Assembly: GCA_033763315.1 (NCBI GenBank)
Contig: JANRKS010000040.1
Coordinates: 160,001 to 224,000 of the forward strand
From: Deltaproteobacteria bacterium
Lineage (GTDB): Bacteria > Myxococcota_A > Polyangia > Fen-1088
Reading direction: 5' to 3'
Length of the DNA: 64,000 nucleotides
The notes below the pieces were generated by a model, which was not told where the DNA came from, ran no database searches, and was given only the letters and a program-made list of their open reading frames with translations. The position numbers were made by a program, and so were the translations under genes. Positions within the stretch are counted from its first letter, which is position 1; every line of letters begins with the position of its first letter. Of the stretch, positions 1 to 64,000 are shown piece by piece.

Positions 1-1128
1 GTGATGACGGATAAGGCGACCGTGGAGATCCCGGCGCCCAAGCCCGGCAAGGTGCTGACGCGCCACTTTGCCGAAGGCGAGATCTGCCCCGTGGGCAAAG
101 TGCTGATCACGATCGATGACGGTGGCGCGCACGCCGCCCCCGAAGCGCAAGCGGCGCGCAAACGGCGAGCCAGTGCTCCGGCAACGGCTTCCAATGGCGT
201 GCCTGACACGCAGGCCTTGCCCACCACAGTCACATCGACCGGACCCGTGCTGGCCACGCCCGCCACGCGCAAACTCGCGCGCGAAATCGGCGTCAACATT
301 GGCCACGTCCAAGGCAGTGGCCCTGCGGGTCGCATCACCAACGAAGACGTACGCGCGGCCCACAGCGGCGGTCATTTGCCCAGCGCTCCCAAAGCCAACA
401 AACCGACGCCGCAAAAGGTGTCTGCCTCCGAAGGCGATGTGCGCATTCCGTTTCGGGGCTTGCGACGCAAGATTGCCGAACGCATGGCGCTTTCAAAACA
501 AAAGGCCGCGCACTTTACCTATGTAGAAGAGGTGGACGCCTCGGCCCTGGTGACTTTGCGTACGCGTGCCAACGCTCGCTTGGCGCCGCAGAAGCTTTCG
601 TTTTTGCCCTTCATCGTAAAGGCCACGGTCGAAGCGCTGAAACACTTCCCGCAGCTGAACGCCACGCTCGACGAAACCACGTCTGAAATCGTGCAACGCC
701 GCAGCTATCACATGGGCATCGCTTCGGCCACGGCCGAGGGCTTGGTGGTGCCCGTGGTGCACGACGCCGATAAGCGGTCACTGGTTGATCTGGGGCGCGA
801 AATTGATCGACTGGCGGCCGCCACGAAAGCGGGCAAGGCCACGCTGCAAGATCTCACGGGCTCAACCTTCACCATCACGAGCCTGGGTACGCTTGGCGGC
901 TTACACGCCACGCCGGTGATCAACTTCCCCGAGGTAGCGATCTTGGCCGTACACAAGATCGCGAAGCGCGCGGTGGTTGTGGACGACAAGATCGAGATCC
1001 GAGAGATGATGAACCTTTCAATCTCGGTGGATCACCGCTTGGTTGATGGCCACGAGGCGGCCGCGTTTGTGGCGATGATCAAGGATTCGCTGGAAACGCC
1101 TGGCTTGCTGTTTTTGGATTCAGTTTAG
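1..1128 (+). CDS. 2-oxoacid dehydrogenase E2 (dihydrolipoamide acyltransferase), 5'-truncated by window edge
   Basis: Lipoyl motif TDKATVEI at window start, E3-binding ATPATRKLARE...GSGPAGRI, catalytic DHRLVDG. Confidence 0.95.
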   Translation: MMTDKATVEIPAPKPGKVLTRHFAEGEICPVGKVLITIDDGGAHAAPEAQAARKRRASAPATASNGVPDTQALPTTVTSTGPVLATPATRKLAREIGVNIGHVQGSGPAGRITNEDVRAAHSGGHLPSAPKANKPTPQKVSASEGDVRIPFRGLRRKIAERMALSKQKAAHFTYVEEVDASALVTLRTRANARLAPQKLSFLPFIVKATVEALKHFPQLNATLDETTSEIVQRRSYHMGIASATAEGLVVPVVHDADKRSLVDLGREIDRLAAATKAGKATLQDLTGSTFTITSLGTLGGLHATPVINFPEVAILAVHKIAKRAVVVDDKIEIREMMNLSISVDHRLVDGHEAAAFVAMIKDSLETPGLLFLDSV

Positions 1129-1136
1129 GTTTCATC

Positions 1137-2384
1137 GTGTCTTTGCAAAGATCATCCAAGCCCACCACCGGCGCGTCAGCCCGCAAAGCCGCAACGCTGG
1201 TTGAGCGATCGAAATCCGGCCAAACGGAGTCCCACGAATCCGTGGAAGTTTGGACGGACGAGGCTTACGCGTTGGCCACGGGCATCATTCAGATCTTGGA
1301 TGAAAACGGCAAAGCTGATCCCGCGCGCGTGCCAGCCCTAAGCGCCGCCGAACACAAGCGGCTTTATGCGGGCATGCTGCAAAGCCGCTTGCTTGACGAT
1401 CGCTTGATGCCGTTGCAGCGCCAAGGGCGGATCGGCTTTTACATCGAGGCCCGCGGGCAAGAAGCGGGCATGATTGGCGGCGCCCACGCGATTGAGCCGC
1501 GTGATTACTTCATCTCCGGCTTGCGTGAAACGGCCGCGGGCATCTACCGCGGCATGCCCCTGCGCACGCACTTGGCGCAGATGTTCGGCAACATCAACGA
1601 CGTCACGTTGGGCCACCAGTTGCCGTGCCACTCTGGCACCCGCGCGTCTAACCACTTGGTGATGTCGTCATGCGTGTCCTCGCAGCTGCCACAGGCCGCG
1701 GGTGTGGCGTGGGCTGCCAAGCTTTCAAAGTCGGATCAGGTGGCGCTTGGTTACATGGGTGATGGCGGCACCAGTGCCGAGGATTTTCACGTGGCGATGA
1801 ATTTCGCCGCCGTGTTTAAGCTGCCCGTGGTGTTCGTGTGCCAGAACAACCAATGGGCCATTTCAACGCCGCTGTCTCAACAAACTGTGTCGGAAACAAT
1901 TGCCATCAAAGGTTTGGCCTATGGCATTCCGTCATACCGGGTGGATGGCAACGACGTGTTCGCCGTTTACAGCACCGTGAAAGCGGCCGTCGACCGGGCG
2001 CGTGCGGGTGGCGGCCCCTCATTCATCGAGAACCTGACGTATCGGATCGGCCCGCACAGCTCTTCTGACGATCCCACGCGCTACCGCGATCCGAAAGAGC
2101 CTGAACCGTGGCGCACCAAATGCCCCCTGCGCCGCTACAAGCTGTGGCTTGAGCGGGAAGGCATTTTGCCCGCCGAGCAAGAGGCAGCCTTGGCCGCGGC
2201 GCTCGAGCAAGAGATACGCGACGGCATCAGTGCGGAAGAATCAGCCCCGAAACCTGAGCGCTCGTCCGTCATCGCCGCCGTTTACGCCGAACCGAACTGG
2301 ATTTTGAAGGAGCAGCTCGCTGACCTTGAGCGCGTGCGGGCGCGCCGTGGCGGCGGGGGCAACGCGTCCGGTTCCCACGGTTAA
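1137..2384 (+). CDS. 2-oxoacid (branched-chain/pyruvate) dehydrogenase E1 alpha subunit
   Basis: LQRQGRIGFY, TPP motif GDGGTS...NNQWAIS, YRIGPHSSSDDP. Confidence 0.95.
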   Translation: MSLQRSSKPTTGASARKAATLVERSKSGQTESHESVEVWTDEAYALATGIIQILDENGKADPARVPALSAAEHKRLYAGMLQSRLLDDRLMPLQRQGRIGFYIEARGQEAGMIGGAHAIEPRDYFISGLRETAAGIYRGMPLRTHLAQMFGNINDVTLGHQLPCHSGTRASNHLVMSSCVSSQLPQAAGVAWAAKLSKSDQVALGYMGDGGTSAEDFHVAMNFAAVFKLPVVFVCQNNQWAISTPLSQQTVSETIAIKGLAYGIPSYRVDGNDVFAVYSTVKAAVDRARAGGGPSFIENLTYRIGPHSSSDDPTRYRDPKEPEPWRTKCPLRRYKLWLEREGILPAEQEAALAAALEQEIRDGISAEESAPKPERSSVIAAVYAEPNWILKEQLADLERVRARRGGGGNASGSHG

Positions 2385-2457
2385 CCTTCGCCGGGCTTGA
2401 GCCGCACAACCGGCCGCAAACGTTGGCCTAGCCACGGTTTTAGGCTATAAGCCGGCC

Positions 2458-3870
2458 GTGGCAGCCGAATCTGAAAATCTGAAAGTACACGCTCTCGTCA
2501 TTGGCGCCGGCCCCGGTGGGTACGTCGCAGGCATTCGTTTGGGGCAACTCAAACAAAAAGCCATGGTCATCGAGAAAGAGAAGGCCGGCGGCGTTTGTTT
2601 GAACGTGGGCTGCATTCCTTCGAAGGCTTTGATCAACGCCGCGAAGACCTTCGACAAGATGAAGCACGCCGATGAGATTGGCGTGTTTGCCGACAACATC
2701 CGCGTGGACATGGGCCGCATGCAAACGTGGAAAGATACGGTGGTATCGAAGCTCACGGGCGGCGTGAAAACGCTGTTGAAGGCCAACGGTTGCGACTTCA
2801 GGCTCGGCACCGCGCGCATCACCGGACCGAAAACCGTGGCCGTTGAGAGCTCTGAAGGCAACTACACAATCGAAGCTGAAAACATCATCATCGCCACAGG
2901 TTCACGCCCCGTGGAGATCCCAGGCTTTCAGTTCGATGGCAACCGCGTGGTGGATTCCACCGGCGCCCTGGCTTTCACTGAAGTACCCCCTCGCTTGGTG
3001 GTGATCGGTGGCGGCTACATCGGCATGGAGATCGGCACGCTCTACGCGAAGCTCGGCTCGAAGGTCACCGTTGTTGAAGCGTTGCCCCGGTTGCTGCCCG
3101 GCACCGACACAGAGCTGGCGCAGGTTGTGGTGAAGAAGCTGAAAAAGCTGGGCGTGGAAGCCATCACCAACGCCAAAGCCAAAGGCTGGGAAGAAAAGGG
3201 CGATCACGCCCTGGTGGCGATCGAAACGGCCGAAGGTGAAAAGACCATCGCGGCCGACAAGATCCTGGTGGCTGTGGGCCGACGCCCCAACACCGAAAAC
3301 CTAGGGCTTGAAACTGTGGGCGTAAAGGTGGAACGCGGCTTTGTGCCTGTGAACCAACGCCAGGAAACCAACGTTCCAGGCATCTATGCGATTGGCGACG
3401 TCGCGGGGCAACCCATGTTGGCGCACAAGGCTTCGAAGGAAGCCGAGGTGGCCGCAGAGGTGATCGCGGGCAAGAATGCCGCGATGGACGCGCGCGTGGT
3501 GCCTGCGGTGATCTTCACGGATCCCGAAGTGGCCGCCGCTGGTCTCACCGCAGAAGAAGCTGAACAAAAAGGCCGCAAGGTGCGCACGGGGAAATTTCCT
3601 TTCGTGGCGCTTGGCCGCGCCATCGCGAACGCGGACACCGATGGTTTCGTGAAGGTGGTATTGGACGCCGACACAAGCGAGATCTTGGGCATTCACGTGG
3701 TGGGCAACGGCGCCTCCGACGTGATTGGCGAAGCGGCGTTGGCGATCGAGATGGGGGCCATGGCCGATGATTTGGGCCTCACGATTCACGCGCATCCCAC
3801 ATTGCCCGAAGCCTTGATGGAAGCGGCCAAAGCCGCGCAAGGTGAAGCCATCCACGTTCAAAACCGATAA
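2458..3870 (+). CDS. lpdA: Dihydrolipoyl dehydrogenase (E3)
   Basis: GAGPGG FAD motif, redox disulfide GGVCLNVGCIPSK, C-terminal HAHPTLPE. Confidence 0.97.
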   Translation: MAAESENLKVHALVIGAGPGGYVAGIRLGQLKQKAMVIEKEKAGGVCLNVGCIPSKALINAAKTFDKMKHADEIGVFADNIRVDMGRMQTWKDTVVSKLTGGVKTLLKANGCDFRLGTARITGPKTVAVESSEGNYTIEAENIIIATGSRPVEIPGFQFDGNRVVDSTGALAFTEVPPRLVVIGGGYIGMEIGTLYAKLGSKVTVVEALPRLLPGTDTELAQVVVKKLKKLGVEAITNAKAKGWEEKGDHALVAIETAEGEKTIAADKILVAVGRRPNTENLGLETVGVKVERGFVPVNQRQETNVPGIYAIGDVAGQPMLAHKASKEAEVAAEVIAGKNAAMDARVVPAVIFTDPEVAAAGLTAEEAEQKGRKVRTGKFPFVALGRAIANADTDGFVKVVLDADTSEILGIHVVGNGASDVIGEAALAIEMGAMADDLGLTIHAHPTLPEALMEAAKAAQGEAIHVQNR

Positions 3871-3872
3871 TC

Positions 3873-4193
3873 GTGTGGTTCAAGGTTCTCGAGCCTGGCA
3901 CCCTTTCAGAAGGAGATGTGCGTTCCGTGCATTGTGCGGGACGCGCGCTCTGCGTTCTGAAGGCCAATGGGCAGTTTGCCGCGCTGGATGATGCATGCCC
4001 CCACCAAGGCGCGCCGCTTGGCGACGGCTGGGTGGAAGAAGGCTTGCTCATCTGCCCCCGCCACGCGTGGGCGTTTGATCCTTTCAAAGGTTCGCTTGCA
4101 GGCAGCGAGGTGCAAGAGATCACAACGTATCCCATCGAAGAGCGCGACGATGGCGTTTACGTGGCCGTGCCCGAGCCACGTAAGAAACCGTAA
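3873..4193 (+). CDS. Rieske [2Fe-2S] ferredoxin
   Basis: CPH...CPRH ligand pattern, 106 aa. Confidence 0.9.
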   Translation: MWFKVLEPGTLSEGDVRSVHCAGRALCVLKANGQFAALDDACPHQGAPLGDGWVEEGLLICPRHAWAFDPFKGSLAGSEVQEITTYPIEERDDGVYVAVPEPRKKP

Positions 4194-4361
4194 CGCGGGC
4201 ACCCCAGCGCGTCCCGTCCTCTCCGCCTATGAAGCGGCGCAATTTTACGAGCGAGGAAGCTGTTGCGAGGGAACACGTCGCCTTAATCGCCTAGACTCAT
4301 TCTGCTCACCAAGCTCGCCAACGAGCTGACCGATAAGGTCGCATGCGCAAGGGGTTCCAGG

Positions 4362-5306
4362 ATGTTCGGAAAACCGTCTGTATCTGCGTTCGCTGTTTTT
4401 TTTGCACTGGTGCACGCCACCAGCGGATGTGGCGCCGGGGATGCGGAGGCCGACGATGACGGCGGCGGGGCTGGTGGTTCGCAAGGCGGCGGTGGCGGAC
4501 AAGAAGACGAAGGCGGAAGTGGAGGCAACAACCAGCCCGGCGCCGGGGGGGCGGCGGGTGGGGCCAGCGGAGCGGGTGCCGTGGGGGGTGCGCCCGGCGG
4601 CCAAGGCGGCAGCGCCGCGGGTGCGGGAGGCAACACCCCCGGTGCCGGGGGGGCTTCCGGATCTAACCCATACGGCCTGCCAACAAACCGCCCGATTTTG
4701 ATCCAACCCCTTGGCGATTCCATCACCGAAGGCAAGGGCACCGATCAGGAGGCCACTTACCGACGACCCTTGTGGAAGAAGCTAAAAGACGCCCGTTACA
4801 ACGTGGACTTCGTCGGCTCGCGCAAGCTGCAACTGGGCGATGCGCCGCCGTTTTTCAAGGACTACGACCCTGATCACGAGGGTCATTACGGCTGGAAGTT
4901 GGCCGAAGTCATCAAGCCTGAAAACCTTGGGCAGTGGCTGAAGCTTTACACGCCCGACGTGGCACTGGTCCATTTGGGAACGAACGATTCGGCGGCCGGG
5001 GCGGCAACGCTGGTAACAAACACCGAAACGCTCGTGAAGCAGCTGCGCGCCGACAATCCAGCCATCGTGATTGTGCTCGCCCAGCTGATCCAACCCGGAC
5101 CCACGCAGCAGGGCTTCAACTCGATGTTGCCGGCTTTGGCACAAAAGCTGACCACGCCGATGTCGCCGATACTCGTGGTCAATCAGACGCAGGGATTCAC
5201 CACCGCTGATACGATTGATGGCATTCATCCCAACCCCAGCGGCCAAGAGAAGATGGCCACGAAGTGGTTCGCAAGCCTCATGACATTCTTGCCCACGCCG
5301 CAGTGA
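4362..5306 (+). CDS. SGNH/GDSL hydrolase lipoprotein with Gly-rich linker (possible carbohydrate esterase)
   Basis: Signal peptide ending TSGC, Gly-rich linker, GDSITEG, GTND, DGIHP blocks. Confidence 0.88.
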   Translation: MFGKPSVSAFAVFFALVHATSGCGAGDAEADDDGGGAGGSQGGGGGQEDEGGSGGNNQPGAGGAAGGASGAGAVGGAPGGQGGSAAGAGGNTPGAGGASGSNPYGLPTNRPILIQPLGDSITEGKGTDQEATYRRPLWKKLKDARYNVDFVGSRKLQLGDAPPFFKDYDPDHEGHYGWKLAEVIKPENLGQWLKLYTPDVALVHLGTNDSAAGAATLVTNTETLVKQLRADNPAIVIVLAQLIQPGPTQQGFNSMLPALAQKLTTPMSPILVVNQTQGFTTADTIDGIHPNPSGQEKMATKWFASLMTFLPTPQ

Positions 5307-5374
5307 TTTGGGCACGTGTGATCACCAACACGCCAGCGCCAAACCTTGCTCGGAGGCGCCACAAAGGTTAAACG

Positions 5375-7903
5375 TTGGCGATGTCTGCCCTTCGTCGCCT
5401 AATGTTGCAAGCGCTGGCCCTGGCACTGCCCGTTGTGCTTTGTGCACCCACGTTCGGTAAGCCTGCGCCGAATTACAAAGATCCGGCGTTGCCCGCCGAG
5501 GCGCGTGTGGAAGCGCTGCTCTCGCAGCTCACGCTTGATGAAAAGCTGGTGTTGATTTCCGGCAAGGGCTTTGAGACGCGCCCCATCCCACGTTTGGGCA
5601 TTCCCGAGATGGCCATGACCGATGGGCCCAACGGCGTGCGCTGGGGAAAAACCGCAACGGCCTTTCCCGTGGGCATCTCGGCCGCCGCGTCTTTCGATCC
5701 CGAAGCCGTGCAGCAGATGAGCCACGTCATTGCGCAAGAAGCTTTGGGCCGCGGGCGGGCTGTGTTGCTGGCGCCGTGTGTGAACATCAGCCGCGTGCCA
5801 CAAAACGGCCGCAACTATGAGTGTTTTGGCGAGGATCCGTTTTTGTCGGCCCGCACAGCCGTGGCCTACATCAATGGCGTTCAAAGTGCCGGCGCCATCG
5901 CCACCGTCAAACATTTCGCCTGCAACAACCAAGAGCATCGTCGACGCGAGATCGACGTCATCGTATCGAAACGTGCCTTGCACGAGATCTATTTCCCCGC
6001 GTTCGAGGCAGCGGTCAAAGAAGCCAACGTCTATGCCGTGATGGCCGCGTACAACAAAGTCAACGGCCTTTACTCAAGTGAGAACCCCTTCTTGATCGAT
6101 GAGATTTTGAAGAAGCGCTGGGGCTTTCGTGGCTTGGTGATGTCGGATTGGGATGCCGTGCAACACACCCTGCCCGCCGTGAGAACGGCTTTGGATCTCG
6201 AAATGCCGGAAGGCACCTTCACAGGTGAGGCGAAGCTTAAACCCCTGTTGAAATCAGGCGAGATCACAGAGGCACTGATCAACGAAAAGGTGCGGCGCAT
6301 CTTGTGGGTGATGTTTAAGTCGGGTGTATTCGACCACCCGCCGCAACTCAACGAACGCAACGTGGGCAAACCCGAGTACCGCACAGCCGCACTAGCGATG
6401 GCACGGGCGTCTTTGGTGCTGATGAAAAACGAGCGCAACGTGCTGCCCTTGCAGGCGGCGGCAAAGCTCAAGTCGGTGGCCGTGATCGGTCCGGGTGCCG
6501 TGTTCGCACGCTTGGGAGGTGGCGGCAGCGGTGAGGTCCGACCGCTTAGCGCCGTGCGCCCCTTAGATGCACTCACGAAGATGCTTCCTGGTGTGGAAGT
6601 GAAGTATGAAGCGGGCCTCAGCATGGAGGGCGACGTTGAGCCGATCGCCGCCGAGGCGTTCAGCCACCAAGAAGGCAAGGGTATGAAACCCGGTTTGAAG
6701 GCCGAGTACTTCAATAACAAAGAGGTGCAAGGGCAGCCCGTGTTTCAAGACGTGGCAGCGGTCGTCGATTATGACTGGGGCAACGATTCGCCGTCACCGA
6801 AGGTCACGCCCGATTTCTTCTCCGCGCGCTACACGGGCTTTATCACCGCGAAAACAGCGGGGCGTTATCGCTTCTTGGGCTCGGCCAACAATGGCTTTCG
6901 CGTGTTCATCGATGGCAAGCCGTTTTTGAATCTTTGGTCCGGCGAAGAATTCAAAAAGCCCACGGCTGAAATTGACCTTGATACGAACCCTCATGAGATC
7001 CGAATCGAATTTTTCGAGAACAAAGGGCAAGCGCGCGTGCTTTTAGGTTGGTCGCGCATTGAAGGCTCACTCAAGAACGCGGTTGATCTTGCCAAACGTT
7101 CGGACGCCGTGGTCGTGTTCGCCGGCTTCTCGGCGTTTTATGAAACGGAAGCGTCCGATCACGGCCTTGATTTGCCACAGAACCAGATCGATCTCATCAA
7201 AGCGGTGGCCAAGGCCAACAAACGCACCATCGTGGTGCTCAACACCGGATCGCCCGTTTTGATGGAATCCTGGGTGGCGGGTGTGCCCGGCCTGCTTTCA
7301 GCGTGGTACCCCGGCCAAGAAGGTGGCACGGCCATCGCCGAAGTGTTAACGGGCGCCGTTAACCCCTCGGGGCGCTTGCCATTCACTTTCCTTAAAGCGT
7401 GGAAAGACTCGCCCGCGTTTAAAACCTATCCGGAAGTCGGCAACACGGCTCCTTACGATGAAGGCGTGTTTGTTGGCTACCGGCACTACGACGCGAAGAA
7501 ACTGCCCGTGCGCTTTGCATTCGGCCACGGGTTGTCCTACACCAAGTTCATTTACAGCGACCTGCAGATCCAGCCCGTGCAGGGCGATGCCATTGGTTGG
7601 GAGGTTAGCTTTGCTGTAACGAACAAAGGCAAGCAAGCCGGCGCCGAGGTGGCCCAGATGTACATCGGCCAACCCAAGTCGCCCGTGCCCCGCCCTCCGC
7701 GGATCCTGCGTGGTTTTACAAAGCTGCCGTTGGCACCGGGCGAGAGCCGCCGCGTTTCCTTCAAGCTCGCAAGCCGCGATTTGTCCTATTTCGACGAAGC
7801 CAAGGACGATTGGGTGCTGCCTTCGGGCACCTATAAGGTCGAGGTGGGCGCCTCGTCTCGTGATCTACGTCTGTCAGGCACGTTGACTCACAAGGCGCGC
7901 TAA
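5375..7903 (+). CDS. GH3 beta-glucosidase with PA14 insert and C-terminal Fn3-like domain (start may be ATG 5381)
   Basis: TDGPNGVR, GRNYECFGEDP, KHFACN, nucleophile VMSDW, WYPGQEGG, FGHGLSYT. Confidence 0.95.
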   Translation: MAMSALRRLMLQALALALPVVLCAPTFGKPAPNYKDPALPAEARVEALLSQLTLDEKLVLISGKGFETRPIPRLGIPEMAMTDGPNGVRWGKTATAFPVGISAAASFDPEAVQQMSHVIAQEALGRGRAVLLAPCVNISRVPQNGRNYECFGEDPFLSARTAVAYINGVQSAGAIATVKHFACNNQEHRRREIDVIVSKRALHEIYFPAFEAAVKEANVYAVMAAYNKVNGLYSSENPFLIDEILKKRWGFRGLVMSDWDAVQHTLPAVRTALDLEMPEGTFTGEAKLKPLLKSGEITEALINEKVRRILWVMFKSGVFDHPPQLNERNVGKPEYRTAALAMARASLVLMKNERNVLPLQAAAKLKSVAVIGPGAVFARLGGGGSGEVRPLSAVRPLDALTKMLPGVEVKYEAGLSMEGDVEPIAAEAFSHQEGKGMKPGLKAEYFNNKEVQGQPVFQDVAAVVDYDWGNDSPSPKVTPDFFSARYTGFITAKTAGRYRFLGSANNGFRVFIDGKPFLNLWSGEEFKKPTAEIDLDTNPHEIRIEFFENKGQARVLLGWSRIEGSLKNAVDLAKRSDAVVVFAGFSAFYETEASDHGLDLPQNQIDLIKAVAKANKRTIVVLNTGSPVLMESWVAGVPGLLSAWYPGQEGGTAIAEVLTGAVNPSGRLPFTFLKAWKDSPAFKTYPEVGNTAPYDEGVFVGYRHYDAKKLPVRFAFGHGLSYTKFIYSDLQIQPVQGDAIGWEVSFAVTNKGKQAGAEVAQMYIGQPKSPVPRPPRILRGFTKLPLAPGESRRVSFKLASRDLSYFDEAKDDWVLPSGTYKVEVGASSRDLRLSGTLTHKAR

Positions 7904-7931
7904 AATTAAAGCCGCGGTATGATGCGGGCCG

Positions 7932-9875
7932 ATGGCCCTTTTCCAGAAGCCCGCACAAACACCGGAAGAGATCGAGCAGGGCAAGCCGCTTGCCATCACA
8001 CCCGACGAGGTGGAGAAGATGGATGAGGCCGCCTGGTACGCGCAAGTGTACCGTGGTGATGCCTTGCCTCAGCTCACATGGCGTGCGGTGCTGATGGGCA
8101 GCCTGCTGGGCTTTCTGCTGGCGTTCACCAACCTATACATTGGGCTCAAGACCGGTTGGGGATTGGGCGTTGCCATCACGGCCTGCATCTTGGCCTACAG
8201 CTTGTGGAATGGCTTGTTGCGTTTGCGCCTGGCGAAGACGCCCATGTCCATCCTGGAAACCAACTGCATGCAATCCACAGCGTCCGCCGCTGGGTATTCC
8301 ACGGGTTCAAGCATGGTGGCCGCGATCGCCGCGCTGTTGATCATGTCCGCCAGCGCCGAGCGGCCGGGGGGGCAGCATCTGCCGTGGCCAATCCTTTCAG
8401 CATGGACGTTCTTCTTGGCCATGTTGGGCGTGTGCATGGCGATCCCCATGAAGCGCGCCATGATCAATCGTGAACGTTTGCGTTTTCCTTCGGGTCTCGC
8501 TTCAGCCACCACGCTGCAATCGCTTTATAGCCACGGCGGCGATGCGGTCACCAAAGCGCGCGCGTTGTTTGCGGCCGCGTTCGTGGCTGCCACCACCCCG
8601 TTGTTGATGGATCTAAAGTTGGTGGGCCAAGGCAAAGATCGCCACCCGTGGCTGCCTGACTCGTCGCCAATCTTTGATCGCTGGCTGCCCGTGCTCGGTC
8701 GCAGCAAGGCGGGTGAAGCGCTCAAAGCCAGCGACTGGACGTTCGCCTTAGATCATAAGCTGGTCATGATCGCCGCTGGCGCGCTGGTGGGCCTGCGCGT
8801 GAGCATCGGCATGTTGATTGGTGCTTTGTTGCTCGCTTATTGGGTGGGCCCCGTGGCACTCGCCGCCGGTGCGATCGATTCACCCGGCGCCGCCTGGCGG
8901 GAAATCGGCATTTGGGTGGGCGCACCCATGATGGTCGCGGCCGGCCTGCTGTCGCTCGCGTTTCAATGGCGCTCGGTGCTTCGTACGTTCTCGCGTAAAA
9001 AAGCGGTGGCGCCAAGCGCCGTGCAGCCTCACGCGGAGGTCCCGCAAAGTTGGTTCGTGTGGGGTGTATTTATTTCGGGCGTGGCGATTGTTTGGCTGTC
9101 GCACCAATACTTCTTTGTGCCCTGGTATTTGGGCATCGTGGCCGTGGCCATGACCTATTTCCTTTCGTTGGTCGCGTGCCGCGTGACAGGCGAATCAGAC
9201 ATCACCCCCATCGGCGCCATGGGCAAACTCACGCAATTAACATACGGCGTGCTGATTCCTCAAAGCGCCACCGCCAATCTGATGACCGCCGGCGTAACGT
9301 CCAGCGCCGCCGCCTCCGCCGCTGATCTTCTCACCGATCTCAAATCGGGGTATCTGTTGGGTGCGGATCCACGACGGCAATTCTTGGCGCAGTTTTTCGG
9401 CGTTTTCTCGGGCACCATCGCCACGGTCGTCGGCTTTTACCTGTTGGTGCCAGACGCCACAGCGCTCACAGGCACGCCCGGCCACACGGCGGAGTTCCCC
9501 GCACCGGCGGCGCAATCGTGGCTGGCCGTGGCCCGCGTGTTTCAAGAAGGCATCGACACGCTTTCACCCACAGCACGCGCATGCATGTTCTACAGCCTGA
9601 TCGTGGGCGTGGTGTTGGCCCTCGTGGAAAAGTACGCGCCACCCAAGCTCACAAGGTTCATCCCTTCATCCACGGGGATAGGCCTCGGCTTCATCTTGCC
9701 TTTTCAATACCCGCTGTCGATGTTGATTGGCGCGATCATTGCGGCCGTGTGGCAGCGCCGCCACAAGGCCAGCGCCGAAAGATTGATCGTGCCGTTGTCA
9801 TCCGGCGTGGTCGCAGGCGAATCCATCATGGGTGTGTTGGTGGCGGCCGTGAATAACTTCTTCTTGGGGCGCTAG
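7932..9875 (+). CDS. OPT family oligopeptide transporter
   Basis: LTWRAV...YIGLKTG, LRFPSG, DLKSGYLLGA, SGVVAGES; many TM helices. Confidence 0.92.
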   Translation: MALFQKPAQTPEEIEQGKPLAITPDEVEKMDEAAWYAQVYRGDALPQLTWRAVLMGSLLGFLLAFTNLYIGLKTGWGLGVAITACILAYSLWNGLLRLRLAKTPMSILETNCMQSTASAAGYSTGSSMVAAIAALLIMSASAERPGGQHLPWPILSAWTFFLAMLGVCMAIPMKRAMINRERLRFPSGLASATTLQSLYSHGGDAVTKARALFAAAFVAATTPLLMDLKLVGQGKDRHPWLPDSSPIFDRWLPVLGRSKAGEALKASDWTFALDHKLVMIAAGALVGLRVSIGMLIGALLLAYWVGPVALAAGAIDSPGAAWREIGIWVGAPMMVAAGLLSLAFQWRSVLRTFSRKKAVAPSAVQPHAEVPQSWFVWGVFISGVAIVWLSHQYFFVPWYLGIVAVAMTYFLSLVACRVTGESDITPIGAMGKLTQLTYGVLIPQSATANLMTAGVTSSAAASAADLLTDLKSGYLLGADPRRQFLAQFFGVFSGTIATVVGFYLLVPDATALTGTPGHTAEFPAPAAQSWLAVARVFQEGIDTLSPTARACMFYSLIVGVVLALVEKYAPPKLTRFIPSSTGIGLGFILPFQYPLSMLIGAIIAAVWQRRHKASAERLIVPLSSGVVAGESIMGVLVAAVNNFFLGR

Positions 9876-9877
9876 GC

Positions 9878-12859
9878 ATGCGCCTCTTCCGCCGGCTGGT
9901 GTTCGTTTGTGCGCTTGCAAGCACCACGTCACTGGCACAGGCGGGGCCACAAGAATGGCATACGCTTGATCTGGACCTGCAGTACCGCATCAACGTTCAC
10001 CGCACGTTGGGTTTCGTCAGAGGCATCGCGCAGACCCCCGACGGCTATTTGTGGTTCGGCACAAGCTTCGGCGTGGCTCGCTATGATGGCGTTCGCTTCG
10101 CCTTCTTTGAAAGCGCCAACACTCCTGAGATCAAAGATGATCACGTCCAATCGCTGATCTCGGATGGCCAGGGCGGCCTGTGGATCGGCACTCAAACAGG
10201 TGGCATCGTTCAATTTAAAGACGGGCGCTTTCACACGGTGCCGATCGACGGCATTCCAAACGATGCGGATCTGAACAGCGTGGATCTAGATGATCAGGGC
10301 ACGTTGTGGGTGGGCACGCGGCGCTTTGGGCTGCTGAAGTACCGCGATGGAACGTGGGGCCGTGTGCCGGAGTTGGGTATCGCTGTGAACCGGTCGGTGC
10401 GCGGTTACGGCAACGCGCTTTTGTTTGCGATTGACGATCATTGGTGGCGTGTAAAGGACGGGCAGATAACGAAAGTGCAAGACGTTCGTCCCACGGGGAG
10501 CGCTTACGAAAACACCCCGTTCCTGCTGCGTGAAGTGTTGCCGCCCAGCACCGCATGGGATTCACCGCTGTTTGACCCCATACGCGACGCACACCTGCAA
10601 GCGTCCTCGGTGGCTGATGACGGAACTGTGTGGCTGGGGGTGGGCGGTCTGACCCGCATCGCGAACGGGACCCGGCGCACCTTCCGCGTAAGCGATGGCG
10701 TGGCTAGCGAAAACGTCCTGACAATCTATCAAGACAGCGAAAGCAACGTGTGGGCGGGCCACTATGGCACGGGCCTCACCCAGATGACGCGGGTGCCATT
10801 CTTTAATTTTTCGATGCGTGAGGGCTTTGGTGGCGGAGCCGCTTTTTCCTTGGCACAAACGCGCGCCGGCACGATTTGGATCTCGCAATCGAGTGGCCTC
10901 ACCGAGGTGCAGGGGCAGAAGTTTCGCAACTGGTCCACCGACGATCAATTTCCGGCATGGGCGGTGCGCACGTTGGTGGTGGCACCTGATGATTCGCTAT
11001 GGATGCTTATGCTGGATCAGGGCATCGGTCATTTCGTCGACGGAAAAATCACCACGTATGCCCTGCCGCAGACGCCAAAGACCAATGCAATCACGGCCCT
11101 GACCGTCACGCGCGCCAACGAGGTTTGGGGGGCCATGGGCAGGGGTGGGTTGGTCAAACTTGTTGATGACAAACTCATTGAAGTGGCGGTTCCTGAGCTT
11201 GGAACGCCCGGCTGCAACGGGCCATCATCTGTGGAGTTTCCGTGTGAGCAGTCAGTCAACAGCTTGGTGGAGGCCAACGACGGCGGCTTCTGGATGGGCA
11301 CCACGGGACGCGGCTTGTGGAAGCGCGACAAGCAAGGGCGCAGTGTGGCGGTGCAGCCCGAACAGGTTGGCAACGCCCTGGTTTACGACGTGCTCGAAGA
11401 AGGCAACGGCGCACTTTGGGTGGGAACCGATCGCGGCCTATTCTTGATTCGCGATGGCCGGGCCACCGCGTTCACCCGTAAAGAGGGGCTGGCATCCGAC
11501 GGTACGTTCTCTATTCTTGACGACGCCCACGGGCGCTTGTGGTTATGCAGTGAACGTGGCGTTGCCAGCGTCAGGCGCGAAGAGTTCGAGGCTGTGGTCG
11601 CAGGGCAGGCCCAACGTGTGGATCCCGTGATTTTTCGTGCTTTGGATGGACTTCCCAGCGACGAAATGATTCGCCGGTTTGAACGCAGTGCCTTGCGCGC
11701 GCAAGATGGCCGCCTGTGGTTCGCCGCCGTGGCAGGCGTGGCCGTGTTTCAGCCGCCCGAAAAAGTTTCGGTGCCGCCTCCCCCCGTGGCACGCATTGAA
11801 CGCGTGGTGCTCAAACGCAAGCAGTTCACACCACCTTTCCCCGAAGCGGAGGTGGAAGTGGCGCCAGGGCAAGGCGATTTGGAATTTCAATACACGGCGC
11901 CCGCCTTCGGCGCGCCTCACCGGCTGCGCTTTCGCTACAAGCTTGAAGGCTTCGATCGGGACTGGGTGCGCGCGGCTGAACGTCGGTCTGCCTTTTACAC
12001 AAACATCCCTCCCGGTCGTTACACCTTCAAGGTGGTGGCCGAAAGGCCGGAATCAAGCGCTTCGACCGTGACCGCGTCCTTCGCGTTCACGTTGAGGCCG
12101 ACGTTCTTTGAAACGTTTTGGTTCTACTTGGCTTTGGGGGGGGCCTTGCTGCTTTTGGCGGTGCTCGTGCAGCGTTTGCGCATCCGCGCGGTGCAGGCAA
12201 AGTTTCAAGCGGTGCTGGATGAGCGCAACCGCATCGCGCGCGACCTACACGACACGTTGGCGCAGGTGTTCTCGGCGATCGGATTTCAGATCGATTCGGT
12301 GATTGGGTTGGTGGCCCAAGGCCAGGCGCTTCCCAAGGATCGCCTCAAGCGCGTGCGGCAGATGGTGGCACACGCGCGCCTTGCGGCCCGCAATGTGGTT
12401 TGGAACCTACGCCAAAGCGAAGGTGACGAATCCTCCATCCGTTCGCTGATCTCAAAGCTGGAGGCCATTCCTCCGCTTTACGATTCCGTCCGCATCGTCG
12501 TCAGCTCGCCCGACATGCAAAGGTTTCTACCCGCCGCGGTTGAGAACGAGCTGTTTCACATCGCCCAAGAGGCGGTTAGCAACGCGGTGGAACATGGCAA
12601 GGCCGGCCTCATCTCGATCGAGCTTGAGATCGCGAACGACGAATTGGAACTTCTGATCCACGACAATGGCGTGGGCTTCGAGCCGCGCCCGCCCGAACAA
12701 GCCGATGAGCCGCGTTTCGGTTTGCGAGGCATGCGTGAGCGAGCGTCCCGCATTGGCGCGCAGATGACCATGCACACCGAACCCGACGTTGGCACGGAAG
12801 TGAGCGTCAAAGTGAAGTTGGGGCAAAGCCACGCGCCGCCCGACAGCGCCGCGTCTTAA
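9878..12859 (+). CDS. Sensor histidine kinase with periplasmic Reg_prop beta-propeller and Y_Y_Y domain, HisKA_3 type
   Basis: Repeats such as QTPDGYLWFGT/DGQGGLWIGT, YKLEGFDRDW...YTNIPPGRYTF, TM, ERNRIARDLHD, DNGVGF. Confidence 0.93.
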   Translation: MRLFRRLVFVCALASTTSLAQAGPQEWHTLDLDLQYRINVHRTLGFVRGIAQTPDGYLWFGTSFGVARYDGVRFAFFESANTPEIKDDHVQSLISDGQGGLWIGTQTGGIVQFKDGRFHTVPIDGIPNDADLNSVDLDDQGTLWVGTRRFGLLKYRDGTWGRVPELGIAVNRSVRGYGNALLFAIDDHWWRVKDGQITKVQDVRPTGSAYENTPFLLREVLPPSTAWDSPLFDPIRDAHLQASSVADDGTVWLGVGGLTRIANGTRRTFRVSDGVASENVLTIYQDSESNVWAGHYGTGLTQMTRVPFFNFSMREGFGGGAAFSLAQTRAGTIWISQSSGLTEVQGQKFRNWSTDDQFPAWAVRTLVVAPDDSLWMLMLDQGIGHFVDGKITTYALPQTPKTNAITALTVTRANEVWGAMGRGGLVKLVDDKLIEVAVPELGTPGCNGPSSVEFPCEQSVNSLVEANDGGFWMGTTGRGLWKRDKQGRSVAVQPEQVGNALVYDVLEEGNGALWVGTDRGLFLIRDGRATAFTRKEGLASDGTFSILDDAHGRLWLCSERGVASVRREEFEAVVAGQAQRVDPVIFRALDGLPSDEMIRRFERSALRAQDGRLWFAAVAGVAVFQPPEKVSVPPPPVARIERVVLKRKQFTPPFPEAEVEVAPGQGDLEFQYTAPAFGAPHRLRFRYKLEGFDRDWVRAAERRSAFYTNIPPGRYTFKVVAERPESSASTVTASFAFTLRPTFFETFWFYLALGGALLLLAVLVQRLRIRAVQAKFQAVLDERNRIARDLHDTLAQVFSAIGFQIDSVIGLVAQGQALPKDRLKRVRQMVAHARLAARNVVWNLRQSEGDESSIRSLISKLEAIPPLYDSVRIVVSSPDMQRFLPAAVENELFHIAQEAVSNAVEHGKAGLISIELEIANDELELLIHDNGVGFEPRPPEQADEPRFGLRGMRERASRIGAQMTMHTEPDVGTEVSVKVKLGQSHAPPDSAAS

Positions 12860-13353
12860 CGCTTCGCCACCGTTTCGCAGCGCCCGGCTTTGCAAACGGC
12901 GATCTTGGTCATACACGGATCAGCAAGACACCGCACCCCAGGGCCCGTGCACGGCGGCAGCTCCTGCTTGGGCCCCAGGGCGCGGCAGTCGCAACCCGTG
13001 CAGTAATCGGCGGTGGCGCGGCAGTCGGCATCCGTCTTACACACGCCTGCGGCGTCGTTGGCAGGCTCGGGCTCGCAGAACTGCTGCGTACAAACCCCGC
13101 CCGGCGCCGTGCAAATGCCACAGCTTTGGTTGCAGCACACTTCATTGGCGGCGCACTTGACCGGTCCACAAGGCTCGCCCCCCGCTGCCGGGGCTTCGTC
13201 CATTTGACCAGCGGCCGATCCGTTGTTGGCCGAACCTTGGTTGATCGTGTGGGCGTCTTGTGCGGGCGGCTGTTGCGGCGCCTGCCGGTTGCACGCCGCC
13301 AGACCAACCCCCAACACCACCCACAGAAGTCCCTTTGCAACCACGCTTGTCAT
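12856..13353 (-). CDS. Cys-rich lipoprotein of unknown function
   Basis: Lipobox LAAC; modules CGPVKC..CCNQSCGIC..CTQQFC and CKTDADC..CTGCDC..C. Confidence 0.75.
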   Translation of the reverse strand: MTSVVAKGLLWVVLGVGLAACNRQAPQQPPAQDAHTINQGSANNGSAAGQMDEAPAAGGEPCGPVKCAANEVCCNQSCGICTAPGGVCTQQFCEPEPANDAAGVCKTDADCRATADYCTGCDCRALGPKQELPPCTGPGVRCLADPCMTKIAVCKAGRCETVAKR

Positions 13354-13394
13354 GGCAGACAGTCTACACAGAAGCGCGCCGCAGCGCCGGTGCC

Positions 13395-14639
13395 CTAGTG
13401 GCCGCGGCGGATCTCAGGCGGGTGAAAGCGTATCAAGAAGCTGTGCACTTCATTTTCGGCGCACGTGATGCGCCCGGTTTCTGGTTCAAACAGCTTCGGC
13501 ACAAACTGGCGCTGCCGCTCATGCGTCACCCGGTAACCGCGCTCTGACAAAGCGTCGATCGTCATGTCGATGGCCATGGGATCTGTGAACACGGCGTTCT
13601 CCGTTTTGATGTGCGCCCGGCCCGCGAGCGCGTGCCTGCGGATGGCGGGCACAAATTCGGATTCAATCACCGCCACCGTGCGGCGAAACAGCTCGGCGTG
13701 CCTGTGCTCATAGTTATCCAAACGGCGCACCAGCTCTTGGCGCGCGTGCACAATGACTTCAGAGGCCACCGGCAGATGGTGAATGATGTCGTAGGTGCCA
13801 TGCCCGAGCTCCAGCGAGCTCTGGTACTGGAACTCATTGATGATGTTCGCTTCCACTTCATCAAGGGGCGCCTGCGCGTTGATGAAGTGGTAGTGGAAGT
13901 GCTTGCGGAGGCTCGTGAGCGCCTCATAGGTCTGGTCTTTGAACGTTCGGTATCGGTTGCGCGCCAGCTCCTCGTCCACATCCGTCGGGCGCAGCTCGAT
14001 CGGGCGACCAAGGCCGGTCTTCTTGACCTTCTGGTTGTGCTTTTCGATCTCTACGCCCCGCTGCAGTTGACGTTCCACTGACGTTTGTTCATCAACGAAC
14101 AGCACCGTGATGCGAAACAGGGGGCGGCGGAACTCCGGGCCTATCGGGGTGCGATAAAATTCGGCGCGCAGATCCAGCATACGGTCATGCAGCAACTTTA
14201 CGGCTTCCACCTGCATTTTGGTGCGCGGGAAACCATCCACCACGACGCCGCTTTCGTATTCGGACTTAAGGAGCTGGCGCAGGAGAACTTCGATGACTTC
14301 GCGATCGCCCACCAGTTTTCCCTGGTCCTTGAGGGCCTGCATCTCCGCGGTGTCTAGGAGGTCGCTCATCACGATCGGTGGCGCCGTGAGGCTGCGCTCC
14401 CGCATGATAAATGGCGTGTTCGTTCCCTTACCCGCACCGGGCGCCCCGCCCAGCCACATGATTTCTTTCGGAAACCGAAGGTTGGCGCGGCCGAAATCCT
14501 GCTCCAGGCGCCGCCACACCTGACCAAAGATCAGTGGTGCGTCTTTGATTTCAAGTTCGTTGTTCGGAACCAGCGAAGCGTCGCTGTCGCCGGGGTTTTG
14601 CACGGGAATTGACACGCGCAACAGTATGCGGGGTATCAC
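13395..14639 (-). CDS. Atypical long adenylate/nucleoside monophosphate kinase
   Basis: P-loop GAPGAGKGT and VDGFPRT; about 414 aa with long C-terminal extension. Confidence 0.85.
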   Translation of the reverse strand: MIPRILLRVSIPVQNPGDSDASLVPNNELEIKDAPLIFGQVWRRLEQDFGRANLRFPKEIMWLGGAPGAGKGTNTPFIMRERSLTAPPIVMSDLLDTAEMQALKDQGKLVGDREVIEVLLRQLLKSEYESGVVVDGFPRTKMQVEAVKLLHDRMLDLRAEFYRTPIGPEFRRPLFRITVLFVDEQTSVERQLQRGVEIEKHNQKVKKTGLGRPIELRPTDVDEELARNRYRTFKDQTYEALTSLRKHFHYHFINAQAPLDEVEANIINEFQYQSSLELGHGTYDIIHHLPVASEVIVHARQELVRRLDNYEHRHAELFRRTVAVIESEFVPAIRRHALAGRAHIKTENAVFTDPMAIDMTIDALSERGYRVTHERQRQFVPKLFEPETGRITCAENEVHSFLIRFHPPEIRRGH

Positions 14640-14693
14640 GACACACGGCTAGGGCCCAGGCGTGCTGTTGCGGAACCTGAGGCGCCAAAACCC

Positions 14694-14737
14694 AAAGAAA
14701 AAAGGCCGCGCCATCCCCCAAGAGGGCGAGCGCAGCC
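14694..14737 (-). terminator. Rho-independent terminator downstream of HU gene
   Basis: Minus strand AGGCTGCGC...GCGCGGCCT stem followed by TTTTTCTTT. Confidence 0.7.
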
Positions 14738-14796
14738 TGATTCCTGACTTTCACGAGCCGCCGTTGGATTGCGCCAACCGCGAGATCGAACGGTGC

Positions 14797-15144
14797 TTAA
14801 ACCGCGTCTTTGGCGGCCTTCACAGGACGCGCCTTGATCACCTTGCGAGCGGGCTTCGCTTTGAAGACCGTTGGTTCGCCGGTGAATGGGTTGATGCCCT
14901 TGCGAGCCTTCGTTGCGGGCTTCTTGACCACGGTCAAACGGACCAAGCCGGGAACCACGAACAACGAATTCTTCTTGAGCTCTTTGTAGCCGAGGTCGGC
15001 AAGAGCTTCAACGACGCCCTTTACGTCCTTGCGGGCCAGTTCGCTGGAATCAGCGATCGCCTGGATCAAACCGCTCTTTGAAAGGGGGCCTCCGCTGGCC
15101 TTCTCTTTAACAACTTTTGCTTTTTTCGCTTTTTTTGCAGCCAT
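14797..15144 (-). CDS. HU family DNA-binding protein with Lys/Ala-rich N-terminus
   Basis: MAAKKAKK...LSKSGLIQAIA...ARKGINPFTGEP; GGAGA RBS just upstream of ATG 15144. Confidence 0.92.
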   Translation of the reverse strand: MAAKKAKKAKVVKEKASGGPLSKSGLIQAIADSSELARKDVKGVVEALADLGYKELKKNSLFVVPGLVRLTVVKKPATKARKGINPFTGEPTVFKAKPARKVIKARPVKAAKDAV

Positions 15145-15444
15145 AAAACGTCTCCTTGTTCGGAACGACTTGGGCATTGAAACAGCACTTTGGTGACTTC
15201 GACAATAGAAATTGTTGAAATTGTCGGTAGTTTTGCGTTTTTTTCTAAGAGCACCACATGTGTGATGCCTGGTTTTGCGGACAAACAGCAGCAGCGGCGC
15301 AAGCGTTCGCGGCAACGACCCCGCGGGCCGCCCAGGCAGAGATCAGCGATTTTATCGGTAAATAGCCTGTAATTCGCCATCTCGGTGCGCATCGTCACCG
15401 GGCCGATGCCATCGCTTGCAAGGTTGCCTGAACTTGATTGACGC

Positions 15445-18360
15445 TTGGACAAGCATCAGGCAAACGTTGTTGGACCCATCGGAGGATCCCCTGTGCTTAA
15501 GATTGTTTGTCCACCTTGCGTGTCTTCACTGTGCCTTACGCTCTCGACGTTGTTGGCACTCGCCGGCCTCAGCGCCTGTGCGACGAGCACCGACAGCATG
15601 TACACGCAGTTCGTAAAGCCGCCTTCGGACGCGCGGCCGTTTGTGCGCTGGTGGTGGAACGGGGGCCGGGTCAACGAGCGTGAGATCCTGCGCGAGCTCG
15701 ACGTTATGAACGCGGCGGGGATTGGCGGCGTTGAGATCAACACCATCGCGATGCCCGAGGGCGCCACGCCTCAATCTCTGGCGCAATCTCCGGCACTCGA
15801 ATGGTTGGGTGACGAGTGGACGAAGATGGTGCGCGCCGCCTCTGACGGGGCCAAGGCGCGTGGCATGACTGCTGACCTCATCGTGGGTTCGGGTTGGCCC
15901 TTCGGTGGCCGTTTCTTGGCTGTTGAGGAGCAAACCCAGCGTGTTTTGCTGGTCAAACGCGAGATCATTGGGCCACGCGTTTTAGACCTAAGCGTGGACG
16001 AGCTGGGGCAGGCGCCCATGCAAAGCGGTCGTCGCAGCCGGGACGAAAGCGCTCCGTCGCGACGGCAGTTGGCGATGGTGCGCCTTCTGCCCACCGACGC
16101 CATGGCGGCCACTTTCACCGCGGGTCACGATCTGACCCCGTCGGTCGCGGACGGACGCATCCGCATAAACGTTCCGCAAGGGCGTCACGCCATTTATGCC
16201 GTCTTTCGCGATTGGGGCTTTACGCACGTCAAGCTTGGCGCCCCAGGCGCCGACGGTCCGGTGGTCAACCATTTCGACGCGCAGGCGGTCCGAAAATACC
16301 TGGACCACATGGCGGCCAAGTTGTCGCCCGCGTTCGGCGGACGTTTGGGCAACAAGCTGCGCGCGTTGTTCATCGATAGCCTTGAATTGGATCACGCCAA
16401 CTGGGCAGACGACCTATTCGCCGAATTCCAACAGCGCCGCGGTTATGATTTGGCGCCCTATCTGCCGTTCGTTCTGGACGCCGACGTGCCGGACGCGGAT
16501 TCAGCGTTTTTCAGAACAGTGCGGCGGGCCCGTTACGATTTTGCGAGAACCCTGGTTGAGCTGTTCGAGACGCGCTTCGTTGGCACGTTCGTAAGGTTCT
16601 GCGAGGAGCAGGGCGTTTTGGCGCGCGTGCAGGCGTATGGACGCGAGACGCATCCGTTGCATGGGGGCATGCAGGTGCATTTGCCCGAGGGAGAAACGTG
16701 GCTGTGGCACGATGAGGCCAACCAGACGCGCATCAAGGTGGAATCCACCTCTGTGAATAAGTACGTGTCGTCGGCCGCGCATCTTACGGGCAAAGCGCGC
16801 GTCAGCTTCGAGGCCATGACTAATGCCGTGCCCGTCTTCCGCGAGACGTTGGCGAATTTCAAAGAAGGCCTAGATTTGTCCTTGCTGGCCGGCCTGAACC
16901 ATCCCGTCATTCACGGGTTCAACTACACGCCGCTAGAAGCGGGCTTTCCCGGCTGGGTGCGGTTTGGTTGCTACCTTAACGAACGAACCCCCTGGTGGCC
17001 TGCGTTTCCGCGCTTCTCCGATTACGCCGCACGCCTGGGCACGGTCTTACGTGCGTCTATGGCGCACGCTCAAGTGGCCATCTTGGCGCCGCGAGCAGAC
17101 GAGTGGGCGCGCCTTGGCCTGCTTTACCAGCCGTTCCCAGAGCAGCGCTTCCCTTGGTACCAATACAGCATGGCCTCGGCCGTCCAAAACGTGGGTTACG
17201 GCAGTGACTTCGTCAGCGAGCGCATTTTGCAGAACGCCACCTTTGCCGGTGGGCGCATCAACTTCGGCCCGCAAAGCTATGGGCTGCTGGTGATTCAAAA
17301 CGCCGAATCGCTGGAACTGCCAACCGTCAAAGCCGTCCTGGCTTACGCGAAGGCGGGGGGCCGCGTGTTGTTTGTCGGGCAAGTGCCAAGCCACGCACCG
17401 GGACTGGGACCAGATCTGCAGAACGACGGCGGCGTGGCCCAATTGATCAAAGAAGTGATGGCAAGCGACCACGTCAAAGTGGTGCCCGAGCCGCGTGAGG
17501 CTGACGGACTGCCCGGTTTGGTGGCCTGGAGCCAGCAGCATCTTCCGCCCACCGGCGTCACGCCTGCGGCGGTCATCGACGCACCGGTGGCCCACGTTTC
17601 GCAGATCCATCATGATTCGCCGTCCGGTGATGTGTTCTTTTTCGCGAACACGAGCACCGAGCAAGACGCGGCTTTGAAGGTAGCGTTTCCCACGACGCAA
17701 GGAACGCCTTGGCGGTGGGATCCGCAAACCGGTGAGCGCACGCCCTACCCCGCTGGCAACCCGCAAGCGTTGCCGATCACGTTGCAGCCACAACAGTCGC
17801 TGTTGTTGGTGTTCGAAAAGTCTGCACCCAGGTTGGCCGAAGGCGGCGTTGAGCGCTTGAGCACTGCCTACCCTGCCCCCGGTGAGCCGATCAAGCTGCG
17901 CCCGTTGACGACCCTCGATGGCCCGTGGCAGGCAAGCTTTCACCCGGCCAACAAAGGCGCGCCGTTTGCACGGGTGATGACAAAACTGCTCGATCTAAGC
18001 AAACAATCCGACGATCGGGATCTGGCCACGTTCGCCGGCACAGTCACATACACGCAAGGCTTCACACTGCCTGCCACGGGTCCGATGGTTCTAGATCTCG
18101 GTGAGGTCAATTCCGTGTCCAGCGTCAGCGTCAATGGCGTTGACCTCGGCACGCAATGGTATGGCCACCACCGCTACAACATCTCGCCAGCGCTCAAAGT
18201 GGGCGGAAACACCGTCACCATCACGGTTCACACAGTGCTGGCCAACATGATGAAGAACATGAAAGACAACGCCTCGGCGCAACACTGGGCGTTCTGGTTC
18301 AAGCCCATCCCCGCAGGTTTGGTGGGGCCGGTGGTGCTGGCACAGCCACAACCACTGTGA
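15445..18360 (+). CDS. GH106-like glycoside hydrolase (alpha-L-rhamnosidase-like) lipoprotein; start uncertain, possibly GTG near 15520
   Basis: Lipobox LSAC, RPFVRWWWNG, GGVEIN, GSGWPFGG, FIDSLE; C-terminal sugar-binding fold LDLGEV...GLVGPV. Confidence 0.82.
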   Translation: MDKHQANVVGPIGGSPVLKIVCPPCVSSLCLTLSTLLALAGLSACATSTDSMYTQFVKPPSDARPFVRWWWNGGRVNEREILRELDVMNAAGIGGVEINTIAMPEGATPQSLAQSPALEWLGDEWTKMVRAASDGAKARGMTADLIVGSGWPFGGRFLAVEEQTQRVLLVKREIIGPRVLDLSVDELGQAPMQSGRRSRDESAPSRRQLAMVRLLPTDAMAATFTAGHDLTPSVADGRIRINVPQGRHAIYAVFRDWGFTHVKLGAPGADGPVVNHFDAQAVRKYLDHMAAKLSPAFGGRLGNKLRALFIDSLELDHANWADDLFAEFQQRRGYDLAPYLPFVLDADVPDADSAFFRTVRRARYDFARTLVELFETRFVGTFVRFCEEQGVLARVQAYGRETHPLHGGMQVHLPEGETWLWHDEANQTRIKVESTSVNKYVSSAAHLTGKARVSFEAMTNAVPVFRETLANFKEGLDLSLLAGLNHPVIHGFNYTPLEAGFPGWVRFGCYLNERTPWWPAFPRFSDYAARLGTVLRASMAHAQVAILAPRADEWARLGLLYQPFPEQRFPWYQYSMASAVQNVGYGSDFVSERILQNATFAGGRINFGPQSYGLLVIQNAESLELPTVKAVLAYAKAGGRVLFVGQVPSHAPGLGPDLQNDGGVAQLIKEVMASDHVKVVPEPREADGLPGLVAWSQQHLPPTGVTPAAVIDAPVAHVSQIHHDSPSGDVFFFANTSTEQDAALKVAFPTTQGTPWRWDPQTGERTPYPAGNPQALPITLQPQQSLLLVFEKSAPRLAEGGVERLSTAYPAPGEPIKLRPLTTLDGPWQASFHPANKGAPFARVMTKLLDLSKQSDDRDLATFAGTVTYTQGFTLPATGPMVLDLGEVNSVSSVSVNGVDLGTQWYGHHRYNISPALKVGGNTVTITVHTVLANMMKNMKDNASAQHWAFWFKPIPAGLVGPVVLAQPQPL

Positions 18361-19077
18361 CTAAGCGCCCGTACGAGCCACGATCACAACCCGCCACGGC
18401 CGCACCCGTTTCACCACGGCGTCCGTGGCGAACCCCGCGGCCTCGCACGCCTGGCGCAACTCAGGGACCTTAAAGCCTTTGCGAATGGAAAGGCGCCCAT
18501 CCGCAAATACAAAACTGCGATGAAACGCCACCGCGGCCAGCGCGGTGTAAAGCGTATAGGCCATGGGTGATCGTTCGAGGTCATTGATCAGCAGCAGCCG
18601 TTTTGCGCAGGCGCGCAAGCGCGCCAACACGGGCACCAACGCGTCCGGTGGAATGTGGTGCAGCACGTGGTTGCAGTAAACGTAATCCGGCTTGGCCGCG
18701 CAGAGTTCATCCAAACTGCCTTGCACCACCCGCACGTTTGCAAACCGCAACAGCTTACGTTGCGCCCGCTCCACGGCCCTCGCCTCGCTATCCACGCCCA
18801 CAAGCTTGACCTGCAAACCCTGCTGTTGGCACCGCTTTGCAAGCCACGCCAACACATCCCCGCCGCCACAACCCAGCTCTGCGATGGTCACCTCGCCGCC
18901 GCGCGCCTTGATGTCAGCCAAGACTTCGCTTTGCAGCAGTGGCCGCATCCGCGACAACAAGCGGTTGATGATGGCCAGCTGCACATAAGTGCGCCGCAAC
19001 TTGGCGTCGTCGCAATCGGGCGCGTCCATCTGTTCGGGCAGATAGATCCGCTGCGCGAACGAAGGCAACCAGCTCAC
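18361..19077 (-). CDS. SAM-dependent methyltransferase of the type III PKS cluster
   Basis: EQMDAPD, ELGCGGGD SAM motif, NHVLHH, DGRLSIRKGF; GTG start overlaps PKS stop (GTGA). Confidence 0.88.
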   Translation of the reverse strand: MSWLPSFAQRIYLPEQMDAPDCDDAKLRRTYVQLAIINRLLSRMRPLLQSEVLADIKARGGEVTIAELGCGGGDVLAWLAKRCQQQGLQVKLVGVDSEARAVERAQRKLLRFANVRVVQGSLDELCAAKPDYVYCNHVLHHIPPDALVPVLARLRACAKRLLLINDLERSPMAYTLYTALAAVAFHRSFVFADGRLSIRKGFKVPELRQACEAAGFATDAVVKRVRPWRVVIVARTGA

Positions 19078-20192
19078 AGGGCCCCCGGATGCTCCAACAA
19101 CGCCGACTCCAACGTTAAACCAGGGCCAAAGCCGCAGGCATAAACGGCCCCTGCGGCAGGCAAAGCCCGTATGCGATCCAAGATGAACCACAAGGTCGCC
19201 GAACTCATATTGCCGCACGTGCGCAACACATCACGCGGAATGCCCACGTCACTTTCCTGCAGGTCCAAAGCCTTCACCGCTTTGTCCAAAATGGCAGGGC
19301 CACCGGGATGAATGGCCCAGTGCTTGATCGCCGCACGATCTACCTTCAGCTCCTGCAGCAACGTCTCGAAGGCGGCAGGCAAGTGCTTGTGCAACAAAAA
19401 TGGAACGCGAGGCGAAAGCGTCATGTGAAAGCCCGTGTCGCCAATCCGCCACGTCATATCCTCTTCGCCGTTTGGCAGCAAGAACGCGCCCGCGCCTTTG
19501 ATCAGCAACGGGGTGCCATTGACCAGACCTGCGTGCGTGGCTGTGCCCACCAAAGCCGCCGCCACACCATCGGCAAACAAAGAGTTGGCGATCAGCGTGT
19601 CGACGTCGGGCGAAAAGTGCACGTGCAAACTGCACAGCTCCACGTGAACCACCAACACCAAGGCGTTCGGATCGGCTTGGCAAATCGTGTTGGCGAGTTT
19701 CAGCGTCGAGAACCCCGCATAGCAACCCATAAAGCCCACGTGTGTGCGGTGAACGCGCGGCGACAACCCCAACGCACGCACCAACGCAATGTCGAAGCCG
19801 GGCGCCGTGAAGCCCGTGCAACTGGCCGTCACAAGATGGGTGACGCGCGCCTGCCAAGGCTTGCCGCCAAGGCCACCGCACGCCTTGATCGCCAGCACGT
19901 TCGCTTCGCGCTCAAACAATTGGTTCCGCGCCGCGGAGCCTGGTTCGGGGCGAAAATCCGCTGATTTTGGAAAGAACGTGCGCTCACTCGCGGACACGCC
20001 GTAGTCCGCAATGGCAGTGTAACGCTGCTCGATGCCCGAAGCGTTGAGCAGCCGCTCTAAGAACGCAAGGGCTTCTGGTTGTTCGTGAAACACCTGCCGT
20101 GCGATGGCAATCGATTGCTCGCGCGTGCAAACGTGAGACGGCAATGCAGTGGCGATGCTCAAAACACGCGGCGTAAGAGGTTGGGTGGTCAT
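19074..20192 (-). CDS. Type III polyketide synthase (chalcone/stilbene synthase-like)
   Basis: Catalytic triad GFMGCYAG, WAIHPGG, GNMSS; GFGPGLT. Confidence 0.95.
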   Translation of the reverse strand: MTTQPLTPRVLSIATALPSHVCTREQSIAIARQVFHEQPEALAFLERLLNASGIEQRYTAIADYGVSASERTFFPKSADFRPEPGSAARNQLFEREANVLAIKACGGLGGKPWQARVTHLVTASCTGFTAPGFDIALVRALGLSPRVHRTHVGFMGCYAGFSTLKLANTICQADPNALVLVVHVELCSLHVHFSPDVDTLIANSLFADGVAAALVGTATHAGLVNGTPLLIKGAGAFLLPNGEEDMTWRIGDTGFHMTLSPRVPFLLHKHLPAAFETLLQELKVDRAAIKHWAIHPGGPAILDKAVKALDLQESDVGIPRDVLRTCGNMSSATLWFILDRIRALPAAGAVYACGFGPGLTLESALLEHPGAL

Positions 20193-21323
20193 TTAGGCGG
20201 CGCTCTTTGCTTTTTTCAGTGCAGGCACGCGCGTGGTCCGCGCCACCCAGGGCAATAAGGGAGGCGCCCAGCGCAAGGCCCACATCGCCACGCGGGCGAA
20301 GGCTGGTTTGGGCAACCAACGGTGCAAAGGCAGCGCACGCCGCAAAACCTTGCGCGCCATGGCTCGCGCTTCCACGGCGTAAGCACAGGCTGGCAAACCT
20401 GCAGCGATGTGCTCGGCTGCCAACGAACCTGAAGCCATCGCGAATGAAATGCCGGTGCCGGTAAAAGACGGCAACACGGCAAATTGATCGCCCACAGCGA
20501 ACAAACCGGCCTGCGTTTCTTGATCGCAGTGACCGTAAGGCAAATTTGAGACGGTCTTGGGCCGGTCCCACACGGGCTGCGATTCCCGCAACACCATTTG
20601 CAAAAGCGGCACGCCGGGCGCAATCGCGCGCAACAGACCCAGCGGCTCGTCGCCCGCCTGCACGAGCACCGCAGGCAACACCAAAAGGCTCACAGTAAGC
20701 GTGCCCTCGCCCTCCACCGAGATCCCCCCATACCCGCCATCGAAGAAGAACAACCCCAAAGTTTCTCGCAAAGCCTCCGCCAAGGCTGCGCCCACGTGAT
20801 CGAAGTTCATCTTCCAGCCCACAAGGCTCGCTCCATCAGCGCCCGTGCGTGGGTGAAAACGGCCAAGCGCCTGTTTCCCGGTGGCCAACACCAGCGTCTT
20901 GACCTGCAAGCCTCCGTCGCTCGTGCGCAGCTCGAACGCCGTTTCGGTGCGCACCACATCTTTCACATGCACGCCCGTTTGCACATCCACCCCTCGCCCC
21001 TTGGCCTGCCCAAGCAGCCACGCGTCCAAAAAGCACCGCGAGACGCTTAACGCTTCGAAGGGCAACGGCATACCAACTGTGGCACCGTGTGATTCGATGC
21101 GCACGTGCCGCACGGGCGTGGCGCCCGCTTGCAACCACGGAAACGAAAGGGCATCCAACCTTGCCACAGCTTCGGGCGATAAGAACTCGCCGCACACCTT
21201 GTTTTTGGGCTCAGTGTTGCGTTCCAGAAGCTGACAGGCCACACCGGCGGCCGACAAGCCTAGGGCAGCCATGCTGCCTGCGGGACCCGCGCCCACCACA
21301 CACACGGGGCCGGTTGTCATCAA
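20193..21323 (-). CDS. FAD-dependent oxidoreductase/monooxygenase
   Basis: VVGAGPAG, KVCGEFLS, AVGD...PSFTGTGIS. Confidence 0.88.
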   Translation of the reverse strand: MMTTGPVCVVGAGPAGSMAALGLSAAGVACQLLERNTEPKNKVCGEFLSPEAVARLDALSFPWLQAGATPVRHVRIESHGATVGMPLPFEALSVSRCFLDAWLLGQAKGRGVDVQTGVHVKDVVRTETAFELRTSDGGLQVKTLVLATGKQALGRFHPRTGADGASLVGWKMNFDHVGAALAEALRETLGLFFFDGGYGGISVEGEGTLTVSLLVLPAVLVQAGDEPLGLLRAIAPGVPLLQMVLRESQPVWDRPKTVSNLPYGHCDQETQAGLFAVGDQFAVLPSFTGTGISFAMASGSLAAEHIAAGLPACAYAVEARAMARKVLRRALPLHRWLPKPAFARVAMWALRWAPPLLPWVARTTRVPALKKAKSAA

Positions 21324-21619
21324 ACCGCCTTTGGTTCGGCCACTGGAGGCGTGGTTAGTTGCGCCTGCACATAAACCACCACGTCGCCCACGGTGACGAA
21401 ACTGGCCGCCGCCTCTTGTGGGATCCGCACGTTCAGCATCTCTTCAAGCTCAAACAACAGCTCCAACGCCGCGAAAGAATCAAGACCGAGGTCATCTCGC
21501 AACTTTGTGCCATCCACCATGGCGCTGGCCTCAAGTTGCTTCTCGGTGACCTTGGCAAACGCCTGGGCCATCTTATCGACGATCATGTCGCGTGAGGGGA
21601 ACGCCGTTTCTTGCACCAT
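21320..21619 (-). CDS. Acyl carrier protein
   Basis: DLGLDSFAALE phosphopantetheine Ser motif, TVGDVV. Confidence 0.93.
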   Translation of the reverse strand: MVQETAFPSRDMIVDKMAQAFAKVTEKQLEASAMVDGTKLRDDLGLDSFAALELLFELEEMLNVRIPQEAAASFVTVGDVVVYVQAQLTTPPVAEPKAV

Positions 21620-21622
21620 GGA

Positions 21623-22867
21623 TCACTCCTTGCCAAACAAAAGCGCGACGTTGACGTTGCCAAAACCAAAAGAATTCGAGATCGCAAACCGCGCGCGCGT
21701 GGCCGTAGGCGTGGCCACAACGGCCAGTGGGCACAAGGGGTCGCGCGCCGTGAGGTTTGCGTTCGGCGGCAAGAGCCCTTCATGCAACGCTTTTACGGTC
21801 GCGATCGCTTCAAGCACCCCCGCCGCGCCCAACGTGTGGCCCGTGATCGGTTTGATCGATGAGATCGGCACACCGGCGGCGGCCTCGCCAAACACCAACT
21901 GCATGGCGCGCGCTTCGGCCACATCGTTCTCCCGCGTGGCCGTGCCGTGCGCGTTCACGTAACCGATTTGCTCGGGCGAAACGCCCGCATCACGCAAAGC
22001 CCCCTTCATGGCGGCCGCCGCATCCTCGCCATCGGGACGCGCATGCACGGCGTGGTACGCACCCAACGATTGGCCATAACCGCGCAGCACGCCATAGATG
22101 CGCGCGTTGCGGGCTTGCGCGTGCGCCAACGATTCAAGCACCAAAGCCCCTGCGCCTTCACCCAAGACGAAGCCATCGCGCTTCTCATCGAAGGGTTTGC
22201 AAGCCGAAGCCGGCTCATCGGCCGAGGCCGCTTTCGCCAACACGCCCAGCAAGGAAAACGCTGTCATGGAAAACGGTGATAGGGGCGTCTCCGCACCACC
22301 CGCCACAATCACATCCGCATCACCTTGCGCGATGGTGCGCATCGCTTGCCCCAAAGCGTGGGCGGAAGACGCGCACGCGCTGCTGATCACGAAGCCCGGC
22401 CCGCGCAATTGCAAAGACTGCGCAACGTCTGTGATGATCGCGGTGGGCGACACACGCGGCACCGTGTGGGGATGCATGCGGCTCTCACGCGATTGCATCA
22501 CGCGCCACATTTGTTCTTCCTGGAATTGAAGGCCTCCCAAGCCAGAGCCGAAGATCACACCCGCACGCGCACCCAACCCGGGGCCCGCAGGCAGCTCAAG
22601 ACCGGCGTCTCGCCACGCCTGCTGGCAAGCCACTTGGCTCAACCTCACCACCCGTTCGCCTTTGCGCACACCCCACGATTGCGCCGCTTCATCGAGGGCC
22701 CGATCGTCCACGGCCGCTTCGTAAAGTGCTGCCGGCGTCACCGTTTCAGAAGCCACCGTCCGCCGCACCGCCGATACACCCAAACTGACCCTGCGCCAAA
22801 AGGACGCCACATCGCAACCAGCGGCGCTCGCCACCCCTAAGCCCGTTATCGCAACGGCTCTACCCAT
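21623..22867 (-). CDS. Beta-ketoacyl-ACP synthase II-like (FabF family)
   Basis: RAVAITGLG, SSACASS (Cys), YVNAHGTAT and GHTLGAAG (His-His), SNSFGFG. Confidence 0.93.
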   Translation of the reverse strand: MGRAVAITGLGVASAAGCDVASFWRRVSLGVSAVRRTVASETVTPAALYEAAVDDRALDEAAQSWGVRKGERVVRLSQVACQQAWRDAGLELPAGPGLGARAGVIFGSGLGGLQFQEEQMWRVMQSRESRMHPHTVPRVSPTAIITDVAQSLQLRGPGFVISSACASSAHALGQAMRTIAQGDADVIVAGGAETPLSPFSMTAFSLLGVLAKAASADEPASACKPFDEKRDGFVLGEGAGALVLESLAHAQARNARIYGVLRGYGQSLGAYHAVHARPDGEDAAAAMKGALRDAGVSPEQIGYVNAHGTATRENDVAEARAMQLVFGEAAAGVPISSIKPITGHTLGAAGVLEAIATVKALHEGLLPPNANLTARDPLCPLAVVATPTATRARFAISNSFGFGNVNVALLFGKE

Positions 22868-22948
22868 GTAGGTGTTCCTAGCACGCCCCAGCCCCCCTTG
22901 CCCCGGCGCGTTCCACCGAAGCCTCAGGGCCGATGTCAACCGCGGCCG

Positions 22949-23221
22949 TTACGGATTGGCCCCACGATCGTGAGGTAAACACTCACGCAACCTTGCGAGC
23001 TGGGCGAGAACTTCGCGAACCTGTGGGAGCCACGCCGTTCCCTGCGGCGACAAACGCATGCCTTTGGATGTACGCAAAAACAGCGACACGCCTAACTCGT
23101 CTTCCAAGCTGCGGATCCGTCGCGTCAAGGGAGGTTGGCTTACGCGCAAACGTCTGGCGGCACGACCCACGTGGCCTTCCTCGGCCACGGCCACGAACGA
23201 CTCAAGCTGCACCAACGACAT
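22949..23221 (-). CDS. LysR-type wHTH-only transcriptional regulator (90 aa, no effector-binding domain)
   Basis: MSLVQLESFVAVAEEGHVGRAARRLRVSQPPLTRRIRSLEDELGVSLFLRT; stop follows the linker helix. Confidence 0.88.
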   Translation of the reverse strand: MSLVQLESFVAVAEEGHVGRAARRLRVSQPPLTRRIRSLEDELGVSLFLRTSKGMRLSPQGTAWLPQVREVLAQLARLRECLPHDRGANP

Positions 23222-23230
23222 AACCCAACG

Positions 23231-23305
23231 ATACACATCCTGTGCCTGGCATGCGATGCAAAACCGGTATTGGACGTCTTCCTTGATCACCGACACGCTT
23301 GCCTC
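23231..23305. promoter_or_regulatory. Divergent lysR/map control region: LysR T-N11-A box(es) and back-to-back promoters
   Basis: ATGC-N7-GTAT at 23256-23270 and imperfect ATAC-N7-GTGC at 23231-23245; TGGACG-N17-CACGCT-N6-GTG toward map; TATCGT-N6-ATG toward lysR. Confidence 0.6.
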
Positions 23306-24064
23306 GTGTCGATTCACATTCATACCCGCACCGAATGCGACGCCCTTCGAAAAGCCGGGCGCGTGGCGGCCGCGACGTTGGCGGCCATTGGAAAACGCAT
23401 TGTCCCAGGGATAAGCACCGGGCAAATCGACGAATGGGTCCGCCAGCACACGCGGGCCCAAGGCGCCCGCCCGAGCCAGCTTGGCTATCATGGCTTTCCC
23501 GCCGCCGTGTGCACGAGCCGCAACAACGTTGTGTGCCACGGCATTCCGAACCCGGGTGAAATGCTGTGCGACGGCGACATCATCAACGTCGATGTCACAA
23601 GCCACATCGGTGGGTTTCATGGCGATACGTCGGCCACCTTCTTTGTTGGTGTGCCAAGCGCGGCTGCGCGCCGTCTGGTGCAAACGACCCACCAGTGCCT
23701 CATGGCAGGCATCGAGCAGGTGTCGCCCCGCGCACGTTTGGGCGACATCGGCGCCGCCATTCAAGAGGTGGCCAAGCGGGCTGGTTTCTCGGTGGTCACA
23801 GCGTTTGGCGGCCACGGCATCGGCAAACAGATGCACATGCCGCCGCACATCGACCACGTTGGTAAACGCGGCCTCGGCCTGCGGCTTGCGCCCGGCATGG
23901 CTTTCACCATCGAACCCATGCTGAACGAGGGCAGCGCCGAGGTGGAACAGCTCGCAGATGGATGGACTGTGGTGACCAAGGACGGCGGCCTGTCAGCGCA
24001 GTTTGAGCACACAGTGCTCGTAACAGAGGCTGGCTGCGAGGTCTTAACTAGTTTGCGAACTTGA
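23306..24064 (+). CDS. map: Type I methionine aminopeptidase
   Basis: CTSRNNVVCHGIP, metal ligands NVDVT...GDTS, GHGIG..MH, TIEPM, AQFEHT; GTG start at 23306. Confidence 0.96.
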   Translation: MSIHIHTRTECDALRKAGRVAAATLAAIGKRIVPGISTGQIDEWVRQHTRAQGARPSQLGYHGFPAAVCTSRNNVVCHGIPNPGEMLCDGDIINVDVTSHIGGFHGDTSATFFVGVPSAAARRLVQTTHQCLMAGIEQVSPRARLGDIGAAIQEVAKRAGFSVVTAFGGHGIGKQMHMPPHIDHVGKRGLGLRLAPGMAFTIEPMLNEGSAEVEQLADGWTVVTKDGGLSAQFEHTVLVTEAGCEVLTSLRT

Positions 24065-25541
24065 CCGTCGCGTCCTTGAGCACAAACCGCGCGTCGCGCG
24101 CGTTGCGAAGGGGCTTGCCGTGCACAGACAGGCGCTTAATCACCACGCCCTCAATGTTGTGCTGCGGATCGTAGCCCCAAAACAAGGAGAACGGAAACAC
24201 GCCATCCACCACCTGCACGTTGTCGATCACAACGTCGCGGATCTTGCCGCGAAACGCCGCATGTTTGGCCAGGTCCTCGGCGGGAACCGTCAGCACGCCA
24301 TCCCAGGCACCGTGCAGGTAACGTCGCTCTCGTTCTTCTTTGCTTTCGGGCCGATCGGCGCTGTACTGGCTTAGGAATATCGCAAAATCGAACAACTTCT
24401 GGGTGGAATCCTCCACCCGCACATTCGAGAAGCGCACATTAGAAATCGTGGCATTGTCGCCGTTGTGAATGCTGAACACGGCACCATCTTCCACGTGAAT
24501 CACATCGCAGTCGTGGTAGTAGATGTTTGAGATCACATCGGAACGCAGTTCAAAACCAATCTCAATGGCATTGCCCCAAGCCGCATTCCAAAAAACGCTG
24601 TCCCACACTTCGATGTCTTTGCTGGTCACCTCTGTGGGATAGTCGAAAATGGCTTTGACCACGATGTTGTCGTCTTTGGTGTGAAAGAACGATTTTGAGA
24701 TCTTCACATTGCGGCTGCGCACGATGTCGATGCCATCGTCGCCCCCCGCATCACTTACGATCTTTAGGTTGGTGAACGTGAGGTTCTCGCAGTTGACGGG
24801 CACCACCTCCCACGCCTGGCCATTGGATAGCACCACGCCCTCGACCTCGATATTCTTGCAATCGCGCAAACTGATAAAGTGTCCACGCACCTTTTTGCCC
24901 TTCAACAGTTCGCGCAGGTTGGTGCCATCTAAGATGCCGCGGCCCAAGATCTTCACGTTGGATACGCCCTTGCCCTGGATGCTGCCCTCGACCACCGCGC
25001 CACCGGCGATGTAGACCGTCTCATTGTCTTTCACCTCGATCAAGCCCGGCTTGTGCACCTGGCCGGCCGCGAAGTAATGAACGCCAGGCGCGTTGGGCAG
25101 CGGCGCGTTCTTTTCGATAGGGTTCGCAAAAAGGAACAGCGGGTGCCGCTTGGGCTGACCATTGAGTTCCACAGAAAAGTTTCCGGCCTTCGAAAGTTTG
25201 AATGAAATCTTGTTGCCGTTCGTCACAGGCAACACGCGCCGGCTTAACGGGCGAACGTCGACCCACTTGGGATCGCGGCGCGATGTGATAACCACCTCCG
25301 CGGCGCCCTCGAACTCGAAAGAAGCGATCCCCGCAACCGGCGACTTATAGACAAAGACGTCTTTGCCGTTGACCTGCACGCTGTAATCTGGATCGTTTTC
25401 GAGGCCAGCGGGCGCCGGATACGTTCTCACTTCCGCGGCGGCGGGGGCAGCCAAGGCACACACGGGCGTCATGAAGGCTGCCATGAGGGTGCCGACGAAA
25501 GAGGATTGGCACAGGAGTCGAACCCGACGAGTCACTTGCAT
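24048..25541 (-). CDS. Secreted parallel beta-helix glycoside hydrolase (GH28/GH49-like)
   Basis: Signal peptide, YIAGGAVVEG, GRGILDG, DDGIDIV, TKDDNIVVK. Confidence 0.75.
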   Translation of the reverse strand: MQVTRRVRLLCQSSFVGTLMAAFMTPVCALAAPAAAEVRTYPAPAGLENDPDYSVQVNGKDVFVYKSPVAGIASFEFEGAAEVVITSRRDPKWVDVRPLSRRVLPVTNGNKISFKLSKAGNFSVELNGQPKRHPLFLFANPIEKNAPLPNAPGVHYFAAGQVHKPGLIEVKDNETVYIAGGAVVEGSIQGKGVSNVKILGRGILDGTNLRELLKGKKVRGHFISLRDCKNIEVEGVVLSNGQAWEVVPVNCENLTFTNLKIVSDAGGDDGIDIVRSRNVKISKSFFHTKDDNIVVKAIFDYPTEVTSKDIEVWDSVFWNAAWGNAIEIGFELRSDVISNIYYHDCDVIHVEDGAVFSIHNGDNATISNVRFSNVRVEDSTQKLFDFAIFLSQYSADRPESKEERERRYLHGAWDGVLTVPAEDLAKHAAFRGKIRDVVIDNVQVVDGVFPFSLFWGYDPQHNIEGVVIKRLSVHGKPLRNARDARFVLKDATVKFAN

Positions 25542-25688
25542 GCGGGCAGTATGCCCCGCACAATCGCACCAAGGCGCCTCTCATAACGAAAGTTTGTGGC
25601 CGAAGTCACGACGGGAAGGCACGCAAATCCATCTCCGCGAACCGTTCCTCTGGTTGTGCGTTCGTCGCTTTCGCATTAGGTAAAAGAC

Positions 25689-26849
25689 ATGAAAAACGCT
25701 CTGACCGCTCACATATGCGTTTTGTTCACATTCGTGCTGCTGCCCTTGGCCACCACGCTGGCCCGGCTCGCCCCGCCGGCGCGGGCCGACGACGACATCC
25801 CCACCCTCGCCATTGGCGCCAGCGCGCCCAACTTCGACCTGCCGGGCGTGGATGGCAAAAATCACAAGCTCGACGAGTATGCCAAGTCAGACGTATTGGC
25901 GGTTGTCTTCACCTGCAACCACTGCCCCACCGCGCAGTATTACGAAGATCGACTGAAGTCCCTCGTGACGACGTTCAAAGGCAAAAGCGTCAGCTTCGTG
26001 ATGATCTCGCCCAACGATCCAGACGCTGTGCGCCCCGACGAGTTGGGATACACAGATCTGTCTGACAGCTTCGACGACATGAAGCTGCGCGCGGCTGACA
26101 GGAAGTTCAATTTTCCTTATCTGTTTGGCGGTGGAAAGTACGAAGCCACATCGAAGGCCTACGGCCCCAAGGCCACCCCGCACGCCTTCGTGTTCGACAA
26201 GGCCCGCAAACTTCGGTACTCGGGGCGCGTGGATGATTCAGAACGGGTCAAGCTGGTGAAAAAGCAGGATCTGCGCGACGCCATCACGGCGTTGTTGACG
26301 AACAAGCCAATCGAGACGCCGGTACAAAAGGCTTTCGGTTGCTCCACCAAATGGTCAAACAAACGCGCGGACGTCAAAGACTACTGGAGCAAGATCGCCA
26401 AAGAGCCCGTCACTGTGAAGCCGCTGCCGATCAAAGACGCGCAAGCGCTGCGTGCGAACAAGGACAGCGGCAAGTTTCGTCTCGTCAACTTCTGGGCCAC
26501 CTGGTGTGGGCCTTGTGTCACCGAATTTCCTGAACTCATGCAGATGAACCGGCAATACCGCGGTCGCGACTTTGAGCTGGTTACGGTGGCCGCGCAATTC
26601 CCTGATGAAGAGAAGCAGGTGTTGGCATTTCTGAAGAAACAGCAGGCCAGCAATGCGAACTACTTATTCGGCGACAACGACAAGTACGCCTTGATGGAGT
26701 CGTTCGATAAGAAATGGGAAGGCGGCTTGCCCTTCACCATGTTGCTCGATCCCAAAGGCAAGGTGCTTTATCAAAAGCAGGGCTCGATTGAGGTGCAGAA
26801 GCTCAAAGCGCTCATCGTAAAAGCGTTGAACGCCCACCAGCCTTGGTAG
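25689..26849 (+). CDS. Exported tandem redoxin/thioredoxin-domain protein (AhpC/TSA-like + TlpA-like)
   Basis: Signal peptide, FTCNHCP, AFGCSTKW, NFWATWCGPC. Confidence 0.88.
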   Translation: MKNALTAHICVLFTFVLLPLATTLARLAPPARADDDIPTLAIGASAPNFDLPGVDGKNHKLDEYAKSDVLAVVFTCNHCPTAQYYEDRLKSLVTTFKGKSVSFVMISPNDPDAVRPDELGYTDLSDSFDDMKLRAADRKFNFPYLFGGGKYEATSKAYGPKATPHAFVFDKARKLRYSGRVDDSERVKLVKKQDLRDAITALLTNKPIETPVQKAFGCSTKWSNKRADVKDYWSKIAKEPVTVKPLPIKDAQALRANKDSGKFRLVNFWATWCGPCVTEFPELMQMNRQYRGRDFELVTVAAQFPDEEKQVLAFLKKQQASNANYLFGDNDKYALMESFDKKWEGGLPFTMLLDPKGKVLYQKQGSIEVQKLKALIVKALNAHQPW

Positions 26850-26851
26850 AT

Positions 26852-27928
26852 TCATTCCCGCATGCGGTCCCGCACGAACGGGCCGTGGCCAAACAACCAT
26901 TCGTCGGTCCAGCCACCGCCCACGGGCGCCCCTTCCTTGAGCAGGCAGCTTGAATCAGGCTTGCAGCCATCCAACTTCCACGCCGTCCAACTGATGCCAC
27001 GTTCGTTCATCCAGGTGTTCCAAACCTGTGCGGCATCCAAACACAATTTTCCATCGCGACCGCCGTCAGCGTTCGTGGCGCCCCACTCGGTCACAAACAG
27101 CGCCAAGCCTTTTTGCACCGCCAGATCGCCCAGGCCCCGCACAAGATCGGCGTGGCTGCACGAATAGAAGTGCAGGGTGTACATCAAGTTGTTACCTGTC
27201 AGCGGGCTGGCCGCGGCTTCATCCACCTTTTGCGACCATTGCGGCGTACCCAAAATGATGACGTTGTCGGGATCATGCGCGCGGATCGCAGCCACAACAG
27301 CTGCGTGGTAGGGCTTCAACACCTTCGCCCAACTCACTTGCAAGGGCTCATTGAACGTTTCCCACAGGACGTTCGGCACGTCTTTGAACTCTTGCGCCAA
27401 CGCGCCGAAAAACGCCACGGACTGCGCCTGATGCATGTGTGCGTTGTGGTCGTGCCAATCCACAATCACGTAAACGCCTTCAGCGATGGCGTTCTTAACG
27501 ATCGTCCGCACCTTGTCAGCGGCGGTGGCAGGATCCGTCAAATAGGCCCCCGCAGGCTCCACGCCCATGGCGGCGCGGATCACGCTTAGATTCCAGGCGT
27601 CGCGCATCCACGCCAAAGCCCCCCGGCTTTGCGCATAACCATCCGCTTCCCAATTGAGCCACATGCTGCTGGGGCCTTTGAGCTGCACCGGCCGCCCCAA
27701 AGCGTCGCACAGGCGCGTGCCGCACACGGAAAGTTGCCCAAACCACCACACAGGCGACCCCACCGGCCCAGGCCCCATCGCCGCCACCGCACCACCTCCA
27801 TCATCAATGCCGCCGTCGCCCGTGCGAGGGTTAAACGTCTTGCCTCCCGTGCCGTAATCCGGATCGGCGGCGCATCCGGACGAGCCTAAGCAAGCACAAA
27901 TCACAAGACCAACGAGGGCTGCTTTCAC
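26852..27928 (-). CDS. GH5 endoglucanase (cellulase) lipoprotein
   Basis: IRAAMG, IVDWH, WETFNEP (acid/base), HFY, FVTEWG (nucleophile). Confidence 0.92.
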   Translation of the reverse strand: MKAALVGLVICACLGSSGCAADPDYGTGGKTFNPRTGDGGIDDGGGAVAAMGPGPVGSPVWWFGQLSVCGTRLCDALGRPVQLKGPSSMWLNWEADGYAQSRGALAWMRDAWNLSVIRAAMGVEPAGAYLTDPATAADKVRTIVKNAIAEGVYVIVDWHDHNAHMHQAQSVAFFGALAQEFKDVPNVLWETFNEPLQVSWAKVLKPYHAAVVAAIRAHDPDNVIILGTPQWSQKVDEAAASPLTGNNLMYTLHFYSCSHADLVRGLGDLAVQKGLALFVTEWGATNADGGRDGKLCLDAAQVWNTWMNERGISWTAWKLDGCKPDSSCLLKEGAPVGGGWTDEWLFGHGPFVRDRMRE

Positions 27929-28021
27929 CTTCGAACAACACCCCTTCTACACAAGGTGAGAACATGTAACGAATCGCTCAGCCACAGGCATAGGGAGCCG
28001 CCCTCAGTTACAGTCGTACCC

Positions 28022-28765
28022 ATGCTTCTTGTGGCCCTGCGTTCACCACCCTTCGACGCCCCGCTGGTTGCGAACATCGCCACCGCCTTGCATCTAACCC
28101 CCGCAGACGTTCGACCGCGCACCACCGGGCCCGGGCCGTGGGTGCTTTCGATCGCAAACGAAGGGCTAGACGAGGGTGTTGCGCGCTTGGCCTCGCTTGG
28201 CATCCACGCCGTGCTGGTGGATCCCGCGCTGACCCCAACTGACGACGATCGGGTGCTGGCGCGCAGCTTGACGATCACAAAAACCCAACTGCTGGTCACT
28301 GATGGCGGCGGTGTGACACACGCATGCCCGTGGCCATCATTGGCGTTGCTGCAGAGAGGAACGCGCAACTCCACGACCCGCCAAACCACGAAGACCACGC
28401 AGCGCAAGCTGTCGATGGGCCGAGCGCTTCTGACCGGTGGCTTATCGCTTACAAAGAAGGAGGTGGTGGAGGAGACAAAGACCACCCTACTTTCGGAGCG
28501 CTTCGTGCTGTTGAGCCGCAACGACGGCGAAAGCGATGTGATGCTCTACGAGCGCCGTGTGAATTACCAGTTTTTGGGCCCAGCCATGCAGGCTTCCAGT
28601 TTTGCGAACCTGCAAAGCGCGGTGGCGCTGATTCTCACTCACCAACCAGTGCCAGAAGACGCCCGGGTGGCGACGCCCGGTTTCGTCGGACGATTGCCGA
28701 AAACGCGCGTCGACCCGGTGGACCTCGCGCTGCACCTAGCGCAGCTCGTCAATGTCGTGAATTAA
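28022..28765 (+). CDS. Hypothetical protein
   Basis: Long ORF filling the gap between genes; TACAGT-N7-ATG at 28009-28024; no family recognised. Confidence 0.65.
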   Translation: MLLVALRSPPFDAPLVANIATALHLTPADVRPRTTGPGPWVLSIANEGLDEGVARLASLGIHAVLVDPALTPTDDDRVLARSLTITKTQLLVTDGGGVTHACPWPSLALLQRGTRNSTTRQTTKTTQRKLSMGRALLTGGLSLTKKEVVEETKTTLLSERFVLLSRNDGESDVMLYERRVNYQFLGPAMQASSFANLQSAVALILTHQPVPEDARVATPGFVGRLPKTRVDPVDLALHLAQLVNVVN

Positions 28766-28849
28766 ACAGTAGACGAGTGAAACGCACGTCACACACATGG
28801 TAACATTTCATACCACTTCGTATCATGCGCTGGTACCTTAAGTGTAACC

Positions 28850-30307
28850 ATGCAGCACCATCATCTTCTGGCCCGCTTCGCCCCTCTGTCCCTCTGTTTG
28901 GCCGCATTTTTGGGTTCCACACCCGTGCGCGCCGAAGCGCTCCCCAAACTCAAAGTCAGCGCAGACAACCGCAATCTGATTCAAGACAACGGCAAACCAT
29001 TTTTCTACCTTGCCGACACCGGCTGGGAACTGTTTCACCGCCTAAACCGCCAAGAGGCAGTGACGTATCTCGACACGCGCGCGCGCCAAAAATACACCGT
29101 CATTCAAGCGGTGGCCGTTGCAGAACTAAACGGTGTCACTGATCCGAACGCTTACGGCGATAAGCCCTTTATCGAAAACAACTTCAGCAAACCGGCGATC
29201 ACGCCAGGCTCGGATCCCAAGAACACCGATCAATATGACTATTGGGATCACGTGGACTTCATCGTCGACGCTGCAGCGACGCGCGGGATCTACATCGCGC
29301 TGCTGCCAGCGTGGGGCCGCTTCATCAACAACGACAAGCTGCTTAAGCCCGAAAACGCCGAGGATTATGGCGTGTGGTTGGGCAAGCGTTACGCGAAGAA
29401 GAACGTCATTTGGGTGTTAGGCGGCGATCGCGATTTTACTGGCCAAGAAGAGACCCTGCGCAAGCTTGCCAAGGGAATCACGATCGGTGTTGCGGGCAAA
29501 GAGGACTACAGCCAAACGTTGATGACGTTGCACCCGTGCGGTGGCTGTTCTTCGTCGCGCTGGTTCCACAATGATCCGTGGCTTGATTTTGATATGCAGC
29601 AAAACGGCCACAATGCCAACGTGCCCGTGTGGACACGGCTTGAAAATGATCGCGTTCGCGAACCAACAAAACCAGTGATGGACGGCGAACCACTTTACGA
29701 AGATCACCCCGTGGCCTTCAACGCGCCTGAAAACGGCTATTCGGTGGACGCTGACGTTCGCAAGTTCGCATATTGGGACCTTTTGTCGGGCGCCTTCGGT
29801 CACACGTATGGCCACCACTCGGTTTGGCAGATGTATGCGCCGGGACGCGACCCAATCAACGGCCCGACGATGTATTGGTACGAGGCTTTGAACCGTCCAG
29901 GCGCGGGCGAGATGCAATACGCCAGAGCGTTGCTCGAATCACGCCCGCTGCTTGCGCGCGTTCCCGATCCTTCGATGGTTGCTGTGCAGCCGAAGTTCGA
30001 TCCTTCGTACATTGCCGCCTCACGCGGGGAGGACTACGCCATGTTCTATTCAGCGGAAGGCCGCAGGATCAACGTCAAGCTCGGCAAGATCAGCGGCGAA
30101 AAAGTGAAAGCCTGGTGGTTCAACCCCCGCACCGGCGGCGCCATCGAGATCGGCACCTTCGAGAACAAAGGCTCTCACGGCTGGGACTGCCCCTCGAAGG
30201 GCTACGCCAGCGATTGGGTGCTGGTGCTGGACGACGCAAGCAAGAACTACCCCGCTCCGGGCACCACGGTGCGCGCGGAAGCCAAGGCCACCGCACCCAA
30301 AAAGTAA
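28850..30307 (+). CDS. DUF4038/GH140 (apiosidase-like) glycoside hydrolase with C-terminal collagen-binding-like domain
   Basis: PFFYLADTGWELF, WVLGGD, DGEPLYEDH, GHTYG, WWFNPRTG...DWVLVL. Confidence 0.85.
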   Translation: MQHHHLLARFAPLSLCLAAFLGSTPVRAEALPKLKVSADNRNLIQDNGKPFFYLADTGWELFHRLNRQEAVTYLDTRARQKYTVIQAVAVAELNGVTDPNAYGDKPFIENNFSKPAITPGSDPKNTDQYDYWDHVDFIVDAAATRGIYIALLPAWGRFINNDKLLKPENAEDYGVWLGKRYAKKNVIWVLGGDRDFTGQEETLRKLAKGITIGVAGKEDYSQTLMTLHPCGGCSSSRWFHNDPWLDFDMQQNGHNANVPVWTRLENDRVREPTKPVMDGEPLYEDHPVAFNAPENGYSVDADVRKFAYWDLLSGAFGHTYGHHSVWQMYAPGRDPINGPTMYWYEALNRPGAGEMQYARALLESRPLLARVPDPSMVAVQPKFDPSYIAASRGEDYAMFYSAEGRRINVKLGKISGEKVKAWWFNPRTGGAIEIGTFENKGSHGWDCPSKGYASDWVLVLDDASKNYPAPGTTVRAEAKATAPKK

Positions 30308-30330
30308 ACGCCGTCGCCGCAAGAATTTTT

Positions 30331-30364
30331 ACGCCGCCCGGGCTTTCCTAGGGCGGCGTTTTTA
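30331..30364 (+). terminator. Rho-independent terminator
   Basis: ACGCCGCCC...GGGCGGCGT perfect 9-bp stem followed by T run, 23 nt after stop. Confidence 0.75.
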
Positions 30365-30504
30365 TTGAGAAAGCGCATGCCACGAGACGTGAATCGTCAA
30401 GAATGCGCTGTCACTAGACATAGGTTATACGCTTGCTTGGATATGCCCATGCTGGTATTGGGGACCCTAGGTTAGATCTTTTTACAAACCTTGGAGTCGT
30501 CCTT

Positions 30505-31410
30505 ATGAAAGCGAAACTATTGTGCCTCGTAACAAGCATATCTTTGGCCCTCGCCGTGGCCTGCGGATCTTCGTCGAACAACGATGACGGCAGCGATAAG
30601 GGCGGCGGCGGCTCGGGTGGCAAAGCCTCTGGCGGCAAGGGTGGTGCCGGCGGCTCGGGCGGCAAAGCCAGCGGAGGCGCCGGTGGCAAAGCAGCCGGTG
30701 GGTCAGGCGGCTCATCCTCGGGGGGCACAGGCGGCTCGGCTTCAGGCGGCACAGGCGGCACAGCTTCTGGCGGCGCAGGCGGCACAGCCTCAGGCGGCGC
30801 AGGCGGGATGGCTTCAGGTGGCGCAGGCGGCGTGGCTTCTGGCGGCGCGGGCGGCATGGCCTCAGGCGGCGCGGGTGGCATGGCTTCAGGCAACAACGGC
30901 GACACAGCCGAGTGGAACTTCGAGCAACAGGTCCAACTGTGGAAAAGCCTTCGCGGCCCGGACACCGTGAAGCTGAGCACCGCGACCGTTTTCAAGGGTA
31001 ACCAATCGCTCGAACTGCCGATCAACGTGACCGAAGCCGAGCTCGCCACAGCGGCGGCCGCCACGCCTCCCAAAACAACGGTGGAGCGCGGTTTGGGTCT
31101 GCAAAACCCGGGCATCATCGCTATGGCGGGCGTGCCGTCATGGTCCGGCAAAACGATCACGTTCCACGTGTGGGTTCCAACCAATTTTCCAGATGGCTAC
31201 TTCACGGCGTACATCCTTGGTGGGACACAGCCTTGGAAAGACTCAGGATTCACGGGTCTAAACAAGGGCGGATGGACGACGGTCACTTTCACCGCGCCAG
31301 CGGTGTCGGACGCAGGTCAAAACAGCTTCCTTGAGATGGGCTTGTACTTCAACGGTTTCTCTGCGCCGTGGACGGGCAGCATCTTCGTGGATTCAGTTGA
31401 AGTGATGTAA
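30505..31410 (+). CDS. Lipoprotein with Gly-rich repeat linker and C-terminal carbohydrate-binding-like beta-sandwich
   Basis: GGAG RBS, lipobox AVAC, WNFE...ITFHVWVP...GWTTVTF...IFVDSV. Confidence 0.75.
   Translation: MKAKLLCLVTSISLALAVACGSSSNNDDGSDKGGGGSGGKASGGKGGAGGSGGKASGGAGGKAAGGSGGSSSGGTGGSASGGTGGTASGGAGGTASGGAGGMASGGAGGVASGGAGGMASGGAGGMASGNNGDTAEWNFEQQVQLWKSLRGPDTVKLSTATVFKGNQSLELPINVTEAELATAAAATPPKTTVERGLGLQNPGIIAMAGVPSWSGKTITFHVWVPTNFPDGYFTAYILGGTQPWKDSGFTGLNKGGWTTVTFTAPAVSDAGQNSFLEMGLYFNGFSAPWTGSIFVDSVEVM
30730..30891 (+). repeat. In-frame 24-bp tandem repeat (GGxASGGA), about 6.75 copies
   Basis: Units ggcggcacagcttctggcggcgca / ggcggcacagcctcaggcggcgca / ggcgggatggcttcaggtggcgca and so on. 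Confidence 0.9.
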
Positions 31411-31422
31411 TCAATTTATCGG

Positions 31423-31470
31423 CGCCGCTCTCCCATTGAGCCCTCATTAAGGTGGGCGCAGAGAGCGGCG
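31423..31470 (+). terminator. Inverted repeat/stem-loop after lipoprotein gene (possible terminator or mRNA-stabilising hairpin)
   Basis: CGCCGCTCTC...GAGAGCGGCG 10-bp perfect stem; weak U tract. Confidence 0.4.
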
Positions 31471-31505
31471 TTCGTGTGCGCTTGGTATAAACGTCGTCCG
31501 TAACG

Positions 31506-32537
31506 ATGGAATACCGCGTATTGGGGAAATCAGGGTTGAAGGTTCCCGCACTCAGTTTGGGCACCGGCACATTTGGTGGTGGCAGCGAATTCTTCCGCGC
31601 CTGGGGCACCTCGGATGTCAAGGAAGCCAGCCGTTTGATCGACGTTTGTCTCGACGCAGGCCTCACGATGTTCGACTCGGCCGACATCTATTCTGGTGGG
31701 CTTTCAGAAGAGATCTTGGGCCAAGCCATCAAGGGCCGCCGCGAACGTTTGTTGATCTCCACAAAGGCCACATTCCGTTCAGGAACAGGTCCGAATGACG
31801 TGGGATCTTCGCGGCACCATTTGCTCAAAGCCGTTGAGGGTTCGCTTCGGCGCCTGGGCACCGACCACATCGATGTGTTTCAGTTGCACGGCTTCGATGC
31901 CGTCACGCCTTTGGAAGAGACGCTGAGCACCCTTGATGACTTGGTGCGCGCCGGCAAACTTCGCTACATCGGTTGCTCCAACTTCTCAGGTTGGCATTTG
32001 ATGAAGTCGTTATCGGTGGCTGAACGTCACGGTTGGAGTCGCTACGTTGTCCATCAGGCCTATTACTCACTGGTGGGCCGCGACTATGAGAACGAGTTGA
32101 TGCCACTGGCGCTTGCCGAGAACGTGGGCACGGCTGTGTGGAGTCCGCTTGGTTGGTCGCGCCTCACGGGCAAATTCCGTCGTGGTGCGCCGCTGCCAAG
32201 CACAAGCCGACTGCGCAGCGAATTGGCCGTACAGATGGGCCCGCCCATCGACGACGAATATGTTTACAAGGTCGTCGATGCATTAGATCAAGTGGCCGCC
32301 GAAACCGGCAAAACGATTCCTCAGATTGCTCTGAACTGGCTGCTATGCCGGCCGACGGTGGCAACCTTGATCATTGGCGCGCGCACTGAAGCGCAACTGC
32401 GCGACAACCTGGGCGCCGTGGGGTGGTCGCTTACGCCCGCGCAGATAGCGAAGCTCGATCGCGCCAGCCAACGCTCTCGGCCCTACCCCTACTGGCACCA
32501 GGAAGCGTTCGAGGAACGCAATCCCTTCCCGGTTTAG
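31506..32537 (+). CDS. Aldo/keto reductase
   Basis: LSLGTGTFG, FDSADIYSGG, STK, SLRRLGTDHID, GCSNF, WSPL. Confidence 0.95.
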   Translation: MEYRVLGKSGLKVPALSLGTGTFGGGSEFFRAWGTSDVKEASRLIDVCLDAGLTMFDSADIYSGGLSEEILGQAIKGRRERLLISTKATFRSGTGPNDVGSSRHHLLKAVEGSLRRLGTDHIDVFQLHGFDAVTPLEETLSTLDDLVRAGKLRYIGCSNFSGWHLMKSLSVAERHGWSRYVVHQAYYSLVGRDYENELMPLALAENVGTAVWSPLGWSRLTGKFRRGAPLPSTSRLRSELAVQMGPPIDDEYVYKVVDALDQVAAETGKTIPQIALNWLLCRPTVATLIIGARTEAQLRDNLGAVGWSLTPAQIAKLDRASQRSRPYPYWHQEAFEERNPFPV

Positions 32538-32752
32538 GGCAACGCTGGTGGGTCCTTGGGTGCGTCGACTTGGCTCGCTTCCGAGGGGGGCGCGGCTTCG
32601 AGCTTCTTCTTTCCGCGCAGCCAGCGCCACAAACGAAAGAAGATGAATTCCGTGTCGGAACTCCACATGGCTGGGCCCCAAAAGAAAATGACAGGAACGC
32701 ACACCACCAACATGAAGATCAAAAACATGGTGAAGTCGCTGATGTCGGCCAT
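32534..32752 (-). CDS. Small single-pass membrane protein, hypothetical
   Basis: 72 aa with one hydrophobic stretch then a basic patch; fills the gap; TAAGGT-N9-ATG upstream. Confidence 0.5.
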   Translation of the reverse strand: MADISDFTMFLIFMLVVCVPVIFFWGPAMWSSDTEFIFFRLWRWLRGKKKLEAAPPSEASQVDAPKDPPALP

Positions 32753-32832
32753 GACCCCAGCACCTTACTAGGCGGGTGCGGTTTTGTCGTTAGCCCCACC
32801 CGGATACGACGCGGCCCACGCAAGAACGCGCC

Positions 32833-34254
32833 CTATCCCAGCAACCGCTTCGTGAATTCGTGTTCGCCATGCACATCGGTGAGCCGCTGCTCGCGGCTTT
32901 GATAAAGGTACGTGAGCTTCAAGTGATCAACGCCGATGAGGCGCAGCAGCGTGGCGTGAACGTCGTGAATTGAGAACGGATCTTCCACAGCGCGTAGGCC
33001 GAATTCATCCGTTGCGCCCAACACCTGCCCGCCTTTGATGCCACCGCCAGCCATCCACATTGAAAAGCCATACGGATGATGGTCGCGGCCGTTCTTACCT
33101 TCCGCCAAAGGCGTGCGACCGAACTCACTGGCCCACACCACAAGCGTTTCATCCAATAAGCCCAACGCCTGCAAATCGGTGAGCAAAGCCGCTATGGGCT
33201 TATCCGTCTTGCCGGCCATCCGTGTATGCGAGCCAACGAGATCGTCGTGTGCATTGTCCCAGTCGTCACCCAAGTGTGTGCCCGAGAACAGTTGCACAAA
33301 GCGCACGCCGCGCTCCACCAAACGCCGGGCCAACAAACATTTGCGCCCGAAGTTATCGGTGAGCGGTTCATCGATGCCGTAGAGCTTCCGGGTGGCGGCG
33401 CTCTCAGACGCCAGATCCACGGCCTCAGGCGCGTGGCTTTGCATCCGGTACGCAAGCTCGTAAGACTCAAGCCGCGCCTCAAGGTCAGAATCCCCGGGCC
33501 GTGTGGCCAAATGCAGGCGATCCAAATCGCGCACCAGCTCCACTGTGTTCTGCTGCGCTTTCGGCGCCACGTGGGGGGGCGTGGCAAGGTTTAGAATCGG
33601 ATTTTTGCCGGCGCGAAGGATGGTGCCTTGGTATCGGCTTGGCAGATAACCCGCGCCATAAGCCTGTGGTCCCGACTTCATCGCGCCGTCGGACATCACC
33701 ACGAAGCCGGGCAGGTTCTTGTTCTCACTGCCCAACCCGTATGAAAGCCATGACCCTAAGCAGGGGCGACCGGGGATCTGAACGCCGGAGCAGCGCAGGT
33801 ACATGGCTGGCGCGTGATCGAACGCTTCTCCGTAGCATGAGCGCACAAGCGCCAAACGATCCGCGTGGGCCGCAATGTTTGGCATCAGGTTGGAGATTTC
33901 CATGCCCGATTGGCCCCATCGCTTGAAACCAAACGGCGAGGGGCGCGCAATCGCCTTGTTGAAATCGATGCGGCTGGTTTTCAGGCCCTTCACCGCCTCG
34001 CCTGTCAACGGCTTGCCTGCCCACTTTTCGAGCGCTGGTTTGGGATCGAAAGTGTCGACGTGGCTGACGCCGCCGTGCATGAACAAATAGATCACGCGTT
34101 TGGCTTTGCCAAACTTCTCAGACGGGCCAAGCCCCGTACCCGCCAGCGTGGTGGCCGCAGCCGTGCTTTCGCCGAGCAGTGCTGATGCGGCCAGCGCGCC
34201 AAAGCCCAGACCTGCGTTCTGCAAGAGGTCGCGACGGTTCATTGCTTTGCTCAT
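32833..34254 (-). CDS. DUF1501 domain protein (Tat-exported, sulfatase-like fold)
   Basis: Tat motif NRRDLL, AKRVIYLFMHGGVSHVDTFDPKP, LARRLVERGVRFV, SEFGRTP, GRDHHP. Confidence 0.93.
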   Translation of the reverse strand: MSKAMNRRDLLQNAGLGFGALAASALLGESTAAATTLAGTGLGPSEKFGKAKRVIYLFMHGGVSHVDTFDPKPALEKWAGKPLTGEAVKGLKTSRIDFNKAIARPSPFGFKRWGQSGMEISNLMPNIAAHADRLALVRSCYGEAFDHAPAMYLRCSGVQIPGRPCLGSWLSYGLGSENKNLPGFVVMSDGAMKSGPQAYGAGYLPSRYQGTILRAGKNPILNLATPPHVAPKAQQNTVELVRDLDRLHLATRPGDSDLEARLESYELAYRMQSHAPEAVDLASESAATRKLYGIDEPLTDNFGRKCLLARRLVERGVRFVQLFSGTHLGDDWDNAHDDLVGSHTRMAGKTDKPIAALLTDLQALGLLDETLVVWASEFGRTPLAEGKNGRDHHPYGFSMWMAGGGIKGGQVLGATDEFGLRAVEDPFSIHDVHATLLRLIGVDHLKLTYLYQSREQRLTDVHGEHEFTKRLLG

Positions 34255-34256
34255 AA

Positions 34257-36779
34257 CTAATCCACGTACAAAAACGCGTTGAAGTTAAACAGCGCACGTC
34301 CAAGTTCGGCCAAGGCAAGCTCATCCTTCTTGAAGATGCGCTTTTGCTTTTCTAGAAACGAAGCGGCCAGCGCGCGTTCATCGGTGGAAGGCAGGCGACC
34401 CAACGCAAAGGAGAAGGCTTTGTTGATCGACTCCTCCTTTGAAGCGTGACGTTCGACGTTCGCGGTCACGCGCTTCGCAAACACAGCGGCCTGCTGGACA
34501 GCGAACTCGCCGTTTAGAAGCGACAACGATTGCGGCGCCATGGTGCTCGTCTCGCGACGGGGGCAATGCAGCACACCTTCGGGCGAATCAAACACCTCGA
34601 ACAACGGTTGCTGAAAACCGCGCTTGCGAATCAAGTAAACGCTGCGCCGCAGGTGCTCTTGTGGATCGGCTGAAACCACCCAAGCGTCGTTCAAAGGCAC
34701 GCTCAGACCAAACAGCTCCTCCTTCGGCAATGGTGGCACCACCGGCGGGCCGCCCATTTTCAAGTTCAGGCTGCCCGCCGCTTGCAGAACAGCGTCACGG
34801 ATCTCTTCGGCCGTGAGGCGCCGCCGATTCATGTGTGAAAGAGCGAGGTTCTCAGGATCCTTGGCCAGGGCTTCGGCGTTGCCCACCGACGACAACTGAT
34901 ACGCGTGCGAGGTCATCATGAGCCGGTGCATCGCTTTGAGCGAATAGCCCTGTTTCACGAATTCTGTGGCCAGCCAATCAAGCAGCGCCGGATGCGAAGG
35001 CGGCGTGCCTCGTCGGCCGAAATCACTCGGCGTCGAAACGATGCCTCGCACAAAATGCCCCGTCCACAAACGGTTCACAATCACCCGCCACGTCAAAGGG
35101 TGCGAGGGACGCGTGAGCCATTCTGCCAAGGCTTTGCGCCTGCCAGTGCTGTTGGCCGTGGGCGGTGGCGCAGCGATCTCGCCGCCACCCAACGCACCCA
35201 GAAAGCCTGGATTCACGGGCGTGGGCGCACCGCCGCCGCGCGAGGGCATAAAGGCCACCGGCGCCACCGGCCCCGCATCCGTGATCCCCGGTGCCATGGG
35301 GGGTGGGCCAAAGCCCGTGTACATCTGGACCAACTGCTTTTCGATGGCAAGAAGGCGCGCCTTGTCTGCCTTTGAGAAGATGGCTTTGGTTTCGTCGTAG
35401 CCGGGGCGAACCTCATTCATGTGCGCCGCAACGGTGGATTTCTGTTCTGCCGTGCGCTTGCCCTCTTCGACGGCGAACGCCGCTTGGACGTCCTGGGGAA
35501 GCTTGGCGCGTTTGGCCGCCTCAATCTTCTTGTTGTACGGAGCAAACAGGGCGGCCAATTGTTCGCCGATGCCGCGCAACTTGAACTGACGGTAGTTCTC
35601 GCTGATGTCCCAAGTGCGAGACGCGTTGTAGTCCAAGAACACCCGCTGCTTCACCGCTGGAACAAACACGGCCTGCAGGCGGAAATAGTCCTTTTGCGAA
35701 ATGGGATCGAATTTGTGATCGTGGCAGCGTGCGCAGCCCACGGATAAGCCCATGAATAAGGCGCCGGTCGTATCAACGAAATCGGTCAGCGTTTCAACGC
35801 GGTTGGTGTCTTCCACCTTAAACAACATGTCGCGGTTGGCGCCCACTGTGTAAAGGCCCGTGCCGCGTTGGGCCTCTGGATCGTCTGGCCAGAATTCATC
35901 GCCGGCGATCTGTTCTTTGATGAAGCGATCGAACGGTTTGTCGCTGTTTAATGAATTGATCACGTAGTCGCGGTAGCGCCATGCATCCAGCAAATACGGA
36001 TCTTGTTCGTATCCCGAGCTATCACCGTAGCGAGCGAGATCCAACCAATAGCGGCCCCATTTTTCGCCATAGTGGGGCGACGCCAGCAAACGATCCACCA
36101 AGCGGTCGTAGGCATTGGGATCCTTGTCCGCAACGAACAGGTCGATTTCCGCTTGTGTAGGGGCAAGCCCGTGCAAATCAAATGTGGCGCGACGGATCAA
36201 CGTGGGACGATCGGCGGTGGGCGACGGTGTTAGGCCTTGCGCTTGCAGCGTTGCGAGCACGAACGCATCAATCGGGTTCTTGATCCACCTGTCGGGATCC
36301 TTGGGCTGCGGCGGGGCCCCCGCCACCACGGCTCGAAAGGACCACCACTTCGGTTCATCCTTTTTCACCGCCACACCTGGCAACGCAGCGGCGGCCTGCG
36401 GAAACGGTACACCGGCCTCGATCCAGCGACGAAGAATATCGATGTCCTTGTCGCTGAGCTTCTTCTCAGCGGGCGGCATGATGGTTTTGACTTCGTGCCG
36501 CACCATCTTCATCAGAGGGCTTTGCTCTGGATGCCCCACAACAACGGCAACGCCGTGATCGCCTCCCTTCAAAAACGCGGCTCGCTCCAACACGTTCAAA
36601 CCCGATCGCGCCAGATCATCGTGGCATTCACTGCAGCGCTCTTGCAGGAGCGCCAACGCGGACGCTGCCAGCGTGTTCGAATCAGCGGCGGGGGCGGCCT
36701 GCACGAATGAGGCCCTGGCCGTGCATACGATGGCTGCGCCCACAAAAGCCACGAGAGGACGGTAACGGGACGTGCTCAC
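34257..36779 (-). CDS. Planctomycete cytochrome c / PSD1 protein (DUF1549 + DUF1553)
   Basis: CSECH and CARCHDHKFDP heme motifs, NPIDAF, SPHYGEKWGRYWLDLARY, PSHPALLDWLA, FNAFLYVD; GTG start 36779. Confidence 0.92.
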   Translation of the reverse strand: MSTSRYRPLVAFVGAAIVCTARASFVQAAPAADSNTLAASALALLQERCSECHDDLARSGLNVLERAAFLKGGDHGVAVVVGHPEQSPLMKMVRHEVKTIMPPAEKKLSDKDIDILRRWIEAGVPFPQAAAALPGVAVKKDEPKWWSFRAVVAGAPPQPKDPDRWIKNPIDAFVLATLQAQGLTPSPTADRPTLIRRATFDLHGLAPTQAEIDLFVADKDPNAYDRLVDRLLASPHYGEKWGRYWLDLARYGDSSGYEQDPYLLDAWRYRDYVINSLNSDKPFDRFIKEQIAGDEFWPDDPEAQRGTGLYTVGANRDMLFKVEDTNRVETLTDFVDTTGALFMGLSVGCARCHDHKFDPISQKDYFRLQAVFVPAVKQRVFLDYNASRTWDISENYRQFKLRGIGEQLAALFAPYNKKIEAAKRAKLPQDVQAAFAVEEGKRTAEQKSTVAAHMNEVRPGYDETKAIFSKADKARLLAIEKQLVQMYTGFGPPPMAPGITDAGPVAPVAFMPSRGGGAPTPVNPGFLGALGGGEIAAPPPTANSTGRRKALAEWLTRPSHPLTWRVIVNRLWTGHFVRGIVSTPSDFGRRGTPPSHPALLDWLATEFVKQGYSLKAMHRLMMTSHAYQLSSVGNAEALAKDPENLALSHMNRRRLTAEEIRDAVLQAAGSLNLKMGGPPVVPPLPKEELFGLSVPLNDAWVVSADPQEHLRRSVYLIRKRGFQQPLFEVFDSPEGVLHCPRRETSTMAPQSLSLLNGEFAVQQAAVFAKRVTANVERHASKEESINKAFSFALGRLPSTDERALAASFLEKQKRIFKKDELALAELGRALFNFNAFLYVD

Positions 36780-36941
36780 CCCGGTAAGATAGAGCAGCGC
36801 GACGCTACAATCAGGTACAAAGTGATATATTATGACACATAGATCACACCCGGTCGCAAGCACGGCCGCCCGTCGCTAGGCAGAGGCGCCGTGCGTCATG
36901 AATTTGCCGCGCGAGCCAGCAGAAGCCATGATGCGGCCACC

Positions 36942-37421
36942 ATGGCAGCCTGGTTGATGAAGTCTGAGCCCGAGGTTTTTTCCATTGATGATCTGGCCAA
37001 AGCCAAAACAACCTTTTGGGACGGGGTTCGCAACTACCAGGCGCGCAACCTCATGCGCGATGACATGAAGCCCGGCGATTTGGTGCTGTTCTATCACTCG
37101 AACGCAAAGCCGCCCGGCGTGGCCGGTGTGGCCGAGGTCATCAAAGCCGCCAGACCCGATCCGTCGCAGTTCGACGCCACATCGGAAAAATTTGATCCTG
37201 GTGCCACACCTGCGGAGCCGCGTTGGTTTGGCGTTGATATCAAATTTCGCAGCAAGTTCGCTACGCCGGTTTCATTGGACACGATCAAAGCCACGCCGGC
37301 CTTGGCGAACATGGTGCTGGTCAAACGCAGCCGGCTTTCGGTTCAGCCCGTCACCGACGCCGAGTTCAAAGCGATAGAGAAACTGGGCGGCTCGGCGAAG
37401 CGCGCCTCGACGTTAAAATAG
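36942..37421 (+). CDS. EVE domain protein
   Basis: WLMKSEP, WDGVRNYQARN, FYHSN, RLSVQPV. Confidence 0.95.
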   Translation: MAAWLMKSEPEVFSIDDLAKAKTTFWDGVRNYQARNLMRDDMKPGDLVLFYHSNAKPPGVAGVAEVIKAARPDPSQFDATSEKFDPGATPAEPRWFGVDIKFRSKFATPVSLDTIKATPALANMVLVKRSRLSVQPVTDAEFKAIEKLGGSAKRASTLK

Positions 37422-37432
37422 TCGTCCCGCCG

Positions 37433-38023
37433 TTAATCCACGGGCCTGCCTCGAAAATATCGAACGGGCTTTGCGGGCGCTGCAGCCGCAGGCTCAGGCG
37501 CGATGGCCCTCGAGGTCGTCGCGCGTGTGACCGAGGCCGGCGTCGGCCGCGGCACAGGCGGTGGCGTGGCGCGCGTGACAGCCGTGTTGCTGGGCAACGG
37601 CGGTGGCATGGAGCGCATCGTGGGCAAAGTTGTGGGCGTGGGTGAAGCCACAGGCGTTTCAGTTGGCACCTGGCGCGCAATCCGATCGCCCACTTTGCGC
37701 GCCATAAGGTTCACCGCCATGCGCAGCGATGGCGCGTTGACAGCGTGGGTTGTGAGCAAGCACAAAAACCCGTTGGGAAGCCGGCGCGCGTGCAGCGTCT
37801 GCTCTTCGTATTCCAGCACAAACAGTTCGAGGAAGTCCCCTGTTGAGCTCATCGCCTCATGAAAACGGCCGAGCCTGGGGGCCACCTCGCGCAGTGCCGA
37901 ATCGTCCACGTACGCGGCCAAGTCGCGCGCCACCACATCGCCCTGATCAGACACCACGAAGCTGGCCAACACGCCTTCCACGTCACGCAACGACGGCAGA
38001 GCGTTTGTGATTTCCGCGTCCAT
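37433..38023 (-). CDS. Roadblock/LC7-like domain protein with Pro/Thr-rich tail
   Basis: LRDVEGVLASFVVSDQGDVVA...LCLLT..VNAPSLRMAVN pattern; C-terminal YFRGRPV. Confidence 0.7.
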   Translation of the reverse strand: MDAEITNALPSLRDVEGVLASFVVSDQGDVVARDLAAYVDDSALREVAPRLGRFHEAMSSTGDFLELFVLEYEEQTLHARRLPNGFLCLLTTHAVNAPSLRMAVNLMARKVGDRIARQVPTETPVASPTPTTLPTMRSMPPPLPSNTAVTRATPPPVPRPTPASVTRATTSRAIAPEPAAAAPAKPVRYFRGRPVD

Positions 38024-38025
38024 CT

Positions 38026-38454
38026 TTAGCTATCCTTTCGGCCAAAGCGCGCCCTGAATTTTTTCAGATCGTCTTGCCCGGACACCTGGCGTGCCACGAC
38101 ATCGCCGTTGTCAGACACGACCATGGCCCATCGCTGGTTTTTGAACTGCATATCCACAGCGACCAATCGGTCCATCCCCAGCAGTTCCCCCACCAATGTC
38201 CCTAAACGCGCGCCGTACGACAACGCTCCCGAAAATAGCTCTTCGACGGGCGAACTAGAAACCACAGCTCCATCAGGGCTAATCCGCAGCTCCCGGGTCG
38301 AGCTTGGCTCACCTGCCAGTTCAACCACTGAAGTCGATGAGACAGCGCGCTCAACCGGCTGGTTTGAATCCGCGCTGACCGGTCTTAGGGGGTATCCTCC
38401 GCTGCCGCTAAAACGATTTGTTGCCGACATGGCTAAGTCCCTTGGTTGGTTCAT
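38026..38454 (-). CDS. Hypothetical protein, possibly roadblock-like
   Basis: 2 nt from the downstream roadblock gene; LVGELLGMDRLVAVD segment; shares VVSDxGDVVAR with neighbour. Confidence 0.6.
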   Translation of the reverse strand: MNQPRDLAMSATNRFSGSGGYPLRPVSADSNQPVERAVSSTSVVELAGEPSSTRELRISPDGAVVSSSPVEELFSGALSYGARLGTLVGELLGMDRLVAVDMQFKNQRWAMVVSDNGDVVARQVSGQDDLKKFRARFGRKDS

Positions 38455-38733
38455 CTCACTGGCAAAGCCTAGCGCGGACCCCGTTAACCCCAGGTTTCCG
38501 ACAAGGCAATTGCAAGTGAAAATCCGTTTGGGCCCGGGAACAAATTCACCCTGTTTTTCGGGGTCTGCCCGAGGCGCCGTTTTACTTACATCAGCGCCCG
38601 TCCGCCCCCACGCGTAATGCGTTTTTTACCCCTGCGCCTTCCTTAAATCGACGCAAAGGTTGGCGGACCACGCATTTGCTCGTAACCTTGAAGAATCTTA
38701 TCGCTTTGCACTTAACTTAAAGACTTAGGCACG

Positions 38734-39903
38734 ATGATCGAAGCTTCTTGGGGGATTCGTCGGCATCTGCGCAGGGACCTGGGGCCGCTTGCATTTGCGT
38801 TGGCAATGGCAAGCGTGGCTGTAGGGTGCGCCGGATCTGACGCAACGAGCACCGGCGACGCCATTGCGGACGCCGGCGCTGACACTGGCGCGGCCGCGGC
38901 CGATGTCGACATTCCTGGGCGCACGCGGCCTGAGCAAGGCGACGACGAAGACGGCGCCGGACTGGCGGGAACTTCAGACGGCGGAGCCAACGACGACGGG
39001 CGTGGGCCACCAGCCCTGGTTACGGTCAAACAAGGCTGCGATATGCGCGCGGATCGCTTGTGCTCGAAGTTGCAAGATTGCTCGGAATTTTTCCTGCGCC
39101 TTGTGTTCGGCAAAGCCGATGTGTGCCGCGCGCGCCTCGCCGCTGATTGTATGGCACAGGCCAGTGCACCGGATGTGTCCATCACGCAATACTCCTTGGT
39201 GAGATGTGCACAGGAAATTTCAGCGCAAACCTGCGCCGAAATAATTGATCGGCAAGAGCCAGACGCGTGCAATCCGATGGGCCTGCGTCGTGAAGGCAAA
39301 CGGTGCGGTGGCAACCTGCAGTGTGCCACAGGCTTTTGCGCGGCCAGCGGTGACATGTGTGGCCGCTGCGAAGCCAAGCGTGGCGCGGGCGAATCTTGTG
39401 AAAGCGACGCCGCCTGCATGTCGGGTTTGCACTGTAGCGGCAAGGGGAAATGTGTGCGCCGCGGCTCGTTGGGCGACGCCTGTGGCGGCGAAAATCAAGA
39501 ATGCGGCACGCTGCTGGCCTGCCGCGCGGGCAGGTGTGCTGTGCCCCTCGTCGCCGACGCGCCGTGCACCAACACCGACGAGTGCACGCGAGCCGTGGGG
39601 CAAGTGTGTGCCGCGCCCAACGGAGGCGTGGGCAACGCGCTGGCCTTGCCGGTGCTGCAATGCCGCGCATCAGTGCTGGGTGCCCCCGGAACGATCTGCC
39701 GCGAGGGGAACAGCCTCACAGCGTATTGCGCTGGAGGGCAAGCCAATTGTGTCGAAGACGACAAAGGCATTTTTCGCTGCGTGGCCCCTGCCATGGACGG
39801 GCAGCCGTGCGGCGACAAAGCCAACGGCCGTTCGTGCATAATGCCAGCCGTGTGCGTGGCCGGCGCGTGTCGCTTGGGGCCCGTCACCAGCTGCCAGCCG
39901 TGA
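38734..39903 (+). CDS. Cys-rich lipoprotein (myxobacterial-type disulfide repeats)
   Basis: Lipobox AVGC, acidic/Gly linker, repeated GxxC...C.SGL.C...C modules. Confidence 0.8.
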   Translation: MIEASWGIRRHLRRDLGPLAFALAMASVAVGCAGSDATSTGDAIADAGADTGAAAADVDIPGRTRPEQGDDEDGAGLAGTSDGGANDDGRGPPALVTVKQGCDMRADRLCSKLQDCSEFFLRLVFGKADVCRARLAADCMAQASAPDVSITQYSLVRCAQEISAQTCAEIIDRQEPDACNPMGLRREGKRCGGNLQCATGFCAASGDMCGRCEAKRGAGESCESDAACMSGLHCSGKGKCVRRGSLGDACGGENQECGTLLACRAGRCAVPLVADAPCTNTDECTRAVGQVCAAPNGGVGNALALPVLQCRASVLGAPGTICREGNSLTAYCAGGQANCVEDDKGIFRCVAPAMDGQPCGDKANGRSCIMPAVCVAGACRLGPVTSCQP

Positions 39904-40709
39904 GCGATCCGTTTTCGGAAGAGCTGGCGGTGGCGCGCGAGGCCTGCGAGGCGGCCGCAGCGTTGATAAGGCAGATCGGCCCTGACCACATCGTGGCGAA
40001 GCCCGATGGCTCGCCGGTCACGGCCGCCGACCTGCGCGCCAACGAGATCATTCTTGCCACGCTCGCTCGATCGTTTCCTGATGATGGCGTGCTCAGCGAA
40101 GAAAGCACGGACAGTCAAGCCAGGTTGCAAAAGCCACGCGTTTGGATTGTTGATCCGTTGGATGGCACACGCGATTTTGTTCACGGCACCGGGCAATACG
40201 CCGTGCACGTGGGCCTCGCGGTGCAAGGCAAAGCCACGCTGGGCGTTGTGGCTGAACCGGCGGCTTGCCGCGTGTCGTGGGCGGTGCGGGGCCAAGGCGC
40301 GTTTGTAAGCGAAAGCGGCGAACGGCCCCAGCGGTTGGCGGTCTCGAAAATGGCAACGTTCAGCGATTTTCGCATCGGCACCACACGCTACGCCATGTCG
40401 CCCGCGGTGCAGGCGTTCTTGAGCGCAGAGCCGCCGCTTGCCGGCATACCCATGGGCGCTTCAACCAAGCTGATGGCCTTGGCGCGTGCAGAGTTGGAGG
40501 CGTGCGTGTGGCTGTCGGCCGCAGAGAAAGAATGGGACACCTGCGCGCCTGAAGTCATCGTGGAAGAAGCGGGCGGCTGCCTCACAGATGCGCTCGGCCA
40601 TCCCTTCGTGTACAACAAACGCGACGTCGTTCACCGCTTGGGCATCGTCGCAAGTCACGGGCTCGACCACGTGTCTTTGCTGGCCAGAGCCGCACGTTTT
40701 TTTCCATGA
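39900..40709 (+). CDS. 3'(2'),5'-bisphosphate nucleotidase CysQ / inositol monophosphatase family
   Basis: SPVTAAD, LSEE, WIVDPLDGT, EWDTCA; GTG start overlaps upstream TGA. Confidence 0.9.
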   Translation: MSDPFSEELAVAREACEAAAALIRQIGPDHIVAKPDGSPVTAADLRANEIILATLARSFPDDGVLSEESTDSQARLQKPRVWIVDPLDGTRDFVHGTGQYAVHVGLAVQGKATLGVVAEPAACRVSWAVRGQGAFVSESGERPQRLAVSKMATFSDFRIGTTRYAMSPAVQAFLSAEPPLAGIPMGASTKLMALARAELEACVWLSAAEKEWDTCAPEVIVEEAGGCLTDALGHPFVYNKRDVVHRLGIVASHGLDHVSLLARAARFFP

Positions 40710-41401
40710 TTCAGAACCCACCACCACTGCTGCTGTTTGTAGATGGCATTGATGGCAGCGGCAAATCCACGTGGGCGCGCCAAGCAAGCGACGCGCTTCG
40801 CGCCATGGGCACCAGCGTGTGGCCACTTTCCGTCGACGACTTTCGCACGCCGGTGGACTGGCACGCACACGGCGCTGCACAGGCGCAAGCCTACTACGAC
40901 GAATACTTTGATTTGCAGTTGCTCGATGATGTCTTGCGTGACGTAGCCCGGGGCCAACGGAAACTTCGTTTACCCGTGTTCACCGAGGGGCATCCGCGCG
41001 CCTGGCAAGAGGTGCAGATCGAGGCCTGCGATGTGGTGTTGCTGGAGGGTGTCTTCACCCAACGTCTTGCGACGGCGGCAGGCGCAGGCTTGGTGTACGT
41101 CGACGTAGAGTGGGCCCTGGCCCGCGAGCGCATTCTGGTCCGTGATCAAGCGAAAGGCCGGACAGCCAGCGACGTGAACGACCGGATCGATCAACGCTAC
41201 ATACCTGGCCAACGCATGTACGAGGTACAGTGCCGCCCTCGATCAAGAGCGCATTGGGTGGCCACCTTCGATAAGGCAAGCGAGGCACTGCGGCTGACCC
41301 GCACCGCCAACGATCTGCCCCCCCACCCCTTGTGGCCGCAGGTGGAACAGGCGATCTACAAGGCGAGCGCAAGGCCTGCTATGAACGTCGACGACGCATG
41401 A
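40706..41401 (+). CDS. Uridine kinase-like P-loop kinase
   Basis: VDGIDGSGKST, SVDDF, LLEGVF, RYIPGQRMY. Confidence 0.8.
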   Translation: MIQNPPPLLLFVDGIDGSGKSTWARQASDALRAMGTSVWPLSVDDFRTPVDWHAHGAAQAQAYYDEYFDLQLLDDVLRDVARGQRKLRLPVFTEGHPRAWQEVQIEACDVVLLEGVFTQRLATAAGAGLVYVDVEWALARERILVRDQAKGRTASDVNDRIDQRYIPGQRMYEVQCRPRSRAHWVATFDKASEALRLTRTANDLPPHPLWPQVEQAIYKASARPAMNVDDA

Positions 41402-41904
41402 GGATCGAAAACAACAAAGTCGTCACCATCGAGTACAAGTTGATGCTTGAAGATGGCACAGTCGTGGATTCGTCGGCAGGCAAGGCGCCGCACGTGTATC
41501 TGCAAGGCGCTGGCAACATCGTGCCCGGCCTTGAAGTGGCGCTCGAAGGCCACAGTGAGGGCGCAGAGCTGGATGTGAAAGTCCTGCCCACAAGCGCGTA
41601 TGGGCGCCGCAACGATGAACTTGTGCACAAGGTGCCACGCTCCAAGTTTCCGCCAGGCGAGATCAAGATCGGCATGAAGTTTGAAGCTGAGGGCAAGCGC
41701 GGCCCTGCCTTGTTGCGCGTGGTTGGCCTTGATGACAACGACGTAACTGTGGACAGCAACCACCCACTGGCTGGCAAGACGCTTGTGTTCTCGGTGAAAG
41801 TCTTAAACGTGCGCGACGCCACGCCGGCGGAGCTAGCCGACCGACGCGCTCACACCGCAGGCTACGTTCATCCCAACTTTCGCTCCGACGTCAAACCGTC
41901 GTGA
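41398..41904 (+). CDS. slyD: FKBP-type peptidyl-prolyl isomerase (SlyD-like)
   Basis: VVTIEY...VVDSS, YLQGAGNIVPGLE, VDSNHPLAGKTL; short tail with few His. Confidence 0.85.
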   Translation: MRIENNKVVTIEYKLMLEDGTVVDSSAGKAPHVYLQGAGNIVPGLEVALEGHSEGAELDVKVLPTSAYGRRNDELVHKVPRSKFPPGEIKIGMKFEAEGKRGPALLRVVGLDDNDVTVDSNHPLAGKTLVFSVKVLNVRDATPAELADRRAHTAGYVHPNFRSDVKPS

Positions 41905-44351
41905 GGCAAGCGCAGTTCGCGCAGCAATTTGCGAAGGCCGTCGCCGGTCAAGGGCTTGGCCACCACGCCATCCATGCCCGCAGCGATACACGCCGAACGC
42001 TCTTCAGGCATGGCCGAGGCCGTGAGGGCAAACACAGGCACACGGTTGTTGCCTTGGGTCGTCTCCCACGTGCGAATCGAGCGCGTGGCTTGCAGACCAT
42101 CCAGCTCCGGCATCTGAACGTCCATGAGCACCACATCCCACGCGCCTGTCTTGAACATCTCGAAGGCCATGAAACCATTGTCGGCCACCGCCACAGCATG
42201 GCCGTCGCGGCTCAACAGAGATCGCGCCACCAACTGATTGATGGCGTTGTCTTCCGCCACAAGAACACGTAAAGGCCCCGATCGCGCCGGCGGCACCAAA
42301 CAGGTCTGGGGCTGCTGCGATTGCTCGTCCTCGGGCGCGGCCATAAGTTCGATCGTGAACGTGCTTCCGACGCCGTAGGCGCTGGTGACCGACACGCGGC
42401 CGCCCATAGCCGTGATCAATTCACGACTGATGGCAAGGCCCAATCCGGTGCCTCCGAAGCGCCGCGTGGTCGAAGCGTCGCCCTGAGAAAACCGCTGAAA
42501 TAGCCGTTCAAGCTGCGTGGGCTCAATCCCAATGCCCGTATCCCGCACATGCACCAGCCAGCTGCCGTTGGGTGCCTGTGGTGAGGGTGCCGATGACTCG
42601 AGGCGAACCTCAACCTCACCCTGTTTGGTAAATTTGATGGCGTTGCCCACCAAATTGAACAGCGCTTGGCGAATGCGCCCGGCGTCTCCCATCACCTGAG
42701 CGTTTGCTTGTTCGTGCAGGATCAGAGCCACCGACTTTGCCTGCGCTTGTACACCAAGAACCGTCACCACGTCGCGCGCCACGCTATTGAGATCGACGGG
42801 CAAATTCTCGAATTGAATGCGGCCCGCCTCGATGCGCGACCAATCCAGAATGTCATTAAGGATTTGCAGCAGCGCCCGGCCGCTGGCCTGAATCGATTGC
42901 AGCATCTCGCGCTGTTGTGGCAACAAGGGCGTGCTCAACAGAACGTCGGTCAAACCGATCACGCCGTTCATGGGTGTGCGGATCTCGTGGCTCATCGTCG
43001 CCAAGAATTCACTCTTGGCGCGGCCGGCGTCCTCTGCGGCCTGTTTGGCGCGACGCAGATCCTGCTCAGCGGCACGTGCCACCGTCACGTCGTGAGCGAT
43101 CGCGATCAGCAAACGTGTTCCGGGCACGCCCGATGCCACCCAACTCAGCGTGCGCCATGAGCCGTCCTTGCACCGGTAGCGATTCTCGAAATTAATCGTG
43201 GATGCGCCATGGCTTAGACGCTCGGCCTCCGCGATAGTGCTGGCTGCGTCGTCAGGATGAACCAAATCGAGGAACGGCCGCGCCAAGAGTTCAGCTTCCG
43301 TCCATCCCAACACAGCGGTCCACGCGGGGTTTAGACGCACAAAATAGCCATCGGCCGAAGCGATGCACAGGAGGTCCAAGGAGATCGTGAAGAAGCGCTC
43401 CACCTGCTGTTCCGCCCGCGTCCGATCCTCTTCTGCCTTACGCATGCTGGTGACGTCTGTAAAGGAGGCCACCACGCCTCGCGCCTGTTGATCAGACGCA
43501 TCACCCATGGGTTGGGCGTTGATCAGAATCCACCGCAGATCTCCATCGGAGCGGCCCACACCCATGACAACGTTGCGCACCGGCTCACCCGTCGCCAGCG
43601 CCACCATCGCGGGATGCTGATCGATGGGAAAGGGCGAACCGTCTTCGTGAACCGTTCGCCACGGCCCCTCGCGCGAGGTGAGGCCCAGGACCTCATCCTG
43701 GGTCAGGCCCAAAATGCGTTCAGCCGCGGGGTTGCACGAAGAAATATGGCCATCGGCGGCATGCACCACCAAGCCGTCATGCATCGCATGGAAGATGGCC
43801 TTGATCTTGTGTTCGTCATGACGGCTTTCTACAAGCCGTTGTTCAAGCTCACCCTGGCGCAAGCGCAGCTCGAACAGAAGCTCCGCTTGTCGACCGAGCA
43901 GCTTCAGTTGCTTGAGCGCCTGCGCAGAAATGGTACGGGCCTCGTAGCCGGCGATGCACAACGTGCCCAGCGGCAGCTGCATCGGCCCCACACGCAATGG
44001 CACACCGACGTAGAACCTGAGGTGGGGCGGCCCAAGCACCAAAGGGTTGTCGCGAAACCTTTCGTCCTTCGTCGCATCCTGCACCACCAAACAATCGTGT
44101 GCCTGCAAAATGGCGTGGGCACAGAACGACACCGCGCGCGGTGTCTCAGCTACGTCTAGCCCGACCCGCGCTTTGAACCACTGGCGCCCCTCAGCGACAA
44201 GACTGACGAGGGCGATTGGCGCTTCAGCTGCCTCCACCGCCAACTCCACCAAGCCGTCAAAGTCTGGTTCGGCGAGGGTGTCCAAAACCTCGCATCGTTG
44301 GAGCAGCTGGAGTCGCTCGCACTCCTGAAGGTGGAAAGGGGGTGCCGGCAT
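41868..44351 (-). CDS. Cytoplasmic hybrid sensor kinase GAF-PAS-PAS-HisKA-HATPase-REC
   Basis: GAF SFCAHAI...LRFYVGVPL; two PAS domains; [11 protein letters not shown]; GGTGLGL; VAEDN...[11 protein letters not shown]. Confidence 0.95.
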
Positions 44352-44453
44352 TCGTTTAAGCCCATCGGCGGGTCGCCCGGCGCACACAAGACACATCGCG
44401 TCGCAATGCGCATCAACTGACAGCTGGCGAACTCTGCACTAAAGTCGCCCGCC

Positions 44454-45050
44454 ATGATTCATCTCCGCGCCGTCACCTCTTCCTTGATCGCCGCCACGTT
44501 GGCGTTGGCCGTCCAGGCTTGTGCTTCAAGCCCCGCGCCCGCCCCGGAAACGGCCGCCAGCCAAACAACGCCCTCCGGCCCGCCGCCAAAGCTTGGCCCC
44601 GAGGAAATGAAGCAAGCGCGCCTCAACGCCCAAGTTGTGGCCGGCACGTGGCTGCTGCTGGTGGATAAGGGCGAGCTCATCACCAGCTGGGACACGGCCG
44701 CCCGCCGTCTGCAGGATTTCGTGCCCGCGGGCGATTGGAAAGCGGGCCTTGAAAAGGCGCGTGGCCCGTTCGGCGAAATGCAACGCCGCCACTTCGTGAA
44801 GACAAAGTACACCAACAAGCTGCAGCCTCCGGGCCACTACGTGGTGGTGAGCTATCACAGCCAATTCGCCAAATCGCCGGCCAAGGAATCCGTGACGGTG
44901 GTGCGCGAAGCCGACAACCAGTGGCGCGTGGTCATGTATGGCATCGAGAAGACCGATACACCGCCGCCCGCCGAAGAAGCCCCCACCGAGCCACAGAACG
45001 AAGCGGTTGAAGCCACCGAGCCAGGCGCCACGGAAGCGCCAGCACCTTAG
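44454..45050 (+). CDS. DUF4019-like lipoprotein
   Basis: Lipobox VQAC, WLLLVDKG..SW, RGPFG, YVVVSYHSQF, WRVVMY. Confidence 0.75.
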   Translation: MIHLRAVTSSLIAATLALAVQACASSPAPAPETAASQTTPSGPPPKLGPEEMKQARLNAQVVAGTWLLLVDKGELITSWDTAARRLQDFVPAGDWKAGLEKARGPFGEMQRRHFVKTKYTNKLQPPGHYVVVSYHSQFAKSPAKESVTVVREADNQWRVVMYGIEKTDTPPPAEEAPTEPQNEAVEATEPGATEAPAP

Positions 45051-45055
45051 TGGCT

Positions 45056-45841
45056 CTAGCCGTGCACGGCCGCGCCGAATTCGCGCATGAAAGCGAGTTC
45101 GGCGCCCGACAGCGGCCCCCGCTCGATCGCGGTTAGGTTGTTCTGGAGTTGGTCTTCGTCTTTGGGCCCCATTAAAACGATGTCGACGGCCGGATGGCTT
45201 AAACAGAAGCGGTAACAGTCTCCCGCCGTTGGCACGGGGCCATTCCAACCTGAAGGCGGTTTCAATAAACGCCGCCATGCCGTGGCTGTGTAAGCCACCA
45301 CCGCCGGCCCGCGCGTGGCCACATGCGGGAAAATGTCGCGTTCGGCACCCGGGTGAGCGGCGTTGTAGCGGATCATCAGCACGTCAAGCGGACTGTCTTT
45401 GGCGAGCGCGCCCGCACGAACACGATCGTGAATCGACACGCCCAGCGCACCGACTTTGCCCTCGTCTTTGAGGCGCACCATCTCGTCGACCACACCCGCA
45501 CGCCATGCCGACATCTTGCCCAACCAGTAAAGTTGCAAGACATCGAGCCGTTCGGTCTTCAGCACCTTTAGGCAGCGCTCAACGTGCCTGCGCACCGACC
45601 CGGGGAAGAACCCGAAGGTAGGTCCCGTGGCCAACACCAGCCTTTGCCGTTGTGACGACGGCATGTTTTGCAACACCTTGGTTAGCAGGCGGGCCCGCGG
45701 GTTCCAAAACACGTACTGCAGGCCCGCGGCAATAGCGGCGTGAACCCCCACCTCTGTTAACCCAAAGCCCGCAGACAACCCCACCCGATGTAGGCCGCGG
45801 CCCAAGGCTGGCACGTGTTTATGCAGAAAATCTTCAGGCAT
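45056..45841 (-). CDS. Aldo/keto reductase-like protein
   Basis: LKTERLDVLQL, GKVGALGVSIH, LMIRYNAAHPGAE, YRFCLSHPAVD. Confidence 0.82.
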   Translation of the reverse strand: MPEDFLHKHVPALGRGLHRVGLSAGFGLTEVGVHAAIAAGLQYVFWNPRARLLTKVLQNMPSSQRQRLVLATGPTFGFFPGSVRRHVERCLKVLKTERLDVLQLYWLGKMSAWRAGVVDEMVRLKDEGKVGALGVSIHDRVRAGALAKDSPLDVLMIRYNAAHPGAERDIFPHVATRGPAVVAYTATAWRRLLKPPSGWNGPVPTAGDCYRFCLSHPAVDIVLMGPKDEDQLQNNLTAIERGPLSGAELAFMREFGAAVHG

Positions 45842-45919
45842 ACACGAGAGCGTACCGCTTGCACCCCATTTTGGCGCGGGCGGGCCGCGGCGCCGCCCGG
45901 CCTACTGCGGCATTTCACC

Positions 45920-45947
45920 TTGTTCGCAAGGGGCCCCGTGCTAACGT
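45920..45947 (+). promoter_or_regulatory. Putative sigma70 promoter of ccm operon
   Basis: TTGTTC-N16-TAACGT with TG extension, about 95 nt before ccmF (AGGA RBS). Confidence 0.35.
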
Positions 45948-46042
45948 CAGTGCAACTGGTGGGTGGGGCGGGTGATTCGTTATTTCGCGGCAGGGAAGAA
46001 ACCGCCGCTGGCGTGTGTTCTACTTCGCTTTAGGAACAACTC

Positions 46043-48532
46043 ATGGCAACTTTCGGCACGCTGACCCTCCTGTTGGCCTTTGTGGTTGCGACTTATGGCG
46101 GCGTCGCCTCGGTCGTCGGCGCCAAGCGCGGCAACCAACGCCTCATCGCTTCAGGGCGAGGCGCGTCTTACCTGTTGGCGGCCGTTTTGGGGCTGTCATC
46201 GGTGGCCCTGCTGTATGCGTTCGTGTCGCAGGACTATTCGATCAAGTACGTGCAGCATTACAGCGATGCCAGCTCACCGCTGTTTTACCGCATCACCGCC
46301 TATTGGGGCGGGCTCGATGGTTCAATCTTGTGGTGGGTGTTTTTGCTCTCCGTGTTCGGCGCCATCGCCATCCACACCAACCGCCACCGCCACAAAGAGA
46401 TCCTGCCCTACGCCATCGCCACCATCATGGTTGTGGCTGATTTCTTCTTGTTCTTGATCCTGTACCACAAGAACCCGTTCTCCACGTTCATGGGTGATGC
46501 GCCCATCACCGGCAACGGCTTGAACCCGCTGCTGCAAAACGCTTACATGATCACGCACCCGCCGTCGCTTTATGTGGGCTTCGTGGGCATGACGATTCCG
46601 TTCGCGTTTGCGATGGGATCGCTGATATCGGGCCACTTGGATGACGCCTGGATCATGTCTGTGCGCAAGTGGACGATCATCGCGTGGTTCTTCCTATCGA
46701 TGGGCCTCACGCTCGGTATGTTGTGGGCTTACGAAGAATTGGGATGGGGCGGCTTTTGGGGCTGGGATCCGGTGGAAAACGCAGGTGCGTTGCCGTGGTT
46801 CACTGCAACCGCGTTCTTGCATTCGATCATGATTCAAGAGCGCCGGGGCATGATGAAGATCTGGAACTTCACCCTGGTGATCTTGACGTTCCTGCTCACC
46901 ATCTTCGGCACGTTCATGACCCGCTCGGGCATCGTTCAATCGGTGCACGCGTTCGGCCAAGACACCAAGCTGGCGTGGATCTTTGTGGGTTTTATGGCCA
47001 GCGCCATCGTGATCACGTTTGGCATCTTGATCTGGCGCCTGCCCGCGTTGCGGTCACGCGGGCAACTGGATTCGCTGCTGTCGCGAGAGGCCGCGTTCTT
47101 GTTCAACAACTGGATCTTGGTGTTCATCGCGTTCTTCGTGCTGTTCGCCACCATGTATCCCACGCTCTCTGAGGCCATCAGTGGCGAACGTTTGACGATA
47201 GGCCAGCCGTTCTTCAACAAGTGGATGGTGCCGATGGGCCTCACCTTGTTGTTGCTGACAGGCATCGGCCCACTCATCGCGTGGCGCAAAGCCTCGGCCA
47301 GCAACTTCAAGTACCAATTCACTTTTCCTGGGTTGGCCGCGTTGGTCACTTTGGTTCTCTGTTTGGTATTCGGCATGGGCTCGTCCGTTGCCGCCGTTAT
47401 CTGTTTCTGCTTCTGCGCGTTTACGGGCGGCACCATCACGCAAGAGTTCGTGCGCGGCATCCGCATTCGCAAGAAGAACACCGGCAGCGATGTGTTCTCG
47501 GCGTTCTTGGGCATGTTGCTGCGCGGCCGCCGTCGCTACGGTGGGTATGTGGTGCACGTAGGCATCGTGCTGATGTTCATCGGCTTCGGCGGCCAGGCTT
47601 ACAAGAAGGAAAAGCAGGTCGAGATGAAGGCCGGGCAGCAAATTCAGTTCGCTGGTTACACGCTGAAGCTGATCGCCTTGCGCCACGAAGAAGATCGCCA
47701 AAAAGAAATGATCACCGGCGAGATCGCCGTGTTCGTGCGTGGCAAAGAGATCGATCGTCTGCAGCCCGCCATGTGGTACTACGCGAATAAGAACAACGAT
47801 CGAACCACCGAGGTGGCCATTCGACGCTCGCCTGCCGAAGACTTGTACATGACCCTCGGCAACTACGATCTGTCGCAGGGCATCGCGAACCTGGAGTTAA
47901 AGCTGAACCCCCTGGTGGATTGGATTTGGCTGGGCTTCATGATGTTGGCGTTTGGCACTGGCATCGCCCTGTTGCCCGAACGCGTGCTGGCCCCGTTGGC
48001 GGCGAAGGTCAAGGAAGACCTGGGCGCCACAGCCACCACGGCAGCCGTGCTGTTGTTGGCAGGCGCGCTGTTGCTGCCAGGGCGCGCGATGGCGGCACCC
48101 TCGCAGGCGCAGATCGACGCCGAGATGGATTGGTTCGGCAAGAACCTGATGTGTATGTGCGGCTGCCGTCACTTGCTGGGCGATTGTGGCGAAGCGGAAT
48201 GCCAATACGCTCCCAAGGAGTTTGCCATCATCCGGGGTATGCTGGAGCAGGGCAAAACACGGGATGAAGTGATTCAATTCTTCATCGCCAAGTACGATGG
48301 ACAATCAGCGTTGGCGGCTCCTTTGGACAAGGGCTTCAACCGTTTGGCCTGGGCGCTTCCTTACGGCTTTGGCTTGGCAGGGGCGGGCGGTTTGGCCTAT
48401 GGTGCGTGGCGCTTCTCGCGCAAGCCGAAGAGCGCGGGCGATGTTGGGGTTGGCAAGCCTGTGGAGGCGCCTGCGGCGGCAAACCCTGACCTTGAAGACA
48501 AACTGGACGAAGAACTCGACAAGCTAGATTAA
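46043..48532 (+). CDS. ccmF: Cytochrome c heme lyase CcmF fused to C-terminal CcmH-like domain
   Basis: WWD motif WAYEELGWGGFWGWDPVEN, HPP, SVHAF, YGGYVVHVG; C-terminal NLMCMCGC...C...TRDEVIQFFIAKY. Confidence 0.93.
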   Translation: MATFGTLTLLLAFVVATYGGVASVVGAKRGNQRLIASGRGASYLLAAVLGLSSVALLYAFVSQDYSIKYVQHYSDASSPLFYRITAYWGGLDGSILWWVFLLSVFGAIAIHTNRHRHKEILPYAIATIMVVADFFLFLILYHKNPFSTFMGDAPITGNGLNPLLQNAYMITHPPSLYVGFVGMTIPFAFAMGSLISGHLDDAWIMSVRKWTIIAWFFLSMGLTLGMLWAYEELGWGGFWGWDPVENAGALPWFTATAFLHSIMIQERRGMMKIWNFTLVILTFLLTIFGTFMTRSGIVQSVHAFGQDTKLAWIFVGFMASAIVITFGILIWRLPALRSRGQLDSLLSREAAFLFNNWILVFIAFFVLFATMYPTLSEAISGERLTIGQPFFNKWMVPMGLTLLLLTGIGPLIAWRKASASNFKYQFTFPGLAALVTLVLCLVFGMGSSVAAVICFCFCAFTGGTITQEFVRGIRIRKKNTGSDVFSAFLGMLLRGRRRYGGYVVHVGIVLMFIGFGGQAYKKEKQVEMKAGQQIQFAGYTLKLIALRHEEDRQKEMITGEIAVFVRGKEIDRLQPAMWYYANKNNDRTTEVAIRRSPAEDLYMTLGNYDLSQGIANLELKLNPLVDWIWLGFMMLAFGTGIALLPERVLAPLAAKVKEDLGATATTAAVLLLAGALLLPGRAMAAPSQAQIDAEMDWFGKNLMCMCGCRHLLGDCGEAECQYAPKEFAIIRGMLEQGKTRDEVIQFFIAKYDGQSALAAPLDKGFNRLAWALPYGFGLAGAGGLAYGAWRFSRKPKSAGDVGVGKPVEAPAAANPDLEDKLDEELDKLD

Positions 48533-48551
48533 AGCGGTGGATTAAAGCCCT

Positions 48552-49034
48552 GTGCCTTCGTCTGAACGTGAGAAACAAGGTCCCAGCTCGCGCTGGTGGC
48601 TGTTAGCGGTGATCGGTGCCGCCATCGGCGTGCTGTTTGGCACTGTGGTGGGGCGCCTGTCCTTCGGATCGCCCTTGGTCATGCTGGCGATCGGTGGCGC
48701 CACTTTGGGCCTGGCCGGCTTGGCCACGTGGCGCGTCTTTCACCCCTTGGTGGACGCGGGCGTCGTTGAGCGCATCAACGCGCCGACGGAGCCTGGCCGC
48801 ATCCGCGACCTGCAACGCGAAAAAGTTTCGGTGCTCAAAGCGATCAAGGAAGTCGAAATGGACTACCAGATGCGCAAGATCTCCGACGACGACTACGAAG
48901 AGATGACCCGCCGGTACCGCACGCGTGCGTTGCGCATCATCGGCGAACTTGAAGCGGGCGACGATTTGCGCACGCTGATTGAGCAAGAGCTCAAGGCGCG
49001 TTTGGCAGCCGACAAAGCGGGAGAGCCATCGTGA
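48552..49034 (+). CDS. Membrane protein of ccm operon (CcmI N-terminal-like helical motif)
   Basis: Two TM helices then LKAIKEVEMDYQMRKISDDDYEEM. Confidence 0.65.
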   Translation: MPSSEREKQGPSSRWWLLAVIGAAIGVLFGTVVGRLSFGSPLVMLAIGGATLGLAGLATWRVFHPLVDAGVVERINAPTEPGRIRDLQREKVSVLKAIKEVEMDYQMRKISDDDYEEMTRRYRTRALRIIGELEAGDDLRTLIEQELKARLAADKAGEPS

Positions 49035-50626
49035 AGCTCGTGGCGAAGCTTGCTTGCGTGGTGCTGCTAAGTGTCCTGGGCGCGCCGCTGGCACACGCAC
49101 AACCGCCCGATTTGCGCCAAATGGCGGGCCGCCCCCTGCCGGTGGCCGATCTTCCGGTGGGCTCGGTGAGCGTGCGTGTGGCGCGCAAGATGCCCGTGAA
49201 CGCGGCCGCGGGTATCAAAGTGGTGGCCACGATTACGCCACCTGGCGGCAGCGCCAAAACCACCGAAGCGACAACCGGTGAAGATGGCCGCGTAATGTTT
49301 TCTGATGTGCCCGTGGGCGCGACGTTTGCCGCCGTGGCCGAAGTGGATGGGGAAACGCTGCAAACGCAGCCGTTCCCGATCCCTGCGCAGGGTGGCGTGC
49401 GCAGCATGTTGATCGCAGGCCTGCCGCCCAGCCCGCCCCCAGGCGCGGATGGTGAAGGTGACGCTGAACAACCGGGGTCTCGCTTTGCGTTTTCGATCAC
49501 TGTGGCCGCACCCGTTGCCGCAGCCGATCTGCCGCCAGGGACTTTGGAAGTGGTGGTTGTGGATGCCGCGGGCAAGCCTTTGCCCGAGCACGAAGTGAAT
49601 GTGGGGCAAGCGGGCGCCGACGGCAAAGTGCAGGCCTTCACGCAGAAAACAAATGCGCAAGGCGTGGCGCGCTTTGTGGATCTGTCCACGGCGCAAGACG
49701 TGGGGTATTTGGTTGTCACGGAGATTGAGGGTTCGCGCATCGGCACGCGCCCCTTTCGCATGGCCACCGATGGCGGCATGCGCGCGCCTCGCTTGGCGCC
49801 ACCCGTGCGCACGAACGATTTGACGGTCTTGAGCCTGGATCAAGGCTCAAGGATCATCTTCGAGGTGCGCGAAGACTTCTTGTTTGTGGGTGAAGTGCTT
49901 TCATTCCGCAATGAATCGGAACGCATTTATGATGGCGGGCCCAAAGGCATCTTTGTGCCTCTGCCCCACGAGATGACGAGCTTCGCGCCGATGGGCGAAG
50001 GCGCCACATTGGAAGAAGTCAAAGGCAAAGGCCTCCTGATGCGTTCGGAGGTGCCTCCCATGGGACCACGTGATCGCAGCGTGCAAGCGCGCTTCGCTTT
50101 TCTGTTACCCACCTACGGCGATGACAGCTTGGACTTCGAGCAGACGCTTGAGGTGCCGATGAAATCGCCGCTGGTGATCGTGCCCGACGCCTACAAGCTC
50201 ACGCTTACGGCCGACGGGCTGCGCACATTGCCGAAAGAAAAGGATTCGCAGGGAAATGCAGTTTCGCTTTACGAACTGGGTGACATCCCTGCGGGTGGCA
50301 AGATCAAGATCCGCATTTCCGGTTTGCCCAAGGTCGATAAGACGGGCCACCTCATCGCCATAATCGTCTGCGTGTTGCTGCTCGGCTGGGGCTTATGGGG
50401 TGTGTTCGGCGGACCAAGGGCCGCCAGCGGCAAAGACGAAAAGGCGAAGCTTGAGCGCAAGAACCAAGAGCTGCGCAACCGCCGCGAGAAGTTGTTCGAA
50501 GAGCTGGTGGCGTTGGAGAAGCGCCGTCGCAGCGGCGCCAGCGTTGACGAAACGAGGCGCGAACAATTGGTGTCGCAGCTTGAGACGGTGTACCGCGACC
50601 TGCACACCACAGCGCCTCGGGTGTGA
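49031..50626 (+). CDS. Exported protein with carboxypeptidase-regulatory-like/transthyretin-like domains and C-terminal membrane anchor
   Basis: Signal peptide, TGEDGRVMFSDV and TNAQGVARFVDL repeats, TM, RREKLFEELVALE tail. Confidence 0.7.
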   Translation: MKLVAKLACVVLLSVLGAPLAHAQPPDLRQMAGRPLPVADLPVGSVSVRVARKMPVNAAAGIKVVATITPPGGSAKTTEATTGEDGRVMFSDVPVGATFAAVAEVDGETLQTQPFPIPAQGGVRSMLIAGLPPSPPPGADGEGDAEQPGSRFAFSITVAAPVAAADLPPGTLEVVVVDAAGKPLPEHEVNVGQAGADGKVQAFTQKTNAQGVARFVDLSTAQDVGYLVVTEIEGSRIGTRPFRMATDGGMRAPRLAPPVRTNDLTVLSLDQGSRIIFEVREDFLFVGEVLSFRNESERIYDGGPKGIFVPLPHEMTSFAPMGEGATLEEVKGKGLLMRSEVPPMGPRDRSVQARFAFLLPTYGDDSLDFEQTLEVPMKSPLVIVPDAYKLTLTADGLRTLPKEKDSQGNAVSLYELGDIPAGGKIKIRISGLPKVDKTGHLIAIIVCVLLLGWGLWGVFGGPRAASGKDEKAKLERKNQELRNRREKLFEELVALEKRRRSGASVDETRREQLVSQLETVYRDLHTTAPRV

Positions 50627-50629
50627 TGA

Positions 50630-51346
50630 ATGACGGCGCCGCCAGCGGAGCTTCATCTTGAGGGCGTGGGCAAAACGTATGGACGCCACCGCGCGTTGGT
50701 GAGCGTCACGGCCACGTTTTCGCCAGGACGTATCAACACCATCTTGGGTCCCAACGGTGCGGGCAAGAGCACGCTGCTTGGCATCTTGGCCACCCTGGTT
50801 CGCCCCACCACCGGCAGCATTCGGTGGGGCGACAAACCGCTGGGGCCGACGGCAGCCGCCCGCGCCGCGGTGGGATACGTGGGGCACGACCCAGGCCTTT
50901 ATGGCGACCTCGGTGCGCTCGACAACCTGAACCTGTTTGCCGGCCTTTATGGCTGCGACGTGGATCCCCAAGCGCTGCTCGCGCAAGTGGGGTTGTCTCA
51001 CGTGGAGCCGCTGGCGCCCGTGCGCACTTATTCGCGGGGCATGCAACAGCGTTTGGCCCTAGCGCGCGCCCTTCTGCACCAGCCGGCGATCTTGTTGTTC
51101 GATGAACCCAGCGCCGCGTTGGATCCCACAGGGGCGGCGTGGTTGTCGGCACAGCTGGCGGCGCAACGGGGGGCGGGGCGCATCGTTGTGGTGGTCACAC
51201 ACGATTTGGACGCCGTCGCACCACTTACCGATCACTTGACGATTTTACGCCGCGGGCGCTTGGCTCACCACGCGCCCGTGCAAACGGCGCTCACGGGAAC
51301 CGATCTGCGACGCATCTATACGGAGACCACCGGTGCCTCGACCTAA
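50630..51346 (+). CDS. ccmA: Heme export ABC ATPase CcmA
   Basis: GPNGAGKST, YSRGMQQR signature, LLFDEP; operon context. Confidence 0.9.
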   Translation: MTAPPAELHLEGVGKTYGRHRALVSVTATFSPGRINTILGPNGAGKSTLLGILATLVRPTTGSIRWGDKPLGPTAAARAAVGYVGHDPGLYGDLGALDNLNLFAGLYGCDVDPQALLAQVGLSHVEPLAPVRTYSRGMQQRLALARALLHQPAILLFDEPSAALDPTGAAWLSAQLAAQRGAGRIVVVVTHDLDAVAPLTDHLTILRRGRLAHHAPVQTALTGTDLRRIYTETTGAST

Positions 51347-52037
51347 CGGCTTTGTAAGCACCGTGCTGCGGATTGCGGCAAAAGATCTGCGCATCGAATG
51401 GCGCAACCGCGAGATCACCACGACGATGGGGTTCTTTGCGATCTTGATGGTGCTGATCTTCGCGTTTGCGTTTGTGAACCCAGCGGGAGACGCGCTGGCC
51501 CCCGAAGTGACGGCGGGCGTCTTGTGGGTGGGGCTGCTGTTTTCAGGCACCATCGCCTTGGCCCGCACGTTTGATCGTGAACGGGATCTCGAGGCCGTCC
51601 GCGCCTTGCTGCTTTCACCCGCGCCACGCGCGGCCATTTACCTCGGCAAGCTGGTGGGCGTGGTGTTTTTGATGCTCATCGTTGAAACCGCGGTCACGTT
51701 GCTTTCGGCCGTGTTCTTCTCGGCCGCGATCGGGCGTCACGCCGCCTGGTTGGCCGGGTTCTTGGCCTTGGGTACTGTGGGTTACGCCGCCGTAGGAACC
51801 GTGGTATCCGGCGCGCTGCTTCGTTCGAAAAGCCGCGACGCCTTGATTGCCGCGCTGTTGTTTCCCTTGGTTACGCCGCTGGTGATGGCCGGCGTGCGTG
51901 GCACCAGCATGTTGCTCAATCCCGAAACGCCCGATCCTGAATCCATCGTGTTTTGGACGCAGTTTCTGGTGGTGGTTGATGCCGTGTTCCTGCTGATCGG
52001 CCTGTGGGCGTTCGAGCCGGTGATCTCTGGCGAGTGA
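51333..52037 (+). CDS. ccmB: Heme exporter protein CcmB
   Basis: KDLRIEWRNRE, GVLWV, IYLGK, LLFPLVTP. Confidence 0.92.
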   Translation: MPRPNGFVSTVLRIAAKDLRIEWRNREITTTMGFFAILMVLIFAFAFVNPAGDALAPEVTAGVLWVGLLFSGTIALARTFDRERDLEAVRALLLSPAPRAAIYLGKLVGVVFLMLIVETAVTLLSAVFFSAAIGRHAAWLAGFLALGTVGYAAVGTVVSGALLRSKSRDALIAALLFPLVTPLVMAGVRGTSMLLNPETPDPESIVFWTQFLVVVDAVFLLIGLWAFEPVISGE

Positions 52038-52139
52038 GCCGTGGCCGACGTTGGCCGCACCGAAGCGTTCCTATAAAACGCCGGGGCCGGGAATGCGCGA
52101 CGTGGCGAAAACAGTTATGATGCAACTTCTGTTTTTGCC

Positions 52140-52862
52140 ATGTCGCCCTCAAGCCCAACCTCGAAACCCACATCGTTAGGCCCCTGGCTCATTACCGTCG
52201 CTGTGTGCGTGCTGGGCTTCGCCTGGGTGCCGCAGATGATCGTGAAGGCCCCGGTTGAAATGACGATGGGGCCCGTGCAGAAGATCTTTTACTTTCACGT
52301 GCCGTGTGCGTGGCTCCTGATGCTCTCGGTGTTCGTGTGCGCCGGCGGCAGCGTGGCTTATCTGTTTAAGGGCTCGGAGGCCGGCGATCGGCTGGCGCGG
52401 TCAAGCGCCGAGTTGGCTGTGCTGTTCGGCATTTGCGTCTTGGTGACGGGACCACTGTGGGGCCGCGTGGCGTGGGGTGTTTATTGGCAGTGGGACGCCC
52501 GCCTCACCAGTTCGTTGCTGTTGTGGCTGATCATGGTGGCTTATCTGCTGGCCCGGCGTTATGGCGGCCCGGCCTCACGTAAGTTGGCCGCCGCTCTGGC
52601 GCTGTTCGCGGCCGCCGACGTGCCATTGGTTTATGTGAGCGTGCACATCTGGCGCACCATTCACCCGAGCACGTCTGTGGTGCCCACGTTGGTGCCTGCG
52701 ATGCGCGCCGTGTTTTGGACGTCGTTTGCCCTGTTCACCGTGCTGTGGTTTGTGCTGCTGTCTGTGCGGCTGCGGCTTGAACGTTTGCGCGGCGAGATCG
52801 ATGCATTGACAATCGACGTTGAAGACCTGATCGAAGCGAAATTGGAGACCAAACGCTCATGA
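52140..52862 (+). CDS. ccmC: Heme exporter/chaperone CcmC
   Basis: IFYFHVP, WGRVAWGVYWQWDARLT, WRTIHP. Confidence 0.95.
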   Translation: MSPSSPTSKPTSLGPWLITVAVCVLGFAWVPQMIVKAPVEMTMGPVQKIFYFHVPCAWLLMLSVFVCAGGSVAYLFKGSEAGDRLARSSAELAVLFGICVLVTGPLWGRVAWGVYWQWDARLTSSLLLWLIMVAYLLARRYGGPASRKLAAALALFAAADVPLVYVSVHIWRTIHPSTSVVPTLVPAMRAVFWTSFALFTVLWFVLLSVRLRLERLRGEIDALTIDVEDLIEAKLETKRS

Positions 52863-53146
52863 AACCCATCTTGTCTTTGGCCGCTTTCGTCTTGCGCCGG
52901 TCGTTGCCGTTGCTGGCGGTCGTGGCAGCACTTTTGATCTTACCTTGCCAACTCGCTGTGGCAGCCGATTACGCGAAAGTACCCGACAGAGATCCCACGA
53001 CGATCGCGGCCAACCCGTTCATCGCTGGTGCGTACGGCTTCATCTGGGTGGCACTCCTCGTTTACGTGGTGTTCGTGGCGCGTGGCCTGCAGAAGGCGTC
53101 AAGCGAAGTAAAGTCGCTGCAGCGCAAGCTGGATCAACAGGCGTAG
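52859..53146 (+). CDS. ccmD: CcmD family protein with N-terminal extension
   Basis: FIAGAYGFIWVALLVYV followed by charged helix, directly after ccmC (ATGA overlap). Confidence 0.72.
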   Translation: MKPILSLAAFVLRRSLPLLAVVAALLILPCQLAVAADYAKVPDRDPTTIAANPFIAGAYGFIWVALLVYVVFVARGLQKASSEVKSLQRKLDQQA

Positions 53147-53155
53147 CGTCCTGCC

Positions 53156-53356
53156 ATGGATGTGCCTCCCTCATCGCACTTCATCTACATCCCCGTCATG
53201 TTGGTGCTGGGGATCGTGCTGGGGTTTGTGATGGGCAGCCGCGCCACGCGCGATCAAATTCGCATGGACGAGCAAAAGGCGGCCGAGCGCGAGCGCAAGA
53301 AAGCCGCGCGGCGAGCGGTTGTGGCCGACTCCACGCCTGACGATGCCACCAAATAG
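53156..53356 (+). CDS. Small membrane protein, hypothetical
   Basis: SHFIYIPVMLVLGIVLGFVMG TM then charged tail, 66 aa. Confidence 0.65.
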   Translation: MDVPPSSHFIYIPVMLVLGIVLGFVMGSRATRDQIRMDEQKAAERERKKAARRAVVADSTPDDATK

Positions 53357-53374
53357 TTTTGACACAACCAAGGC

Positions 53375-53403
53375 TTGACCCCGGCGCGGCCTAGGGAAAG
53401 ACT
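53375..53403 (+). promoter_or_regulatory. Putative leaderless promoter of cytochrome c peroxidase gene
   Basis: TTGACC-N17-AAGACT-N7-ATG(53411). Confidence 0.45.
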
Positions 53404-53410
53404 GCGCGTC

Positions 53411-54466
53411 ATGAAGATGCGGAACGTGTTGTTGTTAGGGTTGTGCTTAAGTGGCTTGGGTGCGTGCAAACAAGAGCCGCCGCCCGCGCCGCCCGTTGAA
53501 ACGAAGCCCGCGCCGCCGCCCCTGCCGCAAGTGCCTCCGGCCCCGCCCTTGCCCGCCACGCCCCAAGGCCTGCCTGACATGGAAGTGCCGGCTGAGGCGG
53601 CGTTGACGCCAGAGAAGGTGGCCCTAGGCAAACAACTGTTCTTCGACAAGCGCCTTTCAGGCAACGCTTCAAAGAGCTGCGAAAGTTGCCATCAACACGA
53701 CAAGGCGTGGACGGATGGCTTGCCGCTGTCAGAAAAGGGCAACGGCCAATTGAACACACGCCATTCGCCCACCATGTACAACATCGGTTACCAGCCGCAT
53801 TGGTACTGGGATGGCCGCGCCAAAAATTTGGAGGCACAAGCCCTCGCGGCGTGGAAGGGCCAAGTGGGAGGCGATCCCGATAAAGTGGCAGGGTTTCTTT
53901 CCGACATTCCGCTTTACAAGGTGCAGTTCCAGAAGGTGTTTGGATCACCGCCCACCGCGGACACCATCTCAGCGGCCTTGGCGGCGTTCATGCGCACGCT
54001 CAACAGCGGAGGGTCGGCGTGGGACAAGCATGAAGCGGGCGACGCCGAAGCTGTGGATGCAGACGTGATCGCTGGGTGGAAAGTGTTCCGCGACAAAGCC
54101 CACTGCACTTTGTGCCACGTGCCGCCGTTGTTTACAGACATGCAATTTCACAACATTGGCGTCGGCATGGAGGCCAAAGAGCCCGACATCGGCCGCGGCA
54201 AAATCACAAACGACGCCAAAGACACGGGCGCCTTCAAAACGCCCACGCTGCGATCAATTACAAAGAGCGGCCCCTATTTTCATGATGGCAGCGTGGCCAC
54301 GCTGGAAGACGCTGTGAAGTTAATGTTGGCGGGTGGCAAGAAGAACAAGAACCTGGATCCGAAGCTCAAGAAGGTGAATTTGAACGCCAAGGAGTTCGGG
54401 CAGCTGATGGCGTTCTTGCGCTCGCTTGAATCCACTGAACCGTTTGAGCGTCCGGCGTTACCGTAA
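53411..54466 (+). CDS. Di-heme cytochrome c peroxidase (CCP/MauG family) lipoprotein
   Basis: Lipobox LGAC, LGKQLFFDKRLS, CESCH, WDGRA, CTLCH, FKTPTLR, PYFHDGS. Confidence 0.93.
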   Translation: MKMRNVLLLGLCLSGLGACKQEPPPAPPVETKPAPPPLPQVPPAPPLPATPQGLPDMEVPAEAALTPEKVALGKQLFFDKRLSGNASKSCESCHQHDKAWTDGLPLSEKGNGQLNTRHSPTMYNIGYQPHWYWDGRAKNLEAQALAAWKGQVGGDPDKVAGFLSDIPLYKVQFQKVFGSPPTADTISAALAAFMRTLNSGGSAWDKHEAGDAEAVDADVIAGWKVFRDKAHCTLCHVPPLFTDMQFHNIGVGMEAKEPDIGRGKITNDAKDTGAFKTPTLRSITKSGPYFHDGSVATLEDAVKLMLAGGKKNKNLDPKLKKVNLNAKEFGQLMAFLRSLESTEPFERPALP

Positions 54467-54480
54467 GTGCGGAATCCGAT

Positions 54481-56646
54481 TCAGGGCCGCGGTCGCGTGC
54501 GGCCCAGGATCTCCAACGCGAAAGCCTGCCAACCAACGATGGGATTCATGGGCGCAGGCACCATGCGATCAAACACCTGCACCTGCGTCCAGCCTTCAGC
54601 GGGCCCCGCCATCGCCGATGAATAACAATCGGGTCCGTTGAAGATCCCGAACGGCACCTGTGGAAAGCGGGCGCTGTGGTTGCGTAAGCTCATGCGCTGC
54701 CACACGTCCACGGCTTCGTTCCACAAGCCCTCTTGCGCAAGCGCCCACACGGCCCAATAAACGGTTTGCGGCCAAATGCCGCCGTTTTCGCCTTCGCCGG
54801 CGGGCAACACGGCAAACGAGAAATGCGGCGGCGGTGGGCTGGCGTAAGGACGCGACAACAGCGTAAGCCCGATCGTCGAAGCGTTCAGCTTCAACATCGC
54901 ACGCAACGCTTGCTGGCGTTGTGCCGGTGTGCCGATCTTGCCAAGCGCAGCCCACACTTGGCTGTTCAGATACAAACGATCATCGCCAAGCGGCGCGCCC
55001 TCGTCGTCGTAGCCCATGAGGAACCACTGGTTGTTCCAAGCATGGGCCGCAGCCGCGCGTAATTGCGTGGCGAACGCAGAAGCTTCATCGGCCAACGCCG
55101 CGGCGCCACGCTTGCGTGCCAGAACGGCGAAGCCCTCACACGCGCGCACTGCCATCGCCGTGTTCATGAACGATTCGCCACGCCCTTGGCGCCCCACACG
55201 CGAAAGGTAATCATTCCAGTCGCCATCCTTCATCAACACCAAACCGTGCGTGCCCACGCCGATGTTGTGCCGCAGCCACGTGAAGGCGCGTGCCAGATGG
55301 TCGAAATAAGGTGCCGACGTGCCATCCCAAAACGGCAAGTCTTCATTGAACAGGTGCGGAAAATGCGCGGCTTGTTCGGCCGACGCCAGCAAGAACCAGA
55401 TCTCGCCGTCCGATTCAAAATGCATGTGGGCGAGATCGCGTTCCGCGCGTAGGTTTGTCGTCTTCGGAATGTCACCTGATTGCAGTTGGCCGCGCGCGAT
55501 CCACCGAAGCGCGTCTGCCGCTGCGGCGGGCGCAAACGGCGCCATCGCAAGCGCGTTCTCGGGCGCTTCACGCACGGGGAAACTCAGATACTCGGGGTTA
55601 TCTGGATTGCGGAACATAGAATAGCCACCCAGTTGGTAGTAGGGGGCGTTCGTGGAAGCGTCGCGGTTGCGAAACGAAAGCATCTGACCGAACGACCACA
55701 CGGCTTCATCGATCATCCACGCCGAGGGGGCCCACAAAGCTTGCACGCGCTGAAGCGGCGAAAGCCAAAGTCCCTTCATTTGCGGGAGCGGCACCTTAAT
55801 AGAGACTTCGGCCCACGCTTCATCGCCATAGCCAACCGACACAGGAACTGTGAAAGATTGCCCCGGCGCCAAATCGATCGGGACCGACAAACGCAAAGAA
55901 TGATCGCGCGTGCTGCCCGCCATGGACAGGGGGCCGCGCAGGTAAACGTTGCCCAGCGCCGGTGTCACCTTTGTAAAACGCGCCCGGCCTCCCGAGGATT
56001 CGGGATGCAAGGTCTTAACGAAATCTGCATAGGCCACGCCAGGCCGCACGAACACATCGCTTTGAACCACGAACGTGGCGTGAACCGATTTGGCGCCTTG
56101 GTTCGTTAGCGAAAATGATCCCGCAAGCGCCGTCACATCTTGCGGCACCGCAACCACTTCCTGCGTGAGCGCCACCCGCTGCCCCTCGATCACTGCGCCT
56201 CCTTCGTACGTGGCGTACCCCGTTCCGTAACGAATCGGGCCGCGTAGCGGCAGCTCGCTGTACGCCAAGCTGACGACGTCATTGGCCGTTTCAAGCAGCG
56301 CGAACAAACCGCCACGCGTGCGCGTGGTGACGGGCGTGATGGTGGTGGTGCCGCCTTCCGTGGTGATGAGCCTGATGTTGCCCCAACGATCTGCCAAGGC
56401 CCCTGCCCGCCCCGCGCTGATTAGGTGTGCGAACGGCGCGTAGGGCGCGGTGGCCAGGGCGCGCGGCTCAAGCTCGTAGGCGGGCAAGCCTTGCGGGTCT
56501 TTAAGCCAATGACCGAATCCCTCCTGTGGCGAGGTCTTGTGCGCTGGCGCGGGGGCACACGCCGTTACAAGCACAGACACGCCCATGAGGCAGCCGAGGC
56601 GACGCAGGCAAAACGGGAAGCAAAACGGGAAGATCAACCTCACCAT
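54481..56646 (-). CDS. GH94-like glycoside phosphorylase/hydrolase, probable lipoprotein (start uncertain)
   Basis: GLVLMKDGDWND, LYLNSQVWA, GENGGIW; N-terminal hydrophobic segment ending VTAC. Confidence 0.72.
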   Translation of the reverse strand: MVRLIFPFCFPFCLRRLGCLMGVSVLVTACAPAPAHKTSPQEGFGHWLKDPQGLPAYELEPRALATAPYAPFAHLISAGRAGALADRWGNIRLITTEGGTTTITPVTTRTRGGLFALLETANDVVSLAYSELPLRGPIRYGTGYATYEGGAVIEGQRVALTQEVVAVPQDVTALAGSFSLTNQGAKSVHATFVVQSDVFVRPGVAYADFVKTLHPESSGGRARFTKVTPALGNVYLRGPLSMAGSTRDHSLRLSVPIDLAPGQSFTVPVSVGYGDEAWAEVSIKVPLPQMKGLWLSPLQRVQALWAPSAWMIDEAVWSFGQMLSFRNRDASTNAPYYQLGGYSMFRNPDNPEYLSFPVREAPENALAMAPFAPAAAADALRWIARGQLQSGDIPKTTNLRAERDLAHMHFESDGEIWFLLASAEQAAHFPHLFNEDLPFWDGTSAPYFDHLARAFTWLRHNIGVGTHGLVLMKDGDWNDYLSRVGRQGRGESFMNTAMAVRACEGFAVLARKRGAAALADEASAFATQLRAAAAHAWNNQWFLMGYDDEGAPLGDDRLYLNSQVWAALGKIGTPAQRQQALRAMLKLNASTIGLTLLSRPYASPPPPHFSFAVLPAGEGENGGIWPQTVYWAVWALAQEGLWNEAVDVWQRMSLRNHSARFPQVPFGIFNGPDCYSSAMAGPAEGWTQVQVFDRMVPAPMNPIVGWQAFALEILGRTRPRP

Positions 56647-56774
56647 GGAACCCTTGTTACCTTGAAACGCGAAGGCACGCACGCGCCAGGGGCCGCGGGC
56701 CGAGCCAAAGCTGCAGCCAGAACCAGGCACGCGTGCCGAAACCGGAGTATTCTGAACACCCGGAGGGTATTTCC

Positions 56775-57920
56775 ATGGTTGGTTTCGACTTTACAGAAGA
56801 GCAACAGCAACTCATCAGCACGGCCCGTGATTTCACGAAAAAAGAGATCACGCCGGTGGCGTCAGAGCTGGATGAGACCGGGAAATTCCCCGATGAGATT
56901 TGCAGAAAAGCTTGGGAGACCGGGCTGATGAATTGCGAATTGCCCGAGTCCCTCGGTGGGCTGGGGCTCTCGTGCCTTTCTCACTGCTTGGTGCTCGAAG
57001 AGATCTCCTACGGCTGCGTGGGCGTGAACACCACGTTGGCAGGCAACGCCCTTGCCTCTATGCCGCTGCAGATCGCCGGCAGCGAGGAGCAAAAGCGCAA
57101 CTACCTTGGCCGGCTGTTGGAAAAGCCGTTGTTTGCGGCTTACGCCTGTTCCGAGCCCGATGCGGGCAGCGATGTAGCCGGCATGAAAAGCCGTTACCGC
57201 AAGGTGGGAGACGAATACATTCTTACGGGGCAAAAGCGTTGGATCACCAATGGTGGCGTCGCCGATTTTTATGTGACGTTCGCGCGCGCCGAAGGCACCG
57301 ATCGCCACAAGGGCATCACGTGCTTTGTGTTGGATCGTAACCTCCCTGGCGTGTCGGTGGGCAAAAAGGAAAACAAGATGGGCCAACGCGCTTCAAACAC
57401 CACGGACGTGCTGTTCGACGAAGTGAAGTTGAACAAAAGCCATGTGGTGGGCGTGGAAGGCGAAGGCTTCAAAATTGCGATGAAGACCTTTGATCGCAGC
57501 CGCCCTTGGATCGCCGCGGGCGCTGCCGGTTTGATCCGCCGCTGCTTGGATGAATCACGGCAATACGCGCTTGAACGTAAGACGTTTGGCGTCGCCATCG
57601 CGCAACACCAAGCGGTGCAGTTCATGTTGGCAGAGATGGCGATCGCCCACGAGGTCACGCGCCTTCTGTGTCACAAGGCGGCCTGGGCGATCGACAACGG
57701 CCACATCGACTCGGTGGTTTCGAGCTACGCCAAAGCGTATGGCGCCGATGCAGCCATGCACGTGGCCACCGACGCCGTACAGATCTTCGGAGGCTATGGC
57801 TACACGAAAGAATATCCCGTGGAAAAGCTGATGCGCGACGCGAAGTTGCTGCAGATCTACGAAGGCACGAGCCAAATTCAACGCATGGTCATCGCGCGCA
57901 ACGTGCTTAGCGCCAAGTGA
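56775..57920 (+). CDS. Acyl-CoA dehydrogenase
   Basis: GGAGG RBS; SEPDAGSD, GQKRWITNG, KMGQRAS, QIFGGYGY, IYEGTSQIQ. Confidence 0.97.
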   Translation: MVGFDFTEEQQQLISTARDFTKKEITPVASELDETGKFPDEICRKAWETGLMNCELPESLGGLGLSCLSHCLVLEEISYGCVGVNTTLAGNALASMPLQIAGSEEQKRNYLGRLLEKPLFAAYACSEPDAGSDVAGMKSRYRKVGDEYILTGQKRWITNGGVADFYVTFARAEGTDRHKGITCFVLDRNLPGVSVGKKENKMGQRASNTTDVLFDEVKLNKSHVVGVEGEGFKIAMKTFDRSRPWIAAGAAGLIRRCLDESRQYALERKTFGVAIAQHQAVQFMLAEMAIAHEVTRLLCHKAAWAIDNGHIDSVVSSYAKAYGADAAMHVATDAVQIFGGYGYTKEYPVEKLMRDAKLLQIYEGTSQIQRMVIARNVLSAK

Positions 57921-60900
57921 TGCACCCGGTTGCCCACGGCAGGGGCAGGCGGCGCTGGGGTTGCCTCACCATCGTTGGCGCCGTGGTGGCAGCGGCGCCC
58001 GCGTGGGCGCAGGGTCCAAGCGATCGCGTGCTGACGCCCGGCCCACCCCTGCCAGCCGTTTACGCTTTCGCACAAACGGCTGACGGGGCGCTGTGGCTTG
58101 GCGGCCAGCAAGGGCTCAGTCGCTTTGATGGCACACGCACCACAACGTTCGATGGGAACGTCATCAAAGGCCTGACCACAACCCAGGCGTTTCACCTGCA
58201 AGTGGATCGGCAGGGGCGCATTTGGTTGGGAACCGGCTGGGGCTTGCCGTCTTTGTTTGATGGGCCACCCTCCACGGGTGGTCTGCGCGGTGGGCCCGGT
58301 CTGTTTCGGAACGTCGGTGGCCGCTGGGACAACACAACGCTGCCCACAGCATCTGTGCAGGCGCTGTTCGCCGAACCAGGCACGGACAAGCTGTGGATCG
58401 CGACGGACGCGGGCCTGTGGAAGTGGGAGCCGGACAAACTGACCCGCGTGAAAGCGGCCGCCGAAAGCCAGTGGATCACCAGCCTCGTGGCGAACGAACG
58501 CGAGCTGTGGGTGGGCAGCACGCGCGGGCTGTTTCTTAGCGATGCAAGTGCCAGCACAGAGGCAAAGGTTTTGCTGACAGGCGCTGTCACGAAGCTTCTG
58601 CGTGCCACCGAAGGCGGCGTGTGGGCCGGAACAAACGATGGCTTGTTCCACGTTAGCGCCGAGGGACGTTCTCGCGTGATCGGGCTGCCCGACGAACACA
58701 TCCGCGATTTAACCTTCGATCGCGCGGGGCACTTATGGGTGGCCACGTTAGGCGGCGTGTGTGAAGCCGTGCAGGCGAACTGGAGCTGCTGGACCGAAGC
58801 CCACGGTCTGCCGGATCCGCGTGTGTTGTCTTTGTTTGTCGACCGCGACGACGTGGTGTGGTTGGGCACGCGGGCGGCCGGCACGGTAAAGCTGACGCCG
58901 AAGCGCGTACACAACGTGCGCCGCAACAACGGCCTCAATGGTTATGTTGCGCAAGCCATCTGCCCGCGCAAAGCCGGCGGCATGTGGGTGGCAACCGACG
59001 AGAGTTTGTCTTTGCACGATGGCTCATCCGTGCAAACGGTGCTGCGTTGGACCACGCCGCCACAGTGGATCTCGTTGGCCGAAGATGCCAAGGGCACGCT
59101 GTGGGTGGGGCGCGCAGACGGTTCCGTGTTCCGCGTGGTGGGCATGCAGCCGCACGCGGTGGCGTTCGACAAAATGCCCGCCAAAGGCATCCGCACGTTG
59201 CTGCCTGACAAGGCACATGAGCTGTGGATCGGCTGGACTGCGGGTGGAATCTCGAAGGCGACCTACACCTCCGATGGTCAATTGACCGTCACAGATACGC
59301 CACCAGGTGTTTGCCCTGGCAACGTGATGGGAGGCACGACGATGAGCGATGGCACGCGTTGGTTCACGATGGATCAAGGCGGAATTTCGCAGTGGCAGAA
59401 CGGCCGCTTTCGCTGCTTGTCGCCGCGCCCGCAAGATCCAACGCGCCGGCGGTTAAGTACGTTGGTGGCAGACGCCAACAACGACGTGTGGATCGGCAGC
59501 ATCAACGACGACGGCCTTTACCTTTACCATCAAGGGAAGTTCTTTCACGCCGACGAAGCGGATGGGATGGCTTGCGATTCGTTGTTCGCTCTTCTCGATC
59601 ACGGCGATGAATTGTGGACGGCCTGCGGCACGGGCGTGCAGCGGCTGCGGAAGGCCGAGTTGCTTGAGCGGCTACTCAAAGGCGGCCCTTTGCTGCGCCC
59701 CTTGCGCTTTGATGTAAGCGCCGGCATGGCGAGCCAAGAAACAACGTGGATGGGAGGCCCCACCGCGGCCTTCGACGCCGCCGGAAAGTTATGGGTCGCC
59801 ACCTTGTTGGGCATCAGCATCATCGACACGCGCGCGCCACTGCCTCTGCCGCCACTGCCGAAGATTGAAAGCTTGTTGATCAACGGCGTTGTCGACACCA
59901 AAGACGTTCCGCAGGTGCGCGCGTCTCACTTTACGGTCACCGCCTCGTTGACCACGGCGTCGTTGGCCGCGGAGGGACGCCTTTACCACCGTTACCGCGT
60001 TCGGGAAGCGGGGATTGACTGGCGCGCAGCCACGGGTGCCACGGTGACCTTGCCGTCGCTGCGTCCCGGCCTCTATACGCTTGAAGTGATGGCCGCCAAC
60101 GGCTTTGGCGTGTGGTCAACAAGCGTGGACAAACGACGATTCGTGCTGCTACGTCCCCTTTACCAAAACCCCTGGATGATCGGCGCTGTGTTGGCCTGTG
60201 CCGGTGGCCTGGCCTGGGTGTGGCGTCGAGCGCGGCAGGCGCGGCGCAATGAGCGCGTCCGGCTGTTGCGACAAGAGCGCGACCGTATGTCGAGGGATCT
60301 TCACGATGGCATGGGCCAAGGCTTCTCCTCGATTGGTTTTCATCTCGAAGCCATCGAAGAATCCCTCACGCAGGCACCGCAGGATTTGGCGCCCGTGCGC
60401 GGCCTGCTCAAGCGGACACGTGAGATTGTGGATCGCGCCCAAGCTTCGGCTCGCCAAGCCGTATGGGACTTACGCGATCTGCAGGATCAGACGCCGGATT
60501 TGGCGACGGCCATAAGGTCAATGGTGCGCACGCAGATGATGGGACGCAAGAGCCCACAGGTGAGTGTGAACGTAGGCAAAATGGAAGGAAAGCGCGACCT
60601 ATTTGCGGAGCAAGAGCTGGCACTGTTGGCGAAGGAGGCGTTAACCAACGCCTTGCGACACGCACAGGCGCACACGATCAGCATCGATCTTGAACGCGAT
60701 AGTGATTTTGTTCACCTGGCCATCAAGGACGATGGGGTCGGCATGAAGAACCCAGAACAATCGTTGGCATCTGAGGGACATTTCGGCATTCTTGGTATGA
60801 ACGAACGAATTCGACGCTTGGGAGGAACAATCAACATTGTGTCTTCTCCGGGGCACGGCACCGAGATCGCCGTGACGGTGCCCAACAACAAACCCAAGAC

Positions 60901-60922
60901 TGATAGCCACACCCATGATTGA
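57917..60922 (+). CDS. Sensor histidine kinase with Reg_prop beta-propeller/Y_Y_Y, HisKA_3 type
   Basis: QTADGALWLG/DRQGRIWLGT repeats, LRPGLYTLEV, TM, ERDRMSRDLHD, DDGVG, GHFGILGM. Confidence 0.92.
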   Translation: MMHPVAHGRGRRRWGCLTIVGAVVAAAPAWAQGPSDRVLTPGPPLPAVYAFAQTADGALWLGGQQGLSRFDGTRTTTFDGNVIKGLTTTQAFHLQVDRQGRIWLGTGWGLPSLFDGPPSTGGLRGGPGLFRNVGGRWDNTTLPTASVQALFAEPGTDKLWIATDAGLWKWEPDKLTRVKAAAESQWITSLVANERELWVGSTRGLFLSDASASTEAKVLLTGAVTKLLRATEGGVWAGTNDGLFHVSAEGRSRVIGLPDEHIRDLTFDRAGHLWVATLGGVCEAVQANWSCWTEAHGLPDPRVLSLFVDRDDVVWLGTRAAGTVKLTPKRVHNVRRNNGLNGYVAQAICPRKAGGMWVATDESLSLHDGSSVQTVLRWTTPPQWISLAEDAKGTLWVGRADGSVFRVVGMQPHAVAFDKMPAKGIRTLLPDKAHELWIGWTAGGISKATYTSDGQLTVTDTPPGVCPGNVMGGTTMSDGTRWFTMDQGGISQWQNGRFRCLSPRPQDPTRRRLSTLVADANNDVWIGSINDDGLYLYHQGKFFHADEADGMACDSLFALLDHGDELWTACGTGVQRLRKAELLERLLKGGPLLRPLRFDVSAGMASQETTWMGGPTAAFDAAGKLWVATLLGISIIDTRAPLPLPPLPKIESLLINGVVDTKDVPQVRASHFTVTASLTTASLAAEGRLYHRYRVREAGIDWRAATGATVTLPSLRPGLYTLEVMAANGFGVWSTSVDKRRFVLLRPLYQNPWMIGAVLACAGGLAWVWRRARQARRNERVRLLRQERDRMSRDLHDGMGQGFSSIGFHLEAIEESLTQAPQDLAPVRGLLKRTREIVDRAQASARQAVWDLRDLQDQTPDLATAIRSMVRTQMMGRKSPQVSVNVGKMEGKRDLFAEQELALLAKEALTNALRHAQAHTISIDLERDSDFVHLAIKDDGVGMKNPEQSLASEGHFGILGMNERIRRLGGTINIVSSPGHGTEIAVTVPNNKPKTDSHTHD

Positions 60923-61532
60923 CATTCTTCTGGTCGAGGACAATGAATTGGCACGCGCTGGCACCGCCGCGCTTATCGGCACGCAGAACGACATGCGTAT
61001 CGTGGGCGAAGCCACCGACGGCACCTCCGGGTTGGAGATGTTTCGTTCACTGCGTCCACACATAGCCATGGTGGACCTGCGGATGCCATCGTTTGATGGC
61101 GTGCAGTTGACAGCAGCGTTGATGCGAGAGGCGCCACCGGCGCGCGTGTTGGTGTTGACTCACTATGAAGGCGACGCTGATGTGTTCAACGCCATCAAAG
61201 CGGGCGCCCTCGGCTACCTGACCAAAGATGTGGGCCGCACCGAGCTGTTCACGGCGATCCGCACGGTCGCGGAAGGCAAGCGATATTTGCCCGCGGCGAT
61301 CGCCGGAAAACTGGCGGACCGCATGACCCAGCCCGCGTTGTCGCCGCGTGAGCTGCAGGTGCTCGAACACATATTTGCAGGCCGCGCGAACAAAGAAATC
61401 GCCGACACCCTCAAGCTGTCAGAAAAGACCGTGATTATGTACGTGAGCCAAATTCTCTCGAAGATGGGCGCCAAATCGCGGACCGAAGCGGTGTCGCTGG
61501 CGCTCAGCCGCGGCATCTTGCGCGCCTCTTAA
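60915..61532 (+). CDS. NarL/LuxR family response regulator
   Basis: LVED, VDLRMP, GYLTK, LSPRELQVL...NKEIA. Confidence 0.95.
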   Translation: MIDILLVEDNELARAGTAALIGTQNDMRIVGEATDGTSGLEMFRSLRPHIAMVDLRMPSFDGVQLTAALMREAPPARVLVLTHYEGDADVFNAIKAGALGYLTKDVGRTELFTAIRTVAEGKRYLPAAIAGKLADRMTQPALSPRELQVLEHIFAGRANKEIADTLKLSEKTVIMYVSQILSKMGAKSRTEAVSLALSRGILRAS

Positions 61533-61639
61533 CGCCTCACGACCAGAAGATCTTCCGGGGTCAGCAGCAGGGCTTTGACCCTGCAGAGGTGCGAGCTTTC
61601 GACACTAACCAAGAGGTGGCAGGTTGTTACCTTTTGTAG

Positions 61640-62632
61640 ATGCATCTGGCCCACGGAAGTTCATCGTGGTTGGCGCTGTTCATCTCGCTCGCGGCATGCC
61701 AAGGCGGAGGCGGCGAGGCCGATAATGCCGAACAATCTGGCGGTGCCGGGGGCCAAGTTGAGAACGTGGGTGGTGAAGCCGGAGGCGCGCCGCCCCAGAG
61801 CGAAGGTGGCGCAGGCGGCGAAGCACGATTGGACGCGATGCCCGCGGCAAAGCAAGATGCATCCGCTCCCGCTCCCGATGGGAGCACAAAAGCGGATGCC
61901 ATGGTGGTGGGCGCGGGTGGCGCAAACGGCAGTTGCAAAGCGCGGATCTGTGATGATTTTGAAGCTCACACCGTGGACCAAGTGCCTTCGGCGCCATGGA
62001 AGCCGTTTCGCCTCGGCGGCACAGTTGTGGTGGACAACCAACGCGCGTGGAGTGGCAAGAACAGCATTCATGCCTTCACCTCTGGAGGCGCGACTCAACA
62101 GCGCGCCTACCTAAGCCTGCAGGGCGCGCCCGTGTTCGACAAGCCGTGGCCGATCATGTTCGGCCGCATGATGTTGTGGGTGGATCATGCGGTCGACGCG
62201 CATTGGAGCCACGTCGAAGGTGAAGGCCGCGTGGTGGGCAAGGACTTCCGTGCCGTCACACGGTACGGTGGGCAGTTCAAACGCCTCATCGCTCAATACG
62301 ACGACGTTGACGGAAACTTTGAGAGCGATTGCGCCAAACGCGCGCCGGCCGTGGCAATGCCCGAAAAGAAGTGGGTTTGCTACGAGTGGCAATTTGATTC
62401 CACGAAGAACGCCATGCGTTTGTGGATAGATGGGCAAGCCATCGACGCCGTTTCGGTCAATGGCCGCGGCGAAACCTGTTTGGGCAATGGCACCGGCGGC
62501 AATTGGTACTTGCCCCAATACGAGGCCATTCGCATGGGTTGGCAGAACTACCAGCAAGTGTCTGGCGCCGACGTTTGGATCGACGACGTCGCCATCGGAA
62601 CAGAACGCATCGGGTGCCCCGCTTCTCGTTGA
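61640..62632 (+). CDS. Lipoprotein with Cip1-like/polysaccharide-lyase-like beta-sandwich domain
   Basis: Lipobox LAAC, Gly linker, CDDFE, RAWSGKNS, FGRMML, WVCYEWQFD, WIDDVAIGTERIGC. Confidence 0.72.
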   Translation: MHLAHGSSSWLALFISLAACQGGGGEADNAEQSGGAGGQVENVGGEAGGAPPQSEGGAGGEARLDAMPAAKQDASAPAPDGSTKADAMVVGAGGANGSCKARICDDFEAHTVDQVPSAPWKPFRLGGTVVVDNQRAWSGKNSIHAFTSGGATQQRAYLSLQGAPVFDKPWPIMFGRMMLWVDHAVDAHWSHVEGEGRVVGKDFRAVTRYGGQFKRLIAQYDDVDGNFESDCAKRAPAVAMPEKKWVCYEWQFDSTKNAMRLWIDGQAIDAVSVNGRGETCLGNGTGGNWYLPQYEAIRMGWQNYQQVSGADVWIDDVAIGTERIGCPASR

Positions 62633-62644
62633 AGGACGTTTATC

Positions 62645-64000
62645 ATGCTCACAAATAAGTCGAACGTGTTGTTCTGTTCTGCCGTCAAGCGCGCGGGCCT
62701 GCTGGTGCTGCCATGTTTGGTCGCGTGTTCGGGCGCCGCGTCTCCCGCGGGCGACGGCAGCGGCGGGCAAGGTGGAGACGGCGGCGGCGATCCCACCACA
62801 ACGCCGGAGCCTTCGCTGGGCACATTCAAGCCGGGGCCGGGTGGCTTGCGACGTCTGACGGTGGAGCAGTACAAAAACGCGCTCAATGATCTGCTGGGCG
62901 TGGATCCCACCTCGCCCATCGAAGCAGACGAGGTCATCAACGGATTCGCTTCGATCGCTGCCACGCGGCTGACGCTGTCGGCGCCTTCAGTGGAAGCGTT
63001 TGAGACGGCGGCGTTGGGCACGGCGAGCAAAGCGCTGGGTGACTCAACAAAGCGATCACGCTTTATCACCTGCACACCCAAAGGCAGCACGGATGATGCT
63101 TGCGCGTTGGCGGCTGTGAAGGCGTTTGGTCGACGCGCGTGGCGGCGGCCACTGACCGATGACGAAGCCGAACGGTATGCAGATGTCGCCCGCACGGCGT
63201 CGTCCATGCTGGGCGACTTCTACAAAGGCCTCTCCTATGCGGTGGCCGGCCTGCTGCAATCACCATATTTTCTCTACCGCAACGAGCTTGGCAACATTGA
63301 TCTGGGCGCAAGCGACGGGCGCAAACGGCTTGACGGCTATGAACTGGCGACGAGGCTGTCGTTCTTCTTTTGGAACACAACGCCTGACGATGAGCTATTG
63401 GATGAGGCGGAGGCCGGTGGCCTTGACGACGCCGCGGGTGTGAAGAGACAGATTGGTCGGTTGCTGGCCTCTGACCGCGCCACACGCGCACCGCGCGCCT
63501 TTTTCAATGAGCTTCTGGGTCTCAACGGTCTGGACAAGCTTCCTCACGTCAAAGCGCTGTATCCCAAGGTGACAGATACATTGGGCGCCTCAATGCGCGA
63601 GGAAACGCTGCGCACGCTGGAAGACGCCTTCGTTTCGGGTCAATCCTGGAACGATACGTTCACTCGCCACGACACATTTCTTAACGAAGAGCTCGCGAAC
63701 CTTTACGGCATCAAAGGTGTAAGCGGTTCGGCATTCAAGGCTGCAAAGCTGCCGTCAGACGGCCCACGCATGGGATTGCTCGGCCAAGGCAGCTTCTTGG
63801 CATCGCATGCCCACCCCACGTCCACCTCACCGACTTTGCGCGGCAAGGCCATTCGGCAAACTTTCTTGTGCAATGACATTCCGGCGCCGCCCGCCAACGT
63901 GAAGGCTGAGATCCCGGAAAACGATCCGAACGCCGACCAGAAAACGCTGCGTGAGCGTTTGAGCGCGCATCGTGAGAACGACGCCTGCCGGTCTTGCCAC
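62645..64000 (+). CDS. DUF1592/DUF1588-family (PSD/PSCyt3) lipoprotein, 3'-truncated; absent from the ORF track
   Basis: Hand translation from ATG 62645: lipobox LVAC, LRRLTVEQY, FGRRAWRRPL, LLQSPYFLYR, ELATRLSFFFW, TSPTLRG, ending CRSCH at window edge. Confidence 0.88.
   Translation, partial: MLTNKSNVLFCSAVKRAGLLVLPCLVACSGAASPAGDGSGGQGGDGGGDPTTTPEPSLGTFKPGPGGLRRLTVEQYKNALNDLLGVDPTSPIEADEVINGFASIAATRLTLSAPSVEAFETAALGTASKALGDSTKRSRFITCTPKGSTDDACALAAVKAFGRRAWRRPLTDDEAERYADVARTASSMLGDFYKGLSYAVAGLLQSPYFLYRNELGNIDLGASDGRKRLDGYELATRLSFFFWNTTPDDELLDEAEAGGLDDAAGVKRQIGRLLASDRATRAPRAFFNELLGLNGLDKLPHVKALYPKVTDTLGASMREETLRTLEDAFVSGQSWNDTFTRHDTFLNEELANLYGIKGVSGSAFKAAKLPSDGPRMGLLGQGSFLASHAHPTSTSPTLRGKAIRQTFLCNDIPAPPANVKAEIPENDPNADQKTLRERLSAHRENDACRSCH

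What the first reader, a model, noticed from the sequence alone, without database searches (positions are those of the whole stretch)
22949..24064. Mini-LysR plus methionine aminopeptidase: candidate feedback sensor of N-terminal Met excision
Seen: a 90-aa LysR protein with only the winged HTH and linker helix, divergent from an intact type I map gene. Only 81 bp separate it from the next gene, so no effector domain can follow. An ATGC-N7-GTAT box abuts a TGGACG-N17-CACGCT promoter of map. The regulator starts Met-Ser-Leu. Established: LysR DNA-binding domains begin essentially at residue 1, commonly M-D/E/N, which MetAP does not cleave, while Met-Ser is an efficient MetAP substrate. Inference: without a ligand domain, the regulator may report MetAP activity through its own N-terminus. 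The Met-retaining form would accumulate when MetAP is inhibited or metal-starved and would induce this map copy; cleavage would switch it off. I recall other map paralogs sitting beside tiny DNA-binding proteins, but could not verify this here.
Basis: partly seen in the sequence, partly recalled or inferred. Interest (0 to 1): 0.85.

Follow-up and report, generated by a model that had tools for sequence, protein, structure and literature searches.

The report
Mini-LysR regulator paired with MetAP paralog
Many myxobacteria carry a gene pair in which a stripped-down DNA-binding regulator that always begins Met-Ser sits back to back with an extra methionine aminopeptidase, so the regulator may report on the enzyme activity it controls, though this is unproven.

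Summary
Window 22949-23221 (-) encodes a 90-aa LysR-type protein with only the winged HTH and linker helix. It lies divergent from an intact type I map gene (GTG 23306-24064).

It is not a local truncation. I examined 61 unique loci across Myxococcota. In all 61 the ORF is 81-124 aa, has no effector domain and starts (ATG/GTG)-Ser. A map paralog lies within 450 bp in 56 of 61 and within 2 kb in 60 of 61.

The linked MetAPs form one branch side of a quick tree. They are an extra copy: 5 of 5 carrier genomes have at least 2 map genes, and 5 of 5 non-carriers have 1.

It abuts TTGGAC, 36-37 nt before the map start. Both genes look leaderless.

Residue 2 is Ser, with 33 AGY and 28 TCN codons. The nearest full-length LysRs have Glu or Asp there.

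The regulator-target module is solid (about 0.9). Sensing of Met excision through the regulator's own N-terminus is consistent but untested (about 0.3). I found no paper describing this pair.

The parts
22949..23221 (-). Mini-LysR CDS: 90 aa plus stop. Winged HTH (residues 3-57), linker helix (59-81) and a floppy 9-residue tail. Starts Met-Ser-Leu.
   Evidence: Translation. Pfam HTH_1 residues 4-61, no PF03466. AF2 model with pLDDT 94 and secondary structure. Foldseek best matches are the CbnR and BenM DNA-binding domains. Orthologous ORFs are 81-124 aa in 61 unique loci.
23228..23233 (-). -10-like hexamer TATCGT of the mini-LysR promoter. It ends 6 nt before the ATG, which suggests a leaderless mRNA.
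   Evidence: A TANNNT hexamer ends 6 nt (24 loci) or 7 nt (9 loci) before the start codon in 33 of 61 loci. No other distance within 45 nt has more than 2. There are no transcript data.
23256..23270 (.). LysR-type operator ATGC-N7-GTAT, one mismatch from the ATAC-N7-GTAT of the CbnR/BenM/CatM group. Its centre lies about -44 from the map start.
   Evidence: A relaxed box followed by [TG]GG is present in 54 of 56 adjacent intergenic regions, against 2 hits in 371 kb of flanking sequence counted on both strands. It is unique in the window and in the genome. The family profile's best PDB matches are CbnR, BenM and CatM.
23270..23275 (+). -35-like hexamer TTGGAC of the map promoter. It shares its first T with the box.
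   Evidence: GTATTGG is conserved in 35 of 42 loci. Variants GTATGGG and GCATTGG occur in more distant loci. The generic scanner does not call it.
23294..23299 (+). Weak -10-like hexamer CACGCT (CAnnnT type), 6 nt before the GTG start of map.
   Evidence: By eye, a CA(G/C)NNT element lies 6-8 nt before the map start in many loci. The distance from the T of TTGGAC to the map start is 36-39 nt in 33 of 34 loci where a start pattern was found. With extrapolated starts it is 36-37 nt in 33 of 54 loci. This is inference only.
23306..24064 (+). Accessory type I methionine aminopeptidase (map paralog): 252 aa, GTG start, no N-terminal extension.
   Evidence: Pfam M24. TIGR00500 above cut-off. Full-length alignment with solved MetAPs. 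Catalytic residues invariant among 32 linked MetAPs. A second genomic copy at 50% identity carries a SEC-C motif.

Best explanation
Shown: this is one copy of a module conserved across Myxococcota. A natural DNA-binding-domain-only LysR-type protein (winged HTH plus linker helix, about 80 folded residues and a variable tail) sits back to back with an accessory type I MetAP paralog. The 85-90 bp between them holds a single conserved ATAC-N7-GTAT-type box.

Inferred: by analogy with the solved CbnR and BenM DNA-binding domains, the protein binds the box as a linker-helix dimer. The box lies about 44 nt upstream of the map start, which is the predicted leaderless transcription start. In the compact loci it lies at a mirror-image distance from the regulator's own leaderless start. 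The protein therefore controls the accessory MetAP and, in most loci, itself. The weak CAnnnT -10 element and the position abutting the -35 favour activation of map, but repression by occlusion of the -35 is not excluded.

Met-Ser is a good MetAP substrate. The ratio of Met-retaining to Met-free regulator would then report cellular Met-excision capacity and feed back on the spare MetAP.

Sub-confidences: regulator-target module 0.9; dimer on the box 0.8; leaderless transcripts 0.6; N-terminal excision as the input 0.3.
For: Family and length:
- 852 short proteins (49-158 aa) match at E<=1e-8; the sources that name them say Polyangiaceae, Nannocystaceae, Paraliomyxa or Myxococcota.
- 63 of 301 genomes sampled in the class have exactly one copy.
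- By my count of the table, 38 of 401 genomes sampled in the phylum match at E<=1e-32, and the next hits lie in roughly 300-aa frames.
- All 61 unique loci encode 81-124 aa.
- No relative carries PF03466. The longer database entries are upstream over-calls or long tails.

Linkage to map:
- map lies within 450 bp in 56 of 61 loci and within 2 kb in 60 of 61.
- 5 of 5 carrier genomes have at least 2 map genes; 5 of 5 non-carriers of the same family have 1.
- 57 linked MetAPs fall on one side of a branch against 11 unlinked (SH-aLRT 87; 0 of 500 label shuffles as low; quick tree).

Operator:
- Present in 54 of 56 adjacent intergenic regions against 2 hits in 371 kb of background.
- One site in the whole genome.
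- The best solved relatives, CbnR, BenM and CatM, are the ATAC-N7-GTAT binders. A review passage gives that logo for BenM (PMC11495319).

Geometry:
- Box to map start is 36-39 nt in 33 of 34 loci.
- A TANNNT hexamer ends 6-7 nt before the regulator's start in 33 of 61 loci.

N-terminus:
- Ser2 in 61 of 61 loci, with codons AGC 27, AGT 6, TCG 16, TCC 9, TCA 2, TCT 1.
- M1, S2 and Q5 are among 12 invariant columns of 32 members whose identity to the window protein goes down to 49%.
- In 69 full-length controls the aligned residue is D 32, E 29, T 4, S 2, N 2, and none starts Met-Ser.
- In 117 further full-length relatives it is E 82, D 28 and 7 others; where it is the true residue 2 (n=90) it is E 74, D 14, K 1, N 1.
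Against: - There are no expression, binding or N-terminal proteomic data. No RNA run holds the region.
- The generic sigma-70 scan calls no promoter here.
- Excision alone would tolerate Ala, Gly or Thr at residue 2, yet Ser is invariant. One database member has Thr (P0317). In the model Ser2 directly precedes helix 1 (H3-15), so helix capping can explain part of the constraint. A Ser-specific modification could too.
- Canonical LysRs of this subgroup keep Met1 and work, so Met retention is not in itself disabling.
- The distance from the box to the regulator's start varies from 36 to 107 nt. Autoregulation by one fixed geometry is therefore not universal.
- Exceptions exist. L159 has no map within 2.5 kb. 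In four loci map is 1-2 kb away. The linked map of G153 carries an in-frame TGA.
- The tree is a quick search with support of 87, not the finished careful search.
Confidence: 0.4

Rival explanations
1. Regulator without a signal, or controlled only through its abundance. The mini-LysR is a constitutive dimeric DNA binder. Its amount, set by autoregulation, other regulators or turnover through the disordered tail, fixes the level of the accessory MetAP. Ser2 is kept only as the N-cap of helix 1.
For: There is no effector domain. In the compact loci the box sits symmetrically between the two promoters. Ser2 directly precedes helix 1 in the model. Full-length relatives also hold capping-competent residues there: D, E, S, T, N. 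The C-terminal tail is variable and of lower confidence.
Against: Capping alone predicts the D/E/S/T/N mix seen in full-length relatives, not Ser in 61 of 61 loci kept across both Ser codon families. A regulator with no input, kept in single copy and tightly linked to one gene across a phylum, is hard to explain when a plain promoter could do the same job.
Confidence: 0.25
2. The input comes through a partner protein or another modification. Candidates are the MetAP paralog or another protein acting as an effector domain in trans, heterodimers with full-length LysRs through the linker helix, or phosphorylation or acetylation of Ser2.
For: The linker helix is conserved: L65, A68 and L72 are nearly invariant. 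Ser, rather than any small residue, is invariant. From recall, Myxococcota are rich in Ser/Thr kinases.
Against: No third gene is conserved next to the pair. The downstream neighbours differ between loci. No calculation or search run here supports a partner.
Confidence: 0.15
3. Local truncation or a decaying pseudogene of an ordinary full-length LysR.
For: All 14 other LysR-like hits in this genome lie in open frames of 289-363 aa. A different gene cluster starts right after the stop.
Against: The short form is conserved, complete and single-copy in 61 unique loci from many families of the phylum, with a strongly conserved fold. No full-length member of the clade exists in the longer-protein search.
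Confidence: 0.01

Closest known systems
CbnR, BenM and CatM (LysR-type regulators; DNA-binding-domain structures 5XXP, 3M1E, 4IHS/4IHT)
   Same: Same winged HTH plus linker helix: profile E 3e-30 to 1e-25, Foldseek TM 0.85-0.89. The recognition-helix motif SQPPLTR is the same type. The operator type, ATAC-N7-GTAT, lies in a divergent promoter (the BenM logo is from a passage of PMC11495319).
   Different: Those are roughly 300-aa tetramers with an effector-binding domain and two or three sites per promoter, and they start Met-Glu. This family ends after the linker helix, has one site and starts Met-Ser. The stand-alone domains in the PDB are laboratory constructs; this one is natural.
Monitoring substrates SecM-SecA, MifM-YidC2 and VemP-SecDF2
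   Same: Same logic, if the excision hypothesis holds. A small protein that is itself a substrate of a machinery reports that machinery's activity and induces a spare component or paralog. From the abstracts of PMC7897499, PMC6037786 and PMC7793623, seen in the listing.
   Different: Those act through regulated translation arrest of an upstream ORF in the same operon. This one would act as a transcription factor from a divergent gene. Substrate status is inferred, not shown, so this is a likeness in how it works and not membership.
N-degron transcription-factor sensors such as plant ERF-VII, which start Met-Cys (recalled; no call)
   Same: Residue 2 of a transcription factor is conserved because Met excision exposes it and that sets the factor's activity.
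   Different: Those are eukaryotic, sense oxygen through Cys oxidation and degradation, and do not regulate MetAP.
Accessory MetAP paralogs such as B. subtilis YflG and M. tuberculosis MapA/MapB (recalled; no call)
   Same: A second type I MetAP beside a housekeeping one.
   Different: As far as I recall, no dedicated regulator is known for those. Here the extra copy comes and goes together with its own mini-regulator.

Membership tests
LysR-type transcriptional regulators (LTTR) | N-terminal winged helix-turn-helix of the HTH_1 type (PF00126) | tested here: met
   PF00126 E 1.6e-22, residues 4-61. Model and Foldseek agree.
LysR-type transcriptional regulators (LTTR) | Linker helix after the wing, which mediates dimerisation of the DNA-binding domain | tested here: met
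   Helix 59-81 at high confidence. It aligns with CbnR and BenM residues up to about 88. Dimerisation itself was not tested.
LysR-type transcriptional regulators (LTTR) | C-terminal effector-binding (LysR_substrate, PF03466) domain | tested here: not met
   Absent from the window protein, from all 61 unique orthologous ORFs of 81-124 aa and from every close relative in the longer-protein search.
LysR-type transcriptional regulators (LTTR) | T-N11-A dyad operator in a divergent promoter region | tested here: met
   ATGC-N7-GTAT at 23256-23270. Conserved in 54 of 56 adjacent intergenic regions.
LysR-type transcriptional regulators (LTTR) | Tetramer bridging a recognition site and an activation site | not testable with these tools
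   Only one conserved box was found per locus. Without the effector domain the usual tetramer interface is missing, which is an inference.
Type I methionine aminopeptidase (TIGR00500) | Score above the curated cut-off and an intact dinuclear metal site | tested here: met
   292.9 bits against a cut-off of 171.35. D96, D107, H170, E203, E234, H78 and H177 are invariant in 32 linked MetAPs. Their assignment as ligands is from recall. The protein aligns full length with solved MetAPs.
Monitoring substrates (SecM, MifM, VemP) | The protein is a substrate of the monitored machinery | not testable with these tools
   Met-Ser at the N-terminus in 61 of 61 loci makes it a predicted MetAP substrate by the established specificity rule. 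No cleavage data exist.
Monitoring substrates (SecM, MifM, VemP) | Regulated translation arrest of an upstream ORF controls the downstream gene | tested here: not met
   The gene is divergent from map, not upstream in an operon. The protein is a folded DNA-binding domain. Any likeness is in logic only.

The most novel reading that the evidence does not exclude
The mini-LysR is a transcriptional 'monitoring substrate' for N-terminal methionine excision. Its own Met-Ser N-terminus is processed by cellular MetAP, and the Met-on and Met-free forms differ in DNA binding, activation or stability. A shortfall in excision, caused by inhibitors, metal limitation or failure of the SEC-C-type housekeeping MetAP, would then switch on a spare MetAP and be corrected. 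This would be a transcription factor whose ligand is replaced by its status as an enzyme's substrate.
Probability: 0.3. Interest if true: 0.9.

Novelty: new variant of a known kind. Interest (0 to 1): 0.7.

Why it matters
[quoted passage not shown] A phylum-wide, single-copy family that has lost that domain yet stays tied to one target shows that the DNA-binding module can work as a regulator on its own. It also raises the question of where the signal enters.

How bacteria adjust methionine-excision capacity is, as far as I know, essentially unknown. This module offers a compact two-gene, 90-bp system in which to test it. The sharp prediction is that residue 2 decides the response. If that holds, it would extend the 'monitoring substrate' principle from translation arrest to transcription. 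It would also point to an inducible spare MetAP, which is relevant to natural MetAP inhibitors made by myxobacteria: bengamides from Myxococcus virescens (passages of PMC9228497).

Tried and rejected
Local truncation or pseudogene: rejected.

Upstream start: the record's own 124-aa call (P0003) and other long database calls (P0127-P0131, P0135) run antisense into map and are over-calls.

TTG at 23270 as the map start: rejected, because its distance to the conserved start is mostly 37 nt, which is out of frame.

Generic sigma-70 scan: no promoter called in 22850-24200.

Only 10 of 80 loci belonged to the family. The other 69 full-length loci served as controls, and L117 was cut by its contig end.

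Columns that strictly separate linked from unlinked MetAPs: none at the first threshold. A looser screen gave 9 columns.

Complex prediction, MetAP paralog with mini-LysR as the partner: 'no answer' (scores 0.02 and 0.01 against a mark of 0.32; controls not run). This counts neither for nor against binding.

The look-up of sequencing runs: no RNA holder listed, only 4 partial DNA holders.

Careful tree search: not finished within 300 s, so the quick tree is reported. L031, L038 and L162 were dropped for short matches, and L051 as a duplicate.

Literature searches found no paper on a DNA-binding-domain-only LysR family or on a LysR/map pair. In the LTTR review PMC11495319 the words 'truncated', 'DBD only', 'without an EBD' and 'shorter' occur 0 times. 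Supplements were not consulted. The Leu154 bengamide self-resistance detail is recalled and was not found in PMC9228497.

Earlier scan notes held nothing on this pair.
Full report
WHAT IS THERE

Window 22949-23221 (-) encodes a 90-aa protein, MSLVQLESF.... Pfam finds only the LysR HTH_1 domain, at residues 4-61. On the same strand a beta-ketoacyl synthase follows. Its Pfam domain starts at residue 3 of the ATG-22867 reading, which leaves 81 nt. No effector domain can follow.

On the other strand, a 252-aa type I methionine aminopeptidase runs from GTG 23306 to 24064. It scores 292.9 bits on TIGR00500 against a cut-off of 171. It aligns over its whole length with solved MetAPs. The residues at the catalytic positions are invariant among linked MetAPs.

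TGGACG-N17-CACGCT lies at 23271-23299.

NOT A LOCAL TRUNCATION

All 14 other LysR-like hits in this genome lie in open frames of 289-363 aa. The short form, however, is a family.

- 852 proteins of 49-158 aa match at E<=1e-8. The sources that name them say Polyangiaceae, Nannocystaceae, Paraliomyxa or Myxococcota.
- In a sample of the class, 63 of 301 genomes have exactly one hit at E<=1e-18.
- In a sample of the phylum searched with a family profile, I count 38 of 401 genomes at E<=1e-32. There is then a gap, and weaker hits lie in roughly 300-aa frames.
- I read 62 loci, of which 61 are unique: 32, and 20, 17 of them outside the class.
- Every ORF is complete and 81-124 aa long.
- The search restricted to longer proteins found no clade member with PF03466. 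The longer entries are upstream over-calls that run antisense through map, or long low-complexity tails.
- No NCBIfam model reaches its cut-off for the protein.

THE PARTNER GENE

A map paralog lies divergent and within 450 bp in 56 of 61 unique loci. It is 1-2 kb away in four more (L013, L031, L038, L059). None lies within 2.5 kb in L159. The genes downstream of the regulator differ between loci, so the conserved unit is the pair.

The linked MetAP is an extra copy. Five of 5 carrier genomes have at least 2 map genes. Five of 5 non-carriers of the same family have exactly one.

In a quick maximum-likelihood tree, 57 linked MetAPs fall on one side of a branch against 11 unlinked ones (SH-aLRT 87; 0 of 500 label shuffles as low). 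The careful search did not finish, and four rows were dropped.

The other map gene of this genome carries an N-terminal SEC-C motif.

In the window, the pair and the neighbouring type III PKS cluster together fill a 5.76-kb stretch (18340-24102). A congener lacks this stretch between the same flanking genes.

THE INTERGENIC REGION

Across loci the region holds one conserved dyad, ATAC/ATGC-N7-GTAT. In the window's own family it appears as AGAT-N7-GTAT. It is followed directly by TGGA(C/T), or by GGG in distant members.

- A relaxed form of the box plus GG occurs in 54 of 56 adjacent intergenic regions. It occurs twice in 371 kb of flanking sequence counted on both strands.
- The two misses, L049 and L053, have near variants.
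- The site is unique in the window, with 0 of 100 shuffles matching, and in the 7.6-Mb genome.
- The last T of the box is the first T of TTGGAC. From it to the map start codon is 36-39 nt in 33 of 34 loci where a start pattern was found. With extrapolated starts it is 36-37 nt in 33 of 54.
- That is the distance from a -35 hexamer to a transcription start. The map mRNA therefore looks leaderless, and the box is centred near -44.
- For the regulator, a TANNNT hexamer ends 6 nt (24 loci) or 7 nt (9 loci) before the start codon in 33 of 61 loci. No other distance within 45 nt has more than 2. It too looks leaderless.
- In the compact loci the box starts 35-39 nt from the regulator's start, a mirror image of the map side. 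In other loci this distance grows: the GTATTGG half-site, 11 nt further on, lies up to 107 nt from the start.
- Against this reading, the generic sigma-70 scan calls nothing here, and there are no transcript data.

THE FOLD

With 32 family members as the alignment, AlphaFold gives pLDDT 94. The model has helices at 3-15, 18-25 and 29-43, a wing at 48-57, a linker helix at 59-81 and a floppy tail.

The best solved matches are CbnR, including its DNA complex 5XXP, then BenM and CatM. From recall, these are the regulators that read ATAC-N7-GTAT; a review passage gives that logo for BenM (PMC11495319). This fits the conserved box.

The stand-alone DNA-binding domains of CbnR and BenM were crystallised on DNA (entry titles). 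From recall, they bind as dimers. A dimer on the single dyad is therefore the simplest reading. It is an inference.

THE N-TERMINUS TEST

- Start site: a start codon aligns with the window's Met1 in all 61 loci (35 ATG, 26 GTG). In 9 loci an in-frame stop lies just upstream with no other start before it.
- Residue 2: Ser in 61 of 61, using both codon families (AGC 27, AGT 6; TCG 16, TCC 9, TCA 2, TCT 1). Selection therefore acts on the amino acid.
- In 32 diverse members, with identity to the window protein down to 49%, M1, S2 and Q5 are among 12 invariant columns, while positions 4, 7 and 8 vary.
- Among the 60 short cluster representatives fetched from the 50%-identity library, one begins Met-Thr. 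The two that begin (Met/Val)-Asp-Leu look like fragments of ordinary LysRs.
- Controls: in 69 full-length LysR loci caught by the same scan, the aligned residue is D 32, E 29, T 4, S 2, N 2. The T and S cases have a non-start codon at the aligned position 1, so none begins Met-Ser.
- In 117 usable of 122 full-length relatives from the protein searches, it is E 82, D 28, T 2, S 2, K 1, N 1, R 1. Where it is the true residue 2 (n=90) it is E 74, D 14, K 1, N 1.
- By the established specificity of MetAP, Met-Glu and Met-Asp keep their Met, and Met-Ser loses it.

HOW IT MOST LIKELY WORKS

Shown: a conserved two-gene module, a single conserved LysR-type site at a fixed distance from map, and an invariant Met-Ser start.

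Inferred: a dimeric regulator limited to its DNA-binding domain binds that site and controls the accessory MetAP and, in most loci, itself. The weak CAnnnT -10 and the position abutting the -35 suggest activation. Occlusion of the -35 is equally possible on present data.

Hypothesised: the input is the regulator's own N-terminal processing. For this:
- The target is a MetAP.
- The canonical sensor domain is gone.
- Residue 2 has switched from a non-cleavable acid to the best-cleaved small residue and is then frozen.

Residues that can both cap helix 1 and be cleaved are essentially Ser, Thr and Gly. Capping plus efficient excision would therefore predict Ser with rare Thr, which is what is seen. 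Capping alone predicts the D/E/S/T/N mix of the controls.

Against this:
- Nothing shows that the two forms differ in activity.
- Canonical relatives work with Met1 in place.
- Ser-specific modification or a founder effect cannot be excluded.

I put the module at about 0.9 and the excision input at about 0.3. A regulator without a signal, or one controlled only by its abundance, gets about 0.25. Partner or modification models get about 0.15.

COMPARISON AND NOVELTY

The protein belongs to the HTH_1 superfamily, closest to the CbnR/BenM/CatM group. It fails one defining LTTR feature, the effector domain.

[quoted passage not shown] It is not an arrest peptide, so this is a likeness in how it works and not membership.

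Nine literature searches and word searches within three papers turned up no description of a natural LysR family limited to the DNA-binding domain, or of a LysR/map pair. The libraries hold open-access papers and preprints only, and supplements were closed. Earlier scan notes held nothing on the pair.

I rate it a new variant of a known kind. It would become categorically new if the excision input is proven.

LIMITS

- All genomes other than named records are unnamed samples, and relatives are not independent.
- Map starts are extrapolated from alignments.
- The promoter and leaderless readings rest on spacing and conservation alone.
- The complex prediction gave no verdict and is not used as evidence.

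Noticed in passing
window 18361-22867 (-): Five tightly packed genes downstream of the mini-LysR: ketosynthase, acyl carrier protein, FAD oxidoreductase, type III polyketide synthase and methyltransferase (Pfam). An earlier scan note (e1-6372982) flagged the same cluster.
   Followed up: partly
window 18340-24102: In a same-genus genome (G002, contig C75), the flanking 971-aa gene and the GH28 gene lie about 62 bp apart. The 5.76-kb stretch holding the PKS cluster, the mini-LysR and map is therefore an insertion or deletion between congeners. G001 has PKS-cluster homologs elsewhere and only one map gene.
   Followed up: partly
L002 1489-2478 (-) = G000:C1, about 300.2-301.2 kb: The genome's other MetAP carries an N-terminal SEC-C zinc-binding motif (Pfam PF02810). 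It sits next to a His-rich ORF that looks like a cation-diffusion-facilitator transporter by eye. The linked paralog has no such extension.
   Followed up: partly
window 23306-24064, residues 46, 58 and 168 of the MetAP: Linked MetAPs have Q58 in 57 of 57 rows, where unlinked ones have P or F. G168 is near-invariant where unlinked ones have C or V, and R46 is present in 55 of 57. By recall of E. coli MetAP, Q58 lies in the segment that holds a substrate-pocket Cys. The meaning is unknown.
   Followed up: no
window 22949-23857 (-) and database entries P0003, P0127-P0131, P0135: The open frame of the mini-LysR extends far upstream, antisense through map, which is common in high-GC DNA. Gene callers have produced 124-316-aa 'LysR' entries that are over-calls.
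   Followed up: yes
L136 (G153:C21:21639-22391): The map gene linked to the mini-LysR in genome G153 has one in-frame TGA, while a second copy at 59% identity is intact elsewhere. This could be a pseudogene, a sequencing error or recoding.
   Followed up: no
proteins P0249, P0255, P0258 and about 40 others: Many proteins of roughly 600-650 aa match the mini-LysR twice. These are apparent tandem or fused double LysR regulators. They were not examined.
   Followed up: no
window 24088-24102 (-): One terminator-like GC-rich hairpin lies just past the map stop, within the 3' end of the convergent GH28 gene. The count does not exceed that of the shuffles.
   Followed up: no
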